40,663 nt of DNA from NCBI GenBank assembly GCA_009887255.1, contig QXXW01000015.1, positions 1 through 40,663 of the forward strand, written 5' to 3'. The position numbers and the translations under genes are program-made. The DNA comes from Candidatus Poseidoniales archaeon (GTDB taxonomy: Archaea > Thermoplasmatota > Poseidoniia > Poseidoniales > Poseidoniaceae). The notes beneath the pieces were generated by a model. It did not search any database, was not told the DNA's origin, and saw only the letters and a program-made list of their open reading frames with translations. This document shows, one piece after another, positions 1 to 40,663 of the stretch. Every line of letters begins with the position of its first letter. The stretch's first letter is position 1.

Positions 1-31
1 GGCTGGAAGAGATTCGCACAAGGGTTCGCTA

Positions 32-2116
32 TCACGGCTGAGGAAGTTGACGACGCTCATTTTGGCGCTGCCACATGTGCCATGCAACCACCAAAAACGC
101 AAGCACGACGCCACCCTGCAAAGCGATGCTCGAATACAATCGCAGTTCAGGCTCCCAGGCATGAACTTCTACGGTCATGGTTTCGCCATCGGATTCGAGG
201 TAAACGATGTGGTTGGTGAGCACTTGGGGTGACCACTGATCTTCGGCATCAGAAGTGAGAACTTGGGTGATGTTCGCCTGGAGTTCAAGGAAGTAGATTT
301 CACGGTCGAGATATTTGGTTTGAGGAGCGGTGGGGTCGAGATGATCGCGAATGGCGTACGCCAACACATTCTCACCCATCGACGGGTCACTCACAGCGTA
401 CTTGGGGTTGCTCGCTAGCCATTGGTCTGCCGAACTCCTGTTCACGACAACGAGACGGTCGGTTGCGCTGACGTTGACCGTTGCGGCCACGAAGTTGCGA
501 TTGAACGCCACGTCGACGATGCTGGCATTGTCCATGTCAACTGGCGTACCCCAAGAGGCAAGAATGGCGTCCTCTTCCAAGGGGGCGCTTGCGTTGATCT
601 GGTACGTGATGTGCCCTTGAACACCGAACTGCTGGACATGAACGGCCATCGGACGTTGAACTTGAACAACCGCCAGTTCTGAACCTGAACACGACACGTG
701 CTCAACGTCACCAAACAAATCAGCTCCCAACGGGTTTTCATCTCCATCCAAACTCCACACCTGCATGACGCCCATGCTGACCGCCACCAACTGAAGAGGT
801 CCTGCCTCGTTGCAAAGAAGGAGTTCATCCACTGAAGACATCGGAAAGGAACGGGACACATCGAGGGGGTTGTTCAAATTGAAGACCAGGGCGTGTGTAA
901 GATTGGTCGTGACCAACCAGTCCCCCTGAACATCGTGGGAAGTGTTCAACGAAAGACCCTCATAAGCCAGGGAAACGGGTTCGTCACCCACGGAAGAGAG
1001 GTTGTGAACGGTCAACACGGTTCCTTCGGATTGATTGTCCAATGTCACCAACCAGCCATCGGCTGCGCTGGCCCCCTCGGGCGCTTCCACCCCACCTGCA
1101 GGAAGGGAACGGTCGGCAAGATCGAACGTGACGACAGCCGCGACGAACACCAAAATGAAGACGGCCATTCGACCGGTTTCCCGACTGGTTGGGTGGCAGT
1201 AGCGGTCAACACCCACCCTCAAACGCTTGGATGCCCATTGGATTGCGTTCTGTGGCCGAGTCAGCACGGTTACAATGCGAGCGTTCATGGTACGCTCGTC
1301 AAAGAATTTCCACCAACCGTTTGAGGTTCGATCGGCCAACGATACGGCGGCACCTGCCACCAGCATGCCTCCGATGATGTCCAAAAACCAATGAATCCCA
1401 AGATAAATGATGGTGAATGCGGTCAAAATGGTGTAAAGGAGAACCGTCCCCCTGTACCGATTCCAGCGTCGGTCTTCATCGAATCGAGTCAAGCACAACC
1501 ACACGGCAAATGGAATTCCAATGTGAAGGGACGGCATGCCGTTGGTGAACGGGTCGATGCGTCGGAACCAGTCCGCTATTTCTGGCGTCAGGGTGTAGGC
1601 CAGGGTTTCCATCTCCGGTATCACGTCCCCGGTAACGCGGACGTTGAAAAACAGGTAAAATGGCAGGGCAAGGATGTACACCCAAGCGATGGACAATGTC
1701 ACTCGGTCAGCAAGCCAGCGGTCGTCAAAATAAGCGAAGTAAAACACCGAAACATAGCAGATGAACATAAACCCTGCAACGTAAAAATGGGTGAGAACGG
1801 AAGTGAGCCAATCGGCTTGGAAGGTTTGTTGGACCCACAACACAAGGTTGCCTTCCACCGCCCAGATGTACGGCGTCATGTCCAAACCAGTGCTGGCCAT
1901 CAACACACGATCGATCTGGTCAATGCCGTCTTTGGCGTTGTAAATGGTGAACACAATGAGGATGTGAATCCAATACCTCCGGAAAAAATCAACAAACGGG
2001 GGCAGTGACAATTTGGCCCAGGGCGGTTTGAACACCGGTAAGAGAAGAACACCAAGGGCCAGGGCAGAAATCAGCCATGTCAGGTAGATGCTCTGCAACC
2101 ACTCACCCCGATTCAA
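32..2116 (-). CDS. PAP2/AUR1 (inositol-phosphorylceramide synthase-like) membrane phosphoesterase fused to an extracytoplasmic beta-propeller-like region and C-terminal TM helix
   Basis: Multiple TM helices; motifs NGMPSLHIG and YLGIHWFLDIIGG (PAP2 C2/C3); beta-rich C-half with repeats such as DQWSPQVLTNHIVY; TTG start uncertain. Confidence 0.75.
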   Translation of the reverse strand: MNRGEWLQSIYLTWLISALALGVLLLPVFKPPWAKLSLPPFVDFFRRYWIHILIVFTIYNAKDGIDQIDRVLMASTGLDMTPYIWAVEGNLVLWVQQTFQADWLTSVLTHFYVAGFMFICYVSVFYFAYFDDRWLADRVTLSIAWVYILALPFYLFFNVRVTGDVIPEMETLAYTLTPEIADWFRRIDPFTNGMPSLHIGIPFAVWLCLTRFDEDRRWNRYRGTVLLYTILTAFTIIYLGIHWFLDIIGGMLVAGAAVSLADRTSNGWWKFFDERTMNARIVTVLTRPQNAIQWASKRLRVGVDRYCHPTSRETGRMAVFILVFVAAVVTFDLADRSLPAGGVEAPEGASAADGWLVTLDNQSEGTVLTVHNLSSVGDEPVSLAYEGLSLNTSHDVQGDWLVTTNLTHALVFNLNNPLDVSRSFPMSSVDELLLCNEAGPLQLVAVSMGVMQVWSLDGDENPLGADLFGDVEHVSCSGSELAVVQVQRPMAVHVQQFGVQGHITYQINASAPLEEDAILASWGTPVDMDNASIVDVAFNRNFVAATVNVSATDRLVVVNRSSADQWLASNPKYAVSDPSMGENVLAYAIRDHLDPTAPQTKYLDREIYFLELQANITQVLTSDAEDQWSPQVLTNHIVYLESDGETMTVEVHAWEPELRLYSSIALQGGVVLAFLVVAWHMWQRQNERRQLPQP

Positions 2117-2171
2117 GGGCAGCGTGTCTGCTTCATCAACGCGTCGTTGTCAGGTACCGTCAAACGACGAA

Positions 2172-2525
2172 TCACCATGCACCGTGAACGTATTGACGGC
2201 CACCGTCGGGGTCGCGCTTCATGGCCAGATCATAAATTCGCTCAAATCGGAAAATTCCACTCGAGCATCCTTGTTGCCATTCAAAGCCAAGGGCATAGTT
2301 GCCCACGGTACGGACCTGAGGTTTTTCAGCCGGTAGGGATTCAATTTGTCGTCGTAGCGTCCGGTTCGTGTCGTCGTTGTTGCGCATCGGGGCACACTTG
2401 GCACACGGACAGGCATGGCGTAAATCATCGTAGGAAACAGTGTGCTGATCGCCGTTGGCATACGTTAGCGACATTTCAGTGGTGCCGCGTTCAAGCTTGG
2501 TCATCTTGGGAAGTTCATCAGCCAT
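2172..2525 (-). CDS. DUF971 / GBBH-like N-terminal domain protein
   Basis: LRHACPCAKC and VGNYALGFEW..GCSSGIF motifs; start moved to ATG 2525, preceded by GAGGTG RBS. Confidence 0.85.
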   Translation of the reverse strand: MADELPKMTKLERGTTEMSLTYANGDQHTVSYDDLRHACPCAKCAPMRNNDDTNRTLRRQIESLPAEKPQVRTVGNYALGFEWQQGCSSGIFRFERIYDLAMKRDPDGGRQYVHGAW

Positions 2526-2535
2526 GAGTGGCACC

Positions 2536-3546
2536 TCAGACGATTTCCAAACCACCGGGTCCGTCCTCGGTCAGTTGGGCTTGAATGGCGTCAACGACCT
2601 TGGCAAAAGCAAGTGCTGAAGCGCCATCAGGTTCCGAAACGATTCGGTGAACACCGTCATCACCGCCGCGAACAAAACCTGGGTCAAAGGGAAGGGCACC
2701 CAAGAACGGGACGCCAAATTCTTCTGCCGTGGAACGGCCACCACCTTCTTTGAAAATGTCCAACGTGAAGGAAAAGCCGCCGTCTGGCCCGGATGTAGTG
2801 GTCAAGGTCTTGCCGCCGGGTGCACCGACACTTAGGTCCGTCCCAGGGGCAGTGGTGCCGCTGATCGTGAATCCACTCATGTTCTCAACAACCCCAAGAA
2901 CGGGGACTTTGAGGGACTCGGAGAAGGTGATTGATTTGCGGCTGTCCAAAAGGGCCACCTGTTGGGGCGTGGTCACGATGACCATGCCATCGATGTTGGG
3001 CAGGGATTGCGCAACCGTGAGGGGCTCGTCTGAAGTTCCGGGTGGGAAATCGATGACCAAATAGTCCAACTGACCCCACTCAACGTCACCGATGAACTGT
3101 TGGATGGCCCCCAATTTGATTGGGCCCCGCCAGACGACGGGCGTGTCCTCATCATCGAGCAGGAAAGCCATGCTGATCACCTTGACACCCAAGTGGCCTT
3201 GGGCTGGATGGATTCGTTTGTTTTCAACGTGGAGCCGACGCCCGTCCAGACCCATCATCTTGGGGATGTTGGGGCCGGTGATGTCGATGTCAAGGATCCC
3301 CACTTTGTGGCCCTGCTGGGCCAAGGAAAGAGCAAGACCCGTTGAAACGGTTGATTTCCCAACGCCTCCTTTTCCTGAAAGGACCATGATTTTGTGCTTG
3401 ATGTTGCGGCCAATTTCTTCCATTGACATCTTTCGTTTCATCTGGGCGTATGCCTGTTCCATCTGTTTCTGTTCTTGAGGGCTCGGGCCTTCGGAAGAAG
3501 CCGCTCCGTCGCCTGGAGAGTTGATGGTCACTGGTGAATCCGCCAT
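2536..3546 (-). CDS. mrp: Mrp/NBP35 (ApbC) family P-loop ATPase, Cys-free variant
   Basis: SGKGGVGKST, DIDITGPNIP, VVWRGP, DFPPGTSD, VTTPQ, VVENMS. Confidence 0.92.
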   Translation of the reverse strand: MADSPVTINSPGDGAASSEGPSPQEQKQMEQAYAQMKRKMSMEEIGRNIKHKIMVLSGKGGVGKSTVSTGLALSLAQQGHKVGILDIDITGPNIPKMMGLDGRRLHVENKRIHPAQGHLGVKVISMAFLLDDEDTPVVWRGPIKLGAIQQFIGDVEWGQLDYLVIDFPPGTSDEPLTVAQSLPNIDGMVIVTTPQQVALLDSRKSITFSESLKVPVLGVVENMSGFTISGTTAPGTDLSVGAPGGKTLTTTSGPDGGFSFTLDIFKEGGGRSTAEEFGVPFLGALPFDPGFVRGGDDGVHRIVSEPDGASALAFAKVVDAIQAQLTEDGPGGLEIV

Positions 3547-3588
3547 GGTGTCACCATCGTCCGGGGCTACTTCAACCCACCCACATGG

Positions 3589-3951
3589 TCATCGTTGGGC
3601 CAGAGAAGCATTGCGTAATTGCCGATCCGTGGCAAGGTGCATCCACAACCAAGCACCCAACACCAGCACCAAAGGCGGCCAGGACCACGCCATTCCACCG
3701 TACGCCCATGCCAATCCAACAGCCAACGGAAGGCTCCCCAAACCAAACACTTGGTTGAGCTGACGTCGCTCATTCAACGAAAGGCTTGGGGCTGTCGCTG
3801 CACCCAACGGTCCAAACATCACAACTTGAATTGAAACGGCGAAAGCCACGATTTGAAACGCCATGTCTGCGTCCAGCGTTGCAGCAACGACATGACCTGC
3901 GAACAGCACGCAAAAGACGCTGTAATGAAGCAACAGCCGGCGCATGCACAT
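3589..3951 (-). CDS. small hypothetical membrane protein (about 4 TM)
   Basis: Hydrophobic 120-aa ORF filling the gap, co-oriented with mrp. Confidence 0.6.
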   Translation of the reverse strand: MCMRRLLLHYSVFCVLFAGHVVAATLDADMAFQIVAFAVSIQVVMFGPLGAATAPSLSLNERRQLNQVFGLGSLPLAVGLAWAYGGMAWSWPPLVLVLGAWLWMHLATDRQLRNASLAQR

Positions 3952-4022
3952 CCGTCTTCAGCAACCTGCTTCAATTCATCTATGGAGGAAGACTTGATAG
4001 AGGGTTAACCGTTTGCAAAATC

Positions 4023-4415
4023 ATGAAGATTTTGTTTGTGTGTGTGGGCAATTCATGTCGCTCTCAGATGGCAGAAGGGCTGGCTCGACGCCTTGGCTTT
4101 GAGGCTGATTCTGCTGGAACTCATCCTGCCGCAAAAGTGGCTGTAAACGCTGTGAAGTATTTGGAGTCCGAGGGCATCAACACCGCTGGAATGAAACCAA
4201 AATCGGTGGATCTCTTTGATGCCAAGGAATACGACAAAGTCATCTCGATGGGATGCGGCGTGGCATGCCCCAACATGGACATTGACGAAGACTGGGGCCT
4301 CGAGGATCCGGTCGGTCAATCCTATGAGGTGTACGTGGCAACGGCGAAAACCATTGAACGACGCTTGAATGGATGGCTGGCTCACTCGGACGTCTCGGAT
4401 TCACCTTCGCCTTGA
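4023..4415 (+). CDS. arsC: arsenate reductase ArsC / LMW protein-tyrosine phosphatase family
   Basis: ILFVCVGNSCRSQMAEG (CX5R), distal MGCGVACP and WGLEDP; start at ATG 4023 rather than 3786. Confidence 0.88.
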   Translation: MKILFVCVGNSCRSQMAEGLARRLGFEADSAGTHPAAKVAVNAVKYLESEGINTAGMKPKSVDLFDAKEYDKVISMGCGVACPNMDIDEDWGLEDPVGQSYEVYVATAKTIERRLNGWLAHSDVSDSPSP

Positions 4416-4732
4416 AGATCGATGCGAAGGACACTCACGGTGCGCACCTTACCTTCATCGTTGGTCAATTCCTCAGATTCACAAGATAGACGTTCAATGG
4501 TAACCGTTTCCGGAAGATCTTGTGCGATGTGCCCGCTGCGGCGCCTGCACACTTCAGCCACGTCAACTGCCCGCGATATCGTTGCCCCACGGGCGACGAG
4601 TTGGATGGAGCGGTCACCGCTTTCCATCGCCATCACGACGGCTCGCACGTAGGAATGTAGGGGTTTTTTTCCGATGAAGATTACGCGCCGTTCGCTCATG
4701 TGTACCGGTGTTGTGTTGGTTGCCTCGTCCAT
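4382..4732 (-). CDS. albA: Alba family DNA/RNA-binding chromatin protein
   Basis: IFIGKKPLHSYV, LVARGATISRAVDVAEV, RTVSVLRIDL; start could be 4732 or the next Met. Confidence 0.88.
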   Translation of the reverse strand: MDEATNTTPVHMSERRVIFIGKKPLHSYVRAVVMAMESGDRSIQLVARGATISRAVDVAEVCRRRSGHIAQDLPETVTIERLSCESEELTNDEGKVRTVSVLRIDLQGEGESETSE

Positions 4733-4828
4733 AAAGATTGACGCTTGAACATGAACATGAACGGAACGCAGTGTTCTTGGATTTGAATCGCATTTATCAG
4801 AGAAAACCTGAACACTCCTCGCCGGAAA

Positions 4829-4903
4829 TGGTGCGAGCGCCGGGACTCGAACCCGGGTTCAAGCGTTGGCAACGCTCGGTGATAACCACTACACTACGCT
4901 CGC
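4829..4903 (-). tRNA. tRNA-Gly(GCC), intronless, CCA encoded
   Basis: GCGAGCG/CGCTCGC acceptor stem, GAGCG-TTGCCAA-CGCTT anticodon arm, CCGGG-TTCGAGT-CCCGG T arm, ACCA end. Confidence 0.96.
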
Positions 4904-4929
4904 AGATAAACAAACCCATCCAGCAGGGG

Positions 4930-4935
4930 TTTAAA
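4930..4935 (-). promoter_or_regulatory. archaeal TATA box of tRNA-Gly
   Basis: TTTAAA about 27-32 nt upstream of the tRNA 5' end. Confidence 0.6.
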
Positions 4936-4984
4936 CGATTGTCGGCCGGGTTGGATGCACCCTTGCTGGCTTGACGCCATCCAT

Positions 4985-7900
4985 TTATTCCATGCCGAAG
5001 CGGTCCCTGCCATTGCCGTCGTTGGCGTCCTTGCCAGAACTTCTCGTCATGGTGACAACGGCGATGACGGCTCCGATCAACACAAGCAGACCGATACCCC
5101 CCAACATCTGAGCGCTGATTCCACCCTCGGTGTCCTGGGTTGCATCGCCCTCCACAAGGGCAACGGTTGCTGAAGAGAGACTCAATTCACCAAAGGTGTC
5201 GGTGGCGCGAAGCCTGATTTCATGTGTACCCAACGGCGTCCCAGACCGAATGGACAATGGAACAGAGTACACGCCGTCACCAGCCGTTTGGTCTCCGTCG
5301 TTGCCATCGTCTCGCATTGGGACCCACTGAGGAGCCCCCACGGCGTTGAACACGCCCAAGTTGGCCTCAACGCGATACACGCCGTCCGGATCCGTAACGT
5401 TCACCGTGAAAGAAATGGCCTCATCCACCGTTTTGGTGACCTCCATGCGAACGGGTGGCGTTATGGTGGGCCGGTCGTTGAGCACCGTGATCTCAATGGG
5501 TTGTGGTTCGCTAAAATCAAGATGGTGTGGACCTCGTTGCTCGTCACCTGCCGGTCCAATGGGCTCAGCCCAAGCCGAATACCGCTGAGTGGCTCCAAGG
5601 TTATCCGTTGCGACCAGCGTCAGCGATTGAACACCGGGGGAGAGCCCCGAAGGTGTGTCCACCATCGCCGTCCAGACATCGCCGTTTTCAACCAAGGGGA
5701 CATCAATTCCTCCGTATGTGCGGAGGTCCAACGAAAGAGACGCAACTCCATGACCGTCGTAGGCTTCAACGTTCACCACCAAGGCCGTGCCCCGTTCCAA
5801 TGTTTGTGGTGCAAAAATCACGTTCGTCAATCTGGGAGCTTGATTCACGATGGTCACCGTACTCTCCATCGAAGTTGTTGCATCGAAGGCGTCAATGGCC
5901 GTGGCTGTAAGGTTCATCGTCCCAATTTGTAGCCCGGGGACGATCAGCAATCCTGTGAACACGTCGTCGCCAATGGTTGAATCACCGTCGAGACCACGGT
6001 CGTTGAGGGACAACGTCCCACCACCCAACGGGGTGAGATCAACAGTGACGGATTCGACGTTGTAGTCTGGGTCCAGAAGTTGAACCTCCACATGGGCAAG
6101 CGAACCGCCTTCACCAACGACCAAGCCCTCTCGCAAATTCATCGATTCAATGATGGGGGCGGCGTTTTCTCCAGCGGTGACGATTTGCGGGGAAACAACT
6201 CGTTCAAGCACTTGAGATTCGTTAAGGACAATGGTTTCTTCAGCTTCGCCAAACGGTACGCTCAACTGGCGATGAACGGAAGACAACAGCCCTCCAAGCG
6301 GCCCTGAAGAAACAATTCGTCCAGAGGCGTTGCCCGTTGCATCCCCCTCATCTCCTCCGTAGGTACCAACCCACGCCACCACAGAGAAATTACGGCCGTC
6401 TCGAACGTCAAACGTGTTGGTGCCAGCCATAACATCCAGAGACAAGCCCTCTTGTGCGTTCAACACAAGGCGGTCTCCAGTACGCATGGGGATGGGCATG
6501 AGGCCGGTTTCTCGACCCACCGTGAGGTTGCCCAATGTCTGCTCAACCTCGGGCGCAGAGGGATTGCGCTGGAGGGGGCTGTTCGCTGGGCGCTCGTCCC
6601 CTTCCGAGGCGTCGGCCCCGGTTTCTCTCCAAACCAGTCGCACCGTCCGGTTGTCCCAGTCGGCGTGAACCACTTGGTAATCCCACGTTTCATTGTGGGT
6701 TGCACCCACGCCAGCACCGTCGAAGAAGTTCCCCCCGTTCAGACCTGTGATGTTGAACCAGGACTCCTGATGAATGACGTTGACGTCAAATTCTTCTCCT
6801 TCGGCATTCGCCTGAGTCCCCGTTTCTTCAATGGAACGGACCACGCCGAACGTCCCTTGAACGTCACCGCTGAGAACGCCATCCACGTGAAGGTCGTCGA
6901 TGAGTGTGGTTCCATTGACGGTACGGCTGTGAAGATCGAGAATGGTTCCATTGACTTGGAGTGAAGCGTTTTCGTCCTGGTCTTCAAAGCCAAATGTTCC
7001 CGAGCCGTAAAGTTCCTCATGCTGAAGGACACGGGACCCGTTTTCCCACCGTTCAAGAGAGGAGAATCCATCCAGCGATACGTCTAGGCGCGTACCGTCT
7101 TCGACAAGAACAAAGTCTGCCATCGCCTCAAATTGTGTGTGTTGGAGGATACGACTCCCAGCCACGTCGTGGTATTCCAAGAAAAACACAGCCAATTCTC
7201 CATCGATGTTGAGTGAGGAATTCTCAACACTGCTGTCGCTGACGTTGAGCACTCCCGTCGCCTCGAGCAAGAGTTGCTCTTCAATGACGCCTTCAATCAT
7301 CGACCGATTCAGCATCGCTTGGGAAACGTCCGCGTGAATCACAGTCAACACCCCGTCTTGATTCACGGTGGTGTTGAGGTCACCGTAACCTCTGGCATCG
7401 AAGACTTGTGAAGTCAGCACGCCCCCCACGATGGTTTCGTTTTTCCAAAGTTGAGTCAGCACCAAGTTCAAGTCCGTTGTGGTGCCGTTTGTGCTCTCCA
7501 ATGTGCGGAATGCACCGTTGCCAAGTTCCCAGGAATGCACCGTTTCACCGATGCGTTGTTGCCATCCCTGGCCGTCAAAATTCAAACCAAACCGTTGGGG
7601 GCCGTCTTCGGTGGTGTAGGCTTGTTCAGTGGACCATGAGGTGCTCAAAAGAACCTCATGGTCGTCCATGGGCTGGTTCCACTGGCCAACCGTGAGCGGG
7701 CGAGAGACAACAACGGGTGCAACAAGATCCTCGCCGTCAACCGCGGTGAGGTTCACGTTCACGACGGCCTGCTCACCCCATTCAAGAACATGGTCAAAGG
7801 TGATCGTGGCCGTTCGACCATGCTCAGAAGCGCCCCAAACAACTGCAGAAGGGGACAGAGGGGTCGTCAGCACATCCGAATCGTACCTCGCATCAAAGGT

Positions 7901-8080
7901 GTAACTGCCGTTTGTGTCAAATTGAACGAGGTACTGGTTGAGCACACCGCCGTTACCATCGTCCACCCAATGGGTGGAAACCGTGAACGTCGGTCCTTCA
8001 GCAGAAGTGGCGTTGACCGGAAGAGTGGAGGCAAGGAGCACCAGCACCGTCAACACGGGAAGGGCTGTCCGCTTGAGCAT
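4985..8080 (-). CDS. large secreted, C-terminally membrane-anchored acidic beta-rich surface protein with two choice-of-anchor-X-like motifs
   Basis: Signal peptide MLKRTALPVLTVLVLLASTLPVNA (start 8080); LNDRGLDGDSTIGDDVFTG and MRDDGNDGDQTAGDGVYS; Ig-like repeats; C-terminal TM. Confidence 0.78.
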   Translation of the reverse strand: MLKRTALPVLTVLVLLASTLPVNATSAEGPTFTVSTHWVDDGNGGVLNQYLVQFDTNGSYTFDARYDSDVLTTPLSPSAVVWGASEHGRTATITFDHVLEWGEQAVVNVNLTAVDGEDLVAPVVVSRPLTVGQWNQPMDDHEVLLSTSWSTEQAYTTEDGPQRFGLNFDGQGWQQRIGETVHSWELGNGAFRTLESTNGTTTDLNLVLTQLWKNETIVGGVLTSQVFDARGYGDLNTTVNQDGVLTVIHADVSQAMLNRSMIEGVIEEQLLLEATGVLNVSDSSVENSSLNIDGELAVFFLEYHDVAGSRILQHTQFEAMADFVLVEDGTRLDVSLDGFSSLERWENGSRVLQHEELYGSGTFGFEDQDENASLQVNGTILDLHSRTVNGTTLIDDLHVDGVLSGDVQGTFGVVRSIEETGTQANAEGEEFDVNVIHQESWFNITGLNGGNFFDGAGVGATHNETWDYQVVHADWDNRTVRLVWRETGADASEGDERPANSPLQRNPSAPEVEQTLGNLTVGRETGLMPIPMRTGDRLVLNAQEGLSLDVMAGTNTFDVRDGRNFSVVAWVGTYGGDEGDATGNASGRIVSSGPLGGLLSSVHRQLSVPFGEAEETIVLNESQVLERVVSPQIVTAGENAAPIIESMNLREGLVVGEGGSLAHVEVQLLDPDYNVESVTVDLTPLGGGTLSLNDRGLDGDSTIGDDVFTGLLIVPGLQIGTMNLTATAIDAFDATTSMESTVTIVNQAPRLTNVIFAPQTLERGTALVVNVEAYDGHGVASLSLDLRTYGGIDVPLVENGDVWTAMVDTPSGLSPGVQSLTLVATDNLGATQRYSAWAEPIGPAGDEQRGPHHLDFSEPQPIEITVLNDRPTITPPVRMEVTKTVDEAISFTVNVTDPDGVYRVEANLGVFNAVGAPQWVPMRDDGNDGDQTAGDGVYSVPLSIRSGTPLGTHEIRLRATDTFGELSLSSATVALVEGDATQDTEGGISAQMLGGIGLLVLIGAVIAVVTMTRSSGKDANDGNGRDRFGME

Positions 8081-8127
8081 GGTTGATTTTGAGGGCTGGT
8101 CCCCTTCAAGACTTTCTATGCCACGAT

Positions 8128-9084
8128 TCAGGCCAAGTCCAGAACATAACCGAACAACAACGGAAGAACGATGGTAGCATCGCTGTTGATGTTGAATCTT
8201 GGTGTGCTCACACTCAACTTCCCCCATGAGATTTTTTCATTCGGTGGGGCCCCAGAGTAGCCGCCGTACGAAGCCGTAGCGTCCGTAATTTGGGCAAACC
8301 ACGACCACAACGGCACCGCTGTCTTGAGGTCTTGATGAAGAAGAGGCACAACGCAAATCGGGAAATCTCCAGCTATACCGCCGCCGACTTGCAAGAACGC
8401 CAAAGGTTCGGTGTTCGAACGATAGAATTCAGTGAGGTGGCGCATGTAATGGACACCTCCGAGAACAGCGTTGGGGTTCAACGTTCCTTCCAATGAACGT
8501 GCTGCGAAGATGTTGCCAAGGGTTGAATCTTCCCACCCTGGCACGTAGAGTGGTAAACCGACTTCGGCAGCTGCCAACAACCACGAATGTGCCGGGTTCG
8601 CTTGGTAAACATCGCTCAATTCACCCGATGTGAGAAGGTCATAGAGGAAAAGATGAGGGAGTTGGGCGCTGGTTTCGTCGACATCGCCCCAGCGGTCCAT
8701 GAGGTGGCCTTCGATGGCCCGGATGGCCTCTTCCTCAGGAATGCAGGTGTCTGTTACTCGGTTGAGATGACGTTGAAACAACGCTTCATCATCAGCGGGA
8801 GCGAGGTCCTCGTGACTGGAAATGTGCTCGTAGTGGTGGTGGGCGACGAGATTGAACATGTCTTCCTCAAGATTGGCCCCCGTGCAACTGATGGCTGCAA
8901 TGTGTCCCGCACGGATCATGGGTGCAAGGGTACGCCCGATTTCTGCCGTGCTCATTGCTCCGGCCAGCGTCAAGAACACCCTGCCCCCAGACTCGATCAA
9001 GGCCGTCAACGATGATGCTGTCCGTTGGACGGTTCCTGCGTTGAAATGTCGGTAATGCTCGTCAACAAAGGCTCGAACGGTCAT
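8128..9084 (-). CDS. deoxyhypusine synthase-like protein, bacterial type (possible homospermidine synthase)
   Basis: YRHFNA, LAGAMSTAEIG, SCTGANLEED, GGGIAGDFPIC, SYGGYSGAPPNEKISWGK. Confidence 0.88.
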   Translation of the reverse strand: MTVRAFVDEHYRHFNAGTVQRTASSLTALIESGGRVFLTLAGAMSTAEIGRTLAPMIRAGHIAAISCTGANLEEDMFNLVAHHHYEHISSHEDLAPADDEALFQRHLNRVTDTCIPEEEAIRAIEGHLMDRWGDVDETSAQLPHLFLYDLLTSGELSDVYQANPAHSWLLAAAEVGLPLYVPGWEDSTLGNIFAARSLEGTLNPNAVLGGVHYMRHLTEFYRSNTEPLAFLQVGGGIAGDFPICVVPLLHQDLKTAVPLWSWFAQITDATASYGGYSGAPPNEKISWGKLSVSTPRFNINSDATIVLPLLFGYVLDLA

Positions 9085-9088
9085 GCGG

Positions 9089-9472
9089 TCAGCCCCCGTG
9101 CAGGAATCGCTTCACTTGATTACGGCGTTCGAGAACAGCGTCAGGGAACACGTCGATCAGTGCTTGGTGAAGATGGTCCGCAACAAGATTGGGGTCGGTT
9201 GTACCGCAGGTAAAACAATCCACGGCCAACAATCCTCTATCCGCGTACGAATGTGCGGTGATGTGACTTTCGTCGATAAGCACCACAGCTGCGAAGCCGG
9301 GGGGCGACACCGTTCCGTCGAACGCAGCGACATGGGCGTGAACTTCTCGAGCTGTTGAAGCGGCGACGGCTTTCCGCATTACAGAGAGCATCCACTCTGC
9401 GTTGAGATGGTCATCAAAGTACGCTCCAGTGTAATCGAGAAACACGTGGAGGCCTTGGGATTGAATGGTCAT
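9089..9472 (-). CDS. speD: pyruvoyl-dependent SpeD-family decarboxylase proenzyme (AdoMet or Arg/Orn decarboxylase)
   Basis: GLHVFLD, VLIDESHITAHSY (E-S cleavage site), DCFTCG; substrate not determinable. Confidence 0.82.
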   Translation of the reverse strand: MTIQSQGLHVFLDYTGAYFDDHLNAEWMLSVMRKAVAASTAREVHAHVAAFDGTVSPPGFAAVVLIDESHITAHSYADRGLLAVDCFTCGTTDPNLVADHLHQALIDVFPDAVLERRNQVKRFLHGG

Positions 9473-9504
9473 GTTCGTTCACCTTGTTCGTTCAGAGCGT
9501 GCTT

Positions 9505-10545
9505 TCACAAAGGCTGGGCCTGATGGTCCCTGGCAAAGTTGAGTTGAAAATACCCCGGCTTCTCCTGTTGGGAGGGGTGCTGAACCGTTGATGCGTTTGC
9601 TAAGGTCGGAATCCATCGACCCTCCCTACGGGCCAACGCATGGTGAGCAAGGACCCGGCTGGCCAAGCAGGCTGCTGTGAATTCGGTCAGTGGGTTCCCT
9701 TCCTGAACGGCGATTTCATTCACATCTGCCCCGATCACCACCACCTTCGGGTTGGCAAAAAGCACCTCTATGGTCTCAACCGCTTGCCAGAAAGTCAGGC
9801 CGCCTGGAACCGGGGTGCCCGTTGCGGGCACAAGCGTGCCATCCAGACCGTCGATGTCCAGAGTCAGATGGACAGGGCCCTCCAAGGCCCTGAGTGCATC
9901 CAACCACGAGGACCAATGCGGTTGCCCGGTGTGCGGATGCTGGGTCTTTTTGGCAAGCCATGAGTGAATCCTTGAATCGCTTTCCATTCGTTCTGCTTCT
10001 TCTTTTGAGTAGGCACGTATGCCTGCTTGCAGCAACCGACCTGCACCCACGTCAAGAGCCCTGGCGGCAGCGCAGGCATGGGAGAAGGGTTCCTCGTTGA
10101 GGTGCGAACGGAGATCGGCATGAGCGTCCAACTGAACGAGCGTTAAGCGACTGAGATCACCATCCACTGTTGGATGATGGCGTGCAGCACGAACAATGGG
10201 AGGGAGTATACCGTGTTCACCGCCCAGAAACAGCGGAAACAGGTCCCCTTGGAAGAAGCGCTCTGCATGTGCCGTCATTTCGTCCAATTGCCCCAAAAGC
10301 GTGGCAGCCTCACCTTCCCAAACAGGCACGGTGTGAAGGCTGAGACCCGCTGGCAGGTCTTCCCCAAGTTCTGCATCGAAAAGTTCCACCTGCGCGCTCG
10401 CTTCAATACAGGCGAGCGGACCGTCGGCTGTGCCCATCCCGTAGGAGGTGGTCAGTTCGTAAGCCAAGGGAACAACAACGATATCGGCGTGGCTTGAGAT
10501 GGGGGCGACACCTAAAAAAGCGCCTTCTTCAAAGCCTTCTTCCAC
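9505..10545 (-). CDS. speB: agmatinase (ureohydrolase family)
   Basis: LGGEHG, LDAHADLR, LDIDGLD, ATGTPVPGGL; GTG start. Confidence 0.88.
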   Translation of the reverse strand: MEEGFEEGAFLGVAPISSHADIVVVPLAYELTTSYGMGTADGPLACIEASAQVELFDAELGEDLPAGLSLHTVPVWEGEAATLLGQLDEMTAHAERFFQGDLFPLFLGGEHGILPPIVRAARHHPTVDGDLSRLTLVQLDAHADLRSHLNEEPFSHACAAARALDVGAGRLLQAGIRAYSKEEAERMESDSRIHSWLAKKTQHPHTGQPHWSSWLDALRALEGPVHLTLDIDGLDGTLVPATGTPVPGGLTFWQAVETIEVLFANPKVVVIGADVNEIAVQEGNPLTEFTAACLASRVLAHHALARREGRWIPTLANASTVQHPSQQEKPGYFQLNFARDHQAQPL

Positions 10546-10719
10546 AACGCACGGGCAAAGCGTACCTTCTTCATCCTACCGATGTATGTCGTATCTGCAA
10601 CATGGTGAAACGACATCATCCATCATGAAGCACAGAACACTTAATATGGGTCGGTGACCAATATAATACAGTAACAGCAACGGAAAACTCGCCGGGCTGT
10701 TCATTTCGGGGGCAACAAC

Positions 10720-11139
10720 ATGGGCATGACATTGGGCGAATTGACTCGCGCCATACAACAACACATCGACTTGGACATGGACGCTGAAGTGGCGCAAGGC
10801 ATGGCCGAACACGCCCTCGGGTTTTTCGGTTTTTACAACCGCATCATCGACAACGCCTTGGAACCCACCGACCGTAACCTGTTTTACATGTTCCAAGATT
10901 ACGATCTCCTCACGACTGAAAGCGAAGAAACGACCTTGTGGGACGGCCGAGAATGGCGTATTCATTACTGGAAGTTCAAGCCGGACCTCAGAGAGCGCGT
11001 GCAGTCCTACATGCAACGCAACATTCGCGAAGAAGACATCGACCCGTTCTCCGACATTTACAGCACCGACGGCCCGAGCATTTGGACCAGAGAAGGCGAG
11101 AAGGTCACCAACCCCAACGCCTTCACCTCCGATTGGTAA
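10720..11139 (+). CDS. conserved Thermoplasmata protein (DUF6015-like)
   Basis: FFGFYNRIIDNALEPTDRNLFYM...LLTTESEETTLWDGREWRIHYW, recalled as this family; AT-rich TATA-like sites upstream (10641-10668). Confidence 0.7.
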   Translation: MGMTLGELTRAIQQHIDLDMDAEVAQGMAEHALGFFGFYNRIIDNALEPTDRNLFYMFQDYDLLTTESEETTLWDGREWRIHYWKFKPDLRERVQSYMQRNIREEDIDPFSDIYSTDGPSIWTREGEKVTNPNAFTSDW

Positions 11140-11188
11140 GCCACATCAACAGGCAAGCGTTTTTCATTTGCCAAGGAGAGGGGCCACC

Positions 11189-12586
11189 ATGCGAACCGCA
11201 GTGTGCTTGGTCATGTGCATGGTCCTGGCAACCGTTCCGGCTGCATCCGCTCAGTTTGACCCCCAAAAAACACATGCTTGGCCAGGCGACCCCGTGGACA
11301 GCCATCTGCACCTCACATGGGCATCCTTGACACTTGACGTCAACGATTGGGCCGATGAACACCCCGGTATCGTTGACGTTACAAGCGCAGGGAATTCAGA
11401 ACTCGGAAAATCCCTGTGGGTCGTGCGCTTGTCCGACTGGTCCATGGAGACGAAACCCAACGGGACTGCAAAGGAAATGATCTACATAGACGGTGGGCAC
11501 CATGGAAACGAATACCTCGGCACGGCCTTGGCGTATTTGACCGCCAAGTGGTACATCAACGCATGGAGCGAAGGGAACCAAGAAGCCATCGACGTCCTTC
11601 AAAACACTGAACTTCATATCTTGATCATGCTCAATCCCGATGGAAACGACATCGATACCCGCTGGAACATCAATCAAGTCGATCTGAATCGGAATTACGA
11701 CCACTACTGGAACACCTGCCCTACCACCCAACCGGGAAGTGCTGCGTTCAGTGAATCCGAGACCGCCTCAAATTCTGCTTACATGAACGCCAACATGCAG
11801 GATGCCGACCTCTACGTGACCATGCACACCGGTGTGTGGATCATGCTCTACCCGTGGGGAAAATGGGCCGAACAGCCGCCGGATTGGGAATTGTTCTACA
11901 GAATTCGGGATGATGTCCAAAACAACGTTTCGGAAATCCCCATCCAAAACGCCAACCAAGGCCTCTACCCGAACTGTGGAACGAGCCGAGATTACGGCTA
12001 CGGCGTTATGGGTTTCCCGACCTTCACCTTTGAGACCGATGACGAGCAATTTGTACCCGGTTCATTTGAAAACCTCAATGAACGCCTTGGGGAAGAAATG
12101 GATGTCATGAGGTTCCTCATCAACAACGTGTGGTACTGGAGAGCCCGGTTGAACGTTCTGGCCATTGACATCGTGGATGAAGAGGTTAGTCTTACGGTGG
12201 AGAACCTTGGAAGGGCCAGCACGGCCAATGCCACCTTGGAATACCACGGTTCGGACGGTGAGGTGCTGTGGATGTCTTCGCCCTTCAATGCAAACGCATC
12301 AAACACTTCGATTCACTCTTTTTCGATGGACACACAACTGCTTGAAAACCAAGGTGAATGGAACCTGAACTATCAGAAGCGGGTGGTCAATTCCGCACAG
12401 TGGGTCAACGAGAGCGTGCCGGCTGGCAACATCACCGTTTCAACAAGCGAGGACGAAGGTTTCCTGCTCGGCTTCGGTGTGTTTCACCCCGGGACCGTGA
12501 TGATGATTCTTGCCATGCTTGGCATGAGAAGAACTCGCAACGAGCCTGTTGAATCTCGTCAACGGCAACCTTGTTCGGAGAACTGA
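11189..12586 (+). CDS. secreted, membrane-anchored M14 zinc carboxypeptidase
   Basis: Signal peptide; YIDGGHHGNE (HxxE), NPDG, DLNRNY, MHTG, TFTFE; C-terminal hydrophobic helix. Confidence 0.88.
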   Translation: MRTAVCLVMCMVLATVPAASAQFDPQKTHAWPGDPVDSHLHLTWASLTLDVNDWADEHPGIVDVTSAGNSELGKSLWVVRLSDWSMETKPNGTAKEMIYIDGGHHGNEYLGTALAYLTAKWYINAWSEGNQEAIDVLQNTELHILIMLNPDGNDIDTRWNINQVDLNRNYDHYWNTCPTTQPGSAAFSESETASNSAYMNANMQDADLYVTMHTGVWIMLYPWGKWAEQPPDWELFYRIRDDVQNNVSEIPIQNANQGLYPNCGTSRDYGYGVMGFPTFTFETDDEQFVPGSFENLNERLGEEMDVMRFLINNVWYWRARLNVLAIDIVDEEVSLTVENLGRASTANATLEYHGSDGEVLWMSSPFNANASNTSIHSFSMDTQLLENQGEWNLNYQKRVVNSAQWVNESVPAGNITVSTSEDEGFLLGFGVFHPGTVMMILAMLGMRRTRNEPVESRQRQPCSEN

Positions 12587-12734
12587 TGGCCAGGCAGCCT
12601 TGAACGTCTGGGCGCAGAGAATTCTGAACAGGCCATTTGTTTTCAACCCGAAGCGATGAGAAACGGACCTGCTTGAGAAAAATTTCGGGACGAGGTTTGA
12701 AGAACAGCGTGGTGTTGGCAAAACCGGCGATACC

Positions 12735-14228
12735 ATGCAAGTGACAGTCAGCTCAGGAAACAACATTTACGGAACCCTTGTTTTACCACTTTTCGAAGGC
12801 ACCGAAACCCTTGGACCTTCCAGCGAAGGCGTTCCCGCCACACTGAAGACCCAAATCAACCGTGTTCTCTCGGATGGCGATTTCAAAGGAAAAGCCAACA
12901 GCACCGTGACCCTTTTGGGAACCGACGGAGGCAAGGCTGTTCTTGTCGGCTTGGGCAAAGAGGACGATGCCACCGTGCACGTGTACCGAACCGCTGGAGC
13001 CAGTCTCGTGGCTGCCCGCAAGAAGGTCCATGGCAGTGAGTTCACCGTAAACTTCTCGACCAAAGACACGTTAGCAATCGCCGCCTTCGCAGAGGGCATG
13101 ATGCTTCGAGATTACGCTTACAACGAATACAAGAGCAAGGACGAGGACGACGAGGACACCGATTTGGCGGCTCGCATCAACTGCAACGAGGGGGATGAGG
13201 AATCCCTGGGGGCCATGATTGACCGAATGGCTGGTATTGCAGGTGGCGTCCACCTCTCTCGCGACCTTGGCAATTGCCCACCCAATGACATGTACCCCAT
13301 GGCGTTTGCAGAAAAAGCCGAAGCATGGGCCAAGCAATACGACAATGCCACCGTGGAAGTCATCGAATACGAAGCCGCAAAGCGACTCGGCATGGGAGGC
13401 TTGGTGGCCGTCGGCATGGGTTCAGCACGCAAGCCATGCATGGTCATCTTCACGCTCAACGGCGACCAGACTGGATCGCACCCTGTTCTGGTTGGCAAGG
13501 GAATCACCTTCGACACCGGCGGCATCTCGATCAAACCAAGCCCCAGCATGGATGAAATGAAGTACGACATGGGCGGTTCTGCCACCGTGTTTGGCACCAT
13601 GGAAGCGTTGGCCTCCATCGCCTACGACAAAAAAGTCGTGGCCATCACGTGCATGGCAGAAAACATGCCCTCCTCGAACGCTCAACGACCTGGAGATGTG
13701 ATCACCACCCTCTCGGGGAAGACCGTCGAGGTGCTCAACACCGATGCTGAAGGACGCTTGGTGCTGTCCGATGGTTTGTGGAAGGCCGGGACGGACTTTG
13801 ACGCAGAGTACATCATTGACTTCGCAACCCTCACAGGCGCTTGTGTCGTGGCTTTGGGTCATGAAGCAACGGGCTTGTGGTCCAACGACGACGACTTCCG
13901 TACACGAATCCACGAGGCCGGTAACGATGTTGGCGAGCTCGCTTGGCCCATGCCACTCCTGCCGGCGTTTGAAAAGGAAATGACCGATTCAAAGATTGCC
14001 GACACTCGAAATCTTGGAGCCGGTCGCTGGGGCGGAGCCAACACAGCCGCCGCTTTCCTCAAGCAGTTCGTGCCAGAAACGGGCGAAGGGGACGATGCAA
14101 AACAAGTCACCTGGGCACACATGGACATTGCCGGAACCTACTGGGGCGCCAAAACCAACAAAATGGTCGGTCATGGAGCCACAGGAACACACGTTCGTAC
14201 CATGGTCAAGTTGATCACCGGCGAGTGA
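12735..14228 (+). CDS. pepA: leucyl aminopeptidase (M17)
   Basis: VGKGITFDTGG, MKYDMGG, NTDAEGRL, WAHMDIAG. Confidence 0.95.
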   Translation: MQVTVSSGNNIYGTLVLPLFEGTETLGPSSEGVPATLKTQINRVLSDGDFKGKANSTVTLLGTDGGKAVLVGLGKEDDATVHVYRTAGASLVAARKKVHGSEFTVNFSTKDTLAIAAFAEGMMLRDYAYNEYKSKDEDDEDTDLAARINCNEGDEESLGAMIDRMAGIAGGVHLSRDLGNCPPNDMYPMAFAEKAEAWAKQYDNATVEVIEYEAAKRLGMGGLVAVGMGSARKPCMVIFTLNGDQTGSHPVLVGKGITFDTGGISIKPSPSMDEMKYDMGGSATVFGTMEALASIAYDKKVVAITCMAENMPSSNAQRPGDVITTLSGKTVEVLNTDAEGRLVLSDGLWKAGTDFDAEYIIDFATLTGACVVALGHEATGLWSNDDDFRTRIHEAGNDVGELAWPMPLLPAFEKEMTDSKIADTRNLGAGRWGGANTAAAFLKQFVPETGEGDDAKQVTWAHMDIAGTYWGAKTNKMVGHGATGTHVRTMVKLITGE

Positions 14229-14403
14229 CCGGTTCACAATCTCGCCACCGGGCACCGTCGGGAACCAAAACCCTTCACCATTTGAAGGCGATACGGGCAA
14301 CCCAACAACGCAACACGGTTGTTGACATGGGACCAAACCTCGAACGGGTATTGAAACTGGAGGGTCCGAGAAGTCGGCGCCCTTGATGGGCATACATGAC
14401 AAA

Positions 14404-16185
14404 TCAGTTGCAACAATCCGAAACGGTGGTGTCACAGCAATCTTCGGCGAGGGCGTCTTGAGCACAGAAACAGGTCTTGGCTGGGACGATGGTGGCGCGT
14501 GCGCTACGTTCTTCGAACAAAGCAGTGATTTGAGCAAGTTCTTCCGGAGCGTCTCCCCTGGCTTCCAGACAGAGTTTGAGACCCAACAGGCCCCACATGT
14601 TGTCCTTCCAAAGGTCAATGTCTGCGCGGTAAACTTCCTCTGCTTCCTCAATGTGCCCTTGCTCAAACAGAAGCGCGCCGAGGATGTGCCGGACGGGTTG
14701 CATTTGTCCCCACGGCTCGTTGTAGGCGAGGTTTAGCGAGAGGTTCACGCCACGACGGAGTTCTGCAAACGCCGCTGTGAAGTCATGAGCATCACCGTTG
14801 GCCTTCGCCAAAAATTGTCGGCGATATTCAATTTCCGCTTCAAGAATGGCGGCGTTCACGTTCAAGATTGAAGGGCCGGCTTCTGGATCTTGATACATGA
14901 AATTGTTGTGCATCATGCGTCCTGCAAGGGCTGGGTTCTGAAGAGCTGCCAAGAACAACACTTGCTCTGCTTCAGCTTCAGGGACCATCCCCTTGGAAGC
15001 ATAAGCCACGCCTCGGGCGTAGTGTTGGGTGGCGATGGTGGCCGGGAACACGTCCATGTCATCGTACATGGGTTCTGCCAAAATTTCGTCCCACTTCCCA
15101 AAGCGTACCATGACGTGCCATGGCATGGTCACGTAAGACTCAAGGAAAATTGCACCCATCGGAATGATCCCTGCCAACATGAATTGAACGCCGCTGTTGG
15201 CGTCTCCTGTGGGAAGGGTGTCGACCGCCTTGCGAGCGTACTTGAGCGCAGTCTCGTATTGACCGTCAAACATCGCACACCACACAACAAAGTGATGGTT
15301 GTGCATTCTGTAAAACTTGTAAAATTGGGATTCGTTGCCGGTTACATTCACATAGTGATCGTCTGCCTCAACTGCAGCGATGTTGCAATCAATGGCTTCT
15401 TTCCATTGCCCTACCCATGCGTCAATGTGCGACGGCATGTGAACCAGGTGCCCAAGACCGGGCATTCGTGTTCGTAGAACGTCGGCAGCAAACAATGCCT
15501 TCTCGGGGAAGGGGGAGAGTTCCAAGGCGTGGCAATACAGGTGGCAGAGAGCAGGATCGACGCGAGCCGCATCGCTGCTTTCAAAGGCATCTTCCATGAT
15601 TTGGACAAGGAGGAGGGTGTTCTCGTCAGCCGGTGTGATTTCACCGGTAGCGGTGTTCTTGTCCCACAGTTGCCATGCTTTGAGGTTCATCAAAGATTCA
15701 ACATACAGGGCGGTCACGGCGAGGTTTCCACTGTATTTTTCGTAAAGTGGAGCCATGGCGTTGGCGAATGCAACGTTGAGTTCCGGGCTGTTGCCCATGT
15801 TGAGGACGCTGGGGTCGGCTGCGTCTCGCGCCTCAGCGGTATGCCGTGTTGACAAGGCTCGAATCAAATCCTGTTCCAACTCAGAGCAATGGTCCATGAC
15901 CTTGAGGGCTTGTTGAATCGCATCGTAGCCCGAACCCAATCCTGGGGCCCAGTTGTAATTGGACGAGACACAGTAAGCAATGCCCCACCATGCCATGGCG
16001 CAGTTGGGGTCCAATTCGGTGCATGCTGAGAAGCAGGCGATGGCTTGTTCGTGGTTGTAATTCAGGTAGTGCCCGTAGGCTTCCACGAACATCTTACGGG
16101 TCTCTTCGTTTGCACAGGTGACGGTTGTGGCGAAGATGTAGTTGGTCTCTTTCCCGTAATCGTAATCCACTGGTGCGAGCGACAT
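14404..16185 (-). CDS. TPR-containing all-helical protein of the HMPSH-motif family, Cys-rich tail
   Basis: TPR-like DPNCAMAWWGIAY; HLYCHALE, HLVHMPSHI, YRMHNHHF, YNEPWG; start ATG 16185 after GAGGGAG. Confidence 0.8.
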   Translation of the reverse strand: MSLAPVDYDYGKETNYIFATTVTCANEETRKMFVEAYGHYLNYNHEQAIACFSACTELDPNCAMAWWGIAYCVSSNYNWAPGLGSGYDAIQQALKVMDHCSELEQDLIRALSTRHTAEARDAADPSVLNMGNSPELNVAFANAMAPLYEKYSGNLAVTALYVESLMNLKAWQLWDKNTATGEITPADENTLLLVQIMEDAFESSDAARVDPALCHLYCHALELSPFPEKALFAADVLRTRMPGLGHLVHMPSHIDAWVGQWKEAIDCNIAAVEADDHYVNVTGNESQFYKFYRMHNHHFVVWCAMFDGQYETALKYARKAVDTLPTGDANSGVQFMLAGIIPMGAIFLESYVTMPWHVMVRFGKWDEILAEPMYDDMDVFPATIATQHYARGVAYASKGMVPEAEAEQVLFLAALQNPALAGRMMHNNFMYQDPEAGPSILNVNAAILEAEIEYRRQFLAKANGDAHDFTAAFAELRRGVNLSLNLAYNEPWGQMQPVRHILGALLFEQGHIEEAEEVYRADIDLWKDNMWGLLGLKLCLEARGDAPEELAQITALFEERSARATIVPAKTCFCAQDALAEDCCDTTVSDCCN

Positions 16186-16462
16186 GCATCTCCCTCTTTG
16201 GTCTCCGATATAATTGCTGGGCAAACAATTGATATAGAAACTTCAACATTCCACCAAAAACGCTCAAATGTTGACGGTATGTTGACTTGGGTTGAGTGGA
16301 ACAATTGAAAACTTTTCATTTGATATTGGGGTTCAACGGGTTGTACCCTCGTTGAGAAAAACCACGCATACCACCGTGGGATGCCTTGAACTCACCATGA
16401 CCGGTTGACGATGGTCGATCGTTCGGGGCCATGAGGTTGTTGACGGCGGCCCCTTCAATGGG

Positions 16463-16469
16463 TTTATAT
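16463..16469 (+). promoter_or_regulatory. putative TATA box of the hsp20-dnaK-thermosome cluster
   Basis: TTTATAT about 55 nt upstream of ATG 16522. Confidence 0.5.
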
Positions 16470-16521
16470 CGGGTGGCAAAGTGCCAACTACACAACCGAT
16501 GGTTTAGTAGTGGTGTGCCCA

Positions 16522-17208
16522 ATGGACGATGACAACTGGGAAGAGAAGCTCTTGGACAAGTTGGAACAGGCCATGAAGAGCATGGGCATGCCAATGAACA
16601 GAGAGCAACTTCGACCGTTCATTCGCATGATCAAAGACCAACTTGACAATTCAGGGATCGATTTGGAAAAGATTGCCGGCATGCCAAACCTCAATCTCGA
16701 TCTGGAAAGTTTGTTCAAAAGCCTCAGTTCCGGAGAATCCATTGAAGACCTTCTAAAGAATCTCGGAGTGGCCGTTCAAGTGGACATGGCTCCGGTCGAT
16801 TTGGACCCCTCCGCCTTGGAAACCAACGACGATGAGACCATTTCATTGCCCTCAGACGACGTTTACCTCGACGGATGGAACATGGCCATCACACTCGACT
16901 TCACATTGAAAGGCGATATATCACAGGATCAACTCGAAATCGAGTTGATTAAACAAGGATCCCAAATGGAAATCCTTCGCAGCACACAGCCCAAACCCAT
17001 CGCCCTGGTTGACCTCCCACACCCTTGCGATGATGTGGTGGATTGGACCTTCAACAACGGCATCCTCGACGTGACCCTCAAACTGACACCCCAAGGCAAG
17101 GCGCTTGATGCCGAAGACGACACGGTGCCTGCCAAAGAAGAGGTGAACATCGACATTGGGGACGCCGGTGACGATGACGAAGACGACGGTGGCATTCCCA
17201 TTTTTTGA
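16522..17208 (+). CDS. divergent small heat-shock (Hsp20/alpha-crystallin-like) protein
   Basis: VDLPHPCDDVVDWTFNNGILDVTLKL matches the ACD end; C-terminal IXI-like VNIDI; 21 nt upstream of dnaK. Confidence 0.68.
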   Translation: MDDDNWEEKLLDKLEQAMKSMGMPMNREQLRPFIRMIKDQLDNSGIDLEKIAGMPNLNLDLESLFKSLSSGESIEDLLKNLGVAVQVDMAPVDLDPSALETNDDETISLPSDDVYLDGWNMAITLDFTLKGDISQDQLEIELIKQGSQMEILRSTQPKPIALVDLPHPCDDVVDWTFNNGILDVTLKLTPQGKALDAEDDTVPAKEEVNIDIGDAGDDDEDDGGIPIF

Positions 17209-17229
17209 AAAAACAAAGGAAGTGAAACA

Positions 17230-19113
17230 ATGAGCAAAGTGATTGGAATTGACCTAGGAACAACAAACAGCTGTGTAGCAACGATCGAAAACGGAGAGCC
17301 TGTGGTGATTCCGAACGCCGAAGGTGCCCGTACCACGCCATCGGTTGTGGCCTTTGCCAAAGGAGACAGCGAGCGACTCATCGGTGTTACAGCAAAGCGT
17401 CAGGCCGTGACCAACGCCGAGCGAACCATGATTTCCGTAAAGCGGCACATGGGCACCAAGTGGACCACCAATGTTGACGACACCGAGTACACCCCCCAAG
17501 AAATCTCAGCGTTCATCCTTCAGAAGCTGAAGGCCGACGCAGAAGCCTACCTCGGCCATGATGTAAAGCAAGCTGTCATCACCTGCCCTGCATATTTCAC
17601 CGACGCCCAACGCAAAGCCACCAAAGATGCGGGAAGAATCGCAGGACTCGAAGTCCTTCGCATCATCAACGAACCCACCGCCGCAGCGTTGGCTTACGGG
17701 GTTGACAAAACTCAAGATCAAACCATCCTCGTTTACGACCTTGGAGGCGGTACGTTTGACGTATCCGTCCTGGAGATTTACGAAGTCGATGGCCAACCTC
17801 AAATTGAGGTCAAAGCCACGGCAGGAAACAACAAGCTCGGAGGCGACGATTTTGATGAGAAAACCATTGATTGGTTGGTCACTGAGTTCAAGAAAGACAC
17901 CGGCATGGACCTGTCGAAAGATCCCCAAGCCATGTCTCGGTTGAAAGAAGCAGCAGAGAAGGCAAAGATCGAACTCTCTGGAACGCAATCCACGCAAATC
18001 AACCTCCCGTTCATTTCCATGGCTGAGGGTCAACCCGTCCACCTTGACCTCACCCTTAGCCGAGCGAAGTTCGAGGACCTCATCGCCAAACTTGTTGAGA
18101 AGACGATGGTCCCCACCCGCCAGGCCATGAAAGATGCAGGATTGAAGCGTGGCGACGTTGACAAGGTCATTCTTGTGGGAGGTTCAACCCGAGTCCCAGT
18201 GGTCCAAGAAGCGGTCGAGAAGGAAGCCGGCAAGCCACCCTTCAAAGGGATTAACCCCGATGAAGCCGTTGCCATGGGCGCAGCCCTGCAAGCTGGCATC
18301 ATCGCCGGAGATGAGGGCGTCTCCGACATTTTACTGCTCGACGTAACACCACTCACCCTGGGTATCGAAACCCTCGGTGGCGTGATGACAACGATGATCG
18401 AGCGAAACACAACCATCCCCGCCCGTCGTTCAGAAGTTTACTCGACGGCGACCGACAATCAACCCGCCGTGGAGATTCACGTCCTGCAAGGAGAGCGGGA
18501 ATTCGCCAAAGACAACGTCACTCTTGGCCAATTCCAACTGATGGGGATTCCGCCCGCACCTCGTGGCGTCCCACAAATCGAGGTCACCTTTGACATCGAT
18601 GCCAACGGAATTGTTGACGTCAGTGCCAAGGACATGGGAACGGGCAAGGAACAATCCATCAAGATTGAATCCGCCACATCCCTGACCGAAGATGAGATTC
18701 AGTCAAAAATCGAGGAAGCCGAGAAATTTGCCGAAGAAGACCAGCGTCGCAAGGCCAAGGTCGACCTCCGAAACATGGCCGATCAAATCCTCTACCAAAC
18801 CCGTCGGACCCTTGAGGAGTCCGCTGAAAAACTGGACGAATCCGACACTGAACCGGTCAAGGCCCACCTTGACGAATTGGAAAAGATGGTTCAAGATGAC
18901 GACGGGAAGCCTGTCGACATTGACGCCATGGACGACGCTGCCATTCAAGCCAAGGTCAAAGAAATTGAAGAGGCCATGCATGCGGTTTCGAGCAAACTCT
19001 ACGAAGCTGCTGCTGCAGAGATGGCAGAGCAGGAAAGCGGTGAAGATGGGGCCATCGATGTTGACGATGGCGTTGTTGACGCCGACTTCGAAGTCGTTGA
19101 AGACGAAGACTGA
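17230..19113 (+). CDS. dnaK: chaperone DnaK (Hsp70)
   Basis: [54 protein letters not shown]. Confidence 0.98.
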
Positions 19114-19176
19114 ACGGTCTGATGACGCAATCCCTCAAGGCGTCGGCCTTATGGGGAAGATGAAGGTGGCCAAACC

Positions 19177-20769
19177 ATGAGCGATGTGCCCATTTTGAAG
19201 GAGACCACACGGTCCTCCGGACGAGAGGCGCTTCGAAACAACATCACGGCCGCAATGGCCTTGGCTGGAGCCGTCCGCAGCACGTTGGGCCCCCGTGGCA
19301 TGGACAAGTTGCTGATCGACGACGAAGGTCGCACCATGGTCACCAATGACGGTGTTACGGTGCTTGAATCCGCCAAGGTGGAGCATCCCGTTGCAAAAAT
19401 GCTCATCAACGCCTCGACCACCCAGGATCAAATCGCTCGCGATGGAACGACCAGCGCCGTTTTGTTCAGTGCCGAGTTGTTGCAAAATGCATGGGAATTG
19501 GTCCTTCAAGGCGTTCATCCTTCAGCCATTGGAAGAGGGTACAGAATCGCTGAAGGAATGAGCCGTGAACATCTCGCCTCATTGACGGTTGAAGCCACGG
19601 CATCCATGCAGCAACAAGCAACCCAAACATCGCTTTCGGGTAAGATTCACACGGCCATGCAACTCCACCTCGCTCAACTGGCACACCAAGCAGCAAGAGC
19701 GATTCAAGAAGACAGGGAAGGCCATGTGGTCGCAGATCCAACGAGAGTCAAAATCCTCAGTCAAATCGGAGGACAAATGACGGATTCTGCCCTTGTCACC
19801 GGCCTGGTCCTCCTCAAGAAGCGTGTTCATTCAACGATGCCAAAACGGCTCAAGGCTGGTAAAATTGCCCTGATTGACGGAGGTCTGGAGCGCAAGGGGC
19901 TGATGAGCAGTTTGAAGTTGAAGGTCACCAATCCCGGTGTGCTTGAGACCTTCAGGCAGGAAGAGCGCACCATGTTGTTGAAACAAATCTCCCATCTCGA
20001 AGAATTGGGTGTCACCCTCCTCGCTTGCAAAGAGGGAATTGACGACGATGTCCACGGTGCACTGGCTGGTGCAGGCATTCAATCGTTCCGACGGGTGGCA
20101 CGCGCAGACCTCGACCTCTTGGCCCGAGGATGTGGGGCTCGACTCAACATGAACGTCGACGCCCTACGTGCCGATGATATTGGCGTGTTTATTGAAAGTC
20201 GTAGCGAGCGAATCAACGGCCAAGACCGCTGGACGGTGGACACAGAAGAGGGAGGTGCGACCTTCATTGCCAAAGGATCAACCAACGACACGGTTGGTGA
20301 AGTTGAGCGTTGCTTTGGTGATGCTCTGGGCGTGGCGTGTCAACTCCTCGAAGAACCCGTTCTGCTACCGGGTGGTGGAGCTACCCAAATTGCACTTGCT
20401 CGGCATCTGCGACGCCAAGCAGAATCCATTCCAGGTCGAGAACAACTTGCTATTGAAGCCTACGCCGATGCTTTGGAAGTTATTCCGAGGACCTTAGCAG
20501 AAAACGCAGGCCTCGACCCCCTTGACACCCTGCTTCAAGTGGTGGCCCAACAGGCGAAAGGAGGCGATGGAGCTCACACTGTTGGTGTTGATGTCCTCGC
20601 TAAACAACCTGCGAACATGCTGGAACAAGGCGTTGTTGAACCGCTTCGCATCACCAGACAAGTGCTGGCCGGAGCAACTGAAGCGGCCCTATCCGTGCTC
20701 AGAATTGACGATGTATTGTGGGCCAAACAAGACCCCACCGTTCCGGACATGCCTTCTGAAAACGACTGA
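19177..20769 (+). CDS. ths: thermosome (group II chaperonin) subunit, divergent
   Basis: STLGPRGMDKLL, TNDGVTVL, VEHPVAK, RDGTTS, PGGGA, IPRTLAENAGLD, LRIDD. Confidence 0.92.
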   Translation: MSDVPILKETTRSSGREALRNNITAAMALAGAVRSTLGPRGMDKLLIDDEGRTMVTNDGVTVLESAKVEHPVAKMLINASTTQDQIARDGTTSAVLFSAELLQNAWELVLQGVHPSAIGRGYRIAEGMSREHLASLTVEATASMQQQATQTSLSGKIHTAMQLHLAQLAHQAARAIQEDREGHVVADPTRVKILSQIGGQMTDSALVTGLVLLKKRVHSTMPKRLKAGKIALIDGGLERKGLMSSLKLKVTNPGVLETFRQEERTMLLKQISHLEELGVTLLACKEGIDDDVHGALAGAGIQSFRRVARADLDLLARGCGARLNMNVDALRADDIGVFIESRSERINGQDRWTVDTEEGGATFIAKGSTNDTVGEVERCFGDALGVACQLLEEPVLLPGGGATQIALARHLRRQAESIPGREQLAIEAYADALEVIPRTLAENAGLDPLDTLLQVVAQQAKGGDGAHTVGVDVLAKQPANMLEQGVVEPLRITRQVLAGATEAALSVLRIDDVLWAKQDPTVPDMPSEND

Positions 20770-20820
20770 ATTTCATGGTCATAACCGGCCATTGAAATAT
20801 CGGACGAGACTTGTAATGTC

Positions 20821-22389
20821 ATGAACAAAGGGGAAACAAAACCCGTTGGCATTGATGACATGTCAATTCACTTCCCGCGACTCTACATGGACATGCGGGA
20901 GTTTGCAGACCTTCGAGGTGCGGACTTTGGCAAACTGAACAAAGGGCTGGGGTTGTCTGCCATGGCCGTTCCAGACGTGCATGAAGACACTGCAACCATG
21001 GGAGCCATGGCGGTCATTCGGCTCATCGATCGAAACGGACTGAATCCTCGAAGCATCGGCCGACTTTACCTCGGGACCGAGTCGGCCCTTGACGGGGCCA
21101 AACCCACCGCCACCTACATCCTTGACATGCTGACTCAACGGTACAGCAAAACATACGGAAGCGACTGTTTCAGGACCTGCGATGTTGTGGACATGACCTT
21201 CGCGTGCATCGGCGCTGTGGACGCACTCCATACCACCCTTGATTGGGTTGCCAGATCTTCGGAGAACGATGAACGGTTGGGGATTGTGGTTTTTGCTGAC
21301 AACGCCAAGTACGATTTGGAATCACCTGGAGAATACACCCAAGGCGCAGGAGGCGGAGCGTTGTTGGTCCGTAGGAACCCCCGTCTTCTCGAAATCCCGG
21401 ATTGCGTTGGTGTCTCAACCACCCCCGTTCACGATTTTTTCAAACCCCGAAGACGAGTTTCGTTGCAATCGGTGGTTTCAAGCGTGTTGGATTTGGCAAA
21501 AGAAACGGGACAAGCGATTGACGATGACTTGCTGGAACGAATGATGGAACAGTTGCCACAATCTGCGGTGAGGAAACTCAGCATTTTCTCACATGGTGAA
21601 ATCGCCGTGAACGTGCATCGGGACGAGCCGGTGTTCGATGGACAATTTTCCAATCGATGTTACCAAGACGCCGTACGACAGGCCTTCCATGACTTCCGTA
21701 CCAAGGCCCAGAAGAACGGTCGCATTGACCCCAGTGCGGATGCCCCGTTCACCGAACAGTGGAGTCGAATCATCATGCATCTTCCTTATGCGTACCAAGC
21801 AAAAAGAATGTTTCCGGATGTCTTCCGTCACGATCGACGAGGCACGCCCATGTGGAACAAGGTGGAGCAGCTTATCGGTCCAAACCCAGAACAACCCGAT
21901 GGTAGCGAAGAGGAAGTGGCTGCATGGGAACGTGCCAGGGAGCGCTACAGGCGTGCCATCGCAAAGACACCACAATACACAGAATTCCACAACACTCGAA
22001 TCGAAAAAGGACAACGGGCAAGCAGTTTGATTGGCAATCAATACACCGGTTCGATTTTCCTTGCGTTGATGTCAACGTTTGAATCGGACTTCATCGAAGG
22101 AACGGACTTGTCCGGCTTGACCATGGGTCTCTGCGGTTACGGCTCAGGTGCGAAAGCGAAGGTGTTTGAAGGCCGAGTTAACCCGAAATGGCGGGAAGTT
22201 GTCGCCAGGTGGCACCTCTTTGAGCGCCTTCAAGGCCGAACATCCATCGACCAAACCACCTATGAAAGCCTTCACAAAGGCCTCTTGGAAACCAGCGTGG
22301 TTCAGCCTGTGGAGGAATTTGTCCTGATGGAAATAGGAGAGAACGGTGTCAGTGAGGGTGCCCGCCGATACGAGTGGGTGACGGTTTAG
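20821..22389 (+). CDS. mvaS: hydroxymethylglutaryl-CoA synthase, bacterial (MvaS-like) type
   Basis: VGIDD, GTESALD, FACIGA (catalytic Cys), GEYTQGAG, MHLPY, GNQYTGS, GYGSG. Confidence 0.92.
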   Translation: MNKGETKPVGIDDMSIHFPRLYMDMREFADLRGADFGKLNKGLGLSAMAVPDVHEDTATMGAMAVIRLIDRNGLNPRSIGRLYLGTESALDGAKPTATYILDMLTQRYSKTYGSDCFRTCDVVDMTFACIGAVDALHTTLDWVARSSENDERLGIVVFADNAKYDLESPGEYTQGAGGGALLVRRNPRLLEIPDCVGVSTTPVHDFFKPRRRVSLQSVVSSVLDLAKETGQAIDDDLLERMMEQLPQSAVRKLSIFSHGEIAVNVHRDEPVFDGQFSNRCYQDAVRQAFHDFRTKAQKNGRIDPSADAPFTEQWSRIIMHLPYAYQAKRMFPDVFRHDRRGTPMWNKVEQLIGPNPEQPDGSEEEVAAWERARERYRRAIAKTPQYTEFHNTRIEKGQRASSLIGNQYTGSIFLALMSTFESDFIEGTDLSGLTMGLCGYGSGAKAKVFEGRVNPKWREVVARWHLFERLQGRTSIDQTTYESLHKGLLETSVVQPVEEFVLMEIGENGVSEGARRYEWVTV

Positions 22390-23444
22390 GCTTCGAAGTC
22401 CAACACCACTTTGCCGCATTCCCCTGACATGGCCAACTGGACACCTTCTCGAAAAGCGGCGATTGGCATCCGGTGCGTAACCACCTTGTCCACATCGATG
22501 GCACCTCGTGCGAGAAGTTCGTGCATGGTGTCCCATGTTGACCACATCTTCCGACCGTTGATGCCCTTGAGATGCAAATATCTGAACACGACTTCGTTCA
22601 TGGGGACCTTTGGCTCACCTTGCCCGTAGACGGAAAGGATGTTGACATAACCGCCCATTCGTGTTGAGCGGATGCTGTTTGAAAGAGCGGTTGCTGAGCC
22701 TGAGAATTCACACGAATTATCAACGCCTCTCCCATCGGTCGTCTCCAAAATCATGGCCACTACATCGTCGCCCTTGCCCAACACCACGTCGGCCCCCAAT
22801 TCCTTGGCAAGTTCCATTCGGAAGGTGTTGTCCCAATCCACGGCAATCACCTTCGCAGCGCCCATGGCTTTTGCAGCGTTCACGGCAAAAAGGCCAATCG
22901 GGCCGAGTCCATGGACGGCCACTGTGGCACCCTTTACGGGTCCTCCCGTCAACGTATGGATGGCGTTGCCCAACGGGTCTTGGATGGAGGCGTGGGCTGG
23001 ATCAAGGCCCGCAGGTACATGACGTGCATTGACGGCTGGAACCACAAAATACGGAGCAAAGGCGCCGTTCCCATGGACACCAAAAATCGAGCCGTTTTCG
23101 CAAACGTGAGCGTTTCCTTCGGCACAACGAGGACATGCCCAACAAGCCAAATGACATTCAATGGCCACCAGATCACCGATGGTATGGGATTCAACTCCTT
23201 CGCCCAGACCGGCTACTTCACCGCAGGTTTCGTGACCCGTGATGGTCCCCAACGGGACATTCTCTCGGCTCCAATCGTCCCACTTCCAAATGTGGATGTC
23301 CGTCCCACAGACTGAGGTGGCTTTTGTTTGGATGAGAACCTCACCCGGACCCGGAACGGGGATGTCGTGCACCATCAAGTCAAACCCACCCGGTTCATCT
23401 CGAACCTTGGTCCAAGCCTCCATTGTGGTTGGTTGACCGCTCAT
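22386..23444 (-). CDS. tdh: L-threonine 3-dehydrogenase (Zn-dependent MDR)
   Basis: CGTDIHIWKWDDWS, GHE, CWACPRC..GNAHVC, DPLGNAIHT, GINGRKMWSTW, CGKVVL. Confidence 0.9.
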   Translation of the reverse strand: MSGQPTTMEAWTKVRDEPGGFDLMVHDIPVPGPGEVLIQTKATSVCGTDIHIWKWDDWSRENVPLGTITGHETCGEVAGLGEGVESHTIGDLVAIECHLACWACPRCAEGNAHVCENGSIFGVHGNGAFAPYFVVPAVNARHVPAGLDPAHASIQDPLGNAIHTLTGGPVKGATVAVHGLGPIGLFAVNAAKAMGAAKVIAVDWDNTFRMELAKELGADVVLGKGDDVVAMILETTDGRGVDNSCEFSGSATALSNSIRSTRMGGYVNILSVYGQGEPKVPMNEVVFRYLHLKGINGRKMWSTWDTMHELLARGAIDVDKVVTHRMPIAAFREGVQLAMSGECGKVVLDFEA

Positions 23445-23588
23445 GCTTCGCCCCAAACACTTACCTGCTCAGCCACCTTTTCATCCTTCGGTCATTGTGA
23501 AATGGACGGGTTGGAGGGGTTTGGCAATCGGGGATTGGACGGATAGTTGATTAGGTGGGCGCGATGCCTAAAATTCCGTTGATGGCGT

Positions 23589-25226
23589 ATGAAGTACGTG
23601 GTTGTGAGCGGAGGCGTCCTTTCTGGGTTGGGCAAGGGCGTGACCGCGAGCAGCATCGGCGTCCTCCTAAAAGCGGCTGGCCTTCGAGTCACGTCGATCA
23701 AAATCGACCCCTACCTCAACAGCGACGCTGGCACCATGTCCCCGTTTGAACACGGGGAAGTGTTCGTGCTGGATGATGGTGGAGAAGTGGATTTGGATTT
23801 GGGGAATTATGAACGGTTCCTTGACATCAACCTCTCACGTGACAACAATCTGACAACCGGTAAGGTCTATTCAAAGGTCATCGAAGCCGAGCGTCGTGGT
23901 GATTACTTGGGCAAAACAGTCCAAGTCATCCCGCACGTCACCGATGCCATCCAAGACTGGTTGGAAGAGGTTGCTCACCGACCTGCAGATGGCAGCGACC
24001 AAACTCCCGATGCTTGCATCATTGAACTTGGGGGGACGGTAGGCGATATCGAATCGTCACCGTACGTCGAGGCTCTACGCCAATTCCAATTCAGAGTTGG
24101 GCGTGAAAACGTGACCTTCGTGCATGTTTCTCTTGTGCCGGTCATGGGACCCGTTGGTGAACAAAAGACGAAACCCACCCAACACACCGTGAAAGAACTC
24201 CGTGGATTGGGCATCACACCCAATATTCTGGTGTGTCGCTCATCTCAACCGCTCAACGATGAAACCCGAGAAAAACTCGCTGCATTTTGTCACGTCCAAC
24301 CTGAGGCCGTGATGTCGACACATGACGTGCCAAACATCTACCATGTGCCTCTCATGCTTCAAGAGCAGGGGTTGTGTGCCATTCTGGGAGTGGATTGTGA
24401 ATCCACCGGTCTCATGGACGAATGGCGGACCATGGCCCACCACCTTGACACGTTAACCGAAGATGTGCACATCGCCATGGTTGGAAAATACACCAACCTG
24501 TCGGACGCATATTTATCGGTCATCAAGAGCCTGCAGCACGCTGCCATGGCCGTTGACAAGAACCTCGTTATCGATTGGATTGAAGCCAGTCATCTTGAGA
24601 AGGAATGGAACACCGACCGCCCGGAGGAATTCAACCATGCTTGGGATCTGCTCAACAACGCTGATGGTGTTCTGGTTCCGGGTGGTTTTGGCGATCGGGG
24701 TGTTGAAGGTAAAATCCTCGCAGCCCACCACGCTCGAACCAACAAGGTCCCGTATCTCGGGATCTGCCTTGGGTTGCAGGTAGCCACCATTGAGTTCTGC
24801 AGAAACGTGTTGGGCATGAAAAACGCCAACTCAACTGAATTCGTTGACAACCCAGAGCAGGCTGCTGTGGTGTTCATGCCTGAAATTTCCACCACGCACT
24901 TGGGTGGCACCATGCGCTTGGGAAGTCGTCCGACACTTTGGCAAGTTGACCGCTGCAAAATCCGGTCATTGTACGGCGATGGCGATGCCGTTGACGAGCG
25001 TCACCGTCATCGATACGAGGTGAATCCGGACTTGATCGAGGAAATTGAAGCTGCGGGAATGGTCTTTGTTGGTAAGGATGAATCTGGACAACGGTGCGAA
25101 ATTTTCGAGCTCGACGACCATCCTTTCTATGTTGGCGTTCAATACCACCCGGAATTCAAATCCAGGCCGCATCGGCCCAGTCCTCCCTTCCTTGGATTGT
25201 TACAAGCGGCATCGAACAAATCATGA
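23589..25226 (+). CDS. pyrG: CTP synthase
   Basis: [49 protein letters not shown]. Confidence 0.97.
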
Positions 25227-25381
25227 GCCATGCATGGGTCCATCTTACGAGCCTGTATCCCAACCTGGCTTGGTGCGACCAGAACATTTCCCATTCGGTT
25301 CGTCGCCGTAACCGTGCACGATGAGCAGCAACAAACAACACACACCAAAAAGCACGTTCTGGAACTTCGCTGACGTGCTAT

Positions 25382-26143
25382 TTAGTGTTCCTCAAAATCC
25401 TTCTCGTCCCCTTGACGTGGTTCTTCATTTCCGAGGTTCCTCGTTGACCAACGGTCGACCAGCATGGGCAACACATCACCGGCTCGACCCAGGTGGACTT
25501 CGTCAAAATGTTCTGCATTGCTGGGAGGTTCAAGATTCACAAGTACGGTACGGGCCCCCGCCGTGTTGGCGACTTCAACAAGACCTGCTGCAGGGTAAAC
25601 ATGCCCTGATGAACCTACAACAACGAAGACATCGCATGATTCTACGGCGCGGTAGATCTGCTCAATCCCCAACGGTTGTTCTCCGAACCAAACAATATGA
25701 GGCCGCATTCTGGATGGTTGTTCACAGCATTCGCATTGTAAAAAAGTATCTTCAAGGTCCTCAGGAGCCATTCGAAGCGTTGCTTGATTGCTCAACTCGC
25801 AGCGCATGAGTGATAATTCACCGTGCATATGCCAAACGTTTTTGCTCCCGCCACGCTCGTGCAGGTCATCGACATTTTGTGTGATCAGCACCATGTTGTC
25901 CAACCGAGTTGACAGGTCAGCCAGGGCGCGATGAGCCTGATTTGGTTCCACCTCAAGCAATTGCCGTCTTCGGGCCTGATAGAACCGCCACACAAGTTCG
26001 GGGTTTGATGCCCAGGCCCGAGGTGTTGCTACGTCTTCAATCGCATGTTCTTCCCACAGGCCGTTGTTGTCTCTGAAGGTCCGTATGCCAGATTCGGCGG
26101 AAATTCCGGCACCTGTCAACACGACCACACGTGATGTGTTCAT
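25382..26143 (-). CDS. cobB: NAD-dependent protein deacylase (class III sirtuin)
   Basis: LTGAGISAESGIRTFR, TQNVDDLHERGG, HMHG, RPHIVWFGE, VYPAAG; FYQARRR YxxR motif. Confidence 0.93.
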   Translation of the reverse strand: MNTSRVVVLTGAGISAESGIRTFRDNNGLWEEHAIEDVATPRAWASNPELVWRFYQARRRQLLEVEPNQAHRALADLSTRLDNMVLITQNVDDLHERGGSKNVWHMHGELSLMRCELSNQATLRMAPEDLEDTFLQCECCEQPSRMRPHIVWFGEQPLGIEQIYRAVESCDVFVVVGSSGHVYPAAGLVEVANTAGARTVLVNLEPPSNAEHFDEVHLGRAGDVLPMLVDRWSTRNLGNEEPRQGDEKDFEEH

Positions 26144-26221
26144 GATGATGGAGCTGTATCGGAATATATCAGCGCTTGCGGCTGGATGAAACCGTTGACG
26201 ACCAACCATAGAGAACGGCCA

Positions 26222-27412
26222 TCACAGTTCTGCAACTCTGAGAAGTCGGGTGGTCCTGAATCCTTGAAGCACCTTGACAAACCGCTGATGTTGGAACTCT
26301 TGGTCCAAATCATCGTCCCCTGTGTCGATTCGAACGGCTTCAAGACCCAACAGCTTGGAAGGCGTCGCTACACCGAGGATGTTGGACCTACCGATTGACC
26401 GAAGCACGGTGGGTGAGAGTTGAAGATTGCCGCGCCCGATGAGAAAGCCTTGGCCCCCCATGGGAGACAACAGCAGCAACAACGGCCGGGGCTGCCCCTC
26501 CGGTGTTGTGTGGGCGTTGATGACCTTAAGCAGCGATTCTTCATTCAGGTCAGCATGCAGGACGTCCCCGTGCTGAACATCGATGCCGAGCAGGGTTAAC
26601 TCCAGCTCCATGTGCTCGCCCATTCGGCGTAACGTCCCCCCGCTACCCCAAACCACCATCAAATCTGAATCGTCGTTCACGAGCGCCTCAACATGAAGAG
26701 CCAAGCCTTCGATGGTGTCTTCTTCGCTTGCTCTCTCAACTTGCTCTTTGGCTCCTTGCATGAAGCGGGGCGAGGCGGGCGTCCATGCTTCACCGTACAT
26801 TCGCACCCTCCACTCGCCTTTTTGATACACTTCTTCATCGAGGTCCATGACTTCAGTGATCAAACACCGAAGGTCGCCCAGGCCGAACGCCAACACCACT
26901 TCAGCAGCGGCTTTGGGCGTGGTCGCGAAACACCCAGAGTGCATTTTCACGCCCCCGGGAACTCCGATTAATGGAATCTTTTGAGCCTCCGCACCCAGTT
27001 CTTGCAAAGCGTTGGCGACGTCACGAGTCGTGCCGTCCCCGCCGGCATACAGGATGGCATCAACACCGGAAGCCACGAGGTGGTGAACCAGGGCGCTTGT
27101 CTCTGCGACAGAGGTGTGCTCCGGTGTGGTTCCTTCCCACGTCCCGCTCAAATGGCCAGACAGCGCATCAGCGGTCCACGTTGAGCCCATGCGGCCTTCC
27201 AGCCCCAAGAGTTCGATGTTGAGATTCGCCCTGTTGAGCGACCCGTTTAGGAGAAACGAAAGGTGGGCTAAGCATGCGCTCATTCGAGGGCCTGCCCGGT
27301 CTTCTGCCCCCGCTGCTCGGGCCTCTTCAGCTCGTCCATCGCTGCCTTTGAACCCAAGCTTACCGCCCAAACCGGCATCGGGATTGACCACCAAGCCCAA
27401 GCGCATGTCCAT
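26222..27412 (-). CDS. ATP-NAD kinase family protein (AcoX-like)
   Basis: VVNPDAGLGG, GGDGTTRDV, GVKMHSGCFA, PMGGQGFLIGRGNLQLSP. Confidence 0.85.
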   Translation of the reverse strand: MDMRLGLVVNPDAGLGGKLGFKGSDGRAEEARAAGAEDRAGPRMSACLAHLSFLLNGSLNRANLNIELLGLEGRMGSTWTADALSGHLSGTWEGTTPEHTSVAETSALVHHLVASGVDAILYAGGDGTTRDVANALQELGAEAQKIPLIGVPGGVKMHSGCFATTPKAAAEVVLAFGLGDLRCLITEVMDLDEEVYQKGEWRVRMYGEAWTPASPRFMQGAKEQVERASEEDTIEGLALHVEALVNDDSDLMVVWGSGGTLRRMGEHMELELTLLGIDVQHGDVLHADLNEESLLKVINAHTTPEGQPRPLLLLLSPMGGQGFLIGRGNLQLSPTVLRSIGRSNILGVATPSKLLGLEAVRIDTGDDDLDQEFQHQRFVKVLQGFRTTRLLRVAEL

Positions 27413-27514
27413 CCCACCAGCTTCCGATTCAAATAGCCGTGCCTTGCTCCCAACGAGCCTCTTTGCGAGTCATGGAGCCAAAGGCTTCATTTCTGTGATG
27501 AAAGAAGTCGACCC

Positions 27515-27862
27515 ATGGACCCCCGTAAACGAGACGAGCCGAGCCTTGACAACATTCTCTCAAGAGACTTCGCAGAACTTGGTGCCGGCGAAGCAAACAT
27601 GAAACCAACCAATGCTGAGGAAAAAACCGCGTTGGAAGACGAGGGAGAGGCTCTCAGCCCTGATGAAAGCCCGCATCCAACCGCTTACAATCACGTGATT
27701 GATGCTGTTGAAGATCGGACATCCTTCACCGTGAACACCCCCCCAGGGAAAGGGGCTGACAAAACAAAGTCAACGGAAGGCCCCCCCTCATCAAACACCA
27801 CCGTCACCGTTCTTTCTGAACCTACGACGGGGTTGGGTGACGACTTTGACGTCGAGTGGTGA
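27515..27862 (+). CDS. small acidic, probably disordered hypothetical protein
   Basis: Fills the gap between the kinase and thrS; acidic composition like neighbouring genes; no motif. Confidence 0.55.
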   Translation: MDPRKRDEPSLDNILSRDFAELGAGEANMKPTNAEEKTALEDEGEALSPDESPHPTAYNHVIDAVEDRTSFTVNTPPGKGADKTKSTEGPPSSNTTVTVLSEPTTGLGDDFDVEW

Positions 27863-27943
27863 GAACAAGGGCTGGTCGCGGACCACCTTGCGCGGCATTG
27901 ATAGCGCAGATTTAACCCCGTAGGGGTTGCCGGAGGCTCCGAT

Positions 27944-29965
27944 ATGCCCATGATCAACATCACCCTTCCCGATGGTAACGTCAATGAATACGCCGCAGGC
28001 ATCACCTGTGCAGAGGTCATTACCGACGCTCTGGGAAAAAAACACGGTTGCTTGGCTGCCAGGGTGGACGGTGTTGATGTTGATTTGTCGTACGTCTTGA
28101 ACAATCCATGCACTGTTGAAGGTATTTTGTCGGATTCTCATGACGGGGTCCACATCCTACGGCACTCCGCAGCCCATTTGTTGGCTCAAGCCGTGATGGC
28201 TCTGTATCCCGGCGCCTTGCCGACCATCGGTCCTGCCATTGAGAGAGGATTTTACTATGATTTTGCGATGGACCCCATTGCCGAAGGTGACTTGAAGAAA
28301 ATCGAAAAGAAAATGCACGAACTGGCAAGGAAGAATTTCACTGTTGAACGTGTGGAATTGGACGAAACCGGGCTGCAAGAGCACTTTGCTGACAACCCCT
28401 ACAAATTGGAAATCATCAACGACAAGCTTGAGGCTGGTGACGGTTCAAGCATTTACAAACAAGGCGAATGGTACGATCTTTGCCTCGGTCCTCACGTCCC
28501 CAACACTTCTCGACTGATGTTCGTCCGATTGACGTCGGTTTCTTCGGCGTACTGGCGGGCGGATCAGGACCGGGAACAGTTGGTTCGGATTTACGGCCTC
28601 GTTGAGCCAACCAAAGAAGCCCTCAAAGCTACGCTTCACCGAATGGAAGAAGCCAAAAAACGTGACCATCGGAAACTCGGAAAAGACCTCCAACTCTTTC
28701 ACATCGACGAGGATGTTGGTCAAGGCCTCGTGCTCTGGACCCCTCGAGGGGCTGTCGTTCGGCAGGAATTGCAATCCTTCATTGGTGAACATCTCCAACG
28801 CCAAGGATACCACCAGGTCTTTACCCCGCACATCGGGAAACTCGACCTCTACAGAACATCGGGTCATTTCCCATACTACCAGGATTCACAGTACCCGCCC
28901 ATGGTGGAACGGGATCTCATGAAAAAACTCGCCGACGAGGGCTGTTCTTGTGGGGAATTGTCGAATTTGATGAAAAACGGTGAGATCGACGGGTACATGC
29001 TGAAACCAATGAATTGTCCGCATCATGTCAAAATTTATTCCAGTCAAGCCCGTTCCTATCGGAACCTACCACTCCGGTTGGCCGAATTCGGGACGGTGTA
29101 TCGCTGGGAACAATCCGGAGAGATCTCTGGCATGACCCGGGTTCGTGGATTCACGCAAGATGACGCTCATTTGTTCGTCACAGAGGACCAAATCGCCGAA
29201 GAGGTTCTTGGATGCATCGAACTGGTTCAGATCATTTTCGAAAAGTTGGGAATGACGGATTACAGGGTTCGTGTGGGGTTGCGAGACCCGGATTCTACGA
29301 AATATGTAGGAGACCCAGAACGATGGGACAAGGCCGAAGAGGCGTGCAGGGCTGCAGCCCAATCCTTGGGCGTGAATTGGACCGAAGAAGAAGGCGAAGC
29401 CGCCTTCTACGGCCCGAAGATTGACTTCGTGGTACGCGATGTCATTGGGAGAGAGTGGCAACTTGGAACCGTTCAAGTCGATTACAACCTTCCCGAACGG
29501 TTTGATTTGACCTATAAGGGCAGCGACGGAGCCATGCACCGACCGGTCATGATCCATCGAGCGCCCTTTGGTTCCATGGAACGGTTCTGCGGCGTTCTCA
29601 TCGAACACTTTGCTGGACGCTTCCCCACTTGGTTAACACCCACTCAGTGCCATGTCATCACGATACGTGAAGAGCACAAAGCCTACGCTAGCAACGTGTC
29701 ATCTGCTCTAAAGGCGGCTGGTGTACGGGTTGAAGTGGACGATTCCGACAACAACATCATGAAGAAAATTCGAAACCACAGAAAACTTCAACCCGCCTAC
29801 CTTGTCATTCTTGGCGATGAGGAAATTCAGAGCAACACGGTCAGCCTCCGTGCTCGAAACGGAGACCAAATTGCAGGGATTCCATTGGAACAATTTGTGA
29901 GGGACATTTCCCTCGAAATCAGCGAAAAGGTCATCCAACCCTCGTTGGTCCCATCCGAACCTTGA
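27944..29965 (+). CDS. thrS: threonine--tRNA ligase, bacterial type
   Basis: TGS N-terminus, RHSAAHLLA, DLCLGPHV, KPMNCPHH, RVRGFTQDDAH, FYGPKID, MIHRAPFGSMERF. Confidence 0.97.
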   Translation: MPMINITLPDGNVNEYAAGITCAEVITDALGKKHGCLAARVDGVDVDLSYVLNNPCTVEGILSDSHDGVHILRHSAAHLLAQAVMALYPGALPTIGPAIERGFYYDFAMDPIAEGDLKKIEKKMHELARKNFTVERVELDETGLQEHFADNPYKLEIINDKLEAGDGSSIYKQGEWYDLCLGPHVPNTSRLMFVRLTSVSSAYWRADQDREQLVRIYGLVEPTKEALKATLHRMEEAKKRDHRKLGKDLQLFHIDEDVGQGLVLWTPRGAVVRQELQSFIGEHLQRQGYHQVFTPHIGKLDLYRTSGHFPYYQDSQYPPMVERDLMKKLADEGCSCGELSNLMKNGEIDGYMLKPMNCPHHVKIYSSQARSYRNLPLRLAEFGTVYRWEQSGEISGMTRVRGFTQDDAHLFVTEDQIAEEVLGCIELVQIIFEKLGMTDYRVRVGLRDPDSTKYVGDPERWDKAEEACRAAAQSLGVNWTEEEGEAAFYGPKIDFVVRDVIGREWQLGTVQVDYNLPERFDLTYKGSDGAMHRPVMIHRAPFGSMERFCGVLIEHFAGRFPTWLTPTQCHVITIREEHKAYASNVSSALKAAGVRVEVDDSDNNIMKKIRNHRKLQPAYLVILGDEEIQSNTVSLRARNGDQIAGIPLEQFVRDISLEISEKVIQPSLVPSEP

Positions 29966-29974
29966 GGCTGAACC

Positions 29975-32494
29975 ATGGAAGCACCGGATATCCTTCACAG
30001 CACATCCTCAATGATGCTGTTGCCGCTCGGTTTAGCGATGCTGACGGCTTGGCTGTTTTGGGATCGAATCGTGCCGCGTCAACTCATTGGCCTTCAGGTT
30101 GCGTTCAAGACATCCGTTAACACTTACGAAATTCATCGAGTTACGAACTCAATGAACGAAGTGAAGGCCATTCTCCAACGGCGCGGAACACGGTTTGGCG
30201 TGCTGTCTTATCTTCTCGCCTTAGCTGGTATCCTTGTTCTTTTGTTTGAATTTCTCGTCTATCGCAGCGGGTGGTCCTCGGGCATCCATGGCATCAGCAT
30301 TGCCCTTGGTTTGGTCATGATTGTGTTGCCTGCTTTGGTGTCCAGTGCCACTTCGCTGGGTTCTCAAGTCATACAACCCCTCGGCACCAGCAAAGCCACC
30401 TTGCAAAACAACACCCAAGCGAGGAACCTTGCTTACGCCGCCCTTATGATCGCTTGGCTCATGCTTGCTTGGGCCCTCATGGTGGCCATGGAAGCGAGAA
30501 ATTTCGAACGCACCCACCGGCTAAGTCTCGCAGCCTTCTTCGCATTTAGTCCGGCTGTACTGGCTTATGGGCGGGTTCTTGGTTCATCATGGAACGCATT
30601 GAAGGAATCTTCTTCCCAAATTTCCAAGGGCAAGCCTTCACCGTTTCACAACCACATGCCGAACGCTCGCCAACAGTTCGTTGCTCAGCTGGTTCATCTG
30701 AACCTTGCTGTCATGCCCTTCGTGGCCTTCAACACCCTTGTCTCTGTGCTGCTGTTGCTGTACAATCCTGACATGTTCACCCACTCAGAACGGGTGCTGA
30801 ACCTTGACGAATACCGTCTTCAAAACACCTACATGGAAGAAGGTGGGCTCCTTGGGTTTTGGCTCATTGAGTTGTTTGCCTTTATCCCCGAGGAAGGCAT
30901 TCGAGTGCCGATGGTGACCTCTGTTCTGATGTTTCTTCTGCTTAACGTCGCCATCGTGGGCTTTCTGTTTGTCTACGAAGTGGCCAGGATTTTGTTCCTT
31001 GACATCCAAGATGTAGCGGGAAGGGGAGGCATTCGGTTGGCGGACAGTCGTCTTCTTCGAGCGGAGCCTGTGCAACAAGCAACGGTCCTGAATTTTTGTT
31101 TCACTGGTTTTGCAGGTCAATCGATGTTGCTGTTGGCCTTGGCCATGGTCACGTTTTGGGATTCAACCTATCTCCCACAAGGTGCGGCGTGCGGGGTTTG
31201 GGAAGACAGCCTGTGTCGTTACGTAGAAAAGGACATTCTTGAGGAATTAACATGGTTGTTGGCCTCTGGTGGCCAAATTGCCTTTTTGGGGGTGTGGGGT
31301 CTGTCCAGAGGGCGTTCAAAGGCCTTGGGTGACATCACCTTTGATGCTTCAATGGACGAAGACAGGACTCGACTTCGAGGCATGAGTGACATGATTTATC
31401 TCAAACAACAACCGATCAACGAATTGGTTGGGAACGGTGAGTGGCAAAAAGCCCTGCAGCGTTACGATGAGATGAATCACCAACAAGTGGAAACGCTTGT
31501 TGGCTTGGACATGATTCGGCGCGCTCATGCTGGCATGGTGCTCAATGCGGGCCTTGGCCGGTGGGATGAGGCAGAGGAATTGGCCATTGATTTGTTGGCC
31601 ATTCAAGGCGGACGCAACGCCGAGGGAACGAGGTTGTTTTTGTGTGCTGCAAGTCTTGCACAACGGGACCTTCGAGAGGCCGAACCGAGGCTGGAATTGC
31701 TGCCCGAACAAGACGTGGAAGGTGCCCGTTTGCGATGGTTTGCCTCCTTGATGAATCCGAAACGTCGCCTTGAAAAACACGCAGCATCCATTCTGGCCAT
31801 CGATCCTGTTACTCGAATGAACAAGGCGCTCCTGAAGGCGTACGCGAACAACACCTTGCCCACAACAAGCATTGTCCTGAGCAAACCCGTCAACCGAACC
31901 ATGTTCTTGGGACATTTGGGGCGGCTTCGGTTGAACGGTCAATCCGAACGGGCACTTGACATGCTAGAAGAAGGGATGAAAGGGGTTGATGGTGATTGGG
32001 TGCAAGGGAAAGTGGTTCAGTGTTTGCTGAACGTGGATGCTGGGCGATTGAACACCGCTGTTCGTCAGGTCGATGCGCTGGCCACCCTCCACCCTCGTCA
32101 TCCGTCGGTTCGAACCGTGCTGAACATGATGGCCAAACTTGGGCTCACGAAGATGCCACCCAGTGAAGCCACCAACATGGAATGGGCGACTGAACGGGAC
32201 ACAGACTGGCGCCATCATTGGGGTGAGCATCACGTCGCCGTTCCTCCTGCTCTTGAAACACAGCAACTGAAAGCACATGCTTGGAAGGCCAACGCTTGGG
32301 TTCTTTGGGGCACAAAAGGCATGAACGTGTCCAATCAAAAGAAAGCGGTTCGGCAGATGCCCAACGAGTTGCCAATGGGTCTTTTCCTCCACCTTTCAGG
32401 CGTGGTGAGCACCATCAAGGGACAACCCGTTGACCTGGGTTTCCCTGGTGGATTGGACTTGAACGCTGCAGAACGGGAAGGATTGCTCGATTGA
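29975..32494 (+). CDS. multi-pass membrane protein with C-terminal TPR-like helical region
   Basis: About 9-10 hydrophobic segments in the first ~445 aa, then repeats such as GRWDEAEELA; 9 nt after thrS. Confidence 0.75.
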   Translation: MEAPDILHSTSSMMLLPLGLAMLTAWLFWDRIVPRQLIGLQVAFKTSVNTYEIHRVTNSMNEVKAILQRRGTRFGVLSYLLALAGILVLLFEFLVYRSGWSSGIHGISIALGLVMIVLPALVSSATSLGSQVIQPLGTSKATLQNNTQARNLAYAALMIAWLMLAWALMVAMEARNFERTHRLSLAAFFAFSPAVLAYGRVLGSSWNALKESSSQISKGKPSPFHNHMPNARQQFVAQLVHLNLAVMPFVAFNTLVSVLLLLYNPDMFTHSERVLNLDEYRLQNTYMEEGGLLGFWLIELFAFIPEEGIRVPMVTSVLMFLLLNVAIVGFLFVYEVARILFLDIQDVAGRGGIRLADSRLLRAEPVQQATVLNFCFTGFAGQSMLLLALAMVTFWDSTYLPQGAACGVWEDSLCRYVEKDILEELTWLLASGGQIAFLGVWGLSRGRSKALGDITFDASMDEDRTRLRGMSDMIYLKQQPINELVGNGEWQKALQRYDEMNHQQVETLVGLDMIRRAHAGMVLNAGLGRWDEAEELAIDLLAIQGGRNAEGTRLFLCAASLAQRDLREAEPRLELLPEQDVEGARLRWFASLMNPKRRLEKHAASILAIDPVTRMNKALLKAYANNTLPTTSIVLSKPVNRTMFLGHLGRLRLNGQSERALDMLEEGMKGVDGDWVQGKVVQCLLNVDAGRLNTAVRQVDALATLHPRHPSVRTVLNMMAKLGLTKMPPSEATNMEWATERDTDWRHHWGEHHVAVPPALETQQLKAHAWKANAWVLWGTKGMNVSNQKKAVRQMPNELPMGLFLHLSGVVSTIKGQPVDLGFPGGLDLNAAEREGLLD

Positions 32495-34279
32495 TCAGAC
32501 CCGCCGACGAAGTCGCTCCATAGCAGCATCTGCATCGCTCAAGTGGTTCAAACAAGCCGCAATGTCGCTCTCGCCCAATCGCTCGCCTGCCAAGGCCACC
32601 GCTTGTTCACACGCTCGACGGTCGTCGTCCTCAACACCGATGTTGGAGGCATCGCATTGATTCCGCAACACTCGCCATTCGTCCAGCACAAAATCGTACA
32701 GTTCCAAGGCCTCGTCTGCCTCTTGCCCCGCCTTGTCCAACTGGGATGTCATTCGGTCGAGGAGCATACCTGCATGGCTCCATTGCTGGTCGTGAGCGGC
32801 CTCCTCAATCTCCCTCAACCCTGTTCGCCAAGTTGCCTCGTCTGCACGCCCTTCGAAGCGCTTTAGGAGTTGTTTTTTCTGCTTGAGGGCACGACGCACA
32901 TCGTCCATAGCGATGCGTTCACGTTCGATGGTTCGAACGACACCGTCCGCCAAACCGATGGCTTGGGATGCTTGGCCTGAAGCAAGGGCAGCATCGGCCC
33001 GTTCAAGCCGCTGTTTCAATTCGGTCATGTCCAAGCCGTCCGTGCTTTCGATGGTGCGGTGAGCTTGTTTCACCGACTCAGCTGCTCGACCCAAAGCCTC
33101 GTCCCCCGCTGCCAACTGATCCGGGATGACGGTGGCAAGTTCGTAGGCTTCCTTTGGGGATTCGGCTGCAAGCCTGGCTTTGGCGTCCGTCAAGAGTTCC
33201 CGCAAATGAACGGCGTCATCGTTGGTGTTGCCGTCAAGTGCACGGGCGGCTTCCGAGATGGAGCGTTCTGCAACCTGCCACCATTCCACGACCTCAAGAG
33301 CACGTTTCTTTGCTTGTCGGAACAGGAGTTCTCCTTCACGAAGCGAACCGAGGTTGACCTCTCGAACCCCCATGTCGTATGCCTTGCGAGGGCGCTTGAC
33401 GACCGGTGCAAGCGATTCTGCTTCAACCACAGTTTTCAGAGACTCAGAGCGGACGGCATCCACGTCCCCCGCAAGGGAGACCGCTCTGTTCATGTCCTCC
33501 TCGCACTCGTCCAAGAGATTCATGCCGTATTCAAGGTCAAGGTGACCTTCCTCTTTCGCCGTGGACAAGAGGCTGGAGGCTTGGGCAACGGCTGCACCCT
33601 CCGCTTTCATCTGCAACAAACGCCCTTCCAACACGTTTAATCGGTTTTTGAAGGTCCTGCGCAGGTCTCGCTGGAGGTCACCTGCAAACCAATGATAGCC
33701 TGTGTCCATGACGGCGGCGGCAAGCACAACCGCTGACAGCTGTCCACCAAGAGAGTTCTGACCTGCTCCATTCAACACGAGCACCGCTGCGGTTAAGCAA
33801 CCCACTCCAGTCATCAGTGATCGGAATCGGAGCACGCCAAAGGAGCCTCGAAGAACCTTGGTGGACAGGGCACGGCAAACCATGGCAGCTGAGAACACCA
33901 TGGCTGACCCGGCGACGTTCTTCATGGAAGGATCGTCCAGACCAAGGACGCCCAAAACGGCCAAAACAGGCCAAGCCAACGATGACGATGCGCCAAGGCG
34001 AGAACGAGCTGATGCCTCATCGAGTGCCAAATCTTGAAGGAAAATCCCCCACAACAACAACACAACTGGTGGCCCGAAAGAAGCCAAATCCACTGATTCG
34101 GCTTGAATCATGGCGTTGATGGAAGGCCATGCCAGCCACAACGCAGAAGCGAGCATGAACAAGGCAACCACCAGGGTCAAATTCTCCACAAGACGCTGAC
34201 GCCGTGCCCGTTCGGTTTCAATGGCCGCGTCGGTGTCGGCCCAAGTCACCATGCTTTTGCCTCGCCCCATCTCCTCCAT
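32495..34279 (-). CDS. membrane protein with long helical-repeat/coiled-coil C-terminal region
   Basis: About 6 TM helices then ~390 aa of A/E/L/R-rich helices; start uncertain (34279, 34270 or 34252). Confidence 0.75.
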   Translation of the reverse strand: MEEMGRGKSMVTWADTDAAIETERARRQRLVENLTLVVALFMLASALWLAWPSINAMIQAESVDLASFGPPVVLLLWGIFLQDLALDEASARSRLGASSSLAWPVLAVLGVLGLDDPSMKNVAGSAMVFSAAMVCRALSTKVLRGSFGVLRFRSLMTGVGCLTAAVLVLNGAGQNSLGGQLSAVVLAAAVMDTGYHWFAGDLQRDLRRTFKNRLNVLEGRLLQMKAEGAAVAQASSLLSTAKEEGHLDLEYGMNLLDECEEDMNRAVSLAGDVDAVRSESLKTVVEAESLAPVVKRPRKAYDMGVREVNLGSLREGELLFRQAKKRALEVVEWWQVAERSISEAARALDGNTNDDAVHLRELLTDAKARLAAESPKEAYELATVIPDQLAAGDEALGRAAESVKQAHRTIESTDGLDMTELKQRLERADAALASGQASQAIGLADGVVRTIERERIAMDDVRRALKQKKQLLKRFEGRADEATWRTGLREIEEAAHDQQWSHAGMLLDRMTSQLDKAGQEADEALELYDFVLDEWRVLRNQCDASNIGVEDDDRRACEQAVALAGERLGESDIAACLNHLSDADAAMERLRRRV

Positions 34280-34370
34280 AATGACTGCGCTGTCAACATC
34301 ATTGCACTGAGGGGTGGTCCCCAAGGTTCAAGGGTGTCTTTCGGCAGTCGTTGAAAAGCGAGGGACAACC

Positions 34371-35303
34371 ATGAGCGGACTCATCACGATGGACGATTTG
34401 ACCAACGACGAGATTCTCAGCATCCTCGATGATGCAGAACGACTGTTACCGGTTGCAAGAGGAGAAGCCTACCTTCCACTACTCCAAGGGAAAATCCTTG
34501 GGAATTTGTTTTTTGAACCAAGCACGCGAACCCGCATGTCGTTTGAGACCGCCATGAAACGCTTGGGTGGAGATGTTGTGAACCTTGGAGATGTGAAGAC
34601 TTCGTCGGTGGTGAAGGGGGAAACGCTCTACGACACCATCCAAATGGTCGATGGCTACACGGACATCATCGCCATGCGCCACCCAAGGCAAGGGGCCGCT
34701 CAATACGCCCAAGATTCTGCGGAGGTGCCGGTCCTGAACGGTGGTGATGGTGCGGGACATCACCCCACACAAACCATGCTTGACCTGTTCACCATCCGCC
34801 AAGCCCACGGCCGACTTGAAGGATTGAAGGTTGTTCTTGCTGGGGACCTTCGCTACGGGCGAACCGTGCATTCCCTCAGTCACGCCCTCACCCGTTTTGG
34901 CTGTGAATTGATTTTCGCAAGCCCCGATGTCCTGCGCATGCCGGGTGAGATTGTCGAGGATTTGTCATCACACGGAGCGACCATCGTCGAAACAAATGAT
35001 TTACTGGGTTCCATCGACACGGCGGACGTGGTTTACATGACACGAATCCAAAAGGAACGCTTCGCCGATGAGGACGAATACACCAAAGTTGCTGGTGCCT
35101 ACAAATTGCACGCAAGCAATTTGGACGGGGTCAAAGAGAGCATGATCATCATGCATCCACTCCCTAGGGTCGACGAAATCCATCCTTCCGTGGACAGCAC
35201 CCGACACGCTCGTTATTTCGAACAAGCCTTCAATGGCGTCGTTGCACGGATGGCGTTGTTGTGCAGATTGCTTGAGATTGAAGTCCCAGGGGGTGAGGCG
35301 TGA
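34371..35303 (+). CDS. pyrB: aspartate carbamoyltransferase catalytic subunit
   Basis: FFEPSTRTRMSF, HPTQTMLD, GDLRYGRTVHSL, MHPLPR. Confidence 0.97.
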   Translation: MSGLITMDDLTNDEILSILDDAERLLPVARGEAYLPLLQGKILGNLFFEPSTRTRMSFETAMKRLGGDVVNLGDVKTSSVVKGETLYDTIQMVDGYTDIIAMRHPRQGAAQYAQDSAEVPVLNGGDGAGHHPTQTMLDLFTIRQAHGRLEGLKVVLAGDLRYGRTVHSLSHALTRFGCELIFASPDVLRMPGEIVEDLSSHGATIVETNDLLGSIDTADVVYMTRIQKERFADEDEYTKVAGAYKLHASNLDGVKESMIIMHPLPRVDEIHPSVDSTRHARYFEQAFNGVVARMALLCRLLEIEVPGGEA

Positions 35304-35779
35304 TGAGTCAGGAACACAACATGCGAAGAGTGACAGCCATCCGAAATGGAACGGTCATCGATCACATCCCTGCCGGTCAAGCCATGCGGGTGTTGGAAAT
35401 GCTTGGACTGCAATCGTCAACCACCGTCCCTGTGTCCATGGTCATGAATGTCCCTTCCAAGAAGAAAGGCACCAAAGACATCATCAAAGTCGAGGACCGG
35501 GAGCTCACACAAAACGAACTCAACCGTCTTGCCCTGGTCGCTCCCGAAGCACATGTGGCCATCATTCGAGCCTACAGCGTTGCACAGAAACTGACCATTG
35601 ATTTGGGAGAGGAAGTGAAAAATGTCGTCCGATGCACCTTTTCAAATTGCATCACGGCCAACCCGAGGGAACCTCTTCCGCATCGATTGAAGATCTACAA
35701 GACCGATCCGCTTCAGTTGCGTTGCCACTACTGTGGTAGGCCACAGGACCTTGAGGATGTTATTCACAATTTGCTGTGA
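35303..35779 (+). CDS. pyrI: aspartate carbamoyltransferase regulatory subunit
   Basis: IRNGTVIDHIPAG, KDIIKVE, CTFSNCI and RCHYC Zn ligands; TGATG overlap with pyrB. Confidence 0.95.
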   Translation: MSQEHNMRRVTAIRNGTVIDHIPAGQAMRVLEMLGLQSSTTVPVSMVMNVPSKKKGTKDIIKVEDRELTQNELNRLALVAPEAHVAIIRAYSVAQKLTIDLGEEVKNVVRCTFSNCITANPREPLPHRLKIYKTDPLQLRCHYCGRPQDLEDVIHNLL

Positions 35780-36786
35780 TCTTCATCCATCAGCAGGTCC
35801 CTCATGTCGCAAGCTTTGCATTGCTCACCTGACGTCATGTTACCGCATCGCGAACATGGTTGTGGAGGCGGCGGTCGTCCACCCCCTCCACCAAGAGCAA
35901 CGACTTCATCCCGCAATGCCTTGACTTGATCGGCCATTTTCACCAACCCGTGGCGGGTTCCTGGAACATCGGCTTCCATTTTCGCAACCATGTCTCGGTG
36001 GCGCCATCGCAACGCACCACGTGCGTTCGGGCACTCCTCGTGATGCAGTGGTAGTTCCCGGTGGAGAGCATAGAGATGGACTTCTTGTTCGGGCACCCAT
36101 CGCAAAGGAACAATCCGGGGGGCCAATCCTTGGACCGGGGTGGACGTGTGTGGAGCAAGCCGAAGCGTGCGTTCCAAATCTCCGTTGGAGAGGTTCATCA
36201 ACACGGTTTGTGCCATGTCATCGAGGTTGTGCCCCAGAGCCACAACATCAGCCCCCACTTTCTCAGCGAGATGGTTAATGCCTTGACGTCGAAAAACACC
36301 GCAGTATGCACAAGCCATCCTGGGTGCGTTGTTGTCCTTGGACACGGCCATGGGGAGGCGGTTGACCACCTCGTCCATTTCAAGGAAGGACAACTCAGGA
36401 TAGGTGACGACCTCATGCGGCACACCCAATCGCTCACACAGGGATGCTGCGCATTCAATGGAAGGGGGGCGGTAACCCTCAATGCCCTCATCCACGGTTC
36501 CTGCCACGATGGTTACGTCGCGCCGTTGGCCCAGAAGGTCGACCAAAACATCCAGTAATACGGCGGAATCCTTCCCACCTGAAACGGCCACAAGGACGGT
36601 GGTGTGTGACCCTTTTCGCAGTGTGAGTTGTTTACGGAGCTCTCTGCTGATTTTTTTCCGTACCGACTTAGCAAGGTGCTTCCCACAGAGGATTCGACCG
36701 GAGTATGCTTGCTCGAGGATGGCAGGTTTGTCGCAAGAATCGCATTGGGGTATGGAAAACGCTCCATCTCCCGTTGCACCTTCCAT
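35764..36786 (-). CDS. tRNA 2-thiolation protein, TtuA/Ncs6 (TIGR00269-like)
   Basis: PP-loop SGGKDS, CAYCGVFRR, GHNLDD, terminal Zn fingers CDSC/CGKH and CSRC/CKAC. Confidence 0.9.
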   Translation of the reverse strand: MEGATGDGAFSIPQCDSCDKPAILEQAYSGRILCGKHLAKSVRKKISRELRKQLTLRKGSHTTVLVAVSGGKDSAVLLDVLVDLLGQRRDVTIVAGTVDEGIEGYRPPSIECAASLCERLGVPHEVVTYPELSFLEMDEVVNRLPMAVSKDNNAPRMACAYCGVFRRQGINHLAEKVGADVVALGHNLDDMAQTVLMNLSNGDLERTLRLAPHTSTPVQGLAPRIVPLRWVPEQEVHLYALHRELPLHHEECPNARGALRWRHRDMVAKMEADVPGTRHGLVKMADQVKALRDEVVALGGGGGRPPPPQPCSRCGNMTSGEQCKACDMRDLLMDEDHSKL

Positions 36787-36829
36787 GGTCCACCCGGAAA
36801 GGCGAAACGGTTTCAATCCACCCCTGCAA

Positions 36830-37084
36830 GATGGAGTGTAATACTTACAAACTTATCAATATGAATTTTAATTTTTCAATTGAGAATTTAGACAACTTTC
36901 CGATTGACAATTCGCACTCAATGCGCCAACCAACTCCAGAATGGGGAGCATCTCGCCGATTGTCCATTGGGCTACCGTTAAATTTCAGTTGGAATTTCCA
37001 CCCAACTGAACAAAACGGCCCTTTGCCAGGATTAAGCGGTAAACTTCTTGAAGCCTACAGCGGTGTCGTGGGATTTGAGCCATC
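36830..37084. promoter_or_regulatory. AT-rich divergent control region with inverted repeat
   Basis: Very AT-rich tract 36838-36895; TTCAGTTGG-N9-CCAACTGAA at 36984-37010. Confidence 0.55.
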
Positions 37085-37444
37085 ATGTTGAACCGCGTGT
37101 TGACCGTTCTTCTTGAGAAAGAGTCGTTGGATGAAGTCTCCATGATTGACGACATGGGTCGCTTGTTGTCCAGCGTCACCCGGGCGGGGCGTTTGCCCGA
37201 TGCCGATGCTCACGTAGCCTTGCTCATTGATGCCCTTGAGGCTCAGCAACGAATGGGCCTTGGCGACCTGCATGAAGTGTGGGTCGAGGGAAAGGATCGG
37301 ACCCTCATTGACATCGTCACACCTCATCGAATTCTCATCGCTCAAGGCCGAGAAGGCCGTTTGGGCCGCTGGCGCCACAGTGTTGACCACCTTCGGTCGG
37401 CCTTGGCCACCACACCCTCCAAAGAGGTGACCGTTGATGTTTGA
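37085..37444 (+). CDS. Roadblock/LC7 (MglB-like) domain protein
   Basis: helix - EVSMIDDMGRLL - helix - MGLGDLHEVWVEG - two strands - RLGRWR helix fits the roadblock pattern and size. Confidence 0.65.
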   Translation: MLNRVLTVLLEKESLDEVSMIDDMGRLLSSVTRAGRLPDADAHVALLIDALEAQQRMGLGDLHEVWVEGKDRTLIDIVTPHRILIAQGREGRLGRWRHSVDHLRSALATTPSKEVTVDV

Positions 37445-40400
37445 ACTCCCGCAAGGCCAACCGTTTGAAGAATCGTTCAGCATAGAGGAGGGCTCCCTGT
37501 TGCCGTTTGCGCACGGCTCCATCACGACAAAGATTGGACGCCGGAAATCAGCATCTGGCCACCGATTGGTTCGAGGAGGCAAAGTCGTCGCTTGGATGGC
37601 CGTTAACGAGGAAGGCGCCTTGTTGGGTGGGCTGGACGCTCGCCTAGAATTGGAACGCATTGAGCGTGAAAACAAGACAAAACAGTTCGCAACCACGTAC
37701 ACCATTCGAGGCCTAGGGGACATTGCGGATGCACTCCCGGAAGCCTTTGAACACCAAGTTGACCGTCAAGGGCTTGGCTCCACGGTTAATTTCGTTGAAC
37801 GGCTTCTCGCCAGAGATTTGTCCACGGTCGTTGAACAGCTGGCAGCCAACGTTACCGTCCGAGGCGCACTGGCAATGGACGGCGGATTGCTCATCGACCA
37901 TGCCGGAGATTTGCCGGGTTTGGGCGAAGCCGAGACGGTTTGTGCTCATCTTCATGAGCTTCTCGCCGGGATGAACATGGAAACCGTGGCCGATGAATTG
38001 GGGCTTCGGGGGCAAGGACATCTGACTCTGCACAGCGACAAAGGAGCGTTGATGCTCGCCCAAACCGGCTCGATCGCCATCGCTGCATGGACTGAAAAGG
38101 ATGCCAACCATGCAAGGTTGATATCATCTGCATCCCTTGCCCTCGAGGGCGAATTGGGTGCTGCTGGGCACGGTGGGGCGAAACTGCCCGATGGGTTCAC
38201 TCTACGAGAAGGAAAGGGAGGTCCTGATGCGGTGGTGTCCATGCTCAAAGCATCCATGCACGAAACTGTCACTGGACATCTTCAATCAGGAAGCTCAAGC
38301 AAGGCTGTTTCCCTGGTGCTCGACCGAGGCGTCCCCATTGCGTGTTGGGCACCATCTGTTGACACCATCACGGAAGCGATGTCAATGCTCACGGACCCAA
38401 AACGGAAGGTCAAACTCATCCGCCTACCAGCAGGCACCATTGTGTCAGCTCAGTCAGGTACCATAGAAGGGTTCACCCTCTCCCAATGTTGTTCCGAACT
38501 CGCCAAGGTTCGCACCCGTTCCGAAGCCAGACAAAGCACCTTGACCGCTCTCTTGAACGAAACATTCGGATTTGAAATGGGGCTCCAGTCGCTTCAACAG
38601 TCCCGTTCCACCATGGCCTTTGTCTCATCAGGAATGGATGTTGCAGAACCTCTCCCTGTGGTCAAGGATCAAGCCTTGGCTGCCGTGGATGCAGGCTTGC
38701 GTCGCCGACTTGAGAAATCACAACAAGCCGAGGACAGCTTGAACCGTGATAAATCAAAGTTAGAACGGAAGATTGCTGAACTTGAAAAGAAGAAGGAAGC
38801 GGCACAAATCATCGCTCGCGAAGCGAGTGAATCACGGCAAGAACAGGTCGAGGTCGTCGAAAAGGCTCATGCGAAACTGAACGCTATGCAAGTCGATCTT
38901 GCACAAGCACGGAGCATCTCCGAGGAATCTTCGTCTCGGGCAGAACGTCTCATGCGGCGGGTCAACGAATTGGAGCATCAGGTCAGCGAACGAGCCGCTG
39001 AATTGGCGAAAGCGATTGGCGATTCATCCTCCAGCGCTGCTCTTCATGAAAATCTGGCTTCAATGGCTAGCAAGGAGGCAGAGTTGCAAGCCAACCTCGG
39101 CGAAGGAAGTCAACGCTTGACGACCATCCGTCAGCAAAGCGATGATGAGGAACGACGCTTGCGTGTGCTAACCGAGCAAGTCAGTTCTGCAAGAGAACGC
39201 CACGCTAGGGTACAGGCTGACTTGATCACGCTCAAAGAGCAGGTCCACCTTCATCACGTGGAACTTGAAGCATCCAGATCAGAAACCAAAGCGGCAAGAA
39301 CACGACTCGATGAAGATCGAGAGCGGAGAGCAGAAGAGGAATCACGCCGGTCCCATGTTCATGCGGAACTCAGAGAACTCATGGAGGAACGACGTGTGTT
39401 GCTGCGAGAATTGGGAGATCTGGGGGCCCGACGAGGTCATGCTGAAGCGGAATTGTCCTCTTTGGTCCATCAAGCGACCTCGTTGGCAGAAGCCCATGAA
39501 GAAGCCCTTGCAGACATCAAGGAAGCCGATCGACTCAGGGCCCGACTTGCCGACGAACCGCTTGCACAGGCCCTCCTCAACGACAACACCACATTTGAGG
39601 GACTCGGTCCCGTTCTGAGCCGGCTTGAGCATGCTCGCACGCTTGGTTATTCAGTGACCATGCTGGACCGAGCCGTTGAACGGTCCCTTCAAGTGATTCA
39701 ATCGACCGTGGATCACGTTGCCTCCACACCCCGTCACTTGCTCTCCAGTGAAGTCATGACGCTTCTTGAACGTCAAGTACCCCAAACCGCTGGTGCTGTT
39801 CGGGGATTGGCCCGATGGTCGGTGCAACAGCGTTTGGAGCATCAACTGGGTGACACCGTGAACCATGTTGTTGTTGATCTTGAACACCTCCTTGAAGAGT
39901 ACGACCGTTCCATCACCATGCTTCGTCGGATTCGAAATGTCCTCGAACAGGTGGAACGTCTTGGAGCTCCTGAACACGAGGTGAAGGCTCTTCTCGCCAA
40001 TTGTCAGCGACCTGAGGCTTTGCCAAGTTTGGCACAAGGAACCCGTCGCCTGATACAAGTGGCCCTCGACGACATCTATCTCGAGGCTGACCAACGGGAC
40101 GCAGGGGAAGCGATGGGCCTCGAAGAAACGGCGAAAGTACTCGAAGACCTCATCGCTCAAATTGATGCGTCGGGGCTCGCTGACGGTGTCCCATCGGGGA
40201 ATCTTTGGGATTTCCAACGCGATGGGCTCCTTCCATTCGAACGAGAGTCCATCCCAGAATCGCAACGGTTGCCAGTTACTGAAGGCATGCTTGAAGATCT
40301 TGAACCGCATTTGCTGGCTGCTGAGACGGTGGAAACCATCGCACCCGAGATTGAACCGGTCACCGATGATGCCGGATGGGCTGTTTTGCCGGCCCCATCA

Positions 40401-40610
40401 ATTGACGAATCGGTCATGCCTGCACCTTCACCTCAATCCGTAGAACCAACGGTGACCTCCCTTGAAGACGAACGGGCAGCCCTCGAGGCTGAACTGGCCC
40501 GTATTGACGCTGCTTGGGGCCACCGAGAATCCGCCATCACACCCTTGACCTCTGCCAAGGATGCTGCATTGAACGACTTGGAATCCAGGTTGTCAGAACT
40601 TGATTTTTGA
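37437..40610 (+). CDS. multidomain protein: PATAN/DUF2226-like, Roadblock/LC7, PATAN/DUF2226-like, long coiled coil, helical domain and acidic tail
   Basis: GAGGTGA RBS at 37424; roadblock VRGALAMDGGLLI..ELGL..LTLHSDKGALML..EKDANHA; two LPxG..G..GxP/V modules; heptad-rich ~38690-39550; no Walker A. Confidence 0.75.
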   Translation: MFELPQGQPFEESFSIEEGSLLPFAHGSITTKIGRRKSASGHRLVRGGKVVAWMAVNEEGALLGGLDARLELERIERENKTKQFATTYTIRGLGDIADALPEAFEHQVDRQGLGSTVNFVERLLARDLSTVVEQLAANVTVRGALAMDGGLLIDHAGDLPGLGEAETVCAHLHELLAGMNMETVADELGLRGQGHLTLHSDKGALMLAQTGSIAIAAWTEKDANHARLISSASLALEGELGAAGHGGAKLPDGFTLREGKGGPDAVVSMLKASMHETVTGHLQSGSSSKAVSLVLDRGVPIACWAPSVDTITEAMSMLTDPKRKVKLIRLPAGTIVSAQSGTIEGFTLSQCCSELAKVRTRSEARQSTLTALLNETFGFEMGLQSLQQSRSTMAFVSSGMDVAEPLPVVKDQALAAVDAGLRRRLEKSQQAEDSLNRDKSKLERKIAELEKKKEAAQIIAREASESRQEQVEVVEKAHAKLNAMQVDLAQARSISEESSSRAERLMRRVNELEHQVSERAAELAKAIGDSSSSAALHENLASMASKEAELQANLGEGSQRLTTIRQQSDDEERRLRVLTEQVSSARERHARVQADLITLKEQVHLHHVELEASRSETKAARTRLDEDRERRAEEESRRSHVHAELRELMEERRVLLRELGDLGARRGHAEAELSSLVHQATSLAEAHEEALADIKEADRLRARLADEPLAQALLNDNTTFEGLGPVLSRLEHARTLGYSVTMLDRAVERSLQVIQSTVDHVASTPRHLLSSEVMTLLERQVPQTAGAVRGLARWSVQQRLEHQLGDTVNHVVVDLEHLLEEYDRSITMLRRIRNVLEQVERLGAPEHEVKALLANCQRPEALPSLAQGTRRLIQVALDDIYLEADQRDAGEAMGLEETAKVLEDLIAQIDASGLADGVPSGNLWDFQRDGLLPFERESIPESQRLPVTEGMLEDLEPHLLAAETVETIAPEIEPVTDDAGWAVLPAPSIDESVMPAPSPQSVEPTVTSLEDERAALEAELARIDAAWGHRESAITPLTSAKDAALNDLESRLSELDF

Positions 40611-40619
40611 GGCCTCACC

Positions 40620-40663
40620 ATGAGTGAACATGAAACCCTGATGGGGCGGGATGAGCGACCGGG
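40620..40663 (+). CDS. 5' fragment of a probable next operon gene (MSEHETLMGRDERP...)
   Basis: ATG 9 nt after the previous stop; frame stays open to the window end. Confidence 0.45.
   Translation, partial: MSEHETLMGRDERP

Follow-up and report, generated by a model that had tools for sequence, protein, structure and literature searches.

Two adjacent genes of a Poseidoniales archaeon encode an Mrp/NBP35-family ATPase devoid of Cys and a small DUF971 protein with four Cys, and our preferred but tentative reading is that the two proteins may work as one module, with the metal or cluster sitting on DUF971 and ATP-driven switching coming from Mrp. Mrp/NBP35 proteins are near-universal Fe-S carriers, and their mechanism is thought to rest on a CxxC-bridged cluster. 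The CxxC bridging a [4Fe-4S] cluster is described as functionally essential in the carriers of this family (PMC6345978). Both genes lie on the (-) strand of the window, i.e. the whole 40,663-nucleotide stretch of DNA analysed here, and the Mrp gene ends with TGA at 2536-2538 (Table 1).

Table 1. Positions of genes, motifs, and other features in the window
Feature	Position	Strand	Properties and basis
PAP2-domain membrane protein, next gene downstream	32..2116	(-)	694 aa; PF14378 and PF01569
DUF971 / GBBH-like_N gene	2172..2525	(-)	117 aa and stop; PF06155
C-terminal tail of DUF971, DPDGGRQYVHGAW	2175..2213	(-)	conserved in f1 and f2, absent in f3
C87 of DUF971, fourth Cys, in GCSSG motif	2265..2267	(-)	alignment A2 and structure comparison
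CPCAKC motif of DUF971 (C39, C41, C44)	2394..2411	(-)	translation; three Cys invariant in alignment A2
Spacer from Mrp stop to DUF971 ATG	2526..2535	(-)	exactly 10 nt, contains GGTG; sequence
Mrp/NBP35-family P-loop ATPase gene	2536..3546	(-)	336 aa and stop, zero Cys; PF10609
Insert of Mrp, T227-L262, between ENMSGF and DIFKEGGG	2761..2868	(-)	36 residues; HMMER breaks and AlphaFold2
Deviant Walker A SGKGGVGKS of Mrp, residues 57-65	3352..3378	(-)	translation; columns invariant in alignment A1
Hydrophobic ORF, upstream	3589..3951	(-)	120 aa; no Pfam family

The window Mrp keeps the ATPase motifs and has no Cys

The Mrp protein matches PF10609 (E 1.3e-89, 300.2 bits vs. a gathering cut-off of 27.1) in two stretches, residues 48-229 and about 264-298. 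Its residues 58-65, GKGGVGKS, fit GKGGhGK[ST], the pattern given for the deviant form of Walker A (PMC6345978). All columns that are invariant in alignment A1 are kept, namely K59, G60-G63, K64, D86, D88, D166, P168-G170, and E221-N222-M223; A1 comprises 89 Mrp sequences, for which 85 of 150 representative matches were taken, with fragments and tandem forms dropped by eye. The AlphaFold2 model (pLDDT 89.5) gave 8zkc (ApbC; E 7e-24), 2ph1, and 6g2g (Cfd1) as best Foldseek matches, and the fold, deviant Walker A, Walker B, ENMS strand, and DIFxxGGG motif are common to the window Mrp and the ApbC/Mrp/Nbp35/Cfd1/Ind1 proteins (8zkc, 6g2g, 2ph1, 3kb1), the identity to solved ApbC/Mrp/Nbp35/Cfd1-type members being 36-39%. 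The protein stays below the NCBIfam equivalog cut-offs for ApbC (NF008669, 207.6 vs. 348) and MrpORP (NF041136, 320.7 vs. 450). In our reading it is an active-looking dimeric P-loop ATPase. The CxxC motif after ENMS is absent from it, there being no Cys anywhere in the translation. The initial annotation, which had described a Cys-free Mrp with intact ATPase motifs and, 10 nt downstream, a DUF971 gene with CPCAKC plus another Cys, is confirmed in both respects; the (-) strand and the folded insert described below were missing from it.

A folded insert stands in place of the CxxC loop

In contrast to ApbC-type carriers the window Mrp has no bridging CxxC and carries a folded insert there instead. 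HMMER alignments are interrupted at 227/264, 45 residues separate VENM (counted from V) from the FxxGGG motif vs. 18 in CxxC types, and CxxC-type relatives have about nine residues at the position of the 36-residue insert. In the AlphaFold2 model the insert forms four β strands (226-231, 237-242, 246-251, and 257-262) with a block pLDDT of 92-97. Its length is conserved in Poseidoniales, its sequence less so: the identity between families is 46% vs. 78% for the Mrp core, and within f1, the family of the window, 55% vs. 93%. The 78% identity between families indicates that the core is under selection, and the fast evolution of the insert is not as expected of a precise docking surface.

In principle the Mrp dimer could still carry a cluster or Fe via small-molecule thiols, non-Cys residues, or a partner other than DUF971, with DUF971 being loosely connected. 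Plastid HCF101 would set an example, as it is reported to lack CxxC likewise and to bind a [4Fe-4S] cluster through other residues (PMC2805927), and insert-type Mrps from Planctomycetota keep a DUF59 domain, which in P0074 carries a TTPACP Cys, so that the cluster could sit elsewhere there. The window Mrp, however, has neither Cys nor DUF59, no DUF59 (PF01883) was found in its genome (82% complete), and an alignment of Poseidoniales Mrps revealed no conserved His or Cys in the insert, making this the least probable of the explanations considered here.

Loss of the CxxC site is order-wide, linkage to DUF971 is confined to one family

Mrp was found in 147 and DUF971 in 150 of 151 Poseidoniales genomes, the latter with one match per genome. 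None of 30 Mrp loci from 30 Poseidoniales genomes has a CxxC in the loop, i.e. the site is lost order-wide, and 28 of the 30 proteins contain no Cys at all. The exceptions are L034, with one Cys at position 75, and L029, with two Cys, both in a frameshifted tail; two orthologues from a second batch of loci (L037 and L043) have one Cys each. The Cys-free state of the window Mrp is not chance. ENMSGFxCPHCG is kept in all five genomes of other Thermoplasmatota whose Mrps were read. In a sample of 121 genomes of the phylum DUF971 was present in 24, comprising all 22 Poseidoniales as well as G169, where it is part of a fusion, and G252, where the frame holds Mrp motifs and CxCxxC (by motif reading); the remaining 97 genomes of the sample had none. 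As the other Thermoplasmatota have CxxC and no DUF971, the lineage that has lost CxxC is also the one that has DUF971.

Mrp and DUF971 are adjacent in 72 of 73 genomes of f1, with DUF971 placed between Mrp and an otherwise conserved PAP2 neighbour and gaps of about 10-70 nt (all adjacency counts were made by eye from match tables, not by script). The GGTG in the spacer of the window is a putative ribosome-binding site. Adjacency was observed in none of the 71 genomes of f3 and neither of the two of f2 (0/73 together), where the two genes are separated by 120-134 kb or do not share a contig, and Pus10 is the neighbour of DUF971. The association of DUF971 with Mrp in relatives thus stands as far as co-occurrence in the order and adjacency in f1 are concerned, and fails for adjacency in f2 and f3, two of the three families, which speaks against the reading of the initial annotation and against the module proposed below. 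In four RNA-labelled runs from two studies contigs of 171-284 nt with 0-2 differing letters each cover sections of the Mrp gene, whereas DUF971 and the Mrp-DUF971 junction are left uncovered in these runs; since contigs cannot show a transcript, they allow no conclusion on expression or an operon.

In 37 of 38 Poseidoniales loci a PAP2 homologue comes after Mrp or after the Mrp-DUF971 pair, and the upstream 120-aa ORF has tblastn matches in 28 of the 38. In all five f3 loci the PAP2 homologue comes directly after Mrp although DUF971 is located elsewhere. This constant neighbourhood and the loss of the defining CxxC could mean that Mrp was recruited outside Fe-S biogenesis, either for MinD/ParA-like positioning or for a membrane or envelope role with the PAP2 protein; roles of this kind are held by the related P-loop ATPases MinD, FlhG, and FleN, which stand further down the Foldseek list. 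We regard such a recruitment as improbable, since in sequence and fold ApbC/Cfd1 (E about 1e-54; 8zkc, 2ph1, and 6g2g first) are far nearer to the window Mrp than MinD is (E about 1e-12), since it is the single true Mrp found in the genome (82% complete) of an aerobic organism with a SUF system, and since DUF971 is inserted at exactly the Mrp-PAP2 spot in f1.

The four Cys of DUF971

What DUF971 does, also as C-terminal domain of HCF101, has been termed elusive or undefined in the literature (including PMC7980591). The window DUF971 matches PF06155 (E 2.8e-15, 57.3 bits vs. a gathering cut-off of 22.8), and an alignment with 38 relatives backs, through their N-termini, a start at the ATG (2523-2525) over one at the GTG further upstream (2555). 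A search for relatives with DUF971 as query yielded close Poseidoniales for all 100 candidates listed. Foldseek with the DUF971 model (pLDDT 86) ranked 2l6n, 2l6p, and 3luu as top three, followed by the N-domain of BBOX1 (probability 0.84-0.90). CPCAKC aligns with CPCAEC of 3luu and with NCPCSDC of human GBBH (4bg1), and the column of C87 is occupied by His (DGH) in 3luu, 2l6n, 2l6p, and fusion proteins of a sister order. All four Cys, C87 included, are retained in the loci read from all three families of Poseidoniales.

The GBBH motif homologous to CxCxxC is, as we assume, a mononuclear structural Zn site made of three Cys and one His, and the Cys4 version of the DUF971 site may simply bind Zn. 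According to the alignment CxCxxC is missing from 2l6n and 2l6p, two standalone DUF971 proteins of solved structure; they presumably originate from Shewanella and Pseudomonas, and the Mrp of these genera presumably keeps CxxC. A functional link between Mrp and DUF971 has already been published, as DUF971 was found to be cofit with Mrp, BolA, and YggX in Shewanella and Pseudomonas and was proposed to be an 'FeS cluster maintenance protein' (Price et al., bioRxiv 10.1101/072470). The window pair shares with these bacteria both the Pfam family of DUF971 and the Mrp partner family, but the distribution of Cys is turned round, with four in the window DUF971 and none in the window Mrp. Given the source genera assumed above, absence of CxCxxC from 2l6n and 2l6p together with the cofitness means that DUF971 can probably work with Mrp without these Cys.

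These observations bear on a reading in which Mrp is cluster-free and serves as an ATP-dependent adaptor or chaperone that unites apo-clients with Nfu-like or SufBCD carriers, DUF971 being a Zn-stabilised adaptor with a structural Cys4 site. Besides the alignment with the presumed Zn motif of GBBH and the DUF971 proteins that are cofit with Mrp though lacking these Cys, the presence of SufB/D and two Nfu-like genes in the window's genome (82% complete), the separate location of Mrp and DUF971 in f3 and f2, and the many Cys-free Mrps elsewhere are in favour of it. However, the exchange of His for Cys and the strict retention of four Cys in DUF971, while Mrp has shed all of its own, suggest that the site matters beyond fold stability, and the literature consulted gave no Mrp-family member shown to act without a bound cluster. 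On balance we consider a cluster-free Mrp of this kind somewhat unlikely.

Relation to HCF101 and other fusions

Sister-order genomes encode DUF59, Mrp, and DUF971 in one polypeptide, i.e. the architecture of HCF101, with all three domains confirmed, making the comparison with HCF101 drawn in the initial annotation apt. In one genus of this order (L048, L051) the fusion also lacks CxxC and retains CPCAHC. HCF101 and its prokaryotic counterparts (plastid, Toxoplasma, and PVC-group bacterial forms) consist of the same Mrp and DUF971 modules as the window pair, and the CxCxxC of DUF971, present in the window protein, is conserved in most HCF101 forms (PMC7980591). In contrast to HCF101, the window pair consists of separate genes, so that it is not the single polypeptide of HCF101, PF01883 is found in neither protein, and the Mrp is Cys-free with a 36-residue β insert. 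It also differs from HCF101 and the fusions in that its Mrp belongs to another subfamily and the fourth ligand position of DUF971 is Cys, not His.

In a tree calculated without the insert columns the window Mrp is located in the ENMSGFxCPHCG half together with the other Thermoplasmatota Mrps, and the fusions are in the DUF59/ApbC half (supports in a quick search: 99 for the window clade, 100 for the fusions, SH-aLRT 95 for the split); eight near-identical f1 rows (L008, L009, L010, L012, L016, L023, L028, and L043) are absent from this tree. Origin of the pair by fission of an HCF101-type fusion is rejected on this quick tree, as the fusions are placed in the other Mrp subfamily, and a 'split HCF101' is therefore not borne out as a history.

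Insert-type and CxxC-less Mrps in other lineages

Lack of CxxC, or of any Cys, is a common trait of Mrps in the wider family (e.g. P0060, P0070, P0076, P0100, P0115). Similar insert-type, CxxC-less Mrps were present in all 80 Planctomycetota loci fetched; the group includes the sequenced strain Rohdeia mirabilis Pla163. Using an HMM from alignment A2, which is built mostly of archaeal sequences, no DUF971 was detected within up to 6 kb on either side of the insert-type Mrp in these 80 loci and in 11 metagenome loci, and genome-wide there was none in one of five Planctomycetota genomes with an insert-type Mrp. A contig with an Mrp of P0010 type (L150) has genes for a hybrid histidine kinase and for response regulators, suggesting that the host is bacterial; no Fe-S genes were seen on this contig. 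The AU test speaks against a single clade of all insert-bearing Mrps (p 0.0199, with a log-likelihood lower by 50.5), a result that is only indicative because the tree is a quick one and the very trait in question was used to define the group.

A possible two-protein mechanism

In the two-protein module that we tentatively prefer, the Mrp dimer would have lost the ability to bridge a [4Fe-4S] cluster on its own, as a folded four-strand module takes the place of the CxxC loop at its axis. The sole remaining thiolate site of the pair would be the Cys4 site of DUF971, formed by CxCxxC and the Cys found where other DUF971 proteins have His, and DUF971 would carry the metal to be passed on, be it an Fe-S cluster or Fe. 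The genome (82% complete) yielded this one true Mrp, SufB/D, and two Nfu-like genes, but no A-type carrier and no DUF59, in favour of the module. The Mrp dimer would bind DUF971, and its ATP cycle would toggle DUF971 between loading and release to client apoproteins. Loss of all Cys, the folded insert, the intact ATPase motifs, order-wide conservation, linkage in f1, and fusion of these domains in the sister order are observed; we infer the physical binding, the cargo of DUF971, and the direction of the transfer. Besides the lack of adjacency in f2 and f3, the fast evolution of the insert, the possible Zn site, the DUF971 proteins without CxCxxC, the Cys-free Mrps elsewhere, and the insert-type Mrps from Planctomycetota without DUF971 nearby count against the module.

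Binding was addressed by complex prediction with two copies of Mrp residues 41-336 and one of DUF971, which gave a score of 0.44 (runs 0.44, 0.29, and 0.54) vs. 0.02 for the best of three controls, with a contact agreement between runs of at least 73% and a partner pLDDT of at least 79. In the calibration, from which our prediction differs by its own alignments and the 2:1 set-up, 58 of 80 solved complexes attained the 0.44 mark, as did 2 of 110 mismatched pairs; at scores up to 0.60, only 7 of the 80 solved complexes attained it, along with both passing mismatches. Complex modelling, which the initial annotation had named as a check, weakly favours Mrp-DUF971 binding, in a score band that is more often wrong than right unless binding is likely beforehand.

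The proposed cycle is modelled on the MinD/Mrp-type HypB of Thermococcus, which acts on the small Cys-rich metallochaperone HypA. HypB (3vx3) and the HypAB-Ni complex (5aun) ranked just after ApbC and Cfd1 in the Foldseek search, with TM scores of 0.63 (query-normalised) and 0.86-0.88 (target-normalised) and identities of 29-30%. As suggested for the window pair, the system of Thermococcus kodakarensis combines an Mrp-like dimeric ATPase with a small Cys-rich metallochaperone, and we take ATPase-type HypB to have no metal site of its own. ATP-bound HypB is described as altering the conformation of HypA (PMC13202556). The partner in the window, however, is DUF971 and not HypA, so the comparison is a working analogy and does not imply family membership.

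A more specific version, which goes further than the module as such and which we hold to be unlikely, though worth stating, is that the β insert does the job of the bridging cluster as a protein element: at the dimer axis one insert would contact the other and hold the Mrp dimer permanently clamped, leaving Mrp as a pure ATP-driven loader for the Cys4 DUF971 in a HypB/HypA-style split for Fe-S or Fe delivery. Poseidoniales, a soil lineage (P0010 type), and Planctomycetota would then have come to this solution in more than one event.

Implications

The combination of a Cys-free insert-type Mrp with a Cys4 variant of DUF971 was not found described in the literature on DUF971, which was mostly open-access. 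A marine Group II archaeon thus offers a natural two-gene system to test the role of DUF971: as in these abundant ocean archaea the ATPase is thiol-free and the partner has four Cys, each activity is assignable to one protein in vitro. For the Mrp family the CxxC loop may be replaceable and, if multiple origins hold, its loss would be a recurrent evolutionary route and not a single case of decay, with consequences for the annotation of Mrp homologues.

A cysteine-free Mrp with a predicted folded insert in place of the CxxC loop

Mrp of the window matches Pfam PF10609, the NUBPL/ParA-type iron-transfer P-loop NTPases (E 1.3e-89), with the match being split in two stretches, and it keeps all invariant columns of an 89-row family alignment, including K59, G60-G63, K64, D86, D88, D166, P168-G170 and E221-N222-M223. 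The initial annotation had described a cysteine-free Mrp with intact ATPase motifs and a Cys-rich DUF971 gene 10 nt downstream, an observation that is right in every detail, and had overlooked the 36-residue insert.

Features of the Mrp-DUF971 locus and its neighbours in the window
Feature	Position	Strand	Remarks
PAP2-domain membrane protein	32-2116	-	694 aa; N-terminal PAP2 domain and large C-terminal part
DUF971 gene	ATG directly after the 2526-2535 spacer	-	117 residues; PF06155, E 2.8e-15
DPDxGxPYVHGAW tail of DUF971	2175-2213	-	terminal Trp
Spacer, Mrp TGA to DUF971 ATG	2526-2535	-	ten nucleotides, GGTG within
Mrp/NBP35 gene	3546 to 2536, stop included	-	336 residues, no cysteine
Insert of Mrp	T227-L262		36 residues between ENMSGF and DIFKEGGG; CxxC-type relatives have xCPxCGxxx there
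Low-molecular-weight phosphatase/ArsC-like gene	3906-4412	+	PF01451; upstream of Mrp, as are the three features below
Small Alba-like gene (putative)	4382-4732	-	assigned by reading
tRNA-Gly(GCC)	4829-4903	-	
Probable surface protein	4985-8227	-	1080 aa

HMMER alignments of Mrp to the solved relatives 2ph1, 3kb1 and Cfd1 (6g2g) break at residue 227-228 and restart at 262-264; the relatives have only ~10 residues opposite this gap and their CxxC lies inside that segment, indicating that the insert occupies the position of the CxxC loop. In an AlphaFold2 model based on the 89-row alignment (mean pLDDT 89.5, pTM 0.86) the segment from 226 to 262 is built of four strands (226-231, 237-242, 246-251 and 257-262; block pLDDT 92-97), and the insert is thus modelled as a folded module. 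A Foldseek search with the Mrp model placed ApbC (8zkc), AF2382 (2ph1) and Cfd1 (6g2g) on top, with no other entry between them and the ATPase-type HypB of Thermococcus. As the CxxC loops of solved Mrp-family dimers come together at the two-fold axis, the two inserts of an Mrp dimer should be side by side. Across the order Poseidoniales insert length and Gly/Pro pattern are constant and the sequence itself drifts, identity being 46% in the insert versus 78% in the core between families, and 55% versus 93% within the window's own family.

Conservation and gene order within Poseidoniales

Close homologues of the window DUF971 bear names such as 'Candidatus Poseidonia sp.' and 'Candidatus Poseidoniaceae archaeon', which assigns the genome to Poseidoniales (Marine Group II). 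A full-length Mrp orthologue is present in all 41 genomes of the first draw (63-92% identity), and 147 of the 151 genomes of the order have an orthologue at E 1e-30 or better. No CxxC was found in the orthologues of the loci examined, and 28 of 30 loci encode Mrp without any Cys; a single Cys occurs in L034 and a pair in L029, the latter within a frameshifted tail, and in a second batch of loci L037 and L043 have one each. Some orthologues look interrupted (L029, on G007:C8; G041:C1; G166:C197): in G007, residues 1-291 of Mrp are read in one frame and 261-336 in another, the match in G041 stops at residue 296 and that in G166 contains 2 TGA codons, which may reflect assembly errors or decay.

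DUF971 gives a single match per genome in 150 of 151 genomes. Comparing the Mrp and DUF971 match tables by eye, we found DUF971 immediately downstream of Mrp on the same strand in 72 of the 73 genomes of the window's own family (f1) having both genes, the sole exception being the fragmentary G109, and adjacency in none of 71 genomes of family f3, presumably Thalassarchaeaceae, or of the two of family f2. In f3 and f2 the genes are on separate contigs or 120-134 kb apart (G037, G039, G078, G124). A PAP2 homologue comes after Mrp, or Mrp-DUF971, in 37/38 loci across the order, and directly after Mrp in f3, which implies that in f1 DUF971 stands between Mrp and an older neighbour, tight against Mrp; DUF971 either entered this spot in f1 or left it in f3. 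That Mrp acts outside Fe-S biogenesis, perhaps together with this PAP2 neighbour, we consider improbable. In f3 and f2 loci L054-L063 DUF971 adjoins a homologue of a ~470-480-aa protein with an acidic N-terminal extension, which is the pseudouridine synthase Pus10 by Pfam scan in L054 and was recognised by eye from the N-termini in the remaining loci.

Cysteines and C-terminal tail of DUF971

The four Cys of the window DUF971, C39, C41 and C44 (CPCAKC) and C87, are all retained in f1, f2 and f3, with C87 aligning to the His of 'DGH' in the solved 3luu, 2l6n and 2l6p. Two of three solved standalone DUF971 proteins (PDB 2l6n, 2l6p) retain DGH and have SPSAEV in place of CPCAxC, and for this reason the Cys triad is optional in the family. 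DUF971 of f1 and f2 (L059, L060) carries the conserved tail, which could be a docking peptide; the f3 protein, whose gene is not adjacent to Mrp, is devoid of it.

Relation to DUF59-Mrp-DUF971 fusions

In a sister order of the same class, which we take to be Marine Group III, matches to the window Mrp cover only residues ~45-231, in open frames of 292-536 aa. Five of six loci encode a complete DUF59-Mrp-DUF971 protein, the remaining one being cut by the contig end, and all three fusions scanned contain PF01883, PF10609 and PF06155, i.e. they have HCF101 architecture. Fusions of genera g23 and g24 retain ENMAYYHCPECGH and CPCAGC...DGH. Those of g25 (L048, L051) are without CxxC, reading ENMAGFTPPGSEEIFHIFGEGGG; CPCAHC was seen in L051, where the His is lost, L048 ending just short of the motif. 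With g25, CxxC has disappeared independently for a second time beside a Cys-bearing DUF971.

Within a phylum sample DUF971 occurs in 24 of 121 genomes, namely all 22 Poseidoniales, G169, where it is part of a fusion, and G252, with a frame in which Mrp motifs and CxCxxC were recognised; none was found in the other 97. Each of five further Thermoplasmatota genomes, drawn from five families, has an ENMSGFxCPHCG-type Mrp, with at most 59% identity to that of the window.

A maximum-likelihood tree of 81 Mrp rows (insert columns taken out; quick search, no bootstrap) divides at SH-aLRT 95 into two halves, with Poseidoniales forming a clade (support 99) in the half of the ENMSGFxCPHCG types and the sister-order fusions (support 100) lying in that of the DUF59/ApbC types. 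From this placement the window Mrp most likely derives from an ordinary archaeal Mrp, and CxxC was most likely lost in the same lineage that holds DUF971. Given the position in opposite halves, the pair is not a broken-up sister-order fusion, and 'split HCF101' of the initial annotation is not supported as its history.

CxxC-less and insert-type Mrps elsewhere

CxxC-less Mrps are common: among the best 150 50%-identity representatives most have CxxC, several do not, and P0060, P0070, P0076, P0100 and P0115 lack Cys altogether. A beta-rich insert occupies the same spot in three of the representatives, namely P0010 (no Cys, no DUF59) as well as P0069 and P0074, both with an N-terminal DUF59. Relatives of P0074 from 80 loci (L070-L149), almost all of which bear a Planctomycetota label and one of which is from Rohdeia mirabilis Pla163 (L145), are without exception DUF59-Mrp proteins in which a 43-49-residue beta-rich insert replaces CxxC, and such a protein is apparently what a large clade of bacteria normally has as its Mrp. 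None of the 80 loci has DUF971 within the flanks of up to 6 kb around Mrp; four of five genomes checked have it elsewhere, where it shows the usual His besides CPCARC or CPCAHC. P0010 relatives sit on soil metagenome contigs, one of which has two-component genes and, as far as seen, no Fe-S genes. Constraining all 16 insert rows to one group was 50.5 log-likelihood units worse (AU p 0.0199), a test on the quick tree with a group defined by the trait itself, which gives an indication that the insert arose or moved more than once. The variant is not exclusive to Poseidoniales.

Possible roles of the pair

Published work reports that DUF971, termed an FeS cluster maintenance protein, shows cofitness with Mrp and also with BolA and YggX in Shewanella and Pseudomonas (Price et al., bioRxiv 10.1101/072470), and the Mrp-DUF971 link itself is already published. 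In other publications the Mrp family is defined by a deviant Walker A and a CxxC motif (PMC6345978), plastid HCF101 holds a [4Fe-4S] cluster via other Cys, without CxxC (PMC2805927), the CxCxxC of DUF971 in HCF101 is conserved, with a function called elusive, and PVC-group bacteria have HCF101-type fusions (PMC7980591), DUF971 is still entered as undefined (PMC11838916), and MinD-type HypB remodels HypA in its ATP-bound state (PMC13202556). A literature search of incomplete coverage turned up no publication that deals with a Cys-free Mrp, with such an insert or with Mrp of Marine Group II; supplementary alignments might show variants of this kind.

An Mrp dimer without any thiol cannot carry a bridging cluster in the known manner, and DUF971 is the sole Cys site of the pair. 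The best-supported reading, which we put forward tentatively, is a division of labour in which DUF971 would hold a metal species and Mrp would supply an ATP switch. The predicted Mrp-DUF971 complex scored 0.44, the best control reaching 0.02, and supports this reading weakly, as predictions in this score band are rated wrong more often than right unless the complex was likely to begin with. Ligation by non-thiol groups or a third party is very unlikely. Against the division of labour stand the unlinked genes in f2 and f3 and the existence of Cys-less DUF971 proteins; together with the homologous GBBH motif, presumably a structural Zn site, they point to the main rival, in which Mrp would be an adaptor ATPase carrying no cluster and DUF971 would be stabilised by Zn, and which we regard as somewhat unlikely. 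The combination of a Cys-free Mrp with DUF971 is real, conserved and testable, and the pair represents a variant of the known Mrp-DUF971 partnership and not a system of a new kind.

What the first reader, a model, noticed from the sequence alone, without database searches (positions are those of the whole stretch)
37085..40663. Roadblock/PATAN-like/coiled-coil operon: candidate archaeal cell-polarity or cytoskeletal scaffold system
Seen: a 119-aa gene overlaps the next by 8 nt (ATGTTTGA, with GAGGTGA RBS), followed by a ~1057-aa gene and a probable third start 9 nt later. The small protein and 37815-38150 of the large one both fit the Roadblock/LC7 pattern. The internal roadblock is flanked by two similar modules (MFELPQG..GSI..GHRLVRGGKVVAW and KLPDG..TGHL..SLVLDRGVPIACW), then ~290 aa of coiled coil with no NTPase motif. 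Known: roadblock domains dimerise and act as GAPs or scaffolds for small GTPases (Myxococcus MglB/MglA, eukaryotic Ragulator, dynein LC7); PATAN domains co-occur with such modules. Inference: the small protein pairs with the internal roadblock, tethering a GTPase switch to a filament-like scaffold. I do not recognise this architecture as characterised.
Basis: partly seen in the sequence, partly recalled or inferred. Interest (0 to 1): 0.85.

Follow-up and report, generated by a model that had tools for sequence, protein, structure and literature searches.

The report
Archaeal roadblock pair on coiled-coil scaffold
Marine Group II archaea carry a conserved, uncharacterised operon in which a small roadblock protein probably pairs with a roadblock domain inside a very long coiled-coil protein, but no small GTPase for it to regulate was found in the six genomes searched.

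Summary
A 119-aa ORF (37085-37444) overlaps a 1057-aa ORF (37437-40610) by 8 nt, and a third ORF starts 9 nt after the stop.

- **Roadblock folds.** The small protein has a confident Roadblock/LC7 fold: pLDDT 90.4, Z 15.6 to an Asgard roadblock, Z 14.4 to MglB. Residues 122-237 of the large protein take the same fold (Z 10.4 to MglB), though that part of the model is low-confidence. One ortholog passes Pfam's Robl_LC7 cut-off there.
- **Pairing.** A complex prediction pairs the two roadblocks through helix alpha2 and strand beta3, the canonical dimer interface (score 0.75, best control 0.00).
- **Linkage.** The pair is adjacent in all 32 loci examined. Both genes are missing together from five otherwise syntenic genomes.
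- **Range.** The family was found only in Poseidoniales (0 of 166 other Thermoplasmatota sampled).
- **Not supported.** PATAN membership fails (DUF4388 hits 0 of 16). The two flanking modules show no profile similarity. No small Ras-like GTPase was found in six genomes.
- **New.** A length-invariant coiled coil, a C-terminal helical domain that is the most conserved part, and a downstream two-helix membrane protein that persists without the pair.

Best reading: a roadblock-heterodimer scaffold with an unknown client. It is a new variant of a known kind and moderately interesting.

The parts
36817..37084 (+). Intergenic region between the divergent PP-loop gene and the small gene. It presumably holds the promoter and 5' leader.
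   Evidence: One RNA-Seq contig, identical to the window, covers 37026-37296. That is a weak hint of transcription starting at or before 37026. No promoter element was tested.
37085..37444 (+). Small gene: a 119-aa stand-alone Roadblock/LC7-fold protein, soluble.
   Evidence: ORF. AF2 gives pLDDT 90.4 with alpha-beta-beta-alpha-beta-beta-beta-alpha order. VIA-align: 9jue_D Z 15.6 (rmsd 2.3, 113 aligned), MglB 3t1r_A Z 14.4. Pfam Robl_LC7 hits 12 of 21 family members, best E 9.8e-5; the window's own copy gets none. The G014 ortholog scores 25.7 bits, over the cut-off. No hydrophobic segment.
37424..37430 (+). Shine-Dalgarno-like GAGGTGA, 6 nt before the large gene's ATG.
   Evidence: Read directly from the sequence.
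37437..40610 (+). Large gene: a 1057-aa soluble multidomain protein whose start overlaps the small gene's stop by 8 nt.
   Evidence: Orthologs of 1022-1105 aa occur across the order. No hydrophobic segment. No Walker A.
37437..37772 (+). Module M1 (aa 1-112): beta-rich N-terminal module with a nearly invariant MF-x-L-P-x-G start. Fold unassigned.
   Evidence: AF2 block pLDDT is 74-86 over aa 1-100, with strands at 8-10, 26-33, 38-46, 49-56, 62-64 and 81-87 and helices at 65-78 and 90-99. Conservation. No Pfam or PDB sequence match.
37800..38147 (+). Internal Roadblock/LC7 domain (aa 122-237).
   Evidence: VIA-align: MglB 6hjm_A Z 10.4 (rmsd 3.3, 107 aligned, model 125-235); Asgard roadblocks Z 9.8-10.0. 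Foldseek top hits are LAMTOR2, MP1, MglB and LC7 at E about 1e-5. Model pLDDT here is only 40-57. The G002 ortholog (aa 132-214) scores 25.2 bits against Robl_LC7, cut-off 23. Robl_LC7 hits 3 of 16 orthologs.
38169..38471 (+). Module M2 (aa 245-345): alpha/beta module in beta-alpha-beta-beta-beta-alpha-beta order. Fold unassigned.
   Evidence: AF2 block pLDDT is 78-90. Pfam DUF4388 hits 0 of 16. No paralog in five genomes. Not similar to M1 by hhalign.
38472..38666 (+). Linker helices (aa 346-410), holding the conserved R-T-R-S-E and F-G-F-E motifs.
   Evidence: AF2 helices at 348-357 and 363-392. Conservation.
38667..39536 (+). Coiled-coil stalk (aa 411-700), conserved in length.
   Evidence: Pro/Gly-free runs at 421-527, 529-554, 558-659 and 668-707. 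Only 3 of 290 alignment columns hold a gap among 16 orthologs that are 33-59% identical. Only weak Rad50, SMC and JetC coiled-coil matches.
39537..40256 (+). C-terminal helical domain (aa 701-940), the most conserved part of the protein and specific to the order.
   Evidence: Mean column identity is 0.72, against 0.46-0.56 for the other parts, with 2 of 240 gap columns. An HMM of aa 690-945 matched 27 of 201 Thermoplasmatota genomes, all Poseidoniales, one copy each. No Pfam, PDB or Atlas relative.
40257..40607 (+). Acidic variable linker followed by two short conserved C-terminal helices.
   Evidence: Net charge is -11 and -7 in the last two full 50-aa blocks. 81 of 163 columns hold a gap. 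The final roughly 45 residues align across the order.
40620..40663 (+). Start of a third gene: 85 aa with two hydrophobic helices. It runs past the window end to contig position 40877.
   Evidence: Two hydrophobic segments. Family HMM hits 18 of 20 pair-holding loci, 15 of them by construction, and also the five pair-lacking genomes. No Pfam family.

Best explanation
This is a Poseidoniales-specific operon that builds a cytoplasmic scaffold.

- The 119-aa roadblock protein is made by coupled translation with the 1057-aa protein.
- It docks onto the roadblock domain embedded in that protein's N-terminal head (aa 122-237). The two pack their alpha2 helices and join their beta3 strands edge to edge. 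This forms the usual two-roadblock platform as a heterodimer.
- The head also carries two further modules of unassigned fold (M1, M2).
- It sits on a roughly 290-residue coiled coil of fixed length.
- The coiled coil ends in a highly conserved helical domain and an acidic tail.

I read it as an adaptor or spacer. It would hold an unidentified client, bound at the roadblock platform, at a set distance from whatever the C-terminal domain binds. It does not look like an MglA/MglB-type Ras switch.

Shown: the folds, the gene linkage and the taxonomic range. Predicted: the heterodimer. Inferred: the adaptor or spacer role and the existence of a client.
For: Folds:
- Small protein: pLDDT 90.4, Z 15.6 / 14.5 / 14.4 to roadblock and MglB structures.
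- Internal domain: Z 10.4 to MglB.
- An ortholog passes the Pfam cut-off in that domain.

Pairing:
- ipSAE was 0.75, 0.75 and 0.79 in three runs; the best of three controls was 0.00.
- That mark was reached by 58 of 80 solved complexes and 2 of 110 mismatched pairs.
- The runs share at least 89% of contacts, and the partner's pLDDT is at least 81.
- The interface is large-protein residues 160-205 and 225-226 against small-protein residues 39-73 and 93. That is alpha2 plus beta3 on both sides.
- The small protein's most conserved residues, W66 and E68, lie in this interface.

Coupling:
- The small gene's stop and the large gene's start lie -8 to +20 nt apart in 28 of 28 loci measured; in a 29th the start motif was not found.
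- A small roadblock-like ORF sits directly upstream in 32 of 32 loci. Of these, 29 are HMM hits and 3 are divergent ORFs judged by eye.
- Both genes are missing together from 5 of 5 otherwise syntenic genomes.

Spacer idea:
- The coiled coil has 3 gap columns in 290.
- The C-terminal domain is the most conserved part, at 0.72 column identity.

Not a Ras switch:
- Ras, Arf and Roc models find no small GTPase in the window's own genome.
- In five genomes that are 92-97% complete, the Ras model hits only ORFs of 374 and 669 aa.
Against: - Roadblock dimers are well represented among solved structures. The complex score may therefore reflect likeness rather than this pair's real binding, as the tool itself warns.
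- Homodimers of either partner were not tested as alternatives.
- The internal roadblock has low confidence in the monomer model, pLDDT 40-57.
- Profile comparison of the small family with the internal domain is only marginal: E 0.013 over 31 columns.
- Nothing shows that the helical region forms a coiled coil or that the protein oligomerises.
- The folds of M1, M2 and the C-terminal domain are unknown.
- No client or binding partner was identified, so the adaptor or spacer role is inference from architecture alone.
- The window's genome is 82% complete, and divergent GTPases could escape the Pfam models.
Confidence: 0.55

Rival explanations
1. The roadblock pair is an MglB-like GAP or GEF platform that tethers a small Ras-like GTPase switch to a filament-like scaffold, controlling polarity or motility.
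For: MglB is among the best structural matches of both roadblocks. Roadblock dimers commonly act on small GTPases, and MglB genes have been reported near PATAN genes (passages of PMC4316618; passages of PMC10933270). The language-model search lists PatA_N and Robl_LC7 clusters at 0.85-0.89, which the tool rates as a lead only.
Against: No small GTPase was found by Ras, Arf or Roc models in the window's own genome, nor by the Ras model in five near-complete relatives. DUF4388 hits 0 of 16 orthologs and 0 of 201 genomes. The pair and archaellin disagree in 5 of 21 genera. Rinke et al. report a marked absence of chemotaxis genes in the order (passage of PMC6461757).
Confidence: 0.1
2. The roadblock platform regulates or recruits an NTPase outside the Ras family, such as a tubulin-family, KaiC-like or AAA+ protein. 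The stalk positions that enzyme.
For: The roadblock superfamily is described as implicated in NTPase regulation in general (Koonin and Aravind 2000, as cited in the PMC4316618 passage). No Ras-type partner was found, so a different client is needed if there is one.
Against: No NTPase gene is linked to the pair. The neighbours are a PP-loop enzyme, PyrB/PyrI, DUF58, DUF4350 and a convergent CDC48, and all of them stay in place when the pair is lost. No candidate was tested.
Confidence: 0.15
3. The roadblocks do not form a heterodimer. The large protein forms a parallel coiled-coil homodimer whose two internal roadblocks pair with each other. The small protein forms its own homodimer and binds as a separate unit, in the manner of MglB with MglC.
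For: Stand-alone prokaryotic roadblocks solved so far are homodimers (PDB titles; PMC10933270 passages). A parallel coiled coil would bring two internal roadblocks together.
Against: The heterodimer prediction is confident and uses the canonical interface. The tight translational coupling fits 1:1 assembly.
Confidence: 0.15
4. The scaffold is anchored to the membrane through the downstream two-helix membrane protein. It organises an envelope or surface structure at a fixed distance below the membrane.
For: The third ORF starts 9 nt after the large gene's stop on the same strand. It starts within 18 nt in 15 of 20 loci. It has two hydrophobic helices and a conserved cytoplasmic N-terminal motif.
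Against: An ortholog of the third gene stays in the same position in 5 of 5 genomes that have lost the pair, so it does not depend on the pair. Its E-values there run from 4e-9 to 0.03, and two are above 0.001. In G004 a FG-GAP gene separates it from the large gene. No interaction was tested.
Confidence: 0.12
5. It is an SMC, Rad50 or JetC-like chromosome or defence protein.
For: Weak NCBIfam and PADLOC matches to Rad50, SMC and JetC over aa 409-847 (E 1.9e-4 to 1.2e-3).
Against: Scores are 15-20 bits against cut-offs of 567-1087 and cover only the coiled coil. There is no Walker A motif. There are no ATPase heads, and no partner genes of those systems lie nearby.
Confidence: 0.02

Closest known systems
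MglB (Myxococcus xanthus, Thermus thermophilus), a Roadblock/LC7 homodimer that acts on the Ras-like GTPase MglA
   Same: Same fold for both the small protein (Z 14.2-14.4) and the internal domain (Z 9.3-10.4). The predicted dimer uses the same alpha2/beta3 interface.
   Different: Here the dimer is predicted to be a heterodimer with one partner embedded in a 1057-aa protein. No MglA-like GTPase was found. Sequence identity to MglB is 12-20%.
Ragulator LAMTOR2/LAMTOR3 (p14/MP1) and LAMTOR4/5 roadblock heterodimers
   Same: They are roadblock heterodimers used as a scaffold platform. They are the top Foldseek matches of the internal domain (E 1.4e-5 to 4e-5), and the small protein matches them at Z 14.0.
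   Different: Ragulator is held on a membrane by the extended LAMTOR1 and binds Rag GTPases (PMC10933270 passage). Here one roadblock is fused to a coiled coil, no Rag-like GTPase was found, and membrane attachment is unproven.
Asgard archaeal roadblock proteins (PDB 7f8m, 7yh1, 9jue, 9jq8; Tran et al. 2024, PMC10933270)
   Same: Closest archaeal structures: Z 15.6 for the small protein and 9.8-10.0 for the internal domain. They are also the best PDB sequence-profile hit (7f8m_A, E 0.0079).
   Different: Those are stand-alone homodimers in genomes rich in small GTPases. This is a Thermoplasmatota lineage with a fused architecture and no detected small GTPase.
Bacterial PATAN (DUF4388/PatA_N) proteins associated or fused with Roadblock domains
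   Same: The language-model feature search of aa 1-345 lists a PatA_N cluster at 0.89 and a Myxococcota cluster (PatA_N 100%, Robl_LC7 30%) at 0.85. MglB genes have been reported near PATAN genes (PMC4316618 passage). From recall, the strand and helix order of M2 resembles that of PATAN.
   Different: The DUF4388 HMM hits none of 16 orthologs for M1 or M2 at E <= 10 and none of 201 genomes of the phylum. The scores fall below the tool's own 0.9 line for more than a lead.
SMC/Rad50/MukB-type long coiled-coil proteins
   Same: A long helical stalk of conserved length, with weak coiled-coil matches.
   Different: No ATPase head and no Walker A motif. The terminal domains are unrelated.

Membership tests
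Roadblock/LC7 (Pfam PF03259): small protein | alpha-beta-beta-alpha-beta-beta-beta(-alpha) fold that superposes on solved roadblock proteins | tested here: met
   AF2 pLDDT 90.4 with that element order. Z 15.6 to 9jue_D (rmsd 2.3, 113 aligned), Z 14.5 to 3kye_A, Z 14.4 to 3t1r_A.
Roadblock/LC7 (Pfam PF03259): small protein | Match to the family's sequence model | tested here: inconclusive
   The window's own copy gets no Pfam hit at E <= 10. Among family members, 12 of 21 hit Robl_LC7, best E 9.8e-5. The G014 ortholog scores 25.7 bits, over the cut-off of 23. The family profile's best PDB hits are Robl_LC7 proteins, at E 0.0079.
Roadblock/LC7 (Pfam PF03259): internal domain, aa 122-237 | Roadblock fold | tested here: met
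   Z 10.4 to MglB 6hjm_A (rmsd 3.3, 107 aligned) and Z 9.8-10.0 to four archaeal roadblocks. Caveat: model pLDDT is 40-57 in this stretch.
Roadblock/LC7 (Pfam PF03259): internal domain, aa 122-237 | Match to the family's sequence model | tested here: inconclusive
   The window's copy gets none. Among orthologs, 3 of 16 hit. The G002 ortholog (aa 132-214) scores 25.2 bits, over the cut-off, covering model positions 4-88 of 91.
Roadblock/LC7 | Dimerisation through alpha2 helices and edge-to-edge beta3 strands | tested here: met
   Met by prediction only. ipSAE 0.75 against a best control of 0.00. Contacts are large-protein residues 195-201 with small-protein residues 61-68, plus the alpha2 helices. 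Not measured experimentally.
MglA/MglB-type GTPase switch | A cognate small Ras-superfamily GTPase encoded in the genome | tested here: not met
   Ras, Arf and Roc models give no hit over the cut-off in the window's own genome, which is 82% complete. In five relatives that are 92-97% complete, the Ras model hits only ORFs of 374 and 669 aa. Very divergent GTPases could be missed.
MglA/MglB-type GTPase switch | GAP or GEF activity on that GTPase | not testable with these tools
   Needs biochemistry.
PATAN / DUF4388 (Pfam PF14332) | Match to the family's sequence model | tested here: not met
   0 of 16 orthologs for M1 and 0 of 16 for M2 at E <= 10. 0 of 201 genomes of the phylum at E <= 1e-5.
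PATAN / DUF4388 (Pfam PF14332) | PATAN fold | tested here: inconclusive
   M1 and M2 could not be searched alone. The Atlas feature lead is 0.85-0.89.
SMC / Rad50 / JetC | ABC-type ATPase head with Walker A and B motifs flanking the coiled coil | tested here: not met
   No Walker A motif. Matches of 15-20 bits against cut-offs of 567-1087 cover only the coiled coil.
Ragulator-like scaffold | Roadblock heterodimers held on a membrane that bind Rag-type GTPases | tested here: inconclusive
   A heterodimer is predicted. A membrane link through the third gene is untested and not obligatory. No Rag-like GTPase was sought with a Gtr1/RagA model; the Ras, Arf and Roc models found none.

The most novel reading that the evidence does not exclude
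Poseidoniales, the most abundant archaea of the surface ocean, may build a GTPase-independent, Ragulator-like platform. A roadblock heterodimer would sit on a rigid ruler of fixed length, with an order-specific C-terminal domain and possibly a small membrane protein fixing it in the cell. That would position an as yet unknown machine. It would be the first prokaryotic roadblock heterodimer built into a cytoskeleton-like protein, and it would show roadblock platforms working without Ras-family switches.
Probability: 0.2. Interest if true: 0.7.

Novelty: new variant of a known kind. Interest (0 to 1): 0.5.

Why it matters
Roadblock domains are ancient platforms. They are known mainly as partners of small GTPases (MglB, Ragulator, Asgard systems) or of dynein.

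Here a roadblock pair is tied to a long coiled-coil protein in a lineage where no small GTPase was found. If the pairing is real, it widens what roadblock platforms are used for in archaea.

It also gives a first handle on the cell biology of Marine Group II archaea, which are abundant but uncultured. The pair was lost as a unit in the small-genome Thalassarchaeaceae genera. That gives a natural contrast for finding its partners by phylogenetic profiling.

Tried and rejected
**Link to the archaellum.** I compared presence of the large protein with archaellin PF01917 in the same 121 genomes.
- 11 genera have both and 5 have neither.
- 3 genera have only the pair (g9, g10, g18).
- 2 genera have only archaellin (g16, g21).
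- Rejected as an obligate link.

**Similarity of M1 and M2, and of either to the roadblocks.** hhalign gave E 0.15 to 0.5. Whole-alignment hhalign of the small family against the large one gave E 0.19. No support.

**PATAN.** The Pfam model found nothing. I could not obtain bona fide PATAN sequences for a profile-profile test.

**C-terminal domain.**
- No usable Atlas hit.
- Only marginal PDB profile hits to bacterial FliS (E 0.009), which I treat as helical-bundle noise.
- Only sub-threshold scattered Pfam hits.

**M1 and M2 against PDB sequences.** Nothing below E 0.07.

**Paralogs of M2.** Weak single-sequence hits in giant ORFs disappeared when the HMM was used.

**Shorter or differently built relatives of the N-terminal head.** All 26 hits are fragments of the same family on short contigs.

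**Defence-system models.** Only coiled-coil noise.

**Inserted genes.** The genes inserted next to the operon in two genomes are FG-GAP and CARDB surface proteins, not NTPases.

**Expression.**
- Three of the four runs laid are contigs of libraries that are probably DNA.
- The one RNA-Seq run gives a single 271-nt contig.
- No statement on co-transcription is possible.

**The open_frame_aa figure.** It suggested a fusion of the small and large genes in genus g2. Direct translation shows an in-frame TGA between them, so they are not fused.

**Not done for lack of jobs.**
- Separate folds of M1, M2 and the C-terminal domain.
- The full-length model.
- Homodimer controls for the complex.

**Papers.**
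- PMC4316618, PMC6461757 and PMC10933270 were read as 'find' passages only.
- The other papers were seen only as search listings.
- Makarova et al. 2006 on PATAN is recalled and cited through PMC4316618, not read.
- Supplements were not opened. The supplementary tables of PMC4316618 (GTPase census) and PMC6461757 (gene presence by genus) may bear on the GTPase and archaellum statements.

Full report
**1.

The window lies at positions 1-40663 of a 58,847-nt contig, in a genome of 1.75 Mb that is 82% complete.

- A 119-aa ORF runs from 37085 to 37444.
- A 1057-aa ORF starts at the ATG at 37437 and ends at 40610.
- The two overlap by 8 nt (ATGTTTGA), and GAGGTGA lies 6 nt before the second ATG.
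- A third ATG at 40620, 9 nt after the stop, opens an 85-aa ORF that runs off the window.

Neither of the first two proteins matches a Pfam or NCBIfam family. The only hits are weak coiled-coil matches to Rad50 and SMC, at 15-20 bits against cut-offs of 567-1087.

**2. The small protein is a roadblock protein**

- With an alignment of 21 family members, AlphaFold2 gives mean pLDDT 90.4. The element order is alpha-beta-beta-alpha-beta-beta-beta-alpha.
- A search of 48,161 PDB representatives puts roadblock proteins on top:
  - Prometheoarchaeum Roadblock3, 9jue_D: Z 15.6, rmsd 2.3, 113 aligned.
  - A Streptomyces roadblock: Z 14.5.
  - MglB, 3t1r_A: Z 14.4.
- At sequence level the window's own copy is below Pfam's reach. 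Even so, 12 of 21 family members hit Robl_LC7 (best E 9.8e-5).
- One ortholog passes the curated cut-off (25.7 bits).
- The family profile's best PDB hits are Robl_LC7 proteins (E 0.0079).
- The family is small. Only 17 clusters among 1.84 billion representatives match at E <= 0.001, all 68-141 aa long.

**3. Anatomy of the large protein**

| Part | Residues | What was found |
|---|---|---|
| M1 | 1-112 | Beta-rich, block pLDDT 74-86, fold unassigned |
| Internal roadblock | 122-237 | Roadblock order of elements, pLDDT only 40-57 |
| M2 | 245-345 | Alpha/beta, block pLDDT 78-90, fold unassigned |
| Linker | 346-410 | Two helices |
| Coiled coil | 411-700 | Almost free of Pro and Gly, highly charged |
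| C-terminal domain | 701-940 | Helical, most conserved part |
| Tail | 941-1057 | Acidic and variable, ending in two short conserved helices |

- All 50 listed fold matches of the 438-aa model fall on aa 122-237. MglB 6hjm_A leads at Z 10.4 (rmsd 3.3, 107 aligned), and four archaeal roadblocks follow at Z 9.8-10.0.
- Foldseek agrees, with LAMTOR2, MP1, MglB and LC7 at E about 1e-5.
- In the ortholog from genome G002, the same stretch (aa 132-214) passes Pfam's Robl_LC7 cut-off at 25.2 bits. Of 16 orthologs, 3 hit the model.
- The protein has no Walker A or NKxD motif and no hydrophobic segment.
- Mean column identity by part is 0.72 for the C-terminal domain, 0.56 for the coiled coil, 0.51 for M1 and M2, 0.46 for the roadblock and 0.36 for the tail.
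- Among 16 orthologs that are 33-59% identical, only 3 of 290 coiled-coil columns and 2 of 240 C-terminal-domain columns hold a gap. In the tail, 81 of 163 do.

So the stalk length is under constraint, and the C-terminal domain, not the roadblock, is the most conserved element.

**4. The two roadblocks are predicted to pair**

- I folded the small protein with residues 1-345 of the large one. ipSAE was 0.75, 0.75 and 0.79 in three runs, against 0.00 for the best of three controls.
- That mark was reached by 58 of 80 solved complexes and 2 of 110 mismatched pairs. These counts hold only roughly, because my own alignments were used.
- The runs share at least 89% of contacts, and the partner's pLDDT is at least 81.
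- The interface is helix alpha2 plus strand beta3 on both sides. Large-protein residues 195-201 run antiparallel to small-protein residues 61-68. This is the canonical roadblock dimer.
- The small family's most conserved residues, W66 and E68, lie in this interface.
- Caveats: many roadblock dimers have been solved, so the pass may reflect likeness. Homodimer alternatives could not be run.

**5. Linkage and taxonomic range**

Distribution within the order:
- The N-terminal part of the large protein was found in 76 of 121 genomes sampled.
- By family it was found in 57 of 59 of f1, 2 of 2 of f2 and 16 of 59 of f3.
- Record titles and Rinke et al. suggest that f1 is Poseidoniaceae and f3 is Thalassarchaeaceae.
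- The seven genera without it have genomes of about 1.3-1.6 Mb.

Adjacency of the two genes:
- A small-family HMM hit lies directly upstream in 29 of 32 loci. That is 27 of 30 genomes, since two genomes were fetched twice.
- The other three loci hold a divergent ORF of about 100 aa there, with a roadblock-like start as judged by eye.
- The distance from the small gene's stop to the large gene's start is -8 to +20 nt in 28 of 28 loci measured. In a 29th locus the start motif was not found.

Synteny alone does not prove the link, but co-loss does:
- The whole neighbourhood is collinear across the order: PyrB, PyrI, a divergent PP-loop gene, then convergent DUF58, DUF4350 and CDC48 genes.
- In 5 of 5 genomes that lack the large protein, this neighbourhood is intact and exactly the two genes are missing.

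Range beyond the order:
- The C-terminal-domain HMM matched 27 of 201 sampled Thermoplasmatota genomes. All are Poseidoniales, with one copy each, and 0 of 166 genomes outside the order matched.
- The small-family HMM gave the same picture, with one weak outside hit at E 2.5e-4.
- Across 185,579 species genomes, 294 stretches encode a relative. The 80 best are Marine Group II-type MAGs, except one record labelled Verrucomicrobiales.

**6. The third gene**

- The 85-aa product has two hydrophobic helices. It also carries a conserved cytoplasmic N-terminal motif.
- Its family HMM was built from 15 loci. It also finds the gene in three further pair-holding loci and in the window's own contig. In total it is found in 18 of 20 loci; one of the two misses has ambiguous bases and the other ends at the large gene.
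- An ortholog also sits in the same place in all five pair-lacking genomes (E 4e-9 to 0.03). The shared motif is visible in the sequences.
- So the third gene does not depend on the pair. Whether the pair uses it as a membrane anchor remains open. It matches no Pfam family.

**7. What was not supported**

- **PATAN.** The DUF4388 model hits 0 of 16 orthologs for M1 and 0 of 16 for M2 at E <= 10. It hits nothing in the window's own genome or in 201 genomes of the phylum. M1 and M2 are not alike by hhalign (E 0.15). The only pointer is the Atlas feature search of aa 1-345. It lists a Robl_LC7 cluster at 0.90, a PatA_N cluster at 0.89 and a Myxococcota PatA_N-plus-Robl_LC7 cluster at 0.85. The tool rates these values as leads only.
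- **GTPase switch.** Ras, Arf and Roc models find no small GTPase in the window's own genome. In five relatives that are 92-97% complete, the Ras model hits only ORFs of 374 and 669 aa.
- **Motility or polarity.** Presence of the pair and of archaellin disagree in 5 of 21 genera. Rinke et al. note a marked absence of chemotaxis genes in the order.
- **Defence or SMC-like roles.** Only coiled-coil noise.

**8. Mechanism**

The best-supported reading is a scaffold.
- A roadblock heterodimer is assembled co-translationally at the head of a soluble protein. This step is predicted.
- A stalk of fixed length and an order-specific C-terminal domain make up the rest. These features are shown.
- Together they would hold a client, bound at the platform, at a set distance from the C-terminal domain's target. 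This step is inferred.

The rivals are a Ras-type switch, a non-Ras NTPase client, homodimeric rather than heterodimeric roadblocks, membrane anchoring through the third gene, and an SMC-like role.

**9. Comparison with known systems, and novelty**

It works most like the roadblock platforms of MglB, Ragulator and the Asgard roadblocks.

It is not a member of the MglA/MglB system, because no GTPase was found. It did not meet PATAN membership by the sequence model (the fold could not be tested), and it is not an SMC-type protein.

Three full-text searches found no description of such a protein in Poseidoniales: 'PATAN, roadblock, archaea'; 'Poseidoniales, roadblock'; and 'roadblock, coiled-coil, archaea, MglB'. 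The sources that name it call it hypothetical.

I rate it a new variant of a known kind. It is of moderate interest, because roadblock proteins are common and mostly uncharacterised in archaea, and because no function can yet be assigned.

Expression evidence is minimal. One RNA-Seq contig covers 37026-37296.

Noticed in passing
window 32495-34324 (-): A 609-aa ORF with no Pfam family. The sequence looks like an N-terminal membrane part followed by a long charged helical part. It is conserved across the order, including the genomes that lack the roadblock pair, at 27-70% identity.
   Followed up: partly
L003 1291-1623 (-) (own genome, contig C71): A second stand-alone roadblock gene of 110 aa: Robl_LC7 22.0 bits, MAPKK1_Int 21.8 bits. 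It lies next to a 291-aa charged, helical-looking ORF; a 158-aa ORF and a 252-aa charged ORF follow on the other side. It would be a natural decoy or alternative partner for the pair.
   Followed up: partly
L020 7985-7987 and L061 (genomes G003, G012; genus g2): In these two genomes of genus g2, the small and large ORFs are in the same reading frame, separated only by one TGA and three codons. The open_frame_aa figure reads through this stop and wrongly suggests a fusion.
   Followed up: yes
L020 4800-7975 (-) (genome G003, record CM001443.1): The large gene is split here into a 948-aa ORF and a separate C-terminal piece. This is either a frameshift or an assembly error.
   Followed up: no
L102 (record titled Verrucomicrobiales bacterium): One of the 80 best loci encoding the C-terminal domain, at 88% identity, comes from a MAG labelled as a bacterium. 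The contig was probably mis-binned.
   Followed up: no
L002 864-7589 (-) (same contig, beyond the window end): A convergent, order-wide conserved cluster: a 405-aa membrane ORF with no Pfam family, DUF58, DUF4350 and a CDC48-type AAA ATPase. It stays in place when the roadblock pair is lost.
   Followed up: partly
L027 9120-10505 (+) and L028 2615-6853 (+): Lineage-specific insertions beside the operon. In G004 a FG-GAP repeat protein lies between the large and third genes. In G002 a 1412-aa CARDB-domain ORF lies convergent to the third gene.
   Followed up: yes
third ORF just beyond the window end (L002): A short run of N interrupts the third ORF in the held contig, so four residues read X. 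I used orthologs for all analyses of this protein.
   Followed up: no
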